DNA from: Lama guanicoe
Lineage: Eukaryota
Assembly (NCBI GenBank): GCA_013239625.1
Contig: MU053881.1
Coordinates: 12,414,879 to 12,478,878 of the forward strand
Length of the DNA stretch: 64,000 bases
Reading direction: 5' to 3'
Every line of letters begins with the position of its first letter. Position 1 is the stretch's first letter. Positions 1 to 64,000 of the stretch are shown piece after piece. The notes beneath the pieces were generated by a model. It was not told the origin of the DNA. It ran no database searches and saw nothing but the letters and a program-made list of their open reading frames with translations. Both the position numbers and the translations under genes were made by a program.

Positions 1-699
1 GCTCCTGTGGCTGGCCGAAAGAAGGATAAAATTGCCCTGGTTTTGGTCTGGTCGGAGCCCCCACCCTCAGGGCCAGTCCCGATTGAGGTGGGAATTTGAG
101 GAGCCCATCTCCCTGGGTTTGTTTTTAAGCTAAATGAAGATGCTTCTTTTGTTCCTCTGAGGGTCTTCAACTGAGAACAGGTTAACTGGATCGTTAAAGA
201 AATACTTTAACTACATATACTTTCTTCCAGGCACTGATCTAGGTGCTGGGAGGACAGCAGTTAAAGATAGTATTCCCTCACTCAGAGAGGTTACGTTCTT
301 GTGGGGAGGCATAATACAACTAAACTAGTAAGTATTTAGGCAGTTATAGAAAAGCAAAGATGAAAATTAAGGATAAGGATGTCGAGATGAGGATTTGGAT
401 GTATTGTCAGGTGATTTATTTTCTCATCTGAAATTAGAAAAATCCTGCATATTTGTGGAGTGGTTAAGCAGATGGTCAAGAGGTGAAGTAAGTAATTGTG
501 CTATCCCTTTTATTCTCATCAGTACTCTTTATATCTGATGGTACCCATTTTTTTCCTTGTTAAAAATTATAGTTAAATTCAGTGAAGTTCAAGTTAGATT
601 TCTTTCTCAGATTAGATGCTCGAGATATTTGATACCAGTGTTGTGTAACGGTGAAGGGAGATTACTTGGTAGGATACCTACCTTTGTCATTTCTCTAGT

Positions 700-880
700 T
701 CTGTAACCTTGGGCCAGAGATTGTTCAGTGTCTAAGTCTTCATTCACAAAGTGGGGTAATTTATAGTACCTTTCTCATAGGATTGTTCTGAGCATAGCAT
801 GGTATCCATGTGAGTGAAGAACTTGGAGCAGGTAGTACCTGGTATTTAATAAGGTCACACTACATGTTAGCTGTTATTAT
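700..880 (+). mobile_element. MIR SINE fragment in NUDCD2 intron 1
   Basis: tgtaaccttggg...aaagtggggtaat...tagtacct...cataggattgtt...tgttagctgttattatt resembles the MIR core and tail. Confidence 0.7.
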
Positions 881-1814
881 TTTATATGGAAGTGTTTTGA
901 GTGCCTCAGAGAAAAGGAAGATTCACGTGAAAGATACTGATTTATGTTAGCTTGCATCTTAACCTTTCTGTATAGTTGTGTAATTCGTAGTTTACTGAAC
1001 AGTGATTTTGATTTTATAGTCAAATTTACCTTAGTAATTGCAGTAGCTGTGGGAATTTAGCAATAACTAACTCTAGGATTTTTGGCACGCATTTAGGCCA
1101 GTAGGAGTTTTTTTCCACTGGTATTGACATATTTTTAAAAATATGTTTTCTCTTTTTTAATGTGATATTTTAATTTTCTAAAGCTTAAATTTAGTAAGTA
1201 GGAAAAAAATCAAAATGAATTTTAGCAGGTGCATTATCTTTTAAACTTTTCCTTTTCTTAGTTCTTTCTTAAAACGAGTTTCTGAATAATTAGTCACAAC
1301 TAATCTGATATCAGATCTACAGTATGTACTTTAAAATATTTTTTAGTGTTAAATTGCCTTGCAAAGAGATTGAGCCAGTTTTTAAAAGTTTATTTTAAAG
1401 ACATCATTTCTTCTTAATATCAGCAGGAGACCTCTTCTTGTAGTTTATTATAATTGGTAAAGTTAAAACATTTCAGATATTAATTTCACATATGGCCAAT
1501 CAGTGATCAGAAGTATTTCTTCATCTTATAAAAAAAGAGCCTGATCTTTCTGTAGAGAGCACTGTGTTCTTTGTTATAGTAAATATACCAAGTAGTATAA
1601 ATAAACTAGGTTCTGTCTCACTCGCTAGGTGGGAATTTAGGGATGAATACCTATCAATGTGTTGAAGTAGTATTAACTTTGATCTCCCCTTTCTAAACTA
1701 ATTAGGCAATTGTATGTGGATTAGATAGGAAATTAGCTAAGTCTTGAATCATGAAAGCATTATAAAAATTAATGAAATCTCTATTTTTTAGTACTTCATA
1801 TGTTTATTTTTCAG

Positions 1815-1863
1815 GGCAAACTCTTTGATTCTACAATAGCTGATGAAGGAACATGGACTTTGG
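1815..1863 (+). CDS. NUDCD2: NudC domain-containing protein 2, coding exon 2 (GKLFDSTIADEGTWTL)
   Basis: tttttcag|GGC acceptor and TGG|gtaag donor. The 49-nt exon translates to the NUDCD2 peptide as I recall it. Exon 1 lies upstream of the window. Confidence 0.95.
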
Positions 1864-2088
1864 GTAAGGGTGATCTATTATTTTTCTTAGAATCTTTTTA
1901 AAAATTAATTTTGTCTTGGAACATAGTATGTTTCCCCTCTGTTGTACTAAGTCCTTTGTCTTTGCAGCTCTGAAAGATACAGTAATAGAAACATATTGAA
2001 AGCAATTGTATATCAAGATTACCTAATGATTTTTGAAAATATAAACTAATGATGAACTCTAATTTCTTTGTGATTTTTGTTTGTTTAG

Positions 2089-2240
2089 AGGATAGAAAAA
2101 TGGTCCGTATTGTTCTCACAAAGACAAAGAGAGATGCAGCAAATTGTTGGACTTCTCTTCTAGAATCTGAATATGCAGCTGATCCTTGGGTGCAAGACCA
2201 AATGCAGAGAAAACTTACATTAGAGAGATTCCAAAAAGAA
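2089..2240 (+). CDS. NUDCD2: NUDCD2 coding exon 3 (EDRKMVRIVLTKTKRDAANCWTSLLESEYAADPWVQDQMQRKLTLERFQKE)
   Basis: tttag|AG acceptor and GAA|gtaagt donor; 152 nt. Phase is compatible with exon 2 (49+152=201). Lies inside ORF 2049..2267. Confidence 0.97.
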
Positions 2241-2934
2241 GTAAGTCAGATGAATGAATATGTGTAGTTAAACGTCTGTAAATCATAGGATAATTATTAT
2301 TTGAAACTAAAACTCAAATGTGGTTTTAAAAAAATAAAAACTCTTTAGAGGAATATTTTAAGTTAAATGATTAGAAAAGTGACTGGCCTTTCTATGTATG
2401 GATTTGATTCCCCACCCTTGGGAGGAATTTATTTGTACTGCTACGATGTCTTAAGTTTAAATCTATTTAGTGTACATCAGTAATGCATGAATAAACTCAT
2501 AAAAATTCAATCAATGCAGACTTACATTATGTAAAAAAGTGTAAGGCCCTTTAATCAATGTCTTCTATCCTATGCCTGTCTCATTCTCATCTCATCAGTA
2601 GATTGGCTGGATTGTTTTATTTTTAACATAAATGGAGGATCACACTGTGTGTAATGTTCATGTTGCTTTTTCATTTAATGTGTTGGGTCTCTTTCCCTAC
2701 TGGTACTTACAGATAAAATTCATTCCTTTTAACTGCTTCAGAGTATTTCCTAGTTTCATTGTATTGTAATTATTTATTTAGCTATTCCTCTTTGATGAGA
2801 TTTAGATTTCTTTGTGTCTATTTCAAATGAAGTTTGTGCCTTTATCTCTGAAACTATTCAAACATTCCTTTAAGATAGATATCTAGGAGAATTATTTCTG
2901 GATCAAAGCATTGGTAAAGTTTTGGTGGATAATT

Positions 2935-4175
2935 TCCATCTATATGATGGTAATTCCCAAATGTGTATCCCTAGCTTGGACTTTTCACCTGAATGTTGGA
3001 CTCACATATCCAACTGCCTATTTAACACATTCTTTTAGCTGTCTAACAGACATATCAAACTCGACATGTCCAGTGTGAATGCCCTGATTTCCTTCCCTCA
3101 ACTGTTCTACCTCCAGACTTCTCATCTCAGTTAATGGAAACTCTTTGTTCAAACCAAAAAAAAAAAATTGGAGAATCGTTCATCATTATTCTCTCTCTCT
3201 CACACCCTATCCAGTTTGTCAGGAAACCTCCCTGGCACTACCTTCCGGATATATTCAGAATTTGACTACACATCACCACGAACTCCGTGACCACTGTCAT
3301 CTGGACCACCTCTAATGTTTTGCCTAGATTACCCTAGTAATCTTCTAACTGTTCTCTTTACTTCTACCCTTGCCAAGCCTACAGTCTTTTCAGAATAACA
3401 GAGTAGTTCTTTTACAATGCATGTCAGATTACATCACTTTTCTTCTCTGAGCTCATTCACTCAAGTAGAAGACAAAGTCCTATGCAAGGCCCCAGCTGAT
3501 CTGGTCCCATGATCTCTCTGCCCTCCTCTCCTACTGCTGCTCCCCCCACCCCCCATTCTGCTCTAGCCACATTATGGCCTTTTTGCTGTTCCTTAAATCT
3601 GCCAGGCCATTCTTCCTCTGTCCTTTTGACTGCAATGCTCTTCCAAAGCTTAGCTAACTTTTCACTGTTTTCAGGTCATTTCTCAATGAAGCATGCTTTG
3701 ACCTTAATCATCCTATTTAAAAAACTCTAAGCTTCTCATTTCCCTTAGTGTGCCCTACTTTTCTTTCTCTTCTTTTTCTTCTTTTTCTCCATAGCACTCA
3801 CCAGCATTTAACACACTAGATCATGGGCTGGCAAGCTGTGGCCCCACTGCCTGTTTTTGCGGTTTTACACGGACACAGCTTTGTTTTTCGTTTGTGCGTT
3901 GTCTGTTATGTAGCAGCAAGCAGAATTAAGTAGTTACGACAGAGGCTACATGGCTTTCAGAGCCTGAAGTACTTACTGCCTTGATTTTTACAGGGAAGTG
4001 TGCTGGCCCCTGCATTACATAACTTAGGGCTTATTATTTGTCTCCTACTGTTAGAATGCAAGCTCCACCAGAATAAGGATCTTTGTTTTGTTTTGTTCGC
4101 TCTTAAATTCTACATGCTTCTCATGGTGTCTTCTGAACAGTAGGAAGTCAATAGATGTTTGTTGAATAAATGAAA
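2935..4175 (+). mobile_element. L2 LINE 3' portion, interrupted by a MER58-like element
   Basis: L2 motifs atatccaactgccta and catatcaaactcgacatgtcc, with tail ttagaatgcaagctcc...tgtttgttgaataaatgaa. Confidence 0.75.
3821..4012. mobile_element. MER58A-like hAT-Charlie MITE
   Basis: gcccactgcctgtttttg...agcagaattaagtagttacgacagag...tttacagggaagtgtgctggcccctg resembles the MER58A consensus. Confidence 0.7.
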
Positions 4176-4634
4176 TGCCTCTAAAAAGATTAAAACCTGG
4201 GGCAGTACTTACTCCAGAGGATTGTTGTGAGGATTAAATATTTTAATATATATCTACAGCTCTTAGAATCTTGACTGGCATATAATAAGCTCTCAAAAAA
4301 TGTTAGTTATTAAAATTTGTTTATACACTGATACTAAAGTATATGTTTATACTGTAATATAAACCGTATACATATATCACTGTATGTCAACACTGTAATA
4401 TACATATTGATCTTCTAAATATTTGTAAATCTGAAAATTGAAAAAAACACCACATAGTTTCAAGTTCCATTTTGGTGATTACAGTGAAGTTTGATATCTT
4501 TTCCCATGTTTATTGGCCATTTAGATTTCCTTTTTTTGTCAATTGCCAGTTTATATCTTTTTACTATTTTCCTTTTGGGTTACTTATATTTTTCCTTATA
4601 AACTTTATTTTATAATTTGTTTCATATCTTTTAG

Positions 4635-4718
4635 AATCCTGGTTTTGACTTCAGTGGAGCAGAAATCTCAGGAAACTACAGTAAAGGTGGACCAGATTTC
4701 TCAAATCTTGAGAAATAA
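4635..4718 (+). CDS. NUDCD2: NUDCD2 terminal coding exon (NPGFDFSGAEISGNYSKGGPDFSNLEK*)
   Basis: cttttag|AAT acceptor, NPGFDFSGA NudC C-terminal motif, TAA at 4716-4718. Confidence 0.96.
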   Translation, partial: NPGFDFSGAEISGNYSKGGPDFSNLEK

Positions 4719-5106
4719 TCACAATTTTCTTGCTGCATTTTGTGGATTCTAGCAGATGTTGCCAGCTTAATCAAAGGAATAGATTATGTGATGGAAGAAA
4801 ACTGTGGATGCCTACAGTTAACAAATTGCAAAATATATTTAAACATGGCTCTAATAATTGCATTCAAATATGATTTACATAGGAAACATCTTAAATAACT
4901 TGTGGGAACTCCAATTGATACACGGTAACTTTTTTTGACTTGTTTTTTGCTCAGCATGAAGTTTTATATGCTGCATTTTACTAATTTCATATTTAACCTG
5001 TATTTTTAATATGAAAAAAATTAGGGTTTAGATCATGTGAAATGACAGGGTGCCTTCAGGGAAAATTAAGTTTTCTTTCAATAAGTGTGATGCAGGAATA
5101 ATGTTC

Positions 5107-5112
5107 AATAAA
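5107..5112 (+). terminator. Candidate NUDCD2 polyadenylation signal AATAAA
   Basis: Canonical hexamer ~390 nt after the stop, with a short GT/T-rich stretch downstream. Confidence 0.55.
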
Positions 5113-5235
5113 CTTTTCTAAATAGGAATTGTGTACCCCTTTGTCTAAGTGTACCAATTCACACAAAGAACTTGTATTAATGAAAAAATTTTTCAGAAAG
5201 GAAAAAATAATCTGCAAATATATTCTGAGTAATTT

Positions 5236-5387
5236 TAGGTTTTTTGTTTGTTTTGTTTTTTTTTTGGTGGAAGCAGGTAATTAGGTATATTTATTTATTT
5301 ATTCTTGGGGGAGGTACTGGCGATACAACCAGGACCTCATGCTTGCTAAGCATGCACTCTACCACTTGAGCTATACCTCCCCCCTGG
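5236..5387 (-). mobile_element. Vic-1-type (camelid) tRNA-Ala-derived SINE
   Basis: Minus strand reads GGGGGAGGTATAGCTCAAGTGGTAGAGTGCATGCTTAGCA..., then (AAAT)n and an A tail. 15-bp TSD TATTCTGAGTAATTT at 5221-5235 and 5388-5402. Confidence 0.85.
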
Positions 5388-5679
5388 TATTCTGAGTAAT
5401 TTACTGAAAAACTTTTTTTAAAAAATGTCTGAGTTAGCATATTATTCCTTGAGGAATGACTTTATGTCAAGAAACTGAAAAATACCTAACACTTGGAATA
5501 GATGAATACAAAACAGAAGTGATGAAGTGAATGTGGTTATTGGGTGAATTCCTTGTTAGTGACAAAAAATTACAGTCAATGATTATGTCAGTGACATCAT
5601 TTTGATCTTTAGTGATTTGGGCATATAGGTAAGAATTATCTTGAAATTTTATTTCATCCTTCTTATGTCCTTTTTAATT

Positions 5680-7200
5680 TAAATGTCTTAAACAATCTGA
5701 AATGTATATAGAAAAGTTACACATAAAAGACACAGAATTGTTTTCTTCCTGAGTCCTCAGGTTTGTGTGCAAGTTGGTGACATGGTGCCCCATTATCTCT
5801 GGGTACCTTAGTGTATATTTCCTTCAAAGCACATGATTCTACATAACTACAACACAACCATTAAAATCAGGAAATTAGCACTGACACCTGACCACCGAAT
5901 CCTTGGACCTTCATTCCATTCATGTTTAATTGATTGTCCCAGTAATGTCCTTGATGGCAAAAGGATCCAGTCAGAATCATGCCTTGCATTTAGGTACCAG
6001 GTGTCTTTAGTTTACTCCAAACCAGGACACGCCCTCATTTTCACTCTGACTTTTACAACCTTGGCACTTGAAGATTATAGCCTAGTTTTGTACATCTCTC
6101 ATTTTGAGTTTCGTCTGGTTTTTCTTCATGATTAGATTCAGGTTATGAATCATCGGCAGGACTCTTATAGAAGTGATGCTGTGTTCTTACTGCATCCAAT
6201 CATGAGTTATAAGTTTCAGTTTGTCCTTTTTCTGATAGTGTTTACAGTTGGCTTGCCATATCCAGGGGTTTCAAATACTGATTCAACAGAAGGTGGAAAA
6301 TAGTTAAAAAAAAAATCCAAAAAGTTCCAAAAAGCAAAATTTGAGTTTGCTATGCACTGGCAACTATTTACATAGGTTTACAATGTGTTTACAACTGTTT
6401 ACATAGTATTTACATTGTATTAGGCGTTAGAAGTAACCTGGAGATGATTTAGTTTATTCAGGGGGATGTGCATAGATATAAGCAAATACCATGTCATGTT
6501 ACTGAGCATCTCTGGATTTTGATATTCAAGGGGGATCCTGGGAACAATACCTGTGGATACTGAGGGACAGCTATACTTCGATCACTGATTAAGTGGTGCC
6601 TGCCAGTCTTCCTCACTGTAAAGCTATTTTTTTTTAATGTTTGCAATTAAGTATTTTGTGTGATGTAGTTTCCAAGTACTGCCTTGTTTCTCACCAAACT
6701 TTCAATTTTTATGTATATATATGTATATATGTACACTCATGACTTCTTTATTCAGTGGGTTAAAATCTGTTATTCCCATTACTTCAATCCTCAACATTTT
6801 TCTAGATTTGACCAGTAGAAGACCATGCTAGGTGGCTTCTAGGCCCTTTTGACATGTCCCCATCATATTTGAGCAATTTCTTATTCTCTGGCACATGATA
6901 TACCAGACTTATGTTTTCCCTTCCCTAGCCCAAGAATCAGCCATTTTTATAAGGAGCCCTGGTTGTTTTTACTGGAGATTGGTATTTAGAAGCCAGGTTC
7001 TATGTGCTAGCGAGCAATTGCTGCATATTATGCCTACATTTACATCTGTATTTATTTTTATGTCTGTATGTATATTGAAAGCCATGAGTTAACATTTAAA
7101 CTTTCTAATCCTTTGGGGTTCATTTTTGCTCTCTTCCTTTCTATATAATTCCTTTCAGCAATAGTGAGATACCTGATTCTTACATCCTTAATATATTGGG
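5680..7200 (-). mobile_element. Old L1 (L1MC-like) 3' region, interrupted by Tigger3a
   Basis: Antisense L1 3'UTR-like motifs such as acataactacaacacaaccattaaaatcaggaaatta and aatcagccatttttataaggagccctgg. Confidence 0.6.
6245..6573. mobile_element. Tigger3a-like TcMar-Tigger MITE
   Basis: TA TSDs. Termini cagttggc...tatcc and ggatactgagggacagct; internal aaagttccaaaaagcaaaatttga and ggcaactatttacatag. Confidence 0.85.
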
Positions 7201-7704
7201 TTCCCTAATCTAGATCATCTTCCCATATGAGTGTCTTTTTCTCACTCTGCTCAGGCTCCAACACCCTGTGCCAGTCAGAGTTACCCCCCTCACCTGCTGG
7301 GATCCTAACACCCTGCTCTGGGCCACTGCAGCCCAGCCACACCCTTTGGCAAGATGCCTATGTTCACTTTACTCAGTAACTTTAGGAATGAATTGTTGGG
7401 GAAGAGGCATTTTTCTTTTAATTGGCTTCTCTTCTTGACATTAAAAATTTTTTGGATTTTGAATAAACAAAGTAAAATTAACTTTTTTTTGTTTGTAGTT
7501 TTGTGAATTTTAACTTACGTAGAGATAGGTATAAACTCCAAAATTAGTAGATTGAATAGTTCAGTCACCACAAGAACTCCTTCGTGCTCTTTCTAGTCAC
7601 ACCCTACTACTAGCCTCAAACTCTGGAAACCACTGGTTTAGTCTCTGTAGTTTTGTTTGTTTGTTTTTTTAAAGAATATCATATAAATTGAATCATATGT
7701 AATC

Positions 7705-8700
7705 TTTTTTAAAAAATAGGTTGTTGATATATAATTCACATACCGTACACTTTACTTATTTAAAATAAGTGTATGTTGGTGGTTTTTAGTATAGTCACAT
7801 AATACTTAACCACCATCATAGTCAACTTGTCATTTTCATCACCTGAAAAAACAAACAAATCCCGTACCTTTCAGCTATCACTGTCCCCATAATCCTGTCA
7901 AGCAACTGCTTATTTACTTTCCATGTATTTCTGTTCTGGCTTATTTCATACAAATGGAGTCATGTGGTCTTTTGTTTCTGGCTCACTTCGCATGTTTTAG
8001 AGGTTCATCCATGTTTTAGTATGTACTTCATTCTTTTTGTCTGGCTGAATAATCCATTGTATGACTTACACATACTTGTCCGTGTATCAGCTGATGGACA
8101 TCTTGGAGGTTTCCACCTTTAGCTACTGTGCATAATTCTGCTATAAACATTCAAGTACAAATCTTTATGTGCATGTATATTTTCGTTTCTTACCCAGCAG
8201 CGGAACTTCAGGTTTTATGAAAACTCTGTTTAATCATTTGAGGAACTGGTAGATTCTTTTCCAAAGTGGCTACACCGTTTTGCATTCCCACCAGCAGTGT
8301 GTGAGAGCTCTAATTTCTCCACATTTCTGCAAACACTTACATGACCTTCTGATTCTAGCCATTCTGGTGAATGTGAAGTGGTATCACATTGTGATTGTGA
8401 CTTCTCTGATGGCTAATTATATAAAGTATCTTTTCTTGTACTGATTGATGATTTGTGTATCTTCCTTGGAGAAATGTTTATTTAAATTCTTGGTCCATTT
8501 TTTAAAGGGTTATTTATCTTTGAGATCTAAGAGTCTTTGCTAATTATATAAAGTATCTTTTCTTGTACTGATTGATGATTTGTGTATCTTCCTTGGAGAA
8601 ATGTTTATTTAAATTCTTGGTCCATTTTTTAAAGGGTTATTTATCTTTGAGATCTAAGAGTCTTTGTGTATTCTGGACATAAGTCCCTTATCAGATAGAC
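7705..8700 (-). mobile_element. L1 (L1MA/MB-like) 3' end
   Basis: T-rich tail on the left; aggttcatccatgtt, ttccaaagtggctacacc, cattcccaccagcag, gtgaagtggtatc are antisense L1 ORF2-end/3'UTR motifs. Confidence 0.8.
8412..8666. repeat. Perfect 127-bp tandem duplication (8412-8538 = 8539-8665)
   Basis: Two identical copies of gctaattatataaagtatc...gatctaagagtcttt, compared by eye. Confidence 0.95.
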
Positions 8701-8709
8701 GGTGCTTTT

Positions 8710-9310
8710 TCTGGATCAATTGATTTGATCTTTCTTTTTTTCCTTTAGATTGTTAAAATGGTGGGTTATATTGATTTTCTAATTTTAAACCAGCTTACAT
8801 CTCCCCCCAATCCTAAACCTGGTCATGTTGTATTATTCATTTTATATATCTGAACTTGTTTGTTGATTTTTATGTGTTCATTCGGGATATTGGTCAATAG
8901 CTTTTAAAAATTAAAAAAAAAATTTGTATTTATCTAGGTTTGGTATCAGGTTAATGCTGGCCTTATAAAATGAATTGAGAAGTGATTCTTCTAATTTCTG
9001 GGAGAGATTTGTAGAATTTGTGCTAGGTCTTCTTTAAATTATTTATAGGATTTTCCAGTAAGATTCTAAACAATGAGTTGAATTTTTTAAACTAGTAAGT
9101 TTACTTAGGTTATCTAATTTTAAGTTTTCGTAGTTCATGTCTTTCAAGGAATTGATTCATCTAATTATGTGTAGAGTTGTTTGTGGTAGTAAAAAAGGTA
9201 GTGTCCATTCAGTATCTTTAGATTCTGTAGTGGTATCTCTTTCATTCCTAAAATTGGTCATTTTTTTTTTGTCAGTCTTGCTAGAGGTTTATCAATTTTA
9301 TTGCTTGAAG
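8710..9310 (-). mobile_element. Degraded L1 ORF2 fragment
   Basis: tttggtatcaggttaatgctggccttataaaatgaatt and agtcttgctagaggtttatcaattttattg are antisense L1 ORF2 motifs. Confidence 0.7.
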
Positions 9311-10144
9311 CCTTGTCCATTTCTCCTTTCAGTGCTCTCAGTTTTGTCTTCACTTCCAAGTACAGGTATGAGACCTTGGGCTAGTCCCATACCTGCTCTG
9401 TGGCTCTGGTTCTTTTGTAAATTGGGATAACCTCATTCAGTTTGGAGGATTACATACATGAGATGATTCATATACAACATCTGACACTAGCACCTGACAG
9501 TAACAACTGTCATTGCTAATCACAAATACTAGATCAGAAATGTTTGTTTTCAGATAGTGTGTCACAAAGTTCGAAATACATGGAAGGTTCAGATGCCCTT
9601 TTTTAAAAACAGTACTTTTGAAAAGAGGGATTATTAAATATATCTAACTTGAGTCAAGTGCAAAAGGAACCTTCTTTTATAAAAGTTTTTCTTTCATCAT
9701 TAATTCCTTGCAGTGTCTACTTTATAAGATGTCTTGTTTAATTAAACATGAACAGTTCAAAATCATACGTTGTTTCAATTCCAATAATAATTAACAAGTG
9801 ATCTAAGCAGACTAACACAATACTTGGCAGTTACCTGTCATTATCAACCACCTACTGGAAGGCTGTTTAATTAGGGAAGAGGGTTGCACACAACTTTTCG
9901 TGGGCTGAATCGAAGGGTGAATTTATACTAAGGATAGCCATAGTAGTGTTGAATCTAAATAAGAAAAGTAACCAACAGTGCATAAACAACAACTTTTTAA
10001 CACAAATTAAGCATATTTACTTGTCATCATCTTGTGCCTATCTTTAAAAATAGGAAGGAAAGTGTCAATTAGGTACTAGCCATACTTCTATAAGAGATTT
10101 TGTTTCTTCTACCATGCATCTGACTTGAGAGCTAAATTTAAATA

Positions 10145-11496
10145 CAGTGACGAGATAGCTCTTTATTGTGGTTCCATTATCACATTGCCAAAGTAGCTAA
10201 TTAAGTTAGAACTAAGAAGCAAACAGAAAACCACTCAGCAAAGGAATGCATTTCAGTAACTTTATTGAAAGGTATATCCCTTAGTACCAAAACATAATGG
10301 TAGTTGGTTAGGTTACCTCTGCCACCTCAAAATTAACACTGATGTATTCAAAATATTGAAATTTATCAGTCTTTTGGGAAAACTGAAAAGTTATCCATAA
10401 AACATGGTTTACAAAAGTATAAGATACATTGCAGTTCTTTGGTTTATTTTCCAGTCCGTATCTACCCATAATGTGATGTCAAAATTGGGTACAGCCATCC
10501 TGGACAGACTCAGGATACACACCGAACTGAGTAACCGTTGACAACACTTTTAACACTGTAGCTCTCCTTAGTCACTGAAATCCTGAACTACCTCAGCGAC
10601 CTTATTATTATGAAGATGCCTACTTTTCTTAAAACTCTTCTGGCACAGTAGGGTCAATTAGTGAAAGTGTATTCTCTTCCTTTTAAGCAAAATTCTAAAT
10701 TAGAAGCAATGACGATTTTATAAAAACAGTCCTTAGTAAAAACTTCTGGAGTGTTAAAGCAGAAAGTTTTCACAATGATGCTAATTTATTTTGAGTTACT
10801 ACTACAATAAAGCTGAATTTTCTTGATGGGACTAGATTGAGGCAGTAAATTTTGTATAAAACTTTTATCACAGATACAAACATAACCTGGTTGCTAGAAA
10901 AATACTAAAGATAACGTAATATGCCAAAATTACTAGGTCTGTAGTTTTGCTTTATATAAAATATTCTCCAATTTAAATGTGATTCCTATCTACCAATGAA
11001 GTCCACATCTCTGGATTATCTATTTTACTTGCATTATGGGTGCCAAGAAACCATTTTCACTGCCTAGAATAGTGACCCTTGTTATGCCTTAAAAGTGCAT
11101 TTGTGTAATACTGGTTTTCATGCAAACCTCCTCGTCTGAATTAAGCAGCCATTTTTAAGACCACCTAAATACAATATATTGACCCAACAGAGAAAGCTGG
11201 ATCAATGTTAGAAATGAAGATTCACAGTTTACCTTCCCAAGCTTGTCAGCACTTCACATTTATGCTGTTAGCTTTGATTTGTATGCTTCACAGGTGAATT
11301 CAAATTTGAGTAATTCCACTGTAGGGTAATGGTAATTAGGCAGTTTTCCCAAATCTGAGAACATCAATGCTAATCTAGTTGTGATGTTTTGAGGCTTCAC
11401 AGCTTAAATCCATTATAACATTATGGAATCCACAGCTCAGGATTGTGGAGAAGGACTTCAGAGAAGTGTTTTTTTTTTTTTGTTGCTGTAATAATC
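10145..11496 (-). other. CCNG1: CCNG1 exon 7, entirely 3'UTR (3' end approximate)
   Basis: Acceptor ttgaatag|GATTATTACAGC at 11498-11497. The sequence resembles the recalled human CCNG1 3'UTR start and has no recognisable repeats. Minus-strand AATAAA at 10162-10167 and 10261-10266. Confidence 0.8.
10162..10167 (-). terminator. Candidate distal CCNG1 poly(A) signal AATAAA
   Basis: tttatt on the + strand. Other candidates lie at 10261-10266, 10443-10448 and 10785-10790. Confidence 0.6.
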
Positions 11497-12337
11497 CTAT
11501 TCAACAAACAGAAAATCAGGTTATCAGAAGTTTGCCAAACAAAAATATTACTACCTGTTTAAAATCAACTGTTCATATCTAAGACTCTTAATCACGTCTT
11601 ACGTAGATGTGTTCAATGTTAACACTTAGTTTTGAGTTGGAACGAAGTTCAATCAACACTGAGTTAAATTTAGATGGCAAGAATGTGTATCATACATTCA
11701 GGACAAGGTTTATATTTCTTATGCATGTAACTACTTTCCAGTGTTCCAACTTCTATAGCAATGACATACAACTATCGTGTTGAGACACTCTGGCAGTTTC
11801 CAGACACCCAATGCAGAGGCAACCATCTGTCATAACTTACTTTCTAAGTACAACATCCAAGTTCATGCTGATTTTGCTAATAAGCTAACGGTCTCAAATT
11901 CATGTGTGGTTCAAACTTTTGGTCCTGTTCTCTTACTTAGGCTTGTGTAACTTTAAATGAGCCAAAGCTCGAGTCTATATACAGCAAAATGACGTGCAAT
12001 TAAAAAAATACCATTTCAGTGCTACTTTTAAAGTTCAGATTATGAAGGAGGATGCTGCTTTCTAAGCTGTTAATTTAATGAAATGGCTAACATATATATA
12101 TCTAAGGTTAGATAATTCCTTACTCTTAGGAATTCCTTACTCTTACTGCACCTTGAATACGGTAAATGCCCTCAAATATTAGCTGACTAGATCAGTGAAG
12201 TCACTTTCCCCTTTGCTATTCCAACTCCATTTGTTTATTTTGAAAATAAGTCAGATTTAAATTCTTGAATTGTAGAAGACAATTATAGCATTAGAAAGTT
12301 TTTTTCTACATGGAGAATAACTAAACAAATTTACCAA

Positions 12338-12529
12338 TTAAGGGCCCATTTCAGGAATTGTTGGAAGGTGGGTTATTCTGTAGTAACTATGCTTCAGTTG
12401 CCGTGCAGTCCGCCCAGAAACAATCCATTTCAACTTCTGAACATTTGGTTTGGAACACTTGTTTGATGCATATTCAGTTAAACACTTGGACACGAGCTCT
12501 TGCCAGAATGTCAAATCTCTGCCATTTAT
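12338..12529 (-). CDS. CCNG1: Cyclin G1 exon 6 coding part (INGRDLTFWQELVSKC...HLPTIPEMGP*)
   Basis: cacag|ATA acceptor, TAA at 12340-12338, then TTG|gtaaa donor (exon ends at 12335). Confidence 0.96.
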   Translation of the reverse strand: MNGRDLTFWQELVSKCLTEYASNKCSKPNVQKLKWIVSGRTARQLKHSYYRITHLPTIPEMGP

Positions 12530-12750
12530 CTGTGCATAAATTTTAAAAATATATTACTTAAAAGTCCTGCAGGTATTTAATTATAGTAGTAACTGCAATC
12601 TTATCAACATGTGTCTTTCCTTGTCAAAAAGTTTTGAGGATAAGCTACTTAAGTTTCATGTCAACACATGGCACATCTCATTTTACTTCAGGAACAAGTG
12701 TAGTTTCTTTCACAGCTGTTAACAGGATTTGGGCTATGACTCTGACATAC

Positions 12751-12849
12751 CTTGGAATGTTTCTGAAGATGTTCTATTCTTTCCGTTAACTCTACACACT
12801 TCTGTGCTTGGATTTCCAATGCAATGATAGACAATGCCAACACAGATGG
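12751..12849 (-). CDS. CCNG1: Cyclin G1 exon 5 (PSVLALSIIALEIQAQKCVELTERIEHLQKHSK)
   Basis: tttcag|CCA acceptor and AAG|gtatg donor; 99 nt, phase 0/0. Confidence 0.96.
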
Positions 12850-12928
12850 CTGAAAGAGATAAATTTTAAGTAAATGTTGAACATAAGAATAGGTGTATAA
12901 ATAGGTTTAATCTTTATAACATATTTAC

Positions 12929-13007
12929 CTTTGCTTTAGAAAATATAATCCTGCAGTAGCACGCCTTAAGTTGAGCTTCCAGTCTTTCAAAATTAAGGAT
13001 AGTCTTC
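12929..13007 (-). CDS. CCNG1: Cyclin G1 exon 4 (R-KTILNFERLEAQLKACYCRIIFSKAK)
   Basis: ttttaaag|G acceptor and AAG|gtaaa donor; 79 nt, which restores frame after the 254-nt exon 3. Confidence 0.95.
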
Positions 13008-13604
13008 CTTTAAAAAGAAAATGAGAATAATTTTATGTAGATAATTTTACATCCAGTCAAAATTATAGAAAAATAAGTCAATTTTTTTTATTTTTTGAAA
13101 AATAAGTCAATTTTAAAGTGATGTTTATGCACACTTAACATAGAAAATGAATTATCTGAAGTAAAGAATTCAGAGACATGAACATCTTAAGGATACCATA
13201 CATGAATTTTAAATAATTTGGGCAAAAACAGTAAAGTATCAGGCCCACAGTTATCAATGTTTCTTTTCATTTCATTTTAATCCATTTTTGAATCTAAAGT
13301 TCCTTTTTCCATAAATCTGTGTTACACACTTACCTATTAGATTCTATAACTACTCTATAAATGGAAAACATAATTTTTAAAAAGCTGAAATGTCCTTTAG
13401 TCTTAAGAATTAGCCTTCATCGACTTCAAGAAGCTACTGATGAAAGTTTTCTCACTTCTGCTGAAGAGTGAAGTCAAACTCAGAGCTGCGGTTGTCATTT
13501 TACTTATTTTGACTGGAATTCTCCCAGTGTATTGATTTTACATAAAATCCAGACAATACCATTCCAACTTCAAATCCCCTTTGTTAAGAACAAAGATCAC
13601 ATAC

Positions 13605-13858
13605 CTTTCATGTGGCAAATTTTCTTGAATGAGTGAGTAATAGAGTTGTAGAAATTGAAAGGCAGTAGTAGCTTTGACTTTCCAACACACCTTCTCCAAC
13701 ACAATCTTTTCCATTCTCATCAAATCTGAAACCGTGAACCTATACTGGCTTATTCGGATCAAGTCAGTTGCCAATGGGACATTCCTTTCCTCTTCTATTG
13801 ATTTTACAGCCAAATAGAAGCAGCTCAGTCCAACACACCCAAGGTGCTTGGGCTGTAC
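13605..13858 (-). CDS. CCNG1: Cyclin G1 exon 3 (VQPKHLGCVGLSCFYLAVKSIEEERNVPLATDLIRISQYRF...QENLPHE)
   Basis: ttttag|GTA acceptor and AAG|gtatg donor; 254 nt. Overlaps ORF 13538..13813 and encodes cyclin-box sequence. Confidence 0.97.
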
Positions 13859-14876
13859 CTAAAAAGACCATGTCTTTTATTATTATTCCATGTCTTTATC
13901 TTATTTCAGTTAAAAAAAAAGGATAATCTAAAACTCAGACCCATCATTTTGAAAATGTATCTCTGAGGTCTATTTCTCATGTGTGAAGCACTTAACAAGA
14001 TCTACTCAGACCTTAACTGTAGCCTATTAACCCTACATACCCACTTGGAACTAATTTTTTAGTAAACAGGCTAAGTTTCCTTATGTTTGGCCTCAGCACA
14101 TAAAAATTCTTACCTATTTTGGTTTGTTTAAATTACTGCAGAAAGCACTGTGTTCCAGTTGGACCAAATAAGTTACTTGGTCAAAGGCTTAAATGAGGAC
14201 TGAAATACCTTACAGCTTACGCACAAGAATGTTATGCTTTTCCAGGTTGTTTTCTTTGTAGTTAACACATATAAAATGTTTAAAAATACTTTGGCAAATA
14301 CTGTTTACTCTGCCCTATGTAAAAGCTCTATATACTACCAATCTTTTTTTATTTATCATTTTCTAAGTGTCTACAAGTCAAAATTTATCACCATCAAATT
14401 TCTGTCCACTTTAAGTTCCAGCTCAATTGAAACTTTAAGAAGCCTTTACTAGTATTTGTGCTCTCTCCTCTTAGAATCCCTCCAGCAATATATTTGTGCC
14501 TCTTTTGAGGTATAATGTAATTATTTTTCTTATTATGCTTTACCTATACGTTAACCAGTTCAAACATTATTCTCGCTAAAATTGTAACATACTAAAGGGA
14601 CAAATGTATGTTAGTCACCTGTGCACCATTTACACAGTCAAAGGTAGTGCTTGCACAGTGTCTAAAGAGTTGTTTAATTAGTCTGTTGAACAAGTTTCTT
14701 GAACCATTCCATTCAGCAAACATTGAGCTCTTTCTGTATCTGATGGATTGTGTTAGGTATTGAGGACTAAAAGATGAGTTTCATTTTAACTGTCACAATA
14801 TTTCATTACGTACCAGTGACCACAGGTGCACAGAGAAGTCAGATGTATTTTTAACAGTTAAACTCTGAAAGAAGGT

Positions 14877-14912
14877 GCCTCGTTAGTGCAGTAGGTCGCG
14901 TCAGTCTCATAA
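14877..14912 (+). pseudogene. 5'-half elongator tRNA-Met(CAT) tailless retropseudogene in CCNG1 intron 2
   Basis: GCCTCGTTAGTGCAGTAGGTCGCGTCAGTCTCATAA versus recalled tRNA-Met GCCTCGTTAGCGCAGTAGGTAGCGCGTCAGTCTCATAA. 12-bp direct repeats AAACTCTGAAAG at 14860-14871 and 14911-14922. Confidence 0.85.
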
Positions 14913-15537
14913 ACTCTGAAAGCTACACACAAGTCTTTCTTATCCAATATAGAGAATAATTATATATAAATAGTCCTCCAGAAGATACTCTTTACTATAT
15001 GCAAACTTAGGCTGAAAATGCCAAGCATAAGCAAGACTGGAGGGAATATAAGGCTAAAATAATTAGAACTTTATTATCTATGAATAGAGATTAAGAAATA
15101 CATGCTATCAAAAGGTGGTTGACAGCATCAGCAAAAAGAAAAAAAAAAAAGAAACAAATATTCTCTAATTCTTAACCCACAACCTAGCATTCTGCCTCTA
15201 ACACATTTCTCTAAATTAAAAACAACAGTAAGTAAATGAAAATGCCAACCTACCAAGACTTTTAAACACAACAGCCAACTCTCCTACTGGGAAACTCTGC
15301 AATTAATTATTTCATATGAGACTATTTTTCAGTGTCAGAAGTTAAGTCTAACAAATGATGCATTACTCTTGGTTAAAGGAAGAGTATCAATGCTGTACAT
15401 AGAATTACCATAATGTTACTTGTTGAAAACAAAAAAAGGTCAAGATTATGAATATCAGCCCAAAGGTAGCAATACCATCTCCAAAACACATTGAGCAGAA
15501 CCATGAAATACTCAGGGTAATGTAGCTTTAAACATAC

Positions 15538-15801
15538 CTTCATTTTTGACAGGAATCTGTCCAGTAAATTCACAGCTAGAGAAAACGTCTCTGTGTCAAA
15601 GCCAAAGAATTGAGTTAGACTGAGAAGATCTTTTACTTCAAAGTCCCTTAGTCGTGCAGTCATCCTAAGGCCATTATCGTGGGCAGATTCAATCAGTCTC
15701 AAGCCGCAGACCTTTGGCTGACATCTCGTCTCCTGTTCCAACAGGGCATTCAGCTGGTGTAGCAGTTTCTGAGAGTCAGTTGTTGTCAGTACCTCTATCA
15801 T
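15538..15801 (-). CDS. CCNG1: Cyclin G1 exon 2, first coding exon (MIEVLTTTDSQKLLHQLNALLEQE...LLDRFLSKMK)
   Basis: ORF 15373..15801 begins with the cyclin G1 N-terminus; tatag|ATG acceptor and AAG|gtatg donor. The five coding exons sum to 264+254+79+99+192 = 888 nt = 295 aa plus stop. Confidence 0.98.
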
Positions 15802-16084
15802 CTATATATAGAACAAAGCCCAGAAAGGAGTGAAAGAACAGCCTTTCCAGCCTTGGGTTGTGCCAAGTGCTTTATAACAGAAGTCTCCCCTCCCTCAATG
15901 CTGCTGGTGAAACTAAGTCATTGCAAAGTGCCATGTACTGCTCTTCCCCTCCCCAACCAGTTGGTCATATCCTAAACTGTGAGTTCCTAGAGGGCTGGAG
16001 CTATGCCTTTTTAAAGAAGAAAAATGCAAATCTGCATGCAAAAACTTTGAAATTCTGACATTAATGAACAATTTAAACTGTTCA

Positions 16085-16240
16085 AGTTGGCCAACTTTTT
16101 TTAGTCTGTATTTCCTGATCTGTAAAGTGGGTATGAGGTTATTACCTACTTCATAGACTTGTATGAATGAATGAGAGCACCCAGGTACATATGTACTTAG
16201 CAGATATATTAGGTGCCTAATAAACACTGGACAATAATAA
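16085..16240 (+). mobile_element. MIR SINE fragment in CCNG1 intron 1
   Basis: tttcctgatctgtaaagtggg...tacctacttcatag...cttagcag...taggtgcctaataaac resembles the MIR core and tail. Confidence 0.7.
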
Positions 16241-16688
16241 GGAGCTTATTTCTAGTCTGCCTCTTTGAATGGCTGTAAAGATAAAACAAGATGATTCAAT
16301 TAAAGAGTTTAGCATAGCTGTTAACTTTTATTGGCGTTAGAAAAAGAAGCGTAAGGGGTGCCATGGGAGCACGCAATGGGGGGCGGAGGATAATCCAGCC
16401 AGCAAGAGGAACCTGGGATTTCATTAATTTAAGACACTGCTGAACGTCTATTATGTCCAGGGCACAGGCTAAGCCCTGGATACACGGACGGTCCCGCCCT
16501 CCCCGCCCCAACAACCACAAGACAGGAAGGCAGGGGCTCTTTAGGGTTGGGAGACGGAAGGGGTGGGCAGAGGTGGAAACACTAACTTTTTGGGCCCTAC
16601 TCTTTCGCCCCGGGGCTGGTGCCCGGGACGGGGCGGACCTGACTAAGACATCTCAGGAGGGCGGACCTGGCCCCGCCCCTCCAGGCTC

Positions 16689-16708
16689 AGACTAGCCTGA
16701 ACTTGTTG
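16689..16708. promoter_or_regulatory. p53 response element in CCNG1 intron 1
   Basis: AGACTAGCCT GAACTTGTTG is two RRRCWWGYYY half-sites with no spacer, 19/20 match. CCNG1 is an established p53 target. Confidence 0.88.
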
Positions 16709-16824
16709 CTCACAGCAGCGGAGCGTAAACCGAGGACAAGGGCGCGAGACCTACCCCTTTCCCCGCGCCCCCCAACCCTGCTCCCTACCCGCACCCCGAG
16801 GTCAGCCCCGCAATCCCAGCTCAC

Positions 16825-17040
16825 CTTGATGGCGACTGCAGCTCCTCAGCGGTAACCACCCTCCCCGGGCCTGCTCTCACCTCACCCCACGATATTAGAT
16901 CCGAGAAGCCTACGAGGCGAGGGGACTCGCGGGCGAGAGAGGAGAGGCCCGGGGAGGGGGAGCCGTCCTGGGTGGAGGTCTCCGCAGCGCCGCCCAGACG
17001 ACGCTGCCCTCCTCAGGGTCAGCTCGGAGCAGAAGGGGCC
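16825..17040 (-). other. CCNG1: CCNG1 non-coding exon 1 (5'UTR; TSS approximate)
   Basis: GC-rich, with donor CAAG|gtgagc at 16824-16823, and resembles the recalled human 5'UTR. A TATA-like TATATTA lies at 17063-17057 on the minus strand. Confidence 0.8.
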
Positions 17041-18529
17041 GCGGCTGGCCTCCTGAGTAATATATTGGAGGGCGGGGCTTTCCTGCAGAGGTGGGGCGGG
17101 AATTGAGCACTTTCGCCGCTGATTGGTGTAATTCTTTTGATGGATGGCTCCAGCTGCCAAAGAGGACTGGTCGTAGAGGGACGAAGCCCGGCCAATCAGC
17201 GCACAGTTTTTAACGATCCCGGAGTCAAATTCTCCGCCCCTTTAGACCACGCCCCCTATCCCTAAGGGTCTTCTCATTGGAGGATTTCCCCGAGCGTCTT
17301 CACTGAAGAGGAGGGGGAGCTAAGCGGAGCGTGCACCAACCCATGCTCGGGTAAGGCCTCTGCCGGCTGGCGGATTGGCTAGAATATTGTTCCAGAACCT
17401 ACTGGGAGTTTCAGTTCCGTTCTCTTCATTGGAGTGGTTCTGCCCTCTCTTTCTAAAAGTATGGCGCCTACTTAAAAAAAAAAAAAATTAAAGCCCTGGC
17501 TTTTTCTGAGGTGGTGGGTTTTGATGATGTGGTTTATTAAATTGCCAGAAGTTTCTCTGTGTGGGCTTTGGAAATCCCTTGTTCCCTGCCTTTGTAGCTT
17601 TTCGTATAATTTATCAAAGAGTGGAGTTCGGCTACGTGAATTCTTGGTCTTCTACCAATTTCCTGAATTCGATTTTTGAGAGAGCTGGAATAGAAAAGTT
17701 GGTGGTTCCTCAGCGGCTTCCCGGGAGAGGTGTGTGGTTGACTCTTGAGGGGAATGTGTAGGTGGACTACCTGCGGTGACTGAATCTCAGGCCGCAGATC
17801 CGTGTGTGAAGCAATATTCTTTTTGCTTACTGTCCGTGAACTTCACCTCTGATTGTGAGCCTGTGCGCGGTTAGAGGGGAGAATATTTAGTCGAAGCCTT
17901 CCTGGGCGCCTTCGCTCTTTCCTTCCCTGTTGTCGCAAATGCGAAGGGTCTAAGACCACACGGGGACCGGTGAGAGAGAAGCTGGTATAGGTGGTACCTT
18001 GATGTGCCTGTTCGCGTGGCCTCTTCCTGGTTAGTGGCTCTCTGGGCTTTGAAAAAAAGCAAAAATGCGAGAGATTGGTTGGCCTCTCTGCTGTGTGATT
18101 CCCCGAGGCAAGGACACCGGACCAAGCCCTGAAATTGGGGGCAGAGTTGTGGGGAGAAAGGAGGAGGGAAAACTGGGGAGAAAAAATTAATACCTCAGAA
18201 CAGTACCTCAGGTCAGTTTGACAAAGCCGTCGCCTTTCAAATGGTGAAGGGGCCTTGGTCCTCCTTGGAAGTAAACTCAGGGAATGAATATAAAAGGGCA
18301 ATTTGAAACATTTAAAAAGTTCTTTTTACCATGATGGATGAGTTTGCAGAGATACATGTTTCTCCTTTGGTAACAGAACAGAATTGTCAGTAAAATGAGG
18401 AGTAGACAGATAGGTCCATGCACTCTTTCACTGATGTTTATTGAACACATAGTATGTGCCAGTGGAGGACAAAATATACTGGTTCCTGTTGGTGTGGAAT
18501 ACGTGGTCTTGTGGACCATGTAAACATAC

Positions 18530-18760
18530 AGACTTTGGGATAAGTCTCACTTATTTTCAAATCATAGGCTACTAACTAGCTGTGACTTGTAGCAAGTTTT
18601 TAACCACATTCAGTTTCCATTTTCTTTTCTTAAAAATAGGAAGTAAAAGTACCTTATTCACTGGGATTTTGAGAGGATTAAATAATGCCAAATACATGAA
18701 GCGGTAGGCATTGTGCCCAGAGCACAGTGAATACTTGATAAATGGTAGCCTTTATTATTA
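18530..18760 (+). mobile_element. MIR SINE
   Basis: ctactaactagctgtgact...aagttttaaccac...cagtttcc...gagaggattaaataatg...taaatggtagcc. Confidence 0.75.
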
Positions 18761-21039
18761 AATTACTAACATTTCTTTTGAAATGTCTTGCTTAAACATA
18801 CGTTTGATTCTGTTTTGTCTATTGTTAGACTTCGTCTTCTATTCTCACCCTAGAATCAGAATATTAGAATTGTTTATATAACACTAATAAATGTGTCTAA
18901 GTTACATGTATCAATTTCTACACCTCATTTATACTTAAAATTTTCACATGCAACTTTAGCTAATTTACCATCATCTATGTAATAAAAATGTTTTCTCTTA
19001 CATTAGGATCTTATTATTCTTTTTATTAAATTGGAAATTCCTACATGAAAAAACAATGGTTTCAGTAGCACTGAGGAAACATTGATTAAATATAAATCAA
19101 GTCAAATAGACATTTTTTTACCTTTTCTCCTTCCCCTCACCTCCACTGTTATTTTTATTCCGTAATAGTGGAATACAGGCTATCATTTAAATAATTTAAA
19201 AGTCCTGATTAGCAAAATGTGCAAACATAAGACTCAATTATGTACTATTGTAAAAGAAAGAAAATGAGCCTTTCATTAAGTGTGATTTTACATTTAAAAA
19301 CATGTAGGTTTACTAATGAGTCTCTTTCAGGAATTGTGTAAATGATTGACTTCTAGGGTATTTTCTAGGCTCAGTGATATATTCAGCTACCATCTTCATA
19401 ATTTTCTCCTCTGTCAACAATTAAGTGCAGCTCAGAATAATGGCCTTTTGACTGGGCAAGAATCCCAGGCAGTTACAGGAAGATTTAATCCTCTTCTCCA
19501 CATTGTAGACTATAGAAGTGCCTTGAGCCACAAAAATTATAACAAGCAGGTATAGCAGTGGTGGTTTGTCAAATGCTGCCCTGACTCCTAGGGAAATTCC
19601 TAATTGATTCTGTTTTCATCCTGGAAAGTGGAGGAATCTTTGTACCTCACCTTCTGTTGAAGCTCCCTGATGAATGTCCACAACTTTTGGATGTAGGTTT
19701 GTCCAACTGTGATGAGGGCCGAAAAAGTGAGAATCAAAAGGATCTCAGCTAAGTCTCCTGGCCTCTACTTCCTGATCCTTCCTGGAATTACTTATTGCAG
19801 CCGCCTCCACCTCTCAGCTGTTCTCTAGTGCATCTGCTTTGCCTTAGAAGAGAACTTTCTTGGCAGTGGCTTCTTGGAGACTTCATTAGCTTCTGTGATA
19901 ACAGAGAAACTATGTATAGTTTGGGTGGTGATGGGGAGGCAGGGAGAAGGATACATAATAAACAGATTAATAATGTCAGGTGTACCTTGCCATTCAGAAA
20001 TTCTAGCTACCTCAGATAAAGTAACCAGTCCCAGTGAATTAAGGTGTTACTGTATTCCATGAAAAATTAAACTTCACTTGTAACCACTACTATACAAAGG
20101 CACTGGGAGATGTTAGGCAGAGCTCTCCCACTCGCCAGCATCTAGTCTAATGGCCAGTCTCTGTTGAGTACAGAGCTTAAAGCCAAGCCAGCCAGTCATG
20201 AGAAGAGTTTGCATTTGTTTTATATTCTTCATGTGCCAGGCTGTGAGCTGAACTTAAATATACAATCTTATTTAGTCCTCTAACAGCTCTGACAGTATTA
20301 CTTTCTTCAGAAATGAGGTATATTTTGTACACCTCCTGTTTAGTTACTACTATTTACTGTTTACTAGGTATACTTACTGTTTATGTAACTTGAGTTTGGA
20401 TTTTACAGCATTTAAAAAAAAGTTTTTGTTTGGGTACATTTAAAACTCATTACCCAATGTCAGCAGTCGTCAACGGTTTGCCCCTGTTCCCTATTTACTT
20501 TCTGTTTGGCCATTCAATGAGTATTTACTTAGGACTCTCTAGGTGCCACACCATTATGTTTTGTAGTCCCAGATTAACAATGTTACAGTTTGGGGCTGCA
20601 GGGTGTGTTGGCTCCTGTTCTCTGTGAAGGAAGGAAAGGTTGGAAGGATGGGCTGTGTCATTCTCCAGGCATATCTCTTCTCTAGTCTGAAGCCCACACT
20701 GAAAGTATGTCTGGGATCTGCTGCTTTGGTAGGAGAAGGTGGAGATGGGAAGAGGCTAGGCTGCTAACTTTCCTCACAAAACTGTGTGCCCACGCACACA
20801 CATATTCACACAGACTTATACACACAGACACACACAAAAGTCTTGACAGAGTTGAGATTTGGGAAATGAAGTATTTGCACTTTCTAATCCAGCTTTTTTG
20901 TCCCTTTGAGTTGTGCTAGAATAAGGAGCCTTATAAATCAGAACTTCTGTTCTCTAGGTTGGCCTGAAACTGGTGAAAGCCTTCCTTGCTTCAGGTCACC
21001 ACTTTCCTCATTTCTTTAGCCTTTCTATAACTCATGATC

Positions 21040-22170
21040 TGAGTTTTGAAAGGTATGGCCGAGTGAAGAGGCTGGTACAAAAGGCATTTTAGACAAAATC
21101 AACAGTGTATGCAAAGGCACAGAGGAAAGAGAAAGAAGGTTGATTTTTACAGATGAAAGATAGATTAGTCTGGCTCAAATGTGGAGGGTGTTGAGGTGGT
21201 GTCTAGCAATGAGCTGGGGAGGGAAGCAGTTGCTTATCCTCAAGACCAGGAATACCATATATACCATTATTGGAATTTTGGACTTTATTTTATAGGCTTT
21301 GGGAAACCAGTCTTGGAATTTAAAGAGAATGCCACAATTGGATTTGTGATTTAGAGTGATCACTTGGCATCAGTGTGAGGACTGGAAAGAGGGGACCAAG
21401 AGTGGAGGCAGAAAGAGCAGGTAAGAGGTCATTGCCTTAACCTAGGAAAAATTGAGATGATTGAACTGAGGGAGTGAGCACAGGAGTGGGAAGAAGGAGT
21501 TGGATTCAGGGGACCTTAGGAGGTTGAGCAAATGGATAGTGGTGATAGATTAGATTTGATTGATTAGGGAATCAGGATGAAGGAGGAGTCAGGAATAATG
21601 TTCAGATTTCTGGTTTCAGCCAAAGGTTGAGTGGAGATTCTATTTTTAATGTGCTGAGATCGAGGAATACAGGAAAAGGACCAAGTTTGTGCAGAAAGAT
21701 GTGGAGCTAGAGATGCTTGAGGAAATTCCAGGTGGAGTTGTCTAGAGGGTACCCAGAGAAGCGTTTGGTGCTATAGATAGCTTTGGAACTCATCAGAATA
21801 TATGAGGAGATTTCAGTCCTGGAAGTAGATGAGTTAGGGACGATTGAAGATGGTAAGAGAAGCCTAAGGGGAGAGTCTAGGGAACAAGGGTCTCTGAAGG
21901 GATGTAGAAGGACAGGACATGTTACAGGAATCAAGAAAAAGTGTTTTAAGGAGAGAGTGAGCACCAGTATCTGATGCTGCAAGGAGGCTAAAATGAAGTG
22001 TGAAAACCATAGAAAGTGACATCTATGAATATGTAAACCACTCTTGCAGGGAGCTGGACTGTGAGGGATAGAGTCCCCGGACAGAGAGTGGAGATGGTGT
22101 TGAGAGAGATATTTTGCTTTTCAAAGATGAGCTAGACTTGTGCATGTTTAAATAATGACAGGAAAGAGCC
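21040..22170 (-). mobile_element. L2 LINE fragment
   Basis: Purine-rich antisense L2 motifs gcaaaggcacagagg, gaaggaggagtcaggaataatg...tttctggttt, ccaggtggagttgtctag. Confidence 0.7.
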
Positions 22171-22604
22171 AGCAGAGAAAAAGAAGTATCTGCCTACTGG
22201 AACAATCTAAGTCCTCATATGACAATAGTCAATTTGCATTCAGTCAGCTGTATTGTTATAGAAGCTTCTAGTCAAATACTCACAGACTACAATGGAAGCG
22301 AACAACACAAAGGGACAGAAATTCTATGTTTAGCATATGCTTAAAATTCTCTGAATTGATGTTAAGTAATACTACTACATGCTTTATAAATGTTTATGTT
22401 TGCTATAGCTACTTTGTATTCATCATTTCCAGCTTCAAATTATGCAAAGTATTCTTGATTTAAAATATACTGGCTTGTCAGGTTTAGGAGCTTTATAAAT
22501 GTGTTGGAGTAAGATTAATAAAGACATGCATTTTATGTACCAAGGTGTAGTTAAAGTATAATAAAACACGGTATCGATTTGATGAAGCCCTTAAAAAAAT
22601 CTAG

Positions 22605-22690
22605 GTTTACACCATAAGTATGACTGAAACATTATGCTGTACATCAGAAACTGACACATTGTAAACTGACTATATGTCAATAAAAAAAAA
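22605..22690 (+). mobile_element. Very short 5'-truncated L1 3' terminus
   Basis: tatgactgaaacattatgctgtacatcagaaactgacacattgtaaactgactata followed by AATAAA and an A tail. TSD AAAAAAATCTAG at 22593-22604 and 22686-22697, at a TT/AAAA site. Confidence 0.8.
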
Positions 22691-23422
22691 AATCTAGCTT
22701 CGGTTGGAAGTAAGCCATACATAAGTTTAGCTCAAATAGAATGAAAAATAGAATAAAAACTTTAGGCACATTATGGAAGTTCCTATTTTTAACGGAAATA
22801 AACATATATTTACATCATACAACCATAAATAAGTATGTGTGAGCATGGAAATATGTGGATGTGATAAGTAATACTGCCAAATGGCATAGAGGCAGATTTT
22901 CCTATAACACATTTCCTGTCAATCCTGGCCCTGTAGAGGAATTTATAATAACAGAAAGCAATGGTTTGGTTGAGACACAAAAGGACAGACTACAGTCTGG
23001 GTCTCATTTTCCGCAGTCACTATCTCCCACCCTCCATGCTTTCATATTTTAACTGGGCAAATAATAACACTATTACGGCAAAGGTTGTTGTGAGGAATAA
23101 CTGAACTAATACTTGGAAAGAGCAAGGACTCAATACATGTTAGATATTATTATCTGTAGAAATAAGTAACCTTCTGTGAGATAGATAAATTACAACACTG
23201 TTGACGTCAATTACTGAATATATTTAAACTAAGCAATCTTATCAAGGTCTTTGCTCTTTTTCTCTTACAATAATAAGTTAGTCTTCCAGTTGTTTTTACT
23301 TTAAAGTGGATATTCATGTCCTAATATGCCAAATACAAGACCTCATAAACCAGGAGGAGTTGACTTAATACAAATCAGCTAACAAACATAAACCAGTATT
23401 ACAGGTTTTTCTTTAGTCTTTC

Positions 23423-23963
23423 TGTTATCCCAAAAGGGGAAGGAAAAGGCCCTTGTTCTTGTCATACCCGAAAGATAAGAATTCAGACATGAGATGGAGC
23501 GTTGTGTGGCAAAAGATTTTAAAGGGTTTATTTAGGAAAGGAAAAGTACACCTCCAAGAACGGGAGGAGGGCTGATCTAAGGGAGAAAAAAGCAGCGGTC
23601 TTTGTCTCTTCTCTTCCACTCTCTCATGGAGGTGGCCTTTTGGTTGATTGACAGCTCTTGCCTCTGGAATGGCTAGTCATGTTTGTCTTCTTTGCTCATG
23701 CCCTAACCCATGATGCACCCAGAAAAACCTATGAGGCGGCCTAAAACACAATGCTTAATTATATTACAATGAGCACTGGGTCATGTCTGGTTAGGTCCTT
23801 CTCGCTACCATGCAGTTGTGGCTGTCAGGTTCTAACTGGTTTCTTGGTTGCACTCATTTAGAGGAAGTAAAGCCCCTTTATGTTGGAGGTGGGCATAACA
23901 CCATCTTCTGGACCATCCTCCTTCTCCTCCACCCATCTTCCCGGTGCCCCCACTTATCTAACT
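23423..23963 (-). mobile_element. ERV1-type solo LTR
   Basis: TG start with a degenerate CA end, 4-bp TSD TTTC (23419-23422 and 23964-23967), and a minus-strand AATAAA near the left end. Confidence 0.65.
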
Positions 23964-24144
23964 TTTCTTCTGTAAAGCATTTTCCCTGCGTGGACTCTCT
24001 GTTACACGTGGAAGTGTATGATGATTCTCATCAAGAGATAGTGGTGTCTTCTGTTTTTAGTAAGCGTCATAGTTTACAAAAGATTTTCACATTTATTTTC
24101 TCAAACTGCCTAAAACCTTTGCCAGATTTTCGGGGCAAAGATTG

Positions 24145-24487
24145 TGTATTTGTTTGCTAGGGCTGTCATCACAAAGTATCGCAGACTGGCTGCCATAAAC
24201 AACAGGATTTGGTTTTCTCACAGGTCTGGAGGCTGAAGTTCAGGTTTGGATTCTCCTAAAAGTCTTGGCTTAGCTTGTACGTGGCCACCTCCTCACTATG
24301 TCCTCCCGTGGGCTTTTCTCTGTGCTCACATCTTCCTGTGCCTCTTGCTCTTCTTATAAGGACAACAGTCATTTTGGTTTAGGGTCCCACTTTTATGGCT
24401 TCATTTAACTTTAATTATCTCTTTAAAGGCCCTATTTCCAAATATAGTCACATATGAATTTGGGGGGACACAGTTCAGTCCATAACA
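24145..24487 (-). mobile_element. MaLR (MLT1-family) solo LTR
   Basis: tgtatttgtttgctagggctg...gggggacacagttcagtcccataaca; 5-bp TSD GATTG. Confidence 0.85.
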
Positions 24488-26021
24488 GATTGTGATTCAT
24501 AGTTTCTTTGAACAGTAAGGCCAGAGAGTTTAAATGATTTTATTCGGGGTCACTCAGCAGGACTTTTCATCCTCCTATTTTTCCCCATCGAACATCCCCC
24601 TTCTGGAATTACTCTGGAAATGCTTTCTTGATGGTATGTGTTGAAGAAAAATGATTCTAAGTTCATGGACTCAAGAATGCTATTTTATCTATAGTTGAAA
24701 TCTAAGTGCAGAATTTATTGCTTGGTTGTACTTCCTGCTATTCGACTAAACTCTCTGTCTTATACTTCACTGTTGTTAATTTATAAGATGGTCATTTCAC
24801 TGTAGCTTTTGGACTAGCTTGAGAAATTAAGGGCTGGCTCATTCAAATAGTCCCTAGCACACAAACCTCTTAACAGTGAGAACTTGAGAAAAGAGAGCCT
24901 ATTATGAAGTTGTTGGTGGGGAGTATAATATTACGAACCTCTTTTGGGCCATGACTTAATTATTGTTGTGGTTCCAAATTTTCATTTTTGAAAACAGAGG
25001 AATGAATAGGGACATCTTGTACATCGTTGATACAAATGAAATGTCCTCTGTGGAACACACAGTCTGGGTTCTTCTGTCCTCTCCCACCCCACAGTCCATC
25101 AGGAGCAGCCTGCTTTGATTCATCTCTCTCCCACAAGGCTCAAAAAATTTCTATCATGTTGGTTAACAGAATTTGGTAATATATGAGGACTCAAAACATC
25201 TTTCTAGTCAGATATTTTGTTACGCTTACCCATTTACTTGAGACTCATTGTGTTTTCAAAAAAAAGATGTTTGATGCAGATTTATCTCTGATTCAGTGTA
25301 AATGTTAAACAGAAGATAGCCAGTATTCCATAGCCTGTATGACTATAATCCCCTTTATTCCGAGGTCATCTTACCGATATTCTACCGAAAGATATTCACA
25401 CACAAGGCCTACCTACTTCCCTTTTCACATCTCCAATTTGAGATCCTAACTAACAGGAAGTTAATGAATCTATGCACATAAATGTTTGTTTCTGAGTATA
25501 TACTTCTTTCTCACATGCATGTGTCTTCCATAAATGATCATATGTATCCTTTCTTCTCTCAATTATCAGAGTGATTTTTAAAACTTTTTGAATATATTTA
25601 TCAAGATTTTAATTCACATGCAACATACTTCACCCATTTGAAGTGTACAATTCAGTGAATTTTAGTATATTCACGGAGTTGTGCAACCGTCACCACAATC
25701 TAAGTTTAGAACACTTCACCCCAAAAGAATCCCCATATCTATTAGCAGTCATTCTTCATTCTCTCCTCCCAATCCCCCAGCTCTACGTCATCAATAATTT
25801 ATTTTCTGTCTCTATATAGTTGCTTTTTCTGGACATTTCATGTAAATGGAATCTGATGATATGTGGTCCTTTGTGATTGGTTTCTTTCACTTAGTGTAAT
25901 GTTTTCTAGGTTCATCCATGTTGTGACATGTATCAGTACTTCAGTCCTTTTAAATAATATTCCATTGCATGAATATACCACATTTTGTGTATCCATTCAT
26001 CAGTTGATGGGCATTTGGATT

Positions 26022-26380
26022 TGTCTTAGTCTGCTCCGGCTGCTGTAACAAAATACCATTGACTGGGGGGTCTTAAACATCACATACTTATTTCTCACAG
26101 TTTTGGAGGCTGAGAAATCTGAGATTAAGGTGCTGGCGTGTTTGGCTTCTGGTGAGAGCCCTCTTTCTGGAGTGCGTATAGTCATCTTCTGGCTGTATCC
26201 TCACATGGTACAGTGGTGGGGCAAGGAGAGAGAGAAGTCTCTAATCCCATTGCACAGACCCCACTCTCATGGTGTTGTGCAAGCCCAGTTACCTCCCCAA
26301 GATCCTACCTCCAAATCCCAAACCTTTGAAGGTTAGGCCTTCAACATATGAAATTTGGGGGTTGTTTTCAACACATAGCA
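26022..26380 (-). mobile_element. MaLR (MLT1-family) solo LTR inserted in L1
   Basis: tgtcttagtctgctccggctgctgtaacaaaatacc...ttcaacatatgaaattt...catagca; TSD GGATT/GGGTT. The L1 sequence resumes after it. Confidence 0.85.
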
Positions 26381-27569
26381 GGGTTGTTTCTATCTTTTGG
26401 CTACTGTGAATGATGCTACATTCATGTACGTGTTTCTGTGTGGACATATATTTTCATTTCTTTTGGGTATTTACCTAGCATTGGAATTGATGAGTCATCT
26501 AAGGTAGCTCTGTATTTAACATTTTGAGTAACTGGCAAACTGTTTTCCAAAGTAGCTACACCACTGTACTTTCCTACTAACAGTGTATAAGGGTTCCAAT
26601 TTCTCCACATCCTCGTCATCACTTGTTATTATCTGTTGTTTTGTTGATCGCCATCCTAGGAGGGTATGGAATGCTTTTTCATAGTTTTGATTTGCACTTG
26701 CCTAATGACTAGTGACGTTGAGCATCTTTCCATGTGCTTGTTGGTCATTTTAATATCTTCTTTGGAAATTGTTCAAGTCCTTTGCCCAATTTTTTTTATT
26801 GTTGTAATATATACATAAGATAAAATTTATGATTTTAAAATGTAGAGTTCATTGGTGTTAAGTACATTCACATTGTTGTACAACCATCACCCTCATCCAG
26901 CTATGTGACTTTTTCATCTTCCCATACTGAAAATCTAGACGCAGCAATAACTTCCATACCACCCTTCTCAGCTCCTGGCAACCACCAGGCTACTTTTGGT
27001 CTATGAATCTGACTATTCTAAGTGTTTCATGTAAATGGAATCATACAGTATTTGTCTTTTGTGACTGGCTTATTTCATTTAACATAATGTCCTCAAGGAT
27101 CATTCATGTTGTAGCATATGTTAGAATTTCTTTCCTTTTTAAGAGTAAATAATATTCCATTGTACATATGTACCATATTTTGTTTATTTTTTTAAATGTC
27201 AATAGACACTTTGGTGTTTCCATCCTTTGGCTTTTGTGAATAGGGCTACTATGAACATTGGTATACAAATGTTTCTCTGAAACCCTACTTTCAAGTCTTG
27301 GGTATGTTGAAGTGGGATAGCTGGATCATGTTATAATTCCATTTTTAATATTTTGATGAACCACCATTCTGTTTTCTGTAATGGTTGCACTATTTTACAT
27401 TCCCACCAGCAGCACACAATGGTTCTAATTTCTCCACATCCTTGGTAACACTTTCTATTTTCTTTACTTTTATTTTGATTGAGCCATCCTGATAGGTGTG
27501 AAGTGGTGTTTCTGTGATTTTGACTTGCATTTCCCTAATGATTAGTGATCTTGAGCATCTTTTCATGTT

Positions 27570-27824
27570 CTTTTTATTCTTTTTTTTAATTTAATTGATG
27601 TTTATTAAATGTCTTATAAGACCTAGGTCTGGGCATATAGAAAAAAAAATACATACATAATCCTGGACCTCAAGAAGCTCTTCTTAGTAGAGTATAGTCT
27701 GGTGCTTAAGATCTCTTTGGATTTAGGCTAGCTCTAGCTGAGTGACCTTGGGAACATGATTAACTTGTCTGAACATCCATTCCCTCTTCTGTGTAATAAC
27801 ACCCATTTCACAGGGATGGTGTGG
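27570..27824 (-). mobile_element. Polyadenylated retro-copied segment made of MIR and L2 remnants
   Basis: T-tract at 27570-27587, minus-strand AATAAA at 27601-27606, and direct repeats CTTTTCATGTT (27559-27569) / CTTTTTATGTT (27825-27835). Confidence 0.7.
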
Positions 27825-28348
27825 CTTTTTATGTTAGTTATTGACCATTTATGTATCTTTTGTGGAGAGATATCTATTCAAGGTCTTTGTTCACTTTTAA
27901 AAATCAGGTTTTGTTGTTGTTGTTGAGTTGTAGGTGTTTCTTATATATTCTGGATATTAACCCTGTTCATATATACGATTTGCAAACATTTTCTCCCTTT
28001 CCGTGGGTTGTCTTTTCACTCTTTTGGTAGTAAGCTTTGACGTACAAAAGTTTTTCATTTTAATGCAGTCCAATTTTTAATTTTTTTCTTTTGTTGCCTA
28101 TGCTTTTGGTTTTCATACCGAAGAAATTATTGCTAAATCCAATGTCATGAAACTTACCCCCTGTGTATTCTTCTAAGAGTATTATTGCTTTAGCCTACCT
28201 AACATAAGCAGAAAAAAATCTTGCCTTAGATGCAATATCTCTTTTCTTCCTTCTTGTCATGTTGTAATCTCTTATGGTTCTTACATCTACTGCAAAATGG
28301 CTAGCTAATCTGAAAAATTAACCTGTACCAATATTAATGTATTACTCC

Positions 28349-28899
28349 TGTTGGCTATCTATGGATACATAAAAAAACTCTCAAAGCTAAATGACATAAA
28401 ACAATGATGTCATTTGCTTACTAACAAATCTACACTCAGCTAGAGTTGGCTTGATTGGGTTGGAGGCTGGTAGCTGGGATCCTCTGAAGGGACACTCACT
28501 CGTTCACTCAGAAGTGTGGCATTAATGCCTTCTGAGACCTCAGCTTTGGCTGTAACCAGAATCCTTACATGTGACTTTTCCATGTGGCTTCTAAGCTTTC
28601 TCATAGCATGGAGGATGGCTCCCAAGGGCGATGACTGAGAGAGAGAGAAAGAGAGACACTGAGAGAGACAGAGACAGAGAAATGGAGACAGAGAGCAGGC
28701 AGAAGCCACGTAGTCTTGCCTGAACTAGTGTCAGAAGTCATGCTCCATTCCTTTTGTTCTGTGCTGATCAAGTAGCCTAGCCCAATTCATGGGCAGGGAA
28801 AACAGGCTCCACTTCTCAGTGGAGAGCTGCCGGGTTCTGGAAGAGCATGTAAAACCAGAGATATGGCTGTGGCTATTTTTGAAAAGTGCAATCTCCACA
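28349..28899 (-). mobile_element. Older MaLR (MLT1) LTR
   Basis: acataaaacaat..., ctcagctttggctgtaaccagaatccttacatgtgac, cagaagtcatgc, atctccaca. Confidence 0.7.
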
Positions 28900-30373
28900 T
28901 CTTTCAAAGGTAATATACATATTGTACAAGGGCAGCAGCAAAATCTAAAGAAATGATTGTCAAAGTGGGACTTTCAGGCAATAGAAAACACCTCTGGAAG
29001 AGATAATTTAGGCAACTTTCAGTAACATTAGGCAGACAACCACATATTCTAAAGTTCTAAAAGGGAACCATGAACTTTTCTGTGGATTAAATGAGACAAG
29101 CTTTCCATGCAAAGCCTTTGCAGAATAGAATTTATTTTTGCAAACTCACTAATCTCAGAATTTGAAGAAAATGTTCTAATAAGTTTTTTTTTATCATTGC
29201 TCTTTAAACTTGTACAGAAATATTGCCATTTGAAATGGTCAGGATGCTATCAGTGTGGGTTCTTTTTTAAAACTCTGAAATCACTTAATTATAAACTAGT
29301 GAAGGTTAGATAGTTTGAAAGATGAATGTTGAACAAAGTAATATGTCAAGGAATGTCAGAAAAAGACATGGATTTGAAGGTGACATCTAGAATTCTATGG
29401 AAAAAGAGTGATTCTGTTGCAGTTGAGTGCCAAGAATACCTTTAGTGCCTTATTGATGCTGTTTTTAAACTTAAGGTCTAAATGATTTACATTTGTGTAG
29501 CCAGGTCTGATTATTTCCATGGTCAATATGTACCTTTTGAGAAAGTTACTCATAACTGGGAGACAGGGGGGACCTACACCAAATTTTATTATCACTTTTC
29601 TAAACAGAAAGTTTTACTCATAGATATATTTGATATTTTTATGCAACCTCCGGTCTAATTACTGGTACCAAATGATGATACTCACAGATATAAAGCATTT
29701 AGTAAATATTGGGTTGCCGTAGTTATTATTCTGATTTGAGAGGAAAGACATTGCTTCATCCTCCTAGTCACAGGCTGTTACAGGCCATTGTCTCTCCCTA
29801 TTTTCTCCCTTGAGTTGTGGGTTAAAGTTTAAGGAAACCTGAATGCTATCAGTTAACCGGAATGTTTGACTTACTCTCCTTTATCATTTCCTTGGACAAC
29901 AGAGCCTTTATTTCACATGTGAGCTCAGGACTTTTGTGGCAGGTACAGGGAGTTCTTGTTAAATAAGTGCTAATGAAACTTATCCCACAGTTGGAATAGT
30001 GGATTGTAATATGAATATACTCACTCCTGAACTAAACACTTATGAAATTAGTCTCATCTCAAAGACTCTAGGCTGCCCATCAGGCCAGAGTCTTTGTCAA
30101 GCAGAGTATATAATTTAAATAGGACCCAAATGGATTACAAAATGAAATTGCGAACCTTGTCAAAAGGATGATGACAGGATAGATGGTTCAGAAGGGAATG
30201 ATTTGAACATCAGAGGGTAAGGAGAGGCCCTTGGGAAAATTGATGGAGCTCTGAAACATTTTGCAAAAAATCTAAACATTGAATATGAAAAAGACCGTCT
30301 TACGACTCTCATATGGCTTCATCAAAAGAATCATGCCAAAAATAAAACAAAGTGTACCCTTAATTCACTTTTT

Positions 30374-30521
30374 AAAAATTTATGTAGTTTTTTGGGGGGG
30401 AGAGAGGTAGTTAGGTTTATTTATTTATTTATTTTTGGAGGAGATTAAACCTGGGGGTTGAACCCAGGACCTCCTGCATGCTAAGCATGCTCTCTACCAC
30501 TTGCGCTATTCCCGCCCCTCT
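30374..30521 (-). mobile_element. Vic-1-type SINE
   Basis: gggttgaacccaggacctcctgcatgctaagcatgctctctaccacttgcgctat; 16-bp TSD CCTTAATTCACTTTTT at 30358-30373 and 30522-30537. Confidence 0.88.
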
Positions 30522-30699
30522 CCTTAATTCACTTTTTGTTGGTTGTATTAGAACATAGTTCTAATTATAAACTAATTTTTAAATGTGAGATAAAATTTAT
30601 TTCATAATCTTTGGTTTCTCTTTTCAATAAGCATGTCCCTATAAAAATTTCATATTAAATAAAAATATAAAATGATATTCCCCTTTTAAAAACTTAAAC

Positions 30700-31006
30700 A
30701 TTTTTAACTTTTTTTTTTTTATAAAAGTATAGTCAGTTACACTGTGTCAGTTTCTGGTACACAGCACAATGTCCCAGTCATGCATATACATACATGTATT
30801 CATTTTCATATTTTTTTCATTAAAAGGTTATGACAAGATATTGAACATAGTTCCCTGTGCTATACAGAAGAAACTTTAAAAAAATTTAAAAAAAATTTTT
30901 TCAATTGAAGTACACAGTCAGTTACAGTGTATCAATTTCTGGTGTACAGCACAATATCCCAGTCATGCATATACATACATATATTCATTTTCATATTCTT
31001 TTTCAC
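30700..31006 (-). mobile_element. Truncated L1 3' end with a doubled terminal unit
   Basis: Two diverged copies of aagta(ta/caca)gtcagttaca...cccagtcatgcatatacataca...ttttcatatt, flanked by near-identical atat(t/c)ccccttttaa repeats. Confidence 0.75.
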
Positions 31007-31747
31007 AATATCCCCCTTTTAACTAGATGTATTTTTCTTGTTACTGATTATCCTCAGATAATGAGGACGTCCTAAATCAATGTTCTTCCTCTTGGTAGTT
31101 TCCTAAAAACCTGGATGTTAATGTATTAATTCTTTCTTCAATACTAGAACCCACAGACACTTCCTAATCCCAAATCCCCCTCTGGGTTGACATCCCCCTC
31201 TTAAAATATTTGAGAATTACAGCAGATGCTAGAATGTCAGGATCTGACAAGATGTAACAGGTGCTGTACTTAACAGCACAGCCCTCTACCCTCCAGCTGA
31301 GGAAACTGAGCTCTCCCCCTCATTTCCCAGTAATTGCTCTAGTAACATTGATCCTGTTCTCTCTGACTTGCATGTTTGATCTCACCTAAACATAAATTCC
31401 TCTGCCTGGAGTGTCTCCCACCCTCTTATCTCCACCTTTCTCAATTGTATTGGCTCTTTAAGAGAGTTTTCCAGCATAGCTTCTTCAGTGAAGATATTCC
31501 CAATTCCCAAAAGAAAAACAACTTTTCAAAGTTTTTTTTTTTTACATCATTTATGTTCTACAGCTGGGAGTTACCACCATATGTCTTCTTAGCACCAATA
31601 GTAACAGCTAATTTCATATCTATTGATATGAGTCAAATCCCCTGCCCCACTTCTTCCCATCCTTCACTTCTGTTCATTAGAGACAAACGCCTTTAACACT
31701 TAACTACTCCTTTTCGCATTTACCTCCATACTTTTTTTACAGAGGGC

Positions 31748-31950
31748 AAGGGTTCTTATCAGGGACTGATTTTGTCCCCCTGGGGACATTTGCCAATGTC
31801 TAGAGATGTCTGTGATTGTCACCACTGGGGAAGACCTATGCCTTTTACTGGGCAGAGTTCAGGGATGCACTAAACATTCTATAATGTATAGGACAGACCC
31901 CACGACAAAGAATTATAGGGTCCCAAATATCCGTTATGGCAAGGAGATTG
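31748..31950. mobile_element. MER20-like hAT-Charlie MITE
   Basis: gattttgtcccctggggacatttgccaatgtctagaga...ggacagaccccacgacaaagaattat. Confidence 0.8.
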
Positions 31951-32440
31951 GGTATAATGACCTCTGCTATATTAGTGATAAGACAACTAGGAGATATATT
32001 CACAAAACTATTTTAAAAATTAATCTGTAGAGCTTCTTGGAGAGCATTCATTTTCTCTACTGAGGGATCCTCTAATAGTCTGTCTGCAGAATTAAGAAAA
32101 AATAAATTTAGTTGACAGTGTTTGGGGAGTGAGGTAAGGAAGTCTGTCTGTTTTCAGTGAGATGCGTCACCTGTTTTCCTTAGTGCCCGTGTTCCAGAGC
32201 CCAGGGTCTCTCTGCTTCAGTGTCTTTGGAGAATAAACCTTGCAGTGTCCATGGTGGTCTGGGAGAAGTAATCGCCAGCCTGTGATGTAGGGGTGGGGAT
32301 AAGGATCTAGGGGGTTTATTGCTTCTTATACAGAGTTTCAAACCATCACTCATGTGTCACTCTGTCTTCTGAGATACCTGGAGCCTTTGATTCCTGTGCT
32401 GCTTCTCTTTCTCCCCTTCCCTCCACCCTCCCTCCTTCTC

Positions 32441-32575
32441 TTTGTTTTTTTTGGTGGTGGTGGTGGGAGATTGGATTTTTATTTATTTATTTATTTTAAT
32501 GGAGGTACTGGGGATTGAACCCAGGACCTCATGCATGCTAAGCCTGTGCTCTACCACTGTTCTATACCCTCCTCT
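32441..32575 (-). mobile_element. Vic-1-type SINE
   Basis: (tatt)n followed by ggaggtactggggattgaacccaggacctcatgcatgctaagc...ctctaccactg. Confidence 0.85.
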
Positions 32576-33922
32576 TCCTCCCTCTCTCTTTTGACTGAGT
32601 AGGTTTTCTCTTTTTGTGTTGGGGGAAACCTCTTTCCCGAAGTTCTGCTTTAAGCTTTCTCAGCTCTGGTACATCCGTTACCATTCCTCTATCTACTTTT
32701 CATCTTTCAGAAATGTGCTAACTTTTTCTTCATTGTTTCCTCTCCCATTCTCTTTGTGTTTTGGAATTATACTTTCCATTTCTTTTATTGTTGTTTTAGT
32801 TGGTGTCAGGAAGGAGTGGCAATAAATGCATGTGTTCAGTCTGCCATATTAAAAGAAGTCCAAAAGCCCTCGATGCTTTTGCATGGCTTTGGAGTGTCAT
32901 AGTAAAAAACTGACATAAAAGAATGAAGTAATCCTTATATCTAGAGATTCATCTTCTCGTTTTCTGGCACAGGGTGTGTGTTGTGCAAGCAAGGGCAGAC
33001 AACCAGAGAGCACACACATCAGACCTGACACTGCAGTGTTCACTGGAGCAAATTCACAGAGACAGAAGTAGCAGGAGGGTGGTACTTTTATCCTGTTCCT
33101 TCTAGGACAGCACAGAGATCTAGCAAAGTCAGACATCAAACTACATGAGACGGACTTTCAACTGGTTGAAGAAGCACTTGCCCCACTGCTAGAGTGGTGA
33201 GGGGCCAGGATACAACCGCAATAGATGTGATGTAATCTTGATTGCAGCCCCACCTCCCACCTGGCAAGTGGCAACACCTCAGAAGGAGCTGCCTTTGCCC
33301 AGGAAGTTGATTTCTGGGGCTACTTGGCTAAGAGAAGTGCCCTGTGTTCTGTGGACTGGGTGGCGGTGGAACTGCCCACTTCAAGGGTCTCTGCAAAATC
33401 AGACAAGGAGGGGAAGGGCAGCAGGGCTGAAGAGTAGATGAGTTCTGTTGATTTTTCAGGTACCTATAAGCTCCCCCAATTCCCATGTAACTCTAGGGAA
33501 GGAAATAATGACAGAATTGGGTTAAAGAAAAATAAGTGTGAGATTTTTTGCATTGGAGTTGGTGCATTGGGTGTCGCCTATATTCTGTATGTTTGAAATA
33601 TCCCACTGTCTCACTGTGGCCTGACATAAATTAAAATGAAACTAGGATGTTTCCATTGCTGTTGGGGGACTAAAACAGGGTTGATCTTTTTCGCTTCAAA
33701 GACTGTGGAGACTTTTTATTTTTATGAAAATTTCTGTATGTTGGCCCCTTGACATTCAGAACTCCAGAGGAACATTATAGTGAAGAGGAAGTAGAAATGA
33801 AAGAAAGTTAAACAGCACAGTTGGAAGCGGGAGAAGAGCAAAATGAGTTCTAGGTGATGTGGACCAGTAAGGGGCAAGCAAAGACTGATGGACCACACAC
33901 TCTCTCTCTCTCTGTGTCGCTG

Positions 33923-34352
33923 TGTTGGACCAGGGACCAGGTTATTGTCAAAATTCAAACTCTGCATACTGAGTAAAACAAAGTAGGAAGATGAATTTAT
34001 TGTAAGGGTTTCAACCTGAAGCCAGGAAACCCAAGGCTAATGGGAGTGACGAGTTCTTGCTCGCAGACAAATATATTTTTGTAAGGTAAATGCGGCAGTT
34101 ATTTTGCTTTTCCAGCTGATTGGTTGCCTACTGGTTTTCTTCCTTATTTGGAAGGGCAGCTGAGTCAGGGGAACAGAGAAGTCTGGAGATGGCGTGAACA
34201 GACTTGGCATTAAGAGATAGGCTGGCGTCCTCTGCTGATAGCTGACAAGTTTCTGTTGGGCGAGGTTAAGTTTCACTTTCCTTTATGCACCTGTGTTGAC
34301 TGTCTCTATTTTGTCCCTGACATAAGTGACTCCATTATAGTTTGGTTCTACA
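33923..34352 (-). mobile_element. Probable ERV1-type solo LTR
   Basis: TG...CA ends, minus-strand AATAAA at ~33996, and terminal aagtgactccatt...tttggttctaca similar to MER4-group LTR ends. Confidence 0.55.
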
Positions 34353-35268
34353 TTATAATTTCACAGACTATCTCAGAGAGGACCCACTTCTCTGGCCTCT
34401 GAGGTCTTGAGTTGATCGAGTGCCTCTGTGTTTTGCTGCCTGGTCTCACAGGTGAAGGAGGACTAGGGGTGTCTGAGCACCACATGGCTTGTGGTGAGAT
34501 GTCTACGAGATGGATCAAACTCAGACTGGTGAGCTCTGGGACCTTGGGTGTTGTGTGAGTGGAATTTCTAAGAGTAGGATCATGGGGGCCTTTAGCCTGG
34601 AGGCTAAGAACATTGTCAAAGTAAAATGAACCTCTACTGAGTCAAATCACACATTTCAAAGTAAGTAGACTGAGGAGGCATCTTCTGTGGTTTAAAAATA
34701 TAGTTGCCTATCTTGTTTTCATTTGAAGTAGCTTATTTTGCACAGTTATCTATGAAAAGATGCTATAAGCAAACAACATTGTACAATTAAGTAGTTCACA
34801 GGATCTGTCAGAGAAGACAGAGAGCATTTTAGCAACCACTGAACATGTTCAAAAGCCTAGAATTCAACTGTATAGATGCCACAGTCCATGCTAGTTATGA
34901 AGTGACTGTAATGTTAGGTAAAAAGAAATAAAGAAAATATCCTTCAGTGAATAGGAAGCAACAAAGAATTTTATTAACGCAAATTGCATTTGCTTTATAA
35001 ATGTGTATATGTGTTATTTATGTATGTATAGGTGTGTGTATGTATATTTATAAAATTACAGCAGGCAAGCTGTGTCAAGTATGAGAAGGGCAGTGACATG
35101 CAGAGGAGTGGGTGTGGTCATTCTCATGCGTCCTCTCTCTTCTACATTGAAGCTAGTCCTAGAACAGTGGCCCAGGGTGCCTCAGTGCCAGGCACTGGGG
35201 GTAAACATGACCTTTCTGGGGCTCTCTGGCTTCATTTCCAGTGATGCTGCAGAGTGCAGGGTTGGTTT

Positions 35269-35633
35269 TGTCTAAGTAATTACATCAGAAGTTCATTAGA
35301 CTGGGAGGGGGGATCTTTCCTGCCTTCGCAGCCTAGTTAAGCAAGCAAACCGAACGCTAAGTCAGAGTTGACGCACTTGAATCCAAGAAAAGGGAACTTA
35401 AGAACCACCAGTCACAAATAGGCAACCCAAACAAGCCTTTCCCAGCCACCTAAGTCACAAGCGATGTAATAATTTCTTTGTTTCACTTCTGTGTCTTCTC
35501 TATAAAAACCTCTTCCCTCGCTCCTGTCAGTGGGGCACTTTTAACCACTGGCTTGGCACTGCCTGATTTGAGTCAATGTATGCTCAAATAAACTTCTGAA
35601 AAATTTTAATATGCCTCAATTTACCTTTTAACA
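35269..35633 (+). mobile_element. ERV1-type solo LTR with intact TATA and poly(A) signal
   Basis: TG...ttttaaCA ends, 4-bp TSD GTTT, TATAAAA at 35501, AATAAA at 35587. Confidence 0.8.
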
Positions 35634-36129
35634 GTTTGCTTTTACTGCAACATAGTGGTAAAGAGCATTGGAGGTGGGGGCAGAGGACACAGGGAGAGCC
35701 GGCCTGAGAGTCTGTTTTGGTCTGAGGCTTAGGAGAAGGAAAGCTTCCATGTGGTCCACCTTCATTATTAGATTTCCATCTGGAGATTGGGTCCATGGCC
35801 CTGGCTGGTACTAAAGAATTCCTTTCCTTTTCTACATCTGCGCAAGAGCAGTCATATTTGCTAAGATAACTCCCTTATTCCCAAGTATGCTGGCCGCAAG
35901 GACATCCAAATGCCTCTCAGTATGAGATTCCAGTTTCTTAGCACAGCATGAGATTCACAGTTCCTCTCAACCGGGTGACAGCCTAGCTCTTGAGCTGGCT
36001 CATTCCCCTCCACGTTCCATCGTTAGACCTCTTCCTGCCCCTGGAACACACGATGCCTTCATGAGATTACACTTTCGTTCTTTCCACTTTCTTTATCTAA
36101 TAGGTTACTTTCAACTCAACCTTCAAGGC

Positions 36130-36588
36130 TGTATTGGTTTCCCAGGGCTGTCGTAACAAATGACCACAAACTGGGTGGCTTAAAACAACAGAAGTTTATT
36201 CTCTCACAGTGCTGGAGGCCAGAAGTCAGAAATCAAGATGCTGGCAGGATTGGTTCCTTCTGGAGGTTCTGAGGGCAAATCAGTTGCATGTCTCTCTCCC
36301 GGCTTCCGGTGGGGGCTGGCCATCCCTGGCCTTCTTTGCCTTATTATTCTCATCTCTGCCTGTATCTCTACGTGGCCTTCTTCTTGTTTCTCCTTTTCTC
36401 AAATTGCCTTCTCCTCTCTCTTGAAAGGACACCAGTCATTGAATTTTTAGTCACCCTAAATCCAGGATGACCTCAAGATCCTTAATTACTTCTGCAAAGA
36501 CCCTTTTCCCAAATAATACCACACTCCCAGATACTGGGAACTAGGACTCGGATCTACCTTTTGGAGGCTGTTCCTGAGCTCACTTACA
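36130..36588 (-). mobile_element. MaLR (MLT1C-like) LTR
   Basis: tgtattggtttcccagggctgtcgtaacaaatgaccacaaactgggtggcttaaaacaacagaagtttattctctcacag. Confidence 0.85.
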
Positions 36589-36989
36589 GCAGCCTAACTC
36601 GCCTTTCTCCCTGGTGTTTCCTGGTTGGCCCACGCCGTTTCCCCGTCCTCTGGGATCCTGTGGCACCATTCTGCTTGTTTGTGTGCCTGTTCCCCGTGGG
36701 AGGTTAGGAGCTCCTTAGACTTGGTGTTCCTAGCACAGTGCCTGACATGTCGTAAGACCTCAGTGTGCTTGTTGAACTTAAAGCATTGCTCATGTCACGT
36801 TGCTATTCTAAGGCTGAGTTACAACAGCAATATGTCATTCAGACCGGAGCTGCTCACAATCTCTTGTGAAATTGGTGGGCTCCTACCAAGGGCAGATATC
36901 TTCTCTGAACTGGAAAACATTTTACTCATCTTTTTTACGTCTTATATGTGGGGCCCAGTGGAGAGGGCAGTTGCTGATGTGATACTTAC

Positions 36990-37860
36990 ACATTCATTCA
37001 ACAAATATTGAACAGCTGTTCTGAGCCAGGCCCTGCCCTAGGCATTTGCGATACATGTGCATGTGATAAAGCAGGCAGCACCCAGACCAGGACTGGAACA
37101 TGTGAACACTCAGCTTGTATTATGGTAACGGCTTGAGTGCTGAATGCATTGCAGGATGCTGTGAAATTCCTAACACAAACCCAGAACCTAGACTGGTGGG
37201 CAGGGAAATTATTTGAGAAGAAGCGACATGAATGCTGAGACCTGAGGACCAATGAGGAGTTATGATGGTGAAAGCGTAGGGCTGGAGTGTTCTGGGAGAG
37301 GAATGTGCAAAACACTGGTAGTGATAGAGAGGGTGAAGCATGCTTGAGAGATGGCTGGGGATGGCCAGGCAGCGGTTCTTAAGCTTTGGCTGCATCAGAG
37401 TCACCTGGAGGCTTGTTAAACACAGGTAGCTGGGCCTTACCCCACAAGAGGTTCTAATTCAGCAAGTCTGGGAAGGCTGGAAACTTTGTTTTTCTAACAA
37501 GCTCCCAGGTAATGTTGATGTTGCTGGTCTGGGGACCACACTTGGAGAGCCAGTGGGCTAGGAGGAGCACAGTGAGTGAGGTGCAGAGTTGGCTGGAGGT
37601 GGGCTGGACATGAAGCAGGGGCTAGATTATAAAGGTCTTAAAAGATATGTTTGAATTGGGTCCTGAGGTCCACTGGAAGCTTCTGATGGGGCTTGATGGT
37701 GACATATTGATTGTTTCAATCTACATATGGGGGACCTGTTGGAGAAGGATAACGCTGAAGGAGGCTGTTGTAGGAGTGGAAGGGAGAGGTGGCGGTCATC
37801 TCAAGTACAGAGGTGGCAGCAGGGATGGAGAGGATGGATGGATTTCAGAAAGATAGAAGC
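36990..37860 (-). mobile_element. L2 fragment with an inserted MER5A (37370-37555)
   Basis: cattcattcaacaaatattga is the antisense L2 tail. cagcggttcttaagctttggctgcatcagagtcacctgg...ggaccacacttggagagccagtg resembles MER5A. Confidence 0.75.
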
Positions 37861-39069
37861 TAGCACGGGAACAGTCTGCAGAGGTGCTCCTTGAAAAATG
37901 GTCTCCCTCATCAGCTGTATCCCATTATGAAATTCTGTCATAGCAGTTGGGGATCAGAGTGTGGTCCCCAGCCAGCAACATCACATCATCTGGGAAATCA
38001 TTAGAAATCCGTGTGTCCAGAAAGTGTAGCAAGGGGGCCGATATTCTGTGTTTCATAAAGCCCTCAGGGTGATTCTGATGCACACCAAAATTTGAGAGAC
38101 ACTGCCTTAAGCAATTGTGTACTTAATGGAACACAGAATAAAATGAAACACTAGATAAAATAAATTCCAAGCTAAATCAGAATTAAAATGCTAATCTCCC
38201 ATGCAATGACCCTGCATGAGGAATTTTAAAAAGTAAAGTAATACTGTAAATGAATCAGATTCTTTCCACCGTGATAGGTGGCTAACAGCAGGTTTTGGTG
38301 GCCTAACAGGGATGAAACTAGAAAGACCCTGGCTGGAAAGGTGGGACTCCCAGTGGAAGAGAACTCAGAGAAGGGGTTTGTGTCAGTAGCTTTGTCACTG
38401 TGCTTAAGGAAGTTGACACTTTGCTGCCAATCAAGTCTCGTGGTGAGGCAGTGTTTCTTTAACTAGGGATACCTTTTGGAAGGATTCATAACTCTGGTTC
38501 TTAAGCACAGAGAGTTTGGCTTTCATTCATTCAGCCACGAGATGGCAGCCTTGAGTTACTTTTCAAACAGTCAGCAAAGTCTAAATTTAGGAGGAAAAAA
38601 CTCCAGCTTGGAGTTTGGAAAGGGTGCCAGCTCATTCATCTCTATCCTGCGCGTGGTTTTGACATTCTATTTTTTGGATTTCTCCCATTAGTTATGACAC
38701 TCAAAGTTTTTTTATTCCCTGAAAGGCAGAGAGCCAAAGCTTTAATTAAACCCTTGGGGGCACTGCTTCAGTAACTACCATGAGCTAGGCACTTTACATA
38801 AATTGTTTCACTTGCTTCTCATAACATCCCCATGAAATAAGTAATATTGCCTCTCATTTTATGTTGGAGAGAACGAAGGGTCCAGAGGTTTAGCTGTGAG
38901 CCCAAGATTACCCAGCCATAAGGTTGAACTGAGTTTGGAACACAAGTTAGCTTAACTTGCCAGTAGAACACCCTCACTTAATCCTCGAGTAAATGTTGAT
39001 TGGAGTTGGTACGTTTTTTAAAATCACAGTAATCTAGAGCTAGATTCTACCCCGAGGTTTGTTTGTTTG

Positions 39070-39420
39070 CTTTTTTGCAACTTAAAGCTATATGAATTTA
39101 TTGTCTCTGTTTCTGTAGGTCAGAAGTCCAGGCGCAGCATGGCTGGATTCTCTGCTCAGGGCCTCACTGGGCTCAAGTCTGGGTCCGCTGGGGCTGGGCT
39201 CTCCCCTAGGTCTCAGGCTCCTCTTCCAAGCTCATTGGTTGTGGCAGAGTTCAGTTCCTTCAGTTGGAGAATCAAGGTGTCCCTCCTTTGCTGGCTGCCA
39301 ACCAGGGGCTGCTGTCAGTTTCAGGAGGCCCCTGCACCTCTTGCCTTGAGGCCTCTTCAACTCCAGAGTCACCTGTGGAAAATCTCCCCAACATTGAATT
39401 CTTGTCATGCTTCAAAAGTC
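39070..39420 (-). mobile_element. MaLR (MLT1) LTR fragment
   Basis: tttctgtaggtcagaagtccaggcgcagcatggctggattctctgctcagg...cttccaagctcatt. Confidence 0.75.
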
Positions 39421-41213
39421 TGCCTTCCTCTCATCCACCAGCCCTCAACTCCAAGTTTTATAAAATAGGAATCATATGTAAAGCTTTAAGTTAGCTGTTC
39501 TCCACACTCCAGCATCAGACGTTTCACTGGTTTTATTTGTAGAGATGGCATTTTAGCTTTTCCTAGATTTAGTGTAGAAATCAGTTGAATTAGGAGTTAG
39601 ATGTAAAAATCTCCTATTCCAACTGGATGTTAGAACTCTAACCCTTTTTCTTCAAAGCTCATAGAAATATGGGCGTGATTTTTTTTAATGACATGTATCA
39701 CTTTCTACTTTGCACTATAAAGTTATGCTCACACATAAATCATCTACTTCCCTGTGAGTCCAGGAAGACGGAATCCATGCCTGAGTCATTTCTTTATATT
39801 CTTGCCTTATTGGCCTTTAGTGAGTTTGTGTGTAGTCAGAATGTGTCTAATCAGGGTGGAAACAAAATTAATACAAATTAATCCACTTGAAGATAATATC
39901 AACTTTTTATATAAAGTATCAATGCCATGCTGAACCACCTTGGACCCTGAGGCAAAAGGAATTTTTTGATGCCCCCTTAAATTTTGCACTCAGATGGATG
40001 CCTCACTTGCCTTCCTCTAGTCCTGGCTCTGGAAATAGTCCTAAGTCCTTATTCAGATGAGTTTTCTCAACCCTTAGCCAATAAAAATTTATTGAGTGAC
40101 TACTATATGTCAATCACTGTGCTTAGTTTTCTAAACAAAATGGTGAGTAAGAAATGGACCTACCTTTTCTCTCACAGAGCTTTATTTTTCCTACGTAAAG
40201 GTGGAAAGCACGATTATGCAGTAAATGACTCTTAGTTACTTCTTAGTTATAAATAGGAAAAATAGGTGGCAAATTAAGCCATATAATGGCAGTTTAATGG
40301 GGCCCAGTTTCTCTGCTGAATTTTTTGTAACTTCTGAGTACAGTTTGTAAATTGAGATCAGAAAGTATTTTGAAAGAAATTTGACCAGTTGAAAGAAAAA
40401 CATCATCCTTTACTTCTCTTCTTTCATTAGTTTTCTGACCAGGAAGATTGACACACTGTCCTAATCGGGGATACCATATCGTGTTTTCTAGTGTCGTGGT
40501 GGTTATGAGCATGGGTTTGGGGTGGTCAGACTTGAGTCTGTGAGTTATTAAGGACAGCTGGTATCATAATGCTGGGCTTGCCTCCCAACTCTACCATTTG
40601 CTGAGTAACTTTGGAGAATTTATTTAATGTCTCTGTGCTACTGTTTCCTCATTGGTAAAAGGAAGGCAATGAGTAAATAAGCTGATCTATGTAAGGCACT
40701 TAGAACAATTCTTGGTACATAGTAAATATTCCCACTAATAACAGTAACAGTAGTTCTGTCATTGAATTCCTGTGTAAATTACTTGGCTTATCTGAGCTTC
40801 AGTTACCTCAGTTGACACGTGGAAAAATAATAGTACCTTTATCATGAGGCTCTTTTGATGACTAAGTGAAAGAATAAATGGAAATCACTTAGCATGGCAT
40901 CTAAATGCTCAAAAAGTTAGCTCTTTCTTTTTAAATGCTTGTCTTCTTAACTAAAGGTCCTTTAAAAATCCAGTAGGAACTATAGATTATTCATCTTGTA
41001 TACTTGGTGTCGTTCATAGTGTGTGGGATATAACAGGTACTCAATAAATCTTTGATGAGAGTATGTAGAAATGAATAAATATCAGAATTATAAGAGCCCT
41101 TAAATTCTGAGGTGTGCATGCAAAATTCTGAAGTAAATGAAGATCATTTTGGTTGTGTGGGTGTAGGTGTGTGTGTATGAGAGAGAGAGAGAGATTAAAC
41201 TTATCTAGGAAAG

Positions 41214-41566
41214 TACTATGGTCTGAATGTTTGTCTTCCCCCAAAATTCACATGTTGAAATCCTAATATAATGGCATTAGAAGGTGGGGCCTTTGGGATT
41301 GGGTCATGACAGTTCTGTTCTTATGAATGAGATTAGTGCCCTTAGGAAAGAGGCTCCAGAGAGCCAGCTCGCCCCTTCCATCACGTGAGGACACAACGAG
41401 ATGATGCCAGTCTGGAACCTGGAAGAGGGCCTTCCCAGGAGCTCAGCCATGCTGGCCCTCTGCTCTCGGGCCCCCTGCCTCCAGGACCGTGAGAAACACA
41501 TCTGTATTGTTGATAAGGCCCCAGTCTGTGGGATTTGCTGTAGCAGCCCGAATCAGCTATACCAGA
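41214..41566 (+). mobile_element. MaLR (MLT1A-like) solo LTR
   Basis: ctatggtctgaatgtttgtc...ccccaaaattcacatgttgaaatcctaa...tagcagcccgaa; TSD GAAAG. Confidence 0.85.
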
Positions 41567-42249
41567 GAAAGTGAGGAGCTCCATTGAATTCCACTGAACC
41601 TTTCATGTGCATCCTTTGCTTGTGTTTTATAAAGACCACAAAAGGAGGCTTCAAGATTTTTGTGAAAAAGATTATTCCCAGTTCTGTGCCTGTCAATTTC
41701 CCTGGCAAATCACCCAAGTGGAGTTATTCAGGTAGATATCAGAGTAGATTAGTTTATTGGAAAAATTGAGAGCAGGGGAACACAGAATAGTGGTGATATT
41801 TTCTTCCCCTTTTCTCCTTGATCCTTTCCTCCTTGGTCATGTTCTCAGTTTAGCTCACCCTTTTATTCTCTTTTCAAAGCTTTTCCAAAAGTTAGAGGGA
41901 AAAAACCCCCAAGTCAATCAATATTTACTTTGAAGATTAAAAGCTGTAGCTTTTTTAGAGTGCATCTTTTAAGCGGGTACCATTGTTGTGAGGCTGCCTG
42001 CATCTCCACCCTGTATCCAGGAAGGTTTTGTCTGCCTTCACTACCAAGTAAATTATATTGAATAATTGACAATAAGAAATTATCAGTTTAGTTCTTGGGA
42101 ATTCAGGTTGTATTGTTTTATCATCATCATGTCAGGATTGTTGTTCTAAATTAAAAAAAAATGCATTATCTTCTAGAATTTTGTCTGTGCCTGTTAAATA
42201 CTCAATTGAATAAACTATCTGCTTAAGAAAAGAACTAGTCTAGCGGGTA

Positions 42250-42490
42250 AGAGTGTGAGCTCCTGGGTCAGATGGCTTGCCTTTGAATCCTGATTATACT
42301 GGTTGTCAGCCATGGGACTTTCATAATTTACTTAAACTCTTGTTTTGAGTCTCAGTTCCCTCATCTCTAGAATGGAGATAATATCTGTCTCATAGTGTTA
42401 CAGAAATTAAATGAAGTAACATATGTAACGTGCTTGGTGCGGTGTTGGCATATGACCAGTGCTCAGTAAACATTAATTATCGCCATTGTT
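42250..42490 (+). mobile_element. MIR SINE, near full length
   Basis: taagagtgtgagctc...ttgaatcctg...tctcagttccctcatctctagaatggagataata...gtgctcagtaaac. Confidence 0.75.
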
Positions 42491-42763
42491 ATTCAGCTGA
42501 TTGAGCATCTGATGGCTGCAGTCACTGATGAAGTCACTTCCAAAAGGGGAAAAGTCAGAGCATACAAGTTTTTCCAAGGTTGCTATTTTGCAAACTTTAA
42601 TATTAATGCACTCAATTCAAGGGATGAGCTTTAGAAAAATTGGAGAGCTGAAAAAGAAAATTACCTAATCACCAATGTGATTTAAAAAAGTTGTTTCAAA
42701 TTACACTGAATGCTACCGCTGCACCGTTAGGGAATGAGTATATGGATATATCATGCCTCGGAT

Positions 42764-43295
42764 CGTTACTGAGTCCAAACTCGTCCTGCTCGCCGCACGA
42801 CAGGCCAATAAATCGGGAGATGAAGTGTTGGGTCAAGGAATAACAACTTTATTCAGAAAGCCGGCAGACCGAGAAGATGGCAGGCTAATGTCCTGGAGAA
42901 CCATCTTCCCCAAGTCAGAATTCAGTCTCTTCCACTAAAAAGAAGAGGGGATATGCTTGGTTATTACAGACTTCCTGGTGTAGGAATTCTTTGTTCTTGG
43001 AATCCTTTGTTCTTGTAGCTGTTCACATGGGTCAGGTCATGGTGTCCCTGTGAACCTCCAATAAAACAGATGTTATTTTCTATTCTGCAGCTTGTTGTTT
43101 ATATGAATGGAAAGGTCTCAGTATCCTTAAAGATTACAGCCTTGAGAATGGGCTCTCCTGTATATTTCAGGCTCTAGGCAACATTCTTTTACAAAAGGTG
43201 CAGATCCAGCAAGACTAAGTCTAGGAAACAGAGCACAGGGTTAAAGCCAAAGAAACAGATCTAATATGGAGCCAGATTTGTTCTTTTCTATTACA
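42764..43295 (-). mobile_element. Laurasiatherian ERV1-type solo LTR
   Basis: (c)gttactgagtccaaactcgtcctgctcgccgcacgacaggccaataaatc...ttctattaCA, with 4-bp TSD GGAT (42760-42763 and 43296-43299) and retained CpGs. Confidence 0.85.
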
Positions 43296-46200
43296 GGATT
43301 ATTTCATCTTCTCAATTGCATCCCCCCAGGCACTTTCTCAGAAAATATCAGTGACTAGAAGCGCTTTCAGTGTATATAATAAGAAAGTGTATAGTATGCA
43401 AACTATTTGAAACTGGTTATAACAATTTTTGCAAAAATTTCTAGAGTACCAGGGATTTCCAAATAATTGGACATAAAAGAAACAAGTTTAGGGTAAAATA
43501 TTTTAATACAATCACTTCCATCTCCAAATGAAAATGCATGGGCCTTTGGTGTAGATGGAAGAAATTGGCGTTATTTCTGGCCTCTCTGTATAATATAAAT
43601 TCACATCAGTAGAAATATTGTGAGTAGCTACTATTTGGTAGGTTCTGTATTTAGGTCTGTCAGAAACATCTCATTTCCATTAAGTCTTTCTCTGAAAGGG
43701 GTCAAGAGCCTATTCATTTTTCTGCCCCATAGATCAAATGTGATTTATTTTTTGTACACAATTTCAGCGTAATCCACTAGTGATATTACTATAGAAGTAT
43801 AGTTATCTGTTGAAAGTTTATCAGCTCTAAACCTTAATTTTGCATGGATAGGGCACGTGTAGGGCTAATTTATCTGTTAAGAGATTAGGATCTAAGGGAA
43901 TTTTAAAAGGCTGTGTTTGAGACCTGAAAAAAGAAATTCTTTGAATTAGCTCAAAAATGCAGTAAAAAGCTAAAAAGTCATAATGGAATAATGTTAAATC
44001 AGATATTCACAAAATATAATATTTTGTCAATTTTAATAATATGTGTATTAGTTATAAAATTTCATTCAATTTGAAAACTTTTTAAAGATTAATTTGCTCA
44101 CTTTGTGGGAACTCCTGTTTGCAGTGATTACTGATAAAATTCTATTTGCAGTGATTACTGATAAAAATTAAATGTGTTATCCAGAGCCAAATAACTTAAC
44201 AAATGAAATTTGTGCAATATTTAAGAATGTTTGCATAGCACAAATTGTTTTAATGAGGCATTTGCAGGTATATTTTCATATGATTTATTAATATGGTGTG
44301 AGGGAGAAAACCCTTACTAATATGATGTAGAGTGATATGGCTTTGATTGTCTCAAAATATTCTAGACAGGCTTTTATTTTTAACTTGCTATCTCTTTGTA
44401 CATGACCAGTATGGTAGTGGTTAAGCATTCTGATAGGACAAAGGACTAAAAGCTAAGACAGCAAGCTCCATTGGTGCCTGTCCCATCATTAAGTCGACAG
44501 AAAATAAGCAAGGTAGTTGGTTTTCAGTCAGTATTGTCAGCTGGGTACTGTACTGCTGTAATGGCCTGTCAGCTCTGATTCTCTTATATAGAAAGATTGT
44601 GGGGGAGGGGCGGGGGATGCCCTTTTAATCATCGTACTGAGAATCGACTTGCTCTTTCTCTGTAACCAAACAAGAAAAAAACCGAAGAGTAAGTGCCGAT
44701 CTCTCGAATAACAGGCAGGACTTAATTCTCGAAAGAAACACGAACGTCTCCGATGCAATTACTGAGCCTGATTTTAGGGGCCTCGCCTGGGATCAAACCG
44801 AAGCCTCAGGTTAGGGAGTGAAGCCTTCAGAGCTCACCAGCATGCTCTTGCACCCTGGGAAGAATTTCATGAACTGATCAATATTTTAAATAATGAAGAA
44901 AGAAAACCAAGTGCGCCTAGTCCATGTTTTCTGTCTCTAACCGAAGATAAGTAGGAACTGGTTCATGTATTCCTTAACACCTGGTCAGAAATTCACTCTG
45001 GGTCTCTGCTTTGCATTCTTCTGCTCACTTTTCCAATGAATATTTGTTGAGCCTTTTCTAGTGGGCAGGCACAATGCTAGGCCCTAGGTGTATATATGTG
45101 TTCTCATTTGGCTTTTGTAAAACACATCATCTGGTCATTCTGATTGTGATGGGCACAATTAAAGAAGCTACCAGGAGTGTAAGACAGTAAGTCACTGGGA
45201 TTTACAGAGGTCTGGAAGGTCCTCTGGGAAGAAGTGTCACATCAGCCAAGAACTGAAGGATGAGAATGAGTCAGTTAATTGAAGAGAGGAGGAAGAGCAT
45301 TGCAGGGAGAGGAACAGCAGGTGCAGAGGTTCAGAGGTGGAAGCCTGCCCTCAGTTAGATAATTCCCTCTGATTTATTTAGCAAATACTTATTAGGAGGC
45401 ATTTTACTAAGTACTTGTAGGGATACAAAGATGAAAACATAGTCCTTGTCCTCAAGGAACTTGTATAGAAAAGATCTTTATTTCCCTAGTAGAGATTCAT
45501 TCTGTAAGTCAGTGAATACATAAATACACTGTAGCTTTGTGTATGCTGGAAATATGTGTACCAAATTCACCTTATCCCAAACAAACATAGAAACAAATAG
45601 AGCAACTGGCAGACAGAAAAAAAAAATGGTCTGTGGGGTCAGATTTTTAAAGATGTAGACTTGAGTCACTCCAAGAAGCTGTGCAGTCGCCCCTAAGACA
45701 CACTATGATTTTGAGCTCATGGCTTTAAAATCTCAGACTTTCTCTGCTGTGTGACCTCCAGTGGGGACTTTCACTTTCTTTGCTTCACACAAAACATCTG
45801 AAAAATGGAGGCTTGGGGGTAGAATCCAACTATTGGTTCAAGGTGGTTCTGGAACTCAATGATACAGCCACATAACTGCTGCCAAGTAATTGCAGAAAGG
45901 AAGGACACATTCCTCAAACGTGCTGTTTCTTCTTGCTGGCAGAAGTAGGAAGACGAGAATAGACAAAACAACAACAGGTATTATTTATTTATTTACTACT
46001 TGGTCCAGCGACTGCGGGAAGCCCTCGTATACAATGTACCTCTTTTAAATCTAAAAAGTGCAGATGAGGAAACTGAAGTTGAGAGAACCCAAGGTCATAC
46101 ATCTGGTAAACGTTGGAGCCTGACCTGGAATCCTCATTTGCGTTCTTTCTGCTATATCTCAGGAAAGGCCAATTGCAGGCAAATGGATAGGTGCCTAGGA

Positions 46201-47924
46201 CATCTCTTTTGGTATCATCTTTAGGAAGAACTTCCTTAATGAGGTGCTTGGTATCATCTGGAATGGTTGCTAAAGGGAGCTGTTAGGCTTTTAAAAACAG
46301 AATAGCTATTGAGCCAGAAAGGAAAAAAAGAGAAGCCAAGGACAGCAAGACATTAATATTTATTGAGTATATACTTAACGGTAGACTCAATGCTATATGC
46401 TCTCAACGCATCTCACTTAAGTCTCCCAACAAATCTTTAGAGGGAAGTATAAGCATCCCTTTGTAGATGAGGGTACCAGTCCTGACAAAGACAGTAAAGC
46501 CAAGAGATTAGGGAACTTTCTGTTGGACAGAGAGCTGGTGAGCAGCAGAGCTGACATTCAAACTCTCATTTCTTTGAATATCCAACCTGGGCTATTTCCA
46601 CTAAGAGAAGCCAAGTTTTAGACAGGAAGATAGATGATTTCTAGATGTTTTTATAGTTCCCAGTATTTTTTCACCCTTTGGCCATCTTGGTTTTATTATT
46701 TTATTTCTGCATCCATATCTTTCACATATGCAAAACATTGTTGATGGATATTTGCCTTCCTTTACTTTTGGCTCAGCTCATTTTAGTATATCTTTTTTTT
46801 TTCCTCCTTTGGTTTTCCCCTTTGCTGTCTATGACTAAAGGCTGACTGATGAAAAGTTAACAATTCTCTAGTTAATATATTAAATAGATTTTTATCCCTC
46901 CTGCCAATGTTGAGGCAACTAATTATCAGCCCCGTCTGAGAGCAAGGAAAGTTGACCTCAGACAGAGTAACAGAGCCCTTCAAAGCAAGAAAGGAAAAAG
47001 TGGGGTCTCCCAGCTCCCTCAGCTCCAAGCCAATCTGATATAATTGCCTGAGAACAAGGACTCAAGTACTTGGAGTCTTCGCAGATAGAGAGCCTCAGAA
47101 ATAATGATTACAGCAAATCAGGGCTCATGAATATGCAGCTTATTTCTGCTTAGAGACACTTGAGTTATCGAAATTAAAAATACAAAATTATGGATTGCAA
47201 AGAAAGCGGCGGGGATTTTTTTTATTTTTTTTATTTTAACAATTGGAAAATATCACTGGAAATGAAGTCTTCCTGCCAACATGAAGCACATAATAATCAT
47301 GCCAGGGAAATGATGCTTTTCTAAATGCTTGTTTTAAATAGATTTCCCCCACCCCCCCAAAAATGTGTTTAAAGATAGACTACGGAGGCTTTAACTCATG
47401 TGATTTTTCTTTTTATGGATTTCAGTTTCAAGGTTATTCATTTTGGGACAGAGTCTAATACCATCTTATTCACGAGATGTTCCATCTACCCTTAAATGCC
47501 CTGAAATAAGGCAATTGGGTTTTGGTGCCTTTTTCGTTAGAAGTCCCTTCCTTTTTTTCAACATCTCCTTGGATGTTCCTAAGCATGGTGTTTCAGAGAC
47601 CCTCCATTCCTCTAGGCTTAACCTTTCAGATTCTACCCCATGCTTTAAACCTTATCTCTTTCTTCTGCTAGTCGACTCATTTCTTGCTGTCTCTATTCAG
47701 GCTCTTTCGAGGCAACATGGTTAATAAATTTAAGTGTATGTGCTAATGTTTTATAATTTATCACGTTACTATTGTCTTTTTATAAGTTAAATTTGCAGAC
47801 CCCATTTTTAAATATCTGGGCTTGCAACACCAGGTTCCTACCATGTGGTTAAAATTGTCTTGATCACATAGATGTGAGATTACTAGATGTAATAATATGT
47901 AACTAAAATAGTTCTTTTAAAATG

Positions 47925-47925
<1 letters not shown>

Positions 47926-47954
<29 letters not shown>
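47926..47954. repeat. (TG)14 microsatellite
   Basis: Uninterrupted TG run. Confidence 0.95.
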
Positions 47955-47956
<2 letters not shown>

Positions 47957-49739
47957 TTGAGGAGATAACTAAACCAAGACATAGAATTTTGTGACACACA
48001 GGAGAATTGTTGTTTTTTCCATTTCTTAGTGGCTTACGGCAGATACAGCTAATAGCTGAGGCATCCTTACCAACTAAGTGAGGATGAGACCTCAAAATCT
48101 TTCTTAATATAGCTCCTGAAACAGCCTTTATCAAGTTAATAGGAAGTGGCACTTGGGAGAAAAAAATCACATATCTTTCTTAATACAGAGGAAGTTTGAA
48201 ATAACAATAGCAAACCAAGGCTATGAACCATCAGGCTGGTGAGCTGGTGCTGGGATGTAGGAACAAGACCGAGATAATCTTTGGTTTATAGAGGTGAAGT
48301 CAGGGTAGAGGTGGGAGTGTGGTATTAATAGAGCAATTTAAGAGAAGCAAAGTTTGAAACCAAAAGGCGGTGTGAAGGCTCGAGTCACAGGGGGATGGAT
48401 GGGGCATGTAGAGAGGTACTAACCAAGCCTGAAGTGAAAGGAGTGTCATCTGAGGGGACTGAACAGGTTTAGGAGGGGAAAAGGTGCTGAAATTGTAGCT
48501 TTCTTGAGGCTTTGCAGTTCCACGTCTGCTTGAAACATATGTACCTCAAAGGCTTTTCCAAATGCTCACATCTGCCTACACAGAGCAACTTGGCATTCGC
48601 CATTTTGAATGTATAGGTTGGCACATCTACCCAGTTCTTGTATTTCTAACTGAGCTTCTGAAATTGAGTAAATAGCCATGTTTTCTGACTAAAAGACAAT
48701 GGAGACAAGAACAGGACAGCATGCTTCTCCTAGAACCCCTGTTTCTTGAACAGTGTGGTAGTCGTAACCCCGTTTTACTCTTTATATTTTTCAACTGAAG
48801 TTGAAATGACACCAAATCCCAGACTTTTCAGGCTATTTTAGGGCCAGTTGATAACTTATTTTATTGCATCCCGCTTTCTCGTTACCTATTGGAGAAACCA
48901 CTGGATTTCATGCTCAGATTGACCGATGAATGGGGAGCTAGGGGCCATATAGTTCTACCAAAAGCACACTGGCCTATAAACGAACCTTGTTGGAGTGTTG
49001 GAATCAGGGATATCAGATTTATAATCTCTTCATGAAAGCTCTGATTCCTTTAGTTGGCTGAGTGGGAGGCTAATGCTTCTGAAATAGAAAGGTTGAGAAG
49101 CCTACGTCTGTTCCCAGGCGGTTACGGGGTCTTGACCTTCACCGGACAGAGAGACACTGATGGTTGGGATTACTACTTCTGCATTTTCAACATTATCTTC
49201 ACCCCTCCCTCCAGCTACCTCCCCCACCACTTGCACAGGAAGGAACGTGGACCCACTTGGAGCTGAAAGGGAGGACTAGAATAGGCACTGAAACTGGGAC
49301 TAAGTTGCTTAGCAGATTAAAAAGGGAAAACCTTATCTTTTAATGATCTCTTTGTGGGTCAATGAAGAGACTGATGAAGGTGTTAAATCTTTTTGGTCAA
49401 AGGGAATCTAAACTCCTCTATCTGAAGTCAGGTTTATTTCAACCAAAGTTGAGGGTTGAGACCATTATCTGGATTATTTAAGCACTAGGAAGGAACCCAA
49501 TTTTGCTTTAATTAATCTGATTTTACTGAATAAAACATTGTAGAAATTTTGTCCTGGGTTATGAAGATAGTTACCTCAGTTTCTGACTTTTATTTGGTCT
49601 GAGGAGAATGGACTAAACCCTTTCTTCATTAGGTGAATGCAACAATAAGTTTAAGGTTCTCAGAGGTAATGTATTCCCTCTTTGATTTCCACTCCTGTTA
49701 TGCTATGTTTCTTGCTTTAGGTATAATTCCCTACAACTC

Positions 49740-50171
49740 TTGTAAGAAAGGACCCCAAACTGTGACTTAAATAACGGAAGTGTATTGTCTCACAGTTCTG
49801 AGGTTATGATCCCAAGGTCAAGGTATCAGCAGGGTTGACTGATCTGAAGCTATGAGGGAGAGTCTGTTCCACGCTTCTTGCCTAATTCTGGTGGTTTTCT
49901 GGCAGTCGTTGGTGTTGCTTGGCTTGTAGAAGCATCACTGTGCCTCACTGCCTTTATTTTCACGTAGCATTCTCCTTGTCAGTGTTTGTCTCCAGATTTC
50001 CCCTTCTTATAAGGATAACCAGTCATATTAGACCAGAGCCCATGCTAATGATCTCATTTAAAATTGATTACCTCTGTAAAGACCCTATCTCCAAATAAGG
50101 TCACATTCTGAAGTATAGGGGGGTATGCTTTCAACATATGATATTTTGGAGGGCACAATTAAACCTATAAT
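49740..50171 (-). mobile_element. MaLR (MLT1C-like) LTR
   Basis: tctcacagttctgagg...tcaaggtatcagcagggttg...ccctatctccaaataaggtcacattctgaag. Confidence 0.8.
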
Positions 50172-50989
50172 ACTCAAAATATATTATGTGTATCCTTGAT
50201 ATACACACTGGATACATAACGATAAAACCATAATCATATAATCAGTGTTCCATTGCCTTCATAAAGAGAGTCTGGTTGAGCAAGCTTTTCATATATATTT
50301 TCCTCTTCCCAACTTGGAATGAGGGAGTCAGAATTTATCAGCATCTCCCCAGCATTATGTTGGAGCTGTGTAGTAATCTTTTTCCTATCTGGGAAATAGA
50401 ACTGGATGGACAGCTGGCTTCAGTGTTTGCACGAAGAGTACATAATCCTACTTATGTAACCCATCGTGTTTGCAAAATCTGCACTGCAGTTTTTGAGAGA
50501 GAATGAGATGTTTGGAAATAAAATACGCTGTGCGGAAGTGGAAAATTTATCTCTTCCTCACATTATTTTTGCTGCCTATAGTCTTATTTTGCATTCTCAA
50601 GAGGTATGTATCCCTGCCTGTGTGTTTCTTTGCTGCACATGTCAGGAATTCAGAAATGGTGATTTATGTTTCTCGGTCTATTCATTGACCTTCATTGTGA
50701 TATGCATGTTGTTTAATTCCTCAAGGACTATGATTTCTTAAGTCCAGAGTTAATCACATTGGCTTGAGGTGGGATGAGGAAAGAGTGCGTTAGGAATGAA
50801 TAGTTATACCGCCCTTATAAGTGTGAGGGTTCGTTGTTCAAATTATAATTCTACAAACAAAACCAGTCATTATATCTTGAACTAGCATCTTTTTATTTTT
50901 TAATTTTTTTGATCAGCCCGGCAGCACTTTCACCCTGCTTCTTCTCATTTATAGCACTGTTACCCCTTCAATTGTAGGAACTGTTATTC

Positions 50990-51450
50990 CTTCATTACAA
51001 GTGGTTCTGTTGGGAATGCCAGTGAGATGTTAATTCACTTCTTTGGGGACTTGCCAATCATATTATCCTATCGACTGATGACAATGATTGGACAAGGCTG
51101 GGCATATGAATAAGTCAGCCAATCAGAGACCTTCCCTGGGATTTTAAATACTAGTAAGGAGGGTTGGGGAAAAGAAGCTTCCACTTTTCTCTGAGCTGGG
51201 ATGACTTAGTCCTTCCTGAAGTCGTAGCCTACTCAGTCAATATCTTTTGAAACCTCTGTGTGATAGGTAAGAATGAGACAACCCATAAACACAGAGAGAG
51301 AGAGAATGAAATTATCATTTGAATTCTTAGAGACGGTCAGTTTCATGTGTGAACTTTTAAGTTTCTTGAGTCAATAAAGTTGTCCCACTGCTTAAGTTGC
51401 TTTCCATTGACATTCTGTCAGTTGCAACAGCAATGGTCTTTTTTAATGAT
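50990..51450 (+). mobile_element. ERVL (LTR16-like) LTR remnant
   Basis: tgattgg...gggcatatga...cagccaatcagagaccttccctgggatttt and gagtcaataaa...ttctgtcagttgcaac. Confidence 0.55.
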
Positions 51451-52583
51451 AGTCCATAAAAAAGGCAATAATACTTATATTAAAAATTTAAGGTCTCTGT
51501 ATTCACTAGCAAGGAAAACTGTCGGCAGGTAGCAGTATTTGAAAGGTATTGGGAATAATATGTTTTTAATACTTTATTTTTTTTAGAATCGAAGCTAATA
51601 TTTTTAGTGGCGTTCTCTTCTTTACCATTATCACCTGGGATTTTACTTCTCAGTTCATCTTTGTACATCCCATAATTTGAGGGAACCTTCAGACTGTATG
51701 TAGGGCTCTCAAAAGCCCTCTGAAGGAGAGAATGTCTTTAAACTTATGCTGTACACTGTCTGAAATGCTTCTTGTTTTTTCGCTTATCTTTTAAGACCAG
51801 CTGAAATGCTACTTTCCTTTTGACCTATCTCTGATTTGCTTAGTTAGAAGTGGATCTCTGTGTCACATAGCGCCCTATATCTTAAGGATACCAGTCCCAT
51901 TCTGCTTTCTGTTGTGTGTTCCGATGTTGCATAATAAGTTACTCAAAATTAATGGCTGAAAACACCCACTATTTTATTATAAATCATTGTTTTGTTGGCC
52001 AAGGATCTGAACTGGACTTAGCTGCGGGATTGTACTCCATCCGTTGTGGACTGAGGTCACTTGAAAGTATTAAGCTGGTCTGATCTAGAAGGTACAAGAC
52101 GGCTTTGCCCATTGGTTTGGCACCTTGCAGGGGTTGCTCTTGCTTTGTCTCTTCTATGTCCTTTTTGATTCTGTTTTTCCTTTCCATTTGAATTCATGCT
52201 TGAAAAAAATCCCTTTCCTATTATTTTAGAAGGGTTTCTGGAGGGAGCATGTGTTCAATCTAGTGTTTTTACCTGGAAATCTCCACAACCTAGTTTACAA
52301 AGAATTTCCACATTTAGTTTCTATTTTGTTTTTATAAAGCTTTATGATTGTTATTCCTCTGTATTTTAAGAGGGGAAACTAAAACAGACAAGAGAAGTGT
52401 TTTGGTATTCAAGCCTTTTTGATTGCAAGGAAAAGAAACTCATTCAAGTCAGTAAAGGTAAATATCATATTTCTGTTTCCTTTAAATATTCTTATTAGCC
52501 CCCCAGCTTACACCTGTGGTCTTTGGAGGGTGCTCTGGGTACACCATTTAGATTCTCCTGATTCCTGGAGCCCAGGTGTTTAT

Positions 52584-52769
52584 TAGAGGTCCCAGATAAA
52601 ATTCAGGATGCCTAATTAAATTTGAATCTCAGATATATAACAAATACTTTTTGAGTAAAGACATTTCAAGTATGTCATGGAATACTCTTACTAAAAATCT
52701 CATTATTTATCCGAAATTCCACTTCAAATAGGCATCCAGTATTTTTATTTGCTAACTCTGGCAACCCTA
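52584..52769. mobile_element. MER53-like hAT MITE (imperfect palindrome)
   Basis: tagaggtcccagataaaattcaggatgcc...ggcatccagtatttttatttgctaactctggcaacccta. Confidence 0.8.
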
Positions 52770-55384
52770 GTCTACTTGGGTCAACACAGGGTCCATTCTT
52801 ATGAGGACTGGTTGGATTTTATAAGAAGAATAAGGAAAACATCCTGGGTGCTTGGCTTTCAACTATTTGTAAACCAGTCATCATTCTTTAGCAAAAATCT
52901 TAAAGAAAGGGAAATGTTGTCTGTTTTCTTAACTTTTTATCTTTACCTTTCTCGCACACCACGTGCAAAGTGGCTTGGGTAATTGTCAAGCTGTTTTCCA
53001 GCCACACTGTTATTGCCGTACCTCGTAGTAAATACTAGCTGTCATTTATTTGGCTGTGTGCCAGGCATATTGCTAAATGCTTTCAGTGTATTATTTCATT
53101 AAATTCTCACACTAATAGTTGGTAATATTATATCTCATATTTGCTGGTGGGGAGAGGGCTGAGGCTCATGAAGCTTAAATGTCTTGCCTACTAGTTAATA
53201 AGTGATAATGGAGGCAGTGGTGCCCCAGCTTTTTCCTGAGAGCAGAGTCTTGTTGAATAAGAAGGGAGGAAAGTCTGTGAGGTTAGTCCTTGGCATTTTT
53301 AGTGTGAATGTTGTTGGTAAGTTTTCTTTTTCCGGGGATTTTGGAGCTTTATTTTGTTTTGGCCATGAAAAGAATCCAGGCCTCTGAGTTCCTCATCTCT
53401 TGTGCCTTCATGGCGTTGTGCCAGCTCTTCTTCTCTCTTTAGTTGCTCATCTTTACAGGCTGGTTGGACAAATCTGAATTCCAAAAGAGAGCTAGCAAAC
53501 CCGGAGGGCACTGACTTGGGCTTCATCCTTTCGCAGAACGACGCTGAGCCTTTCTGTTCTGCAGGGCTGCGCCTGGAAGAGTTATTATGTTCATTGTTCA
53601 GAGCAATTGATTAACTCTTGAGAAAGCTGGCCGGTAACTGAAGTTTACAGTTTACACAGTGACTCGGCCACAGTCCAGAATTAGGTGATAGGTCTTTATT
53701 ACCTTTACTTTCTTTCCTAGAAAAAGAATTGACTAAGTTCTAGAAGTGGAATGATTGCAGCATTTGGAGGTTCCTGTAAAAACTTCAGATGTCATCACTC
53801 AGGATTTTTAAAGACCCGCAGTATGATGTCCCTCTCGTTTAAGTCCATCATTCTGAGAAGAAGGTGCAGTTTTCTTTTTTTCTTAGCTCAATCACCAAGG
53901 TCCTTCTCTGAGTTGTGTGTGTGTGTGTGTATCTGCGTTTATATCCTCCCTCCAAAGACACGAATGGGCCTACTGTGTGATAATATTTTGCTAGCTACAT
54001 CTCTTTCCCCAGATGTTAACAGACATTTATTCTACAGTGTGAAATTGTAATTGAAAACGGGGGGATAGAAGAGGCCAGGAAATCTTTAAACAAAGGGAAA
54101 GGGACGTGAAACTACTTCCAAATGAATGGGAGAACTGGGCCTCTTCGTAATAGGTATACTTTGTCTCTTTGTGCTGAATAACCACAGGTGATCTGAATAC
54201 GACTCTGCCTTGGGAGACACACTGCAGAAAAGACTAAGCGTAGCTCAGGCTCTGGCACGCGCCAGCTGTGTGATTTTGAACAATTCTCGTAACACCAGTG
54301 GATTTCAGTTTTCTCATTTTCAAAAGGTGTGGGTTGGTTTGCCGCTCCTCAAACTTCAGTTATCTGTATATCCTTTTTCATGATTTTTCTTGTTGTTCTT
54401 CATGCCTCATCCCATCTCTACCATTACTGAGCTACCATTTAAAAAAGGTTCTTTTTTTCCCTTTTAACTGAGGTAAACAGGTGAGGGATGAAAGTCAGGG
54501 GTGAAGGATAGTGAAGACAATGGCCCAGAGAGAAGAAGCTACAGACTAGGAAAGGCCAGGGCAGAAAAGTGGGTTGGAGTCTGGAAAGAGTTTTCCAGAA
54601 CAGATGAGGGCAGACGGAGATGGGCTTCCTGGAAGTTCTTTAGGAAAAGCAGTTTGAGCCCAGGCACTGAAGGGAAGAAATCTAGAGAAGAGGGCATTTG
54701 AGAGTAAAGAGGGGTTTGCATTAAAAGGTGGCCAGCAGGGGCTTAGGAGGGAGGAACTTTGGAGCAGTAGTGCTGTCTCCTCCGTGTTTCAGCATGCTAT
54801 ACTTTCTCCCGCAGCCACTCGCCCCGAACCCCACCCCACTGAAACCCCATCCCTCAGCCCTATGCCTCCAAAAGGCTCACTCTCCACCCTGGCTCCTACA
54901 GCCCCTGAAGGCGGTGGCTGAGGGAAAGTGCAGCTTGGGAGTTGAGACCCTGCAGGGAAAATTCAAGGGGGATTCAGAGGTGGGAGCAGAAGGATGGACG
55001 AGGTTAGGAGGGGTAAGAGAAGCTGGAAAATTTGGAATAGGGAAGAGGAGAGGGTGAACGTCAGCCACACCAGACTGAACAAGTTGCCTCTTGAGATACC
55101 ATGCTAGTTAGTATCTGGTGAGTTACGTGTAAACGACCTAAAATAATAATTGTTCTGTATAATAGCATCTACCTCAGTATGTCACATGGTATGGTCTGTG
55201 TAAAGACAGTAAAAAAAATAAAATAAAAAATTACATTTCTAACCATTTGGGAAATATCCAGCTAGATGCAATTATATTGAATAATTGTCATGTACTAACA
55301 CCATACATACGCTATCTTGTTTAATCTCACAATACCTACTATGCGGGTGGGTATGAGTCTCTACATTTTTATAGACTTAAAAAA

Positions 55385-55508
55385 TTTTTTTTGGTAGTGG
55401 GGAGACAATTAGGTTTATTTATTTATTTTTAGCAAAGGTGCTGGGGATTGAACCCAGGACCTCTGCATGCTAAGCATGCACTCTACCACTGAGCTATAGC
55501 CTCCCCCC
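55385..55508 (-). mobile_element. Vic-1-type SINE
   Basis: aattaggtttatttatttat...ctggggattgaacccaggacctctgcatgctaagcatgcactctaccactgagctata. Confidence 0.88.
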
Positions 55509-57986
55509 GGATCTATGCATTTTAGAGATGAAGAAACTGAAGCTTAAAGACATTCAAGAACACACAGTTGGATTGGAACCAACATTTCGGGGCATCAAGG
55601 AATGCTTCTAGCTCTACCGTTCTATTTCACCTTTCCCCGCCCCCATACCAATTTCTGAAGGGGAAAAACATTTTCAATAAGAAAGGTCAACTTGTGGGCT
55701 CCATGCTTCATGCCATTTATTTAATAAACTTTCTAATCATAAGTTTGCAAATCAAGTGACTTGCCTATCTTTATTTTTGGCAGTTTCTTCATCACAGTTA
55801 TTTCAAATAACCTGATTCTCATTTCATTATGCTCTTACATTCCCCATAAGAGGGAAGGTTGGAAGGATTAAAGAATGACTGAAATAGAGGTTGACCTTGT
55901 GTGGTGGAATGTGCTCACGTCTTGTAGTTAAAAAGGCATGGATTTCAGTTTTGGTGCTACTACTTGCTGTGCCCGTGGTTAAGCTGTTTAAATTCTCCAC
56001 GTCTCAGTTTCATCCAATGTATAATAATAATGCTGATAACAATACCACTTCATATTGTTGTTGAAAAGGGAAGGAAAAGATGTCTGTGACAGCATTTTGT
56101 TAAGAGCAAGGCAGCTATATATAGAAAACTTTACATTGTGTTGGACAAGGAAGTAATGGTGAGATCTTTCTCCAAGGGCAAAACAGAATTTTGGTATTCA
56201 TTATATTTGCTTGGTCAGTGCCTACTATCACACTGCTGGTTTGAATTACAAATCTAGTTTGTCTATTTCTCCTTAACAAATGAATGCAAAAATTGCCAAA
56301 TATTTACTCACTTTGCACTGTGTGGATATAGCCCAAGTTAGGAGAGTCTCATATAATTAAAACTGTTTCATAGGAACTACTTGATCATTAAGAGATTTTG
56401 GAATTGGAGTCTTCTAATATCTCACCAATATTCAATGGAAACTGCTGCTACAGAAACTACTAATTAATTAGCAAATATTTATTGAATGTTTACTCTTGGT
56501 AGAACATTTTTATGAAACTGAGCATACAGTTGCCAGAGGCAACTGTCCATAGCCATTCAGTACAGCCAAGAGGCATCATTCACGTGGGCTGGGTAAAGGT
56601 ATGCATTGGCTGCGGTACTGCCTAAAAGTATGTAGTGTGGTGGCCTGTTTGAAGTGGAAATACCTATTTTCTGGTTTAGCTACTAAAGTATAAAAAAAAA
56701 TTTTAAATGATGCCCTACAGGGCTTTTGCAAACAATGATAATTTGTACTAGGAAGTTTAATTCAAGGAAAATTCAAATATTTCAACTCTAGAATTATTTT
56801 TTTAGCTTGATATGAATTAATGAGGGAATTCAAAAGCAATATCTTGTTTCAAATTCATCAGATCTCTAATGCAATTTCCTGAAGCAGTAGAGAAATTTAC
56901 CTCGGAAGGGCTTAGAAAAATGAAAAAGGTGATTGCATAAACTCTATCGAAATTCTAAATCAAACTGGAGTGTGATTACTTTCTTCCTAAGGTAGGGCAG
57001 GAAACCAAAGATTTTTCTAAAAACTCCAAAACTGAAGCATTAAATTCTGTTCTCTTTTAAGTCTGACATCTTTTAACATGTAAAATTATTGACAGAGTTG
57101 GTTCATTATTTGCAATTAAGAAAAAAACACTCATATTGAGTAATAAGCAGTTTTATTTTTAAGGTAATTAGCCATCACTCAAATATTTCAGATTTAAACC
57201 TAATCAGTATTGTGGTTGATTATACCTACCATGTTCGGATACAAATATTGAATTCTTTCACTGATTGTAAGTTATGTTTCTTCCCTTGTTGAAAAGCAGT
57301 AACTTGGAGTTTTAAAATTAACTTAAGAGGGACAACATTGGCTATGAAAAATCTCTCTTCCCTGCATTATAAAAAAATAGTTTACGAATCAAATCATCAG
57401 TAGCAATTTAGCAATTGAATTAAGTTAAAATTATCAAAAGAAAGATATAGAAACATTACTCATTTTTTTTCAGCTTAAACAACACAAATTCATTATTTTA
57501 ATTTCTCATAGATATGTGTATCCTCTGGCCACCAATGTTCACATCTGTCCCACATGCAAAATACATTCACCTGATCCCAGATTTTCCCAGTCTTAACTTG
57601 TAGCATCAGCTCTAAGTCCAAAATCTCATCAGCTCCAAAGTCTTAAATCTCATCATCAAATCAGGTTTGGGTCAAGCTCCGGGAATGACCTAATCTGAGG
57701 CACAGTTGCTTTCTATCTGTGGACCTGTGAAACTAAAGAACCAAATTATCACCTTTCAGAATACAATGGTAGATAACTGTTATATGTATTTCAATTTGAA
57801 AAGGTAGAAAACAAAAAAAGGGTCATTTGTCTCAAGTATTTCTAAGCCTAGCTGAGCAAATTCCATTAGGTTTCATGGTCTGGGAATAATCCTTTGTGGC
57901 CTGTGGCTCTGTCCCCTGGGTTTATGGCTTCTGCTTTCTGTCATCCTTCCTTTTTCATGAAGGGTAGTATATAAGAAACATTACTC

Positions 57987-58752
57987 CTTTTTTTTTTAAA
58001 TTGAAGTATAGTTGATTTACAATGTTGTGATAGTTTCTGGCGTACAACCTAGTGATTCAGTTACACACACACACACACAAACACACACACATGCATATAT
58101 ATGAATCTATTCTTTTTCATATTCTTTTCCATTATAAATTATTACAAGATATTAAATATAGTTCCCTGTGCTATACAGTAGGTCCTTGTTTATCTATTTT
58201 ATATATAGTAGTGTGTATCTGCTAATCCCAAACTCCTAATTTATCCCTTCCCACCCTTTCCCCTTTGGTAACCATAAGTTTGATTTCAATGTCTGTGAGT
58301 CTTAACGTTTTGTAAATAACTTTATTTGTGTTATATTTTAGATTCCACATATAAGTGATATCATATGACATTTTTCTTTCTCTTTCCATCCCACTTCACT
58401 TAGAATGACGATCTCCAGGTCCAACCATGTTGTTACAAATAGCATTATTTTATTCTTTTTTATGGCTGAGTAGCATTCCATGGTATAAATATACCACAGC
58501 TTCTTTATACAGTTACCTGTTGATGGACATTTGGGTTGTTTCTATGTCTTAGCTATTGTAAATAGTGCTGCTATGATCATTGGGGTGCAGGTGTCTTTTT
58601 GAATTTTATTTTTCTCCAGGTATATGCCCCAGAGTGGAATTGCTGGATCACATGGTAAGTCTGTTTTTAGTTTTTTAAGGAACCTCCATGCTGCCCTCCA
58701 TAGTGGCTGCACCAGTCTGCACTCGCACAAGCAGTGCAGGAGGGCTCCCTTT
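57987..58752 (-). mobile_element. 5'-truncated, relatively young L1 3' end
   Basis: T tail followed by ttgaagtatagttgatttacaatgttg. ORF 58542..58730 ([30 protein letters not shown]) is the L1 ORF2 C-terminus. Confidence 0.92.
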
Positions 58753-59102
58753 TAGGGGATGCATGAGTTTTTGCAACGTGCGTTAGCCTGACTCCAGTCT
58801 TCATTGTAGCTTTCATATTTTAATTTTCCATTAGCACATTCACTGCTTTTTAATAACACTGTCATTTTAAAATTTAGAGATATACGTATTCCTGGCTTTA
58901 AGAATCAAAAAAATTCTCTAGAATTACTTTAAAGATAACAGTTATCTTTTAACTCTATTTCCTGATTCCCTCTTTCCCCAGTCCTCCAGAGGCAAGTACT
59001 TTGAACTCTTCTAGCTATTTCTTTTGGTATTTATCTTCAAAATTCTAAATGAGAGACTTTTGCGTTCTATATATATACATATATATAATATGTATATATA
59101 TA

Positions 59103-59788
59103 TTTTTTAATCACAAATTGCCAACAGCACTTTCTTCTTTCTTTTCAACATCTTGTTCTGCAGCTTCCTTGGCCCTTTTTGTCCGGATGCCAAAGAGCCA
59201 GGCATTAGCACGGGTCTAGAGGAGACCCGCAAAGGCCTTGAAGTTCTTCTCTGAGGTGACTCTGGCTTTCTCCTTCTTGCAGACATTCCGTATGGGCATG
59301 ATGGGTTGCGTTGGCTGGGTGGCCGCTTTGAGGTCTTCAGCAGAGCTGTCTCCCTTCCTGGGGTCTGCGGGCTTCCCAGGGAAGAGGATGAGCTTGGAGC
59401 AGTACTCCTTTAGCCACTGCACATTGGCCCGCAGGGACTCCATGCACTTATTCCGCCGCCTTGGATCCACCAGATCCCAATGGTCTGGGCTACCTTTTTT
59501 GTGGATGGTGACCACTCTCAGGTCCTCTAGGCTGAAGCCCTGGCCGTCGTGCACCTTGGTGTGGTACCTCACTGTGGGACATCTCACCATGGGCCGGAGC
59601 GGGCTGGGTGCCGGGCGCCTGGGGATGCGGCGCCCTTGGGTCTGCAGATCTCGTGCACTGGTGGTTGAACTGCGTGGCCACATGTCACTGCTAGACCTTG
59701 TGGAAACGGGGCCTCAGGATCATGTTGTTGGTCTGGGCACCTTGGCTGCAGCCAATGAACCTCCTCCGAGGGTGCAGAGCCAGGGAAA
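59103..59788 (-). pseudogene. RPL13: Processed pseudogene of 60S ribosomal protein L13 (eL13)
   Basis: Intronless. Peptides [75 protein letters not shown]. The start ATG has become AAG (59743-59741), and there are frameshifts and a premature TAG at 59218-59216. The 5'UTR and short 3'UTR are retained, and an AT-rich tail remnant follows. Confidence 0.95.
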
Positions 59789-59802
59789 CCTTGTTATATC
59801 TT

Positions 59803-60760
59803 TTAAAAATATATATTATTTTTAAAAAATTGAAGTATAGTTAGTTTACAATGTTGTGTCAATTTCTAGTGTACAGCATGTTTCAGTCACACATATACAT
59901 ACATATATTCTTTTTCATATTCTTTTTCCTTATAGGTTACTACAAGATATTGAATATAGTTCCCGGTGCTGTATAGAAGATACTTGTTTATCTATTTTAT
60001 ATATAGTAGTTAGTATCTGTACATCTCAAACTCCCAATTTGTCCCTTCTCACCCCTTTCCCCGCAGTAACCATAAGCTTGTTCTTTATGTCTATGAGTCT
60101 GTTTCTGTTTTGTAAATAAGTTCATTTGTGTCTTTTTAATAATTTTTTTTTGATTCCACCTGTGAATGATATCATATGGTATTTTTCTTTCTCTTTCTGG
60201 CTTACTTCACTTAGAATGAAGATCTCCAGGTCCATTTGTGTTGCTGCAAATGGCATACTTTTATTCTTTTTTATGGATTAATAGTATTCCATTGTATAAA
60301 TATACCACAACTTCTTTATCTAGTCCTCTGTCAATGGACATTTAGGTTGTTTCCATGTCTTTGCTATTGTAAATAGTGCTGCTATGAACATTGGGGTGCA
60401 TGTGTCTTTTCGAATTAGAGTTTGATCTGGATATATGCCCAGGAGTGGGATTGCTGGATCATATGTTAAGTCTATTTTTAGTTTTTTGAGGAATCTCCAG
60501 ACTGTTTTCCATAACAGCAGCACCAAACTGCATTCCCACCAGCAATATAGGAGGGTTCCATTTTATCCACATCCTCTCCAGCATTTATTGTTTGTGGACT
60601 TTTGAATGATGGCCATTCTGACTATTGTAAGTGACACCTTATTGTAGTTTTGATTTGTATTTCTCTGATAATTAGTGATATCAAGCATTTTTTTTATGTG
60701 CCTATTGGCCACTTGTATGTCTTCATTGGAAAATTGCTTGTTTAGGTCTTCTGCTCATTT
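59803..60760 (-). mobile_element. 5'-truncated, relatively young L1 3' end
   Basis: ORF 60320..60526 ([28 protein letters not shown]...FTIAKTWKQPKCP) is the L1 ORF2 C-terminus. TSD TTATATCTT at 59794-59802 and 60761-60769. Confidence 0.93.
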
Positions 60761-63700
60761 TTATATCTTGATTTTTCCAGTTTTAGGTACTTTTTGGTGA
60801 CTCTTCTGCTGTGGAAGAGAAAGATTTAGCTCCCTCTCACCTCTCCCCCAGTCTTCCTCCCCGTCACGTATGGAATCACTCTCCTGACCCCTCTCCCACC
60901 CGGTACAGTTATATGATAATTCTGGTTAGAAAATTCAGTGTTCAGCAGTATGATTGTTATCTTTAAATAGTATTCATGCCTTAGTCATGAGGTGTATAAT
61001 AATCATTCTTCTTTTCTTACAGAGACTTTTGAATGTTCTGCTGGAGTTAATAATCTTGTTTTGTTGTTTTATTTGGATTTTCATGTATGTATCCAACCCC
61101 AAACTCACTTACCTGAGAGTGCAGTTTGAACTTTTGCCTGTAGGATGAGTACAGGAGAACTGGTTGAAGGAGGGGTGGGAAGGGGGAAAGCACCTATAAA
61201 GAGGGAAGAATATGTGCAAAGGCCTGTGGCTAAAGGACATTGGTAGACGAGAAACCGTGAAGTGGTCAGGGTGAGTGAAATTTAGAGATTAAGGGAGAGA
61301 GAGATGAAATAAACTGCTGAAGAGGCAGGAAGGGCCAGGCCATGCATGGTGTATAGGCCCTATTTTAATGGTTTGGTCTTGATCTTAACTATAGTTTAAA
61401 GAAATTCACTTAAGCATTTGCAGCAGAGGAGTGAGATGGCCAGGTTTAAACCTTTCTCTCCATTCTGTGCAAACCTTATTTTTATAATGACGTTCTATTT
61501 TGATTAAGTTAGTCAGGAGCTCTTCTATTGTTTGCAATCCATGAAGCTTAACTGATTCAGGGACTCTCTTGATTTGCATTCTGCTGTCAACACTTGGCTG
61601 GACTGGATTTCATTACACTGGGTCCTGTTTTATTCTGTCGTGTGAATATTTCCTGGAGCTACAAATACACCGTTCATAGAGTCTTTTGTATTTGTAGCAT
61701 ATAGTTGTTTTTGGTTCCCTTTAATAGATGTTGTTGCATTCAAATCCATTCACAGCTGTCATTTTTCAGATACAGTTCTCAAATTAAATCTCTTTTTCAG
61801 TCAAGTCTTTGACTATGTCAAAAAGAACTTTAATTTGTTTCTGGCCTGTGATCTCTTTTAAGTCCTAAGAATTCCAGGCATGATGATTGTCACTGCATGA
61901 TTCAGCTGCAATTCATTTGTTGTCTTGTTTGCATTCATTCAAAAATTTTAATTTATTTGTAAAAGGAACAAAACTTCATGATGTATGAGTATCACATTGT
62001 TTTTTCTTTCCCCCTACCTGTACTGAAAATGCTGTATCTGCCCATGCTACCTCCTCTTCTTTCACTTGTGCTGATCAGACTCATCAGTGAACCAAGGATG
62101 GGGTTTCAAAAAGAGCTAAGAGATATTGCAAAATACAGACATGCAAAAAAAAAAATTCTAGTACAAAAGAGAGTTCAGGAGGGGAACAAGGAAACATCTG
62201 TGATGATAGAATATTGAGTAGTTAATTTTTTTTTCTTCTAGAAAACTGAAGAGTGAAAAATGGGAAGAACAATTTTGAATAGTTAACATGAAAGTTGGGG
62301 ATGGAGAGACATGTGAGAAGAATTTTAAGATGTGATGCAGTCGGCCTTCTAAAAAAAATGAATCTTCTTAAAATAATTCAAAGAGTCAGAATCAGAATGA
62401 CTTTTTTTTTTTTGAGTAATAGACTATTGTGAGCCTGGGTCATGCAGAACCCCACTTATATGTGAGTAATAGATTTGTGCTAAGATTGGGTAACAGCAGA
62501 TGGAGCTCCAAGTTATTTTTTGGTAAATCAGCATGCCGGTGGCAGAGTTCTTTGCTGGTATGAAGAAATAGGCTCTGGGCATCGTCTGGAAGGAGAGGGC
62601 AAAAGAAACAGCCACTTTTTCTGCATGAAAATGTCTTGGATATAGGATTTTTGAGAGGGTGTCTTAAGGAATAAAGGAACCAGGAAGATGGGGAGGAAAT
62701 CAAGAAACATGATGAAAGGGCTGGGATTTCAAGAAAAAATATGGCCACTGCAAAATTCCCAGTGGTGAAGATGGCTTTGAGAAATTTAAGAACAATGATG
62801 TGTAATATTAGCTTTAGAACTGTTTGCTCTGCTGTGCACGCTACAATGGGTCCTCCTTTGTTGTCTCCACCACTGCCGTGTGGGAAAGATACTTAGGGAG
62901 ATACTAAGTTAACATAGAACAGAGAGATGATGGCAATAAGAAGCTAGAATGAGTGAGAATAAGACTTCTGTGGATCTCGAAATAAGAATAAGTAGTAGTA
63001 ATGAGACTGTAAGTCCCTAAAATTCTGTAGAAACCTTAGCAAGAGCATAATGGGTTGGGGGCATGAGCATTAGAGGCATGATGCTGTGCAATGGAAGCGA
63101 CATGTGAACGAGAGAGCGCTGCAGCTCTTCTCCCATCATCATTTCGTGGTTATTTCTTTAGATGGTTTTCGCTTTTTTGACTGGTGTGAAAATCCTCCAC
63201 AGTCAAGTACTCAAGAAAGAATTTGCAAAGGTATCCTTTCTATTTGGAGGGAAGTGATAATTGAGTTCAAACAACAACAACAACTTTGTTGCACTTCTAA
63301 CAGTGAAGTTGGCAAATCATAAGACCTTGAATTTTATGGGGCTGGATGGGCTCCTGGGAAACCCAAGACTGAATACCTTGAACAGATTGTTAAGGGGTCG
63401 GCACTCTACATGGCCTCTAGATCAGTGCAGCTGCAGGCAATTTGCAGGAGACTGGCAACGTGGCGTGTGGACCCCGTGGCACTGAATGCTAATCTGAAAC
63501 TATCCCCTCCAACAGCTTTTGCCATTCATCATTTTCACATCCAGATGGCTCCCATTGTCTTTCTAGTCCTCTTTTTGTGCAAAGTGGCTGCTCTTAAATC
63601 ATGTATATTAGTCTTGGAAGCAATTTTATCTTTCATCTAGTAGTCCAATTACCACTCTTTGTAGAAGAGGAAATGGAAACCCAAAGAGGGGAAATATCAC

Positions 63701-63819
63701 AGTCAGAACTACCCAGTTACTTAGTATCACAGCTGAGACTAGAACATTTAGAACATTCTTGGATCTCAGCCCGGTGTTCATTTCAGTTCACCAGGATCTC
63801 ATAATTCTTGGGAAAACAT

Positions 63820-64000
63820 GTAGCACAGGATTGGGAGTCAGATGATCTCAAGTCCAAATCTCATCTCTGTTATTTAACAGCTCTGGGACCTGGGTCGGTT
63901 AACTCCGTTTCCTCATCTGTAAAACGAGGATGGTGATTGAACTGCCATCACAGGTTGTCATGACAACAAATTGATACTGAGATTTAAAGTGCTTAGTACA
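63820..64000 (+). mobile_element. MIR SINE, cut by the window end
   Basis: ttgggagtcaga...gtttcctcatctgtaaaacgaggat...cacaggttgt...taaagtgcttagtaca. Confidence 0.8.

Follow-up and report, generated by a model that had tools for sequence, protein, structure and literature searches.

The insert and its host intron

The window, a 64-kb stretch of Lama guanicoe DNA, contains on its minus strand an intron of 1679 nt (13859-15537), with a GT donor at 15537 and an AG acceptor at 13859, flanked on either side by a Cyclin_N-coding exon of a CCNG1-like gene. The N-terminus of the protein points to CCNG1 as the name of this gene, and a CpG island lying upstream at about 16.4-17.3 kb suggests that the intron is number 2. 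An Atlas search with the host protein returned Cyclin_N only, and a PDB search and a pairwise protein search with it returned nothing. Near the middle of the intron, about 615 nt from the donor and antisense to the host gene, lies a short insert at 14859-14922 which on the plus strand consists, in order, of a 13-nt repeat, the bases AAGGT, a GC-rich 36-mer, and a second copy of the repeat. The insert is likely neutral.

The 36-mer (14877-14912, plus strand) is a copy of nucleotides 1-38 of elongator tRNA-Met(CAT). An earlier sequence-only reading had identified it as the 5' half of this tRNA, altered by a single CpG transition and by the loss of 2 nt, and alignment to L025, an intact elongator tRNA-Met(CAT) gene of the same genome, agrees in each respect; BLAST of L025 against the whole genome returns the insert with E = 1.7e-8. 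Alignment with AGGT plus nucleotides 1-36 of L025 places the C>T change at tRNA C11 (window 14887) and the loss of AG, tRNA 21-22, between window 14896 and 14897; the match carries on through A37-A38. The tRNA part ends at tRNA 35-38, in the single-stranded region of the predicted anticodon loop. As was first noted, neither a 3' half nor an oligo(A) tail follows, and the right repeat directly abuts the tRNA part. ARAGORN and Rfam report no tRNA at the insert, because only half of a tRNA is present and the fragment is too short. A tRNA-derived SINE, which would have both promoter boxes, A and B, and a tail that is A-rich or a simple repeat, was considered and rejected, as the insert has neither a T-arm (B box) half nor a tail.

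The flanking repeats had been described as perfect over 12 bp; they are perfect, with a length of 13 nt. The sequence TAAACTCTGAAAG occurs at 14859-14871 and 14910-14922 with 13/13 identity, and the right copy opens inside the tRNA part, at U36, so that its first three bases, TAA, double as tRNA U36-A37-A38 and are the last three bases of the 36-mer. Beyond TAA and a 2-nt offset, the right repeat is identical to tRNA 39-46 at seven of eight positions. The left copy lies in a TT/AAA context of L1-endonuclease type, and its junction, GTT/AAAC, which had been read as L1-like, is a partial fit to the TT/WAAAA-like L1 consensus, which has four A. A duplication of 13 nt falls within the 8-35 nt range used for tailless retropseudogenes, and the 3-nt TAA overlap is of the sort expected in that class, in which the target complements the RNA over its terminal 2-18 nt. 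By itself the repeat is weak evidence, since the whole 64-kb window holds three close exact repeats of at least 13 nt; we read it as a target-site duplication because it brackets a tRNA fragment, as do the repeats in 56 of the 61 copies described below. Further close exact direct repeats at 13068/13097 (18 nt) and 48097/48173 (13 nt) are possibly small duplications or short insertions.

A public contig (run X13, possibly the source of this DNA) covers 14500-15100 with zero differences, and all 53 sampled words are present in 18 of 24 listed runs (4 organism labels, 5 studies; 14 flagged as a possible source), and an assembly artefact is therefore unlikely. The flanks of the insert match only themselves in this genome and are single-copy, with no empty paralogous site. 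At the locus, the filled allele was the only one found, recovered in one of eight read runs; that the other seven lacked the contig may be an effect of filtering and carries no weight, and part of the read search yielded sibling copies alone.

Source gene and pre-tRNA leader

A 16-mer from the insert has 28 exact matches in the genome and its reversed control has none. Seventeen matches are front halves that stop at the anticodon loop and 11 continue into the 3' half; ten of these 11 are called tRNA-Met(CAT) in place, the other being L007, with a diverged 5' arm. L007 (G000:C3348, near 102261) is a tRNA-Met 3' portion lying 174 nt after the intact gene L006 and is likely a partial tandem duplicate. 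Of the 11, it is L025 that matches the window copy best. L025 starts with G1, which marks the elongator type of tRNA-Met. The window copy differs from it at 0 of 30 non-CpG positions and 1 of 8 CpG positions; over all L025-type copies, the differences amount to 13 of 830 and 31 of 208 positions, respectively. Judged by its sequence, the window copy looks young.

The five bases before the mature 5' end, AAGGT, had been put forward as a possible pre-tRNA leader, which should then stand directly upstream of a source gene. The upstream sequence of L025 ends in TAGGT, and the leader is for this reason AGGT (14873-14876), identical to the 4 nt upstream of L025, with the first A (14872) left as an extra base. 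This A may be an untemplated base of the 5' junction or an altered 14th base of the duplication; L061 is a second copy that has it. The full AAGGT was rejected as a leader: L025 has T at -5, where 26 L025-type copies have A in 11 cases, T in nine, and G in six. In their respective tRNA-Met genes, the leaders start at an A that follows a pyrimidine, as expected for a Pol III start, and AGGT likely derives from such a start.

A family of tRNA-Met front-half copies

Five further searches, which included motif and front-half queries without a constraint on the 3' flank, brought together 62 half-copy loci. With the duplicate L092 dropped, 61 distinct copies remain, the window copy and the doubtful L069 included; this number is a lower bound, and the set leans toward young, well-matching copies, the first search having demanded a CATAA end. 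None of the front-half copies continues with tRNA sequence past the loop, and when a full-length tRNA was used as query, 27 of 30 non-gene matches ended at tRNA 37-39. In 56 of the 61 copies a target duplication spans 12 nt or more and has no more than one mismatch (median 15 nt); it starts at tRNA 33-38 in 55 of the 56 and at U36 in 40. Of the 47 copies scored for junction overlap, 43 show 2-4 nt, an overlap that in part follows from the T preceding the L1 nick site, and TTAAA is read at 19 of the 33 sites starting at U36. L069 (G000:C7146, near 105925) is a degenerate tRNA-Met-like sequence with no convincing duplication which continues as CTGAAAG, and it may be an old, longer copy. Another member, L067 (G000:C6476, near 14414430), is without about 8 nt around tRNA 22-30, near the 21-22 deletion of the window copy; this is possibly a place where copying slips, with L067 and the window copy as the only two cases.

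Sequence of 3-4 nt from upstream of a tRNA-Met gene is carried by 58 of the 61 copies. The four bases before +1 read AGGT in 28 copies, ATCT in 11, AGTT in eight, and ACCT in four, each of these being found upstream of some tRNA-Met gene, and seven copies match over 3 nt only (AGT or AAC). Two of the remaining three are one base off AGGT, and the third is L069. In an earlier set of 52 copies, the leader agreed with the sequence upstream of the best-matching gene of that copy in 43. This agreement ends at 4 nt: among the first 35 copies, the best gene matched 32 at 4 nt, 10 at 5 nt, and two at 6 nt. The leader is ambiguous only in L026 and L093, where the duplication can be read into it. L068 and L070, both L025-type, have AGAT in place of AGGT before +1, perhaps reflecting an older allele or an unfound gene.

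These leaders bear on the nature of the template. A cleaved tRNA half had been offered as one possible template, and a mature, stress-cut 5' half of tRNA-Met would have a length and an end point like those of known tRNA halves, so far as the available accounts describe them. Mature tRNA halves lack a leader. Since the copies carry gene-upstream bases, the template was most likely a precursor uncut by RNase P, and the occurrence of such bases in 58 of 61 copies speaks against a mature half, which we consider highly improbable; for the window copy it is largely excluded by the leader AGGT matching L025. We also weighed whether a piece of a tRNA gene had been captured at a double-strand break, given that leader and gene body are contiguous in DNA too and that the extra A and the 2-nt deletion could be repair scars. 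Against it stand 60 siblings with a fixed upstream limit of 3-4 nt, a fixed loop end, and median 15-nt duplications, and the possibility that the insert reflects either such capture or an assembly artefact, for which the unchanged public contig and the 18 runs noted above leave little room, is scarcely credible.

Proposed route of insertion

With the source gene, the leader, the duplication, the loop end, the site motif, and 60 like-built siblings in hand, the insert is very probably a tailless retrocopy of a 4-nt leader plus tRNA-Met nucleotides 1-38 within a 13-nt target-site duplication, with LINE-1 ORF2p, acting in the germline, as its most likely maker, in line with the earlier proposal of a tailless tRNA-Met retropseudogene from a leader-bearing pre-tRNA. 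The part of L1 ORF2p is suggested by the site motif together with the length of the duplication. ORF2p would have nicked the bottom strand at the TT/AAA site, and the freed, T-rich 3' end would have annealed to U36-A37-A38, which are unpaired, in a pre-tRNA that was still in the nucleus and still bore its leader. Reverse transcription could then have proceeded to the 5' end of its RNA template, with a second nick 13 nt away giving rise to the duplication. The C>T change is probably of later date, and so, probably, is the 2-nt deletion, though a slip during copying could also account for the latter. For priming, 2-4 nt at the anticodon loop most likely sufficed.

The same short pairing could have been made with an RNA that was already cut. 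If a leader-bearing pre-tRNA were cleaved by a nuclease in the anticodon loop, ORF2p might prime at the free 3' end through 2-3 nt of microhomology, and the clustering of ends at tRNA 36-38 is consistent with this, as is the interpretation given in a preprint on tRNA/L1 chimeras, the available part of which takes similar 1-37 fragments as pre-cut halves (bioRxiv 10.1101/2025.02.02.635956). However, the apparent end moves with the target sequence, with starts from 33 to 38 and overlaps of up to 6 nt, and no oligo(A)-tailed halves are present among the 61 copies. The tRNA-Met in question has no intron and so offers no route through the splicing endonuclease. For 5S and U2 RNA, the portion of Noll 2015 (PMC5322556) available to us reports no truncated intermediates and, for the class as a whole, favours internal priming. 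We consider a pre-cut precursor a possibility to be kept in mind but an unlikely one, and internal priming on the intact precursor is tentatively preferred.

Resemblance of the target to the tRNA continuation

The sequence-only reading had also noted that the repeat resembles the continuation of the tRNA and had suggested that the nicked target primed reverse transcription by pairing at the anticodon arm. This suggestion conflicts with a cleaved half, because pairing with nucleotides 39-46 needs an RNA uncut at the anticodon. At the window copy the likeness holds, at seven of eight bases after the 2-nt offset, with single-site p values of 0.034 (gapped score), 0.007 (6-nt run), and 0.004 (duplex energy) and a duplex of -11.5 kcal/mol when RNA parameters are used as a proxy. 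The null consisted of 2,500 random TTAA sites and shuffled continuations, compared by these three measures.

Across the family, no corresponding enrichment was found. The final test comprised 59 copies, with the window copy and the doubtful L069 left out; sibling targets scored a mean of 2.64 against the tRNA continuation and random TTAA sites also scored 2.64, and family means equalled the null in every such test. Target mimicry was accordingly rejected as a rule for the family, there being no average enrichment by any of the three measures, and the family lends it no support as a general mechanism. The chance that at least one copy would do as well as the window copy is 0.71 among 35 copies (gapped score), 0.20 among 52 (energy), and 0.34 among 61 (run length), ranging overall from 0.14 to 0.71 by measure and set size. 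Runs of 6 nt occur in two of the 59 other copies, L055 and L076, against 0.26-0.4 expected (p 0.035-0.06), an excess that appears at one of three cut-offs tried and is post hoc; for runs of at least 5 nt, two were observed against 1.8 expected, and 0 of the last nine copies reach 5. Only a weak, post-hoc tail of mimicry remains across the family. Individual siblings whose targets resemble the continuation are L055 and L076, each with a run of 6, and L023 with a run of 4; the repeats of L076 disagree with each other at the position corresponding to tRNA G45.

A more extended form of pairing may nevertheless select the site in a minority of events, the window copy among them. Under this proposal, the 13-nt single-stranded target end would open the anticodon stem, which is weak, in an intact pre-tRNA, pairing with nucleotides 36-46 across a 2-nt bulge. 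Besides the single-site p values and the 6-nt runs of L055 and L076, it is in keeping with the observations that pairing and duplication end together and that the anticodon arm, taken alone and without modifications, has a folding energy of only -1.3 kcal/mol. The supplement of Noll 2015 (PMC5322556) contains 60 human tRNA-Met(CAT) cases, and in the 30 of these rows available to us 19 span 34-38 nt, eight span 41-45 nt, and three are longer; the eight would suit a longer pairing, on their lengths only. On the other side, the window copy had been singled out beforehand for its resemblance, some copy this good is expected by chance at the rates given above, and the family means equal the null, with an excess solely at the run-of-6 cut-off. 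We regard extended pairing as rather improbable, and the longer likeness of the target to tRNA 39-46 is probably chance, at most a helper.

Relation to known elements and significance

The class to which the insert belongs is already published, namely, tailless retropseudogenes from unprocessed tRNA with complementary targets. The available descriptions of tRNA-derived tailless retropseudogenes (Schmitz et al. 2004, as cited in later papers; Noll 2015, PMC5322556) have in common with the window copy a 3'-truncated tRNA copy that ends in a loop, the lack of oligo(A), and a flanking duplication. As far as the available text of Noll 2015 goes, these elements come from processed or unprocessed tRNA truncated at loops, sit at TT/WAAAA-like sites where the target complements the RNA's last 2-18 nt, have target duplications of 8-35 nt, and include tRNA-Met(CAT) as a listed source; the search reported there allowed 20 nt for precursor sequence. 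The window copy differs in being from another mammal and locus and in having a 2-nt deletion and a bulged, non-contiguous likeness to tRNA 39-46. Near-universal leader retention, found here in 58 of 61 copies, is not stated in that available text. In the accessible part of the preprint on tRNA/LINE-1 chimeric insertions (bioRxiv 10.1101/2025.02.02.635956), the elements resemble the window copy in a tRNA segment of about 1-37, duplications of 9-19 nt, and an endonuclease motif; in contrast, the window copy is without L1 sequence, and that preprint prefers an explanation by pre-cut halves and twin priming. Kojima 2010 (PMC2912911) likewise describes young, 3'-truncated copies of ncRNA whose 3' junctions show short microhomology, with data from human and chimpanzee and, in the portion available, no discussion of leaders. 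Our literature searches for retention of the leader by retrocopies of tRNA, and for tRNA as a template primed by ORF2p, found nothing on point, which does not show either to be unpublished.

Taken together, the data indicate that the window copy is real, correctly classed, and ordinary, being one of the 61 tRNA-Met front-half copies collected here. Alone it matters little, being an intronic insert of 38 nt that is likely neutral and belongs to a published class, although the locus could become a presence/absence marker once orthologues are aligned. The family as a whole marks probable germline transcription starts of individual tRNA-Met genes. A broader reading would join two propositions: that L1 in this genome takes tRNA-Met almost exclusively in the form of a precursor with its leader, making the copies a base-precise fossil map of germline Pol III starts gene by gene (A at -4 in five or six genes, A at -3 in two), and that a minority of events, this one among them, involve a long target overhang which opens the unmodified anticodon stem, pairs across a bulge, and helps to choose the site. 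The two in conjunction we hold to be a doubtful proposition. Should bulged pairing beyond the junction hold true for many tRNAs, the picture of how ORF2p engages RNA that is not polyadenylated would be refined, although descriptions of the class already include complementarity reaching 18 nt.

Other tRNA-like elements are present in the window. Three tRNA-Ala(AGC)-like elements with A-rich tails lie on the minus strand at 5307-5381, 32500-32571, and 55432-55504, and have the look of a simple SINE of tRNA origin; SINEBase lists vic-1 as a SINE of this kind in camels.
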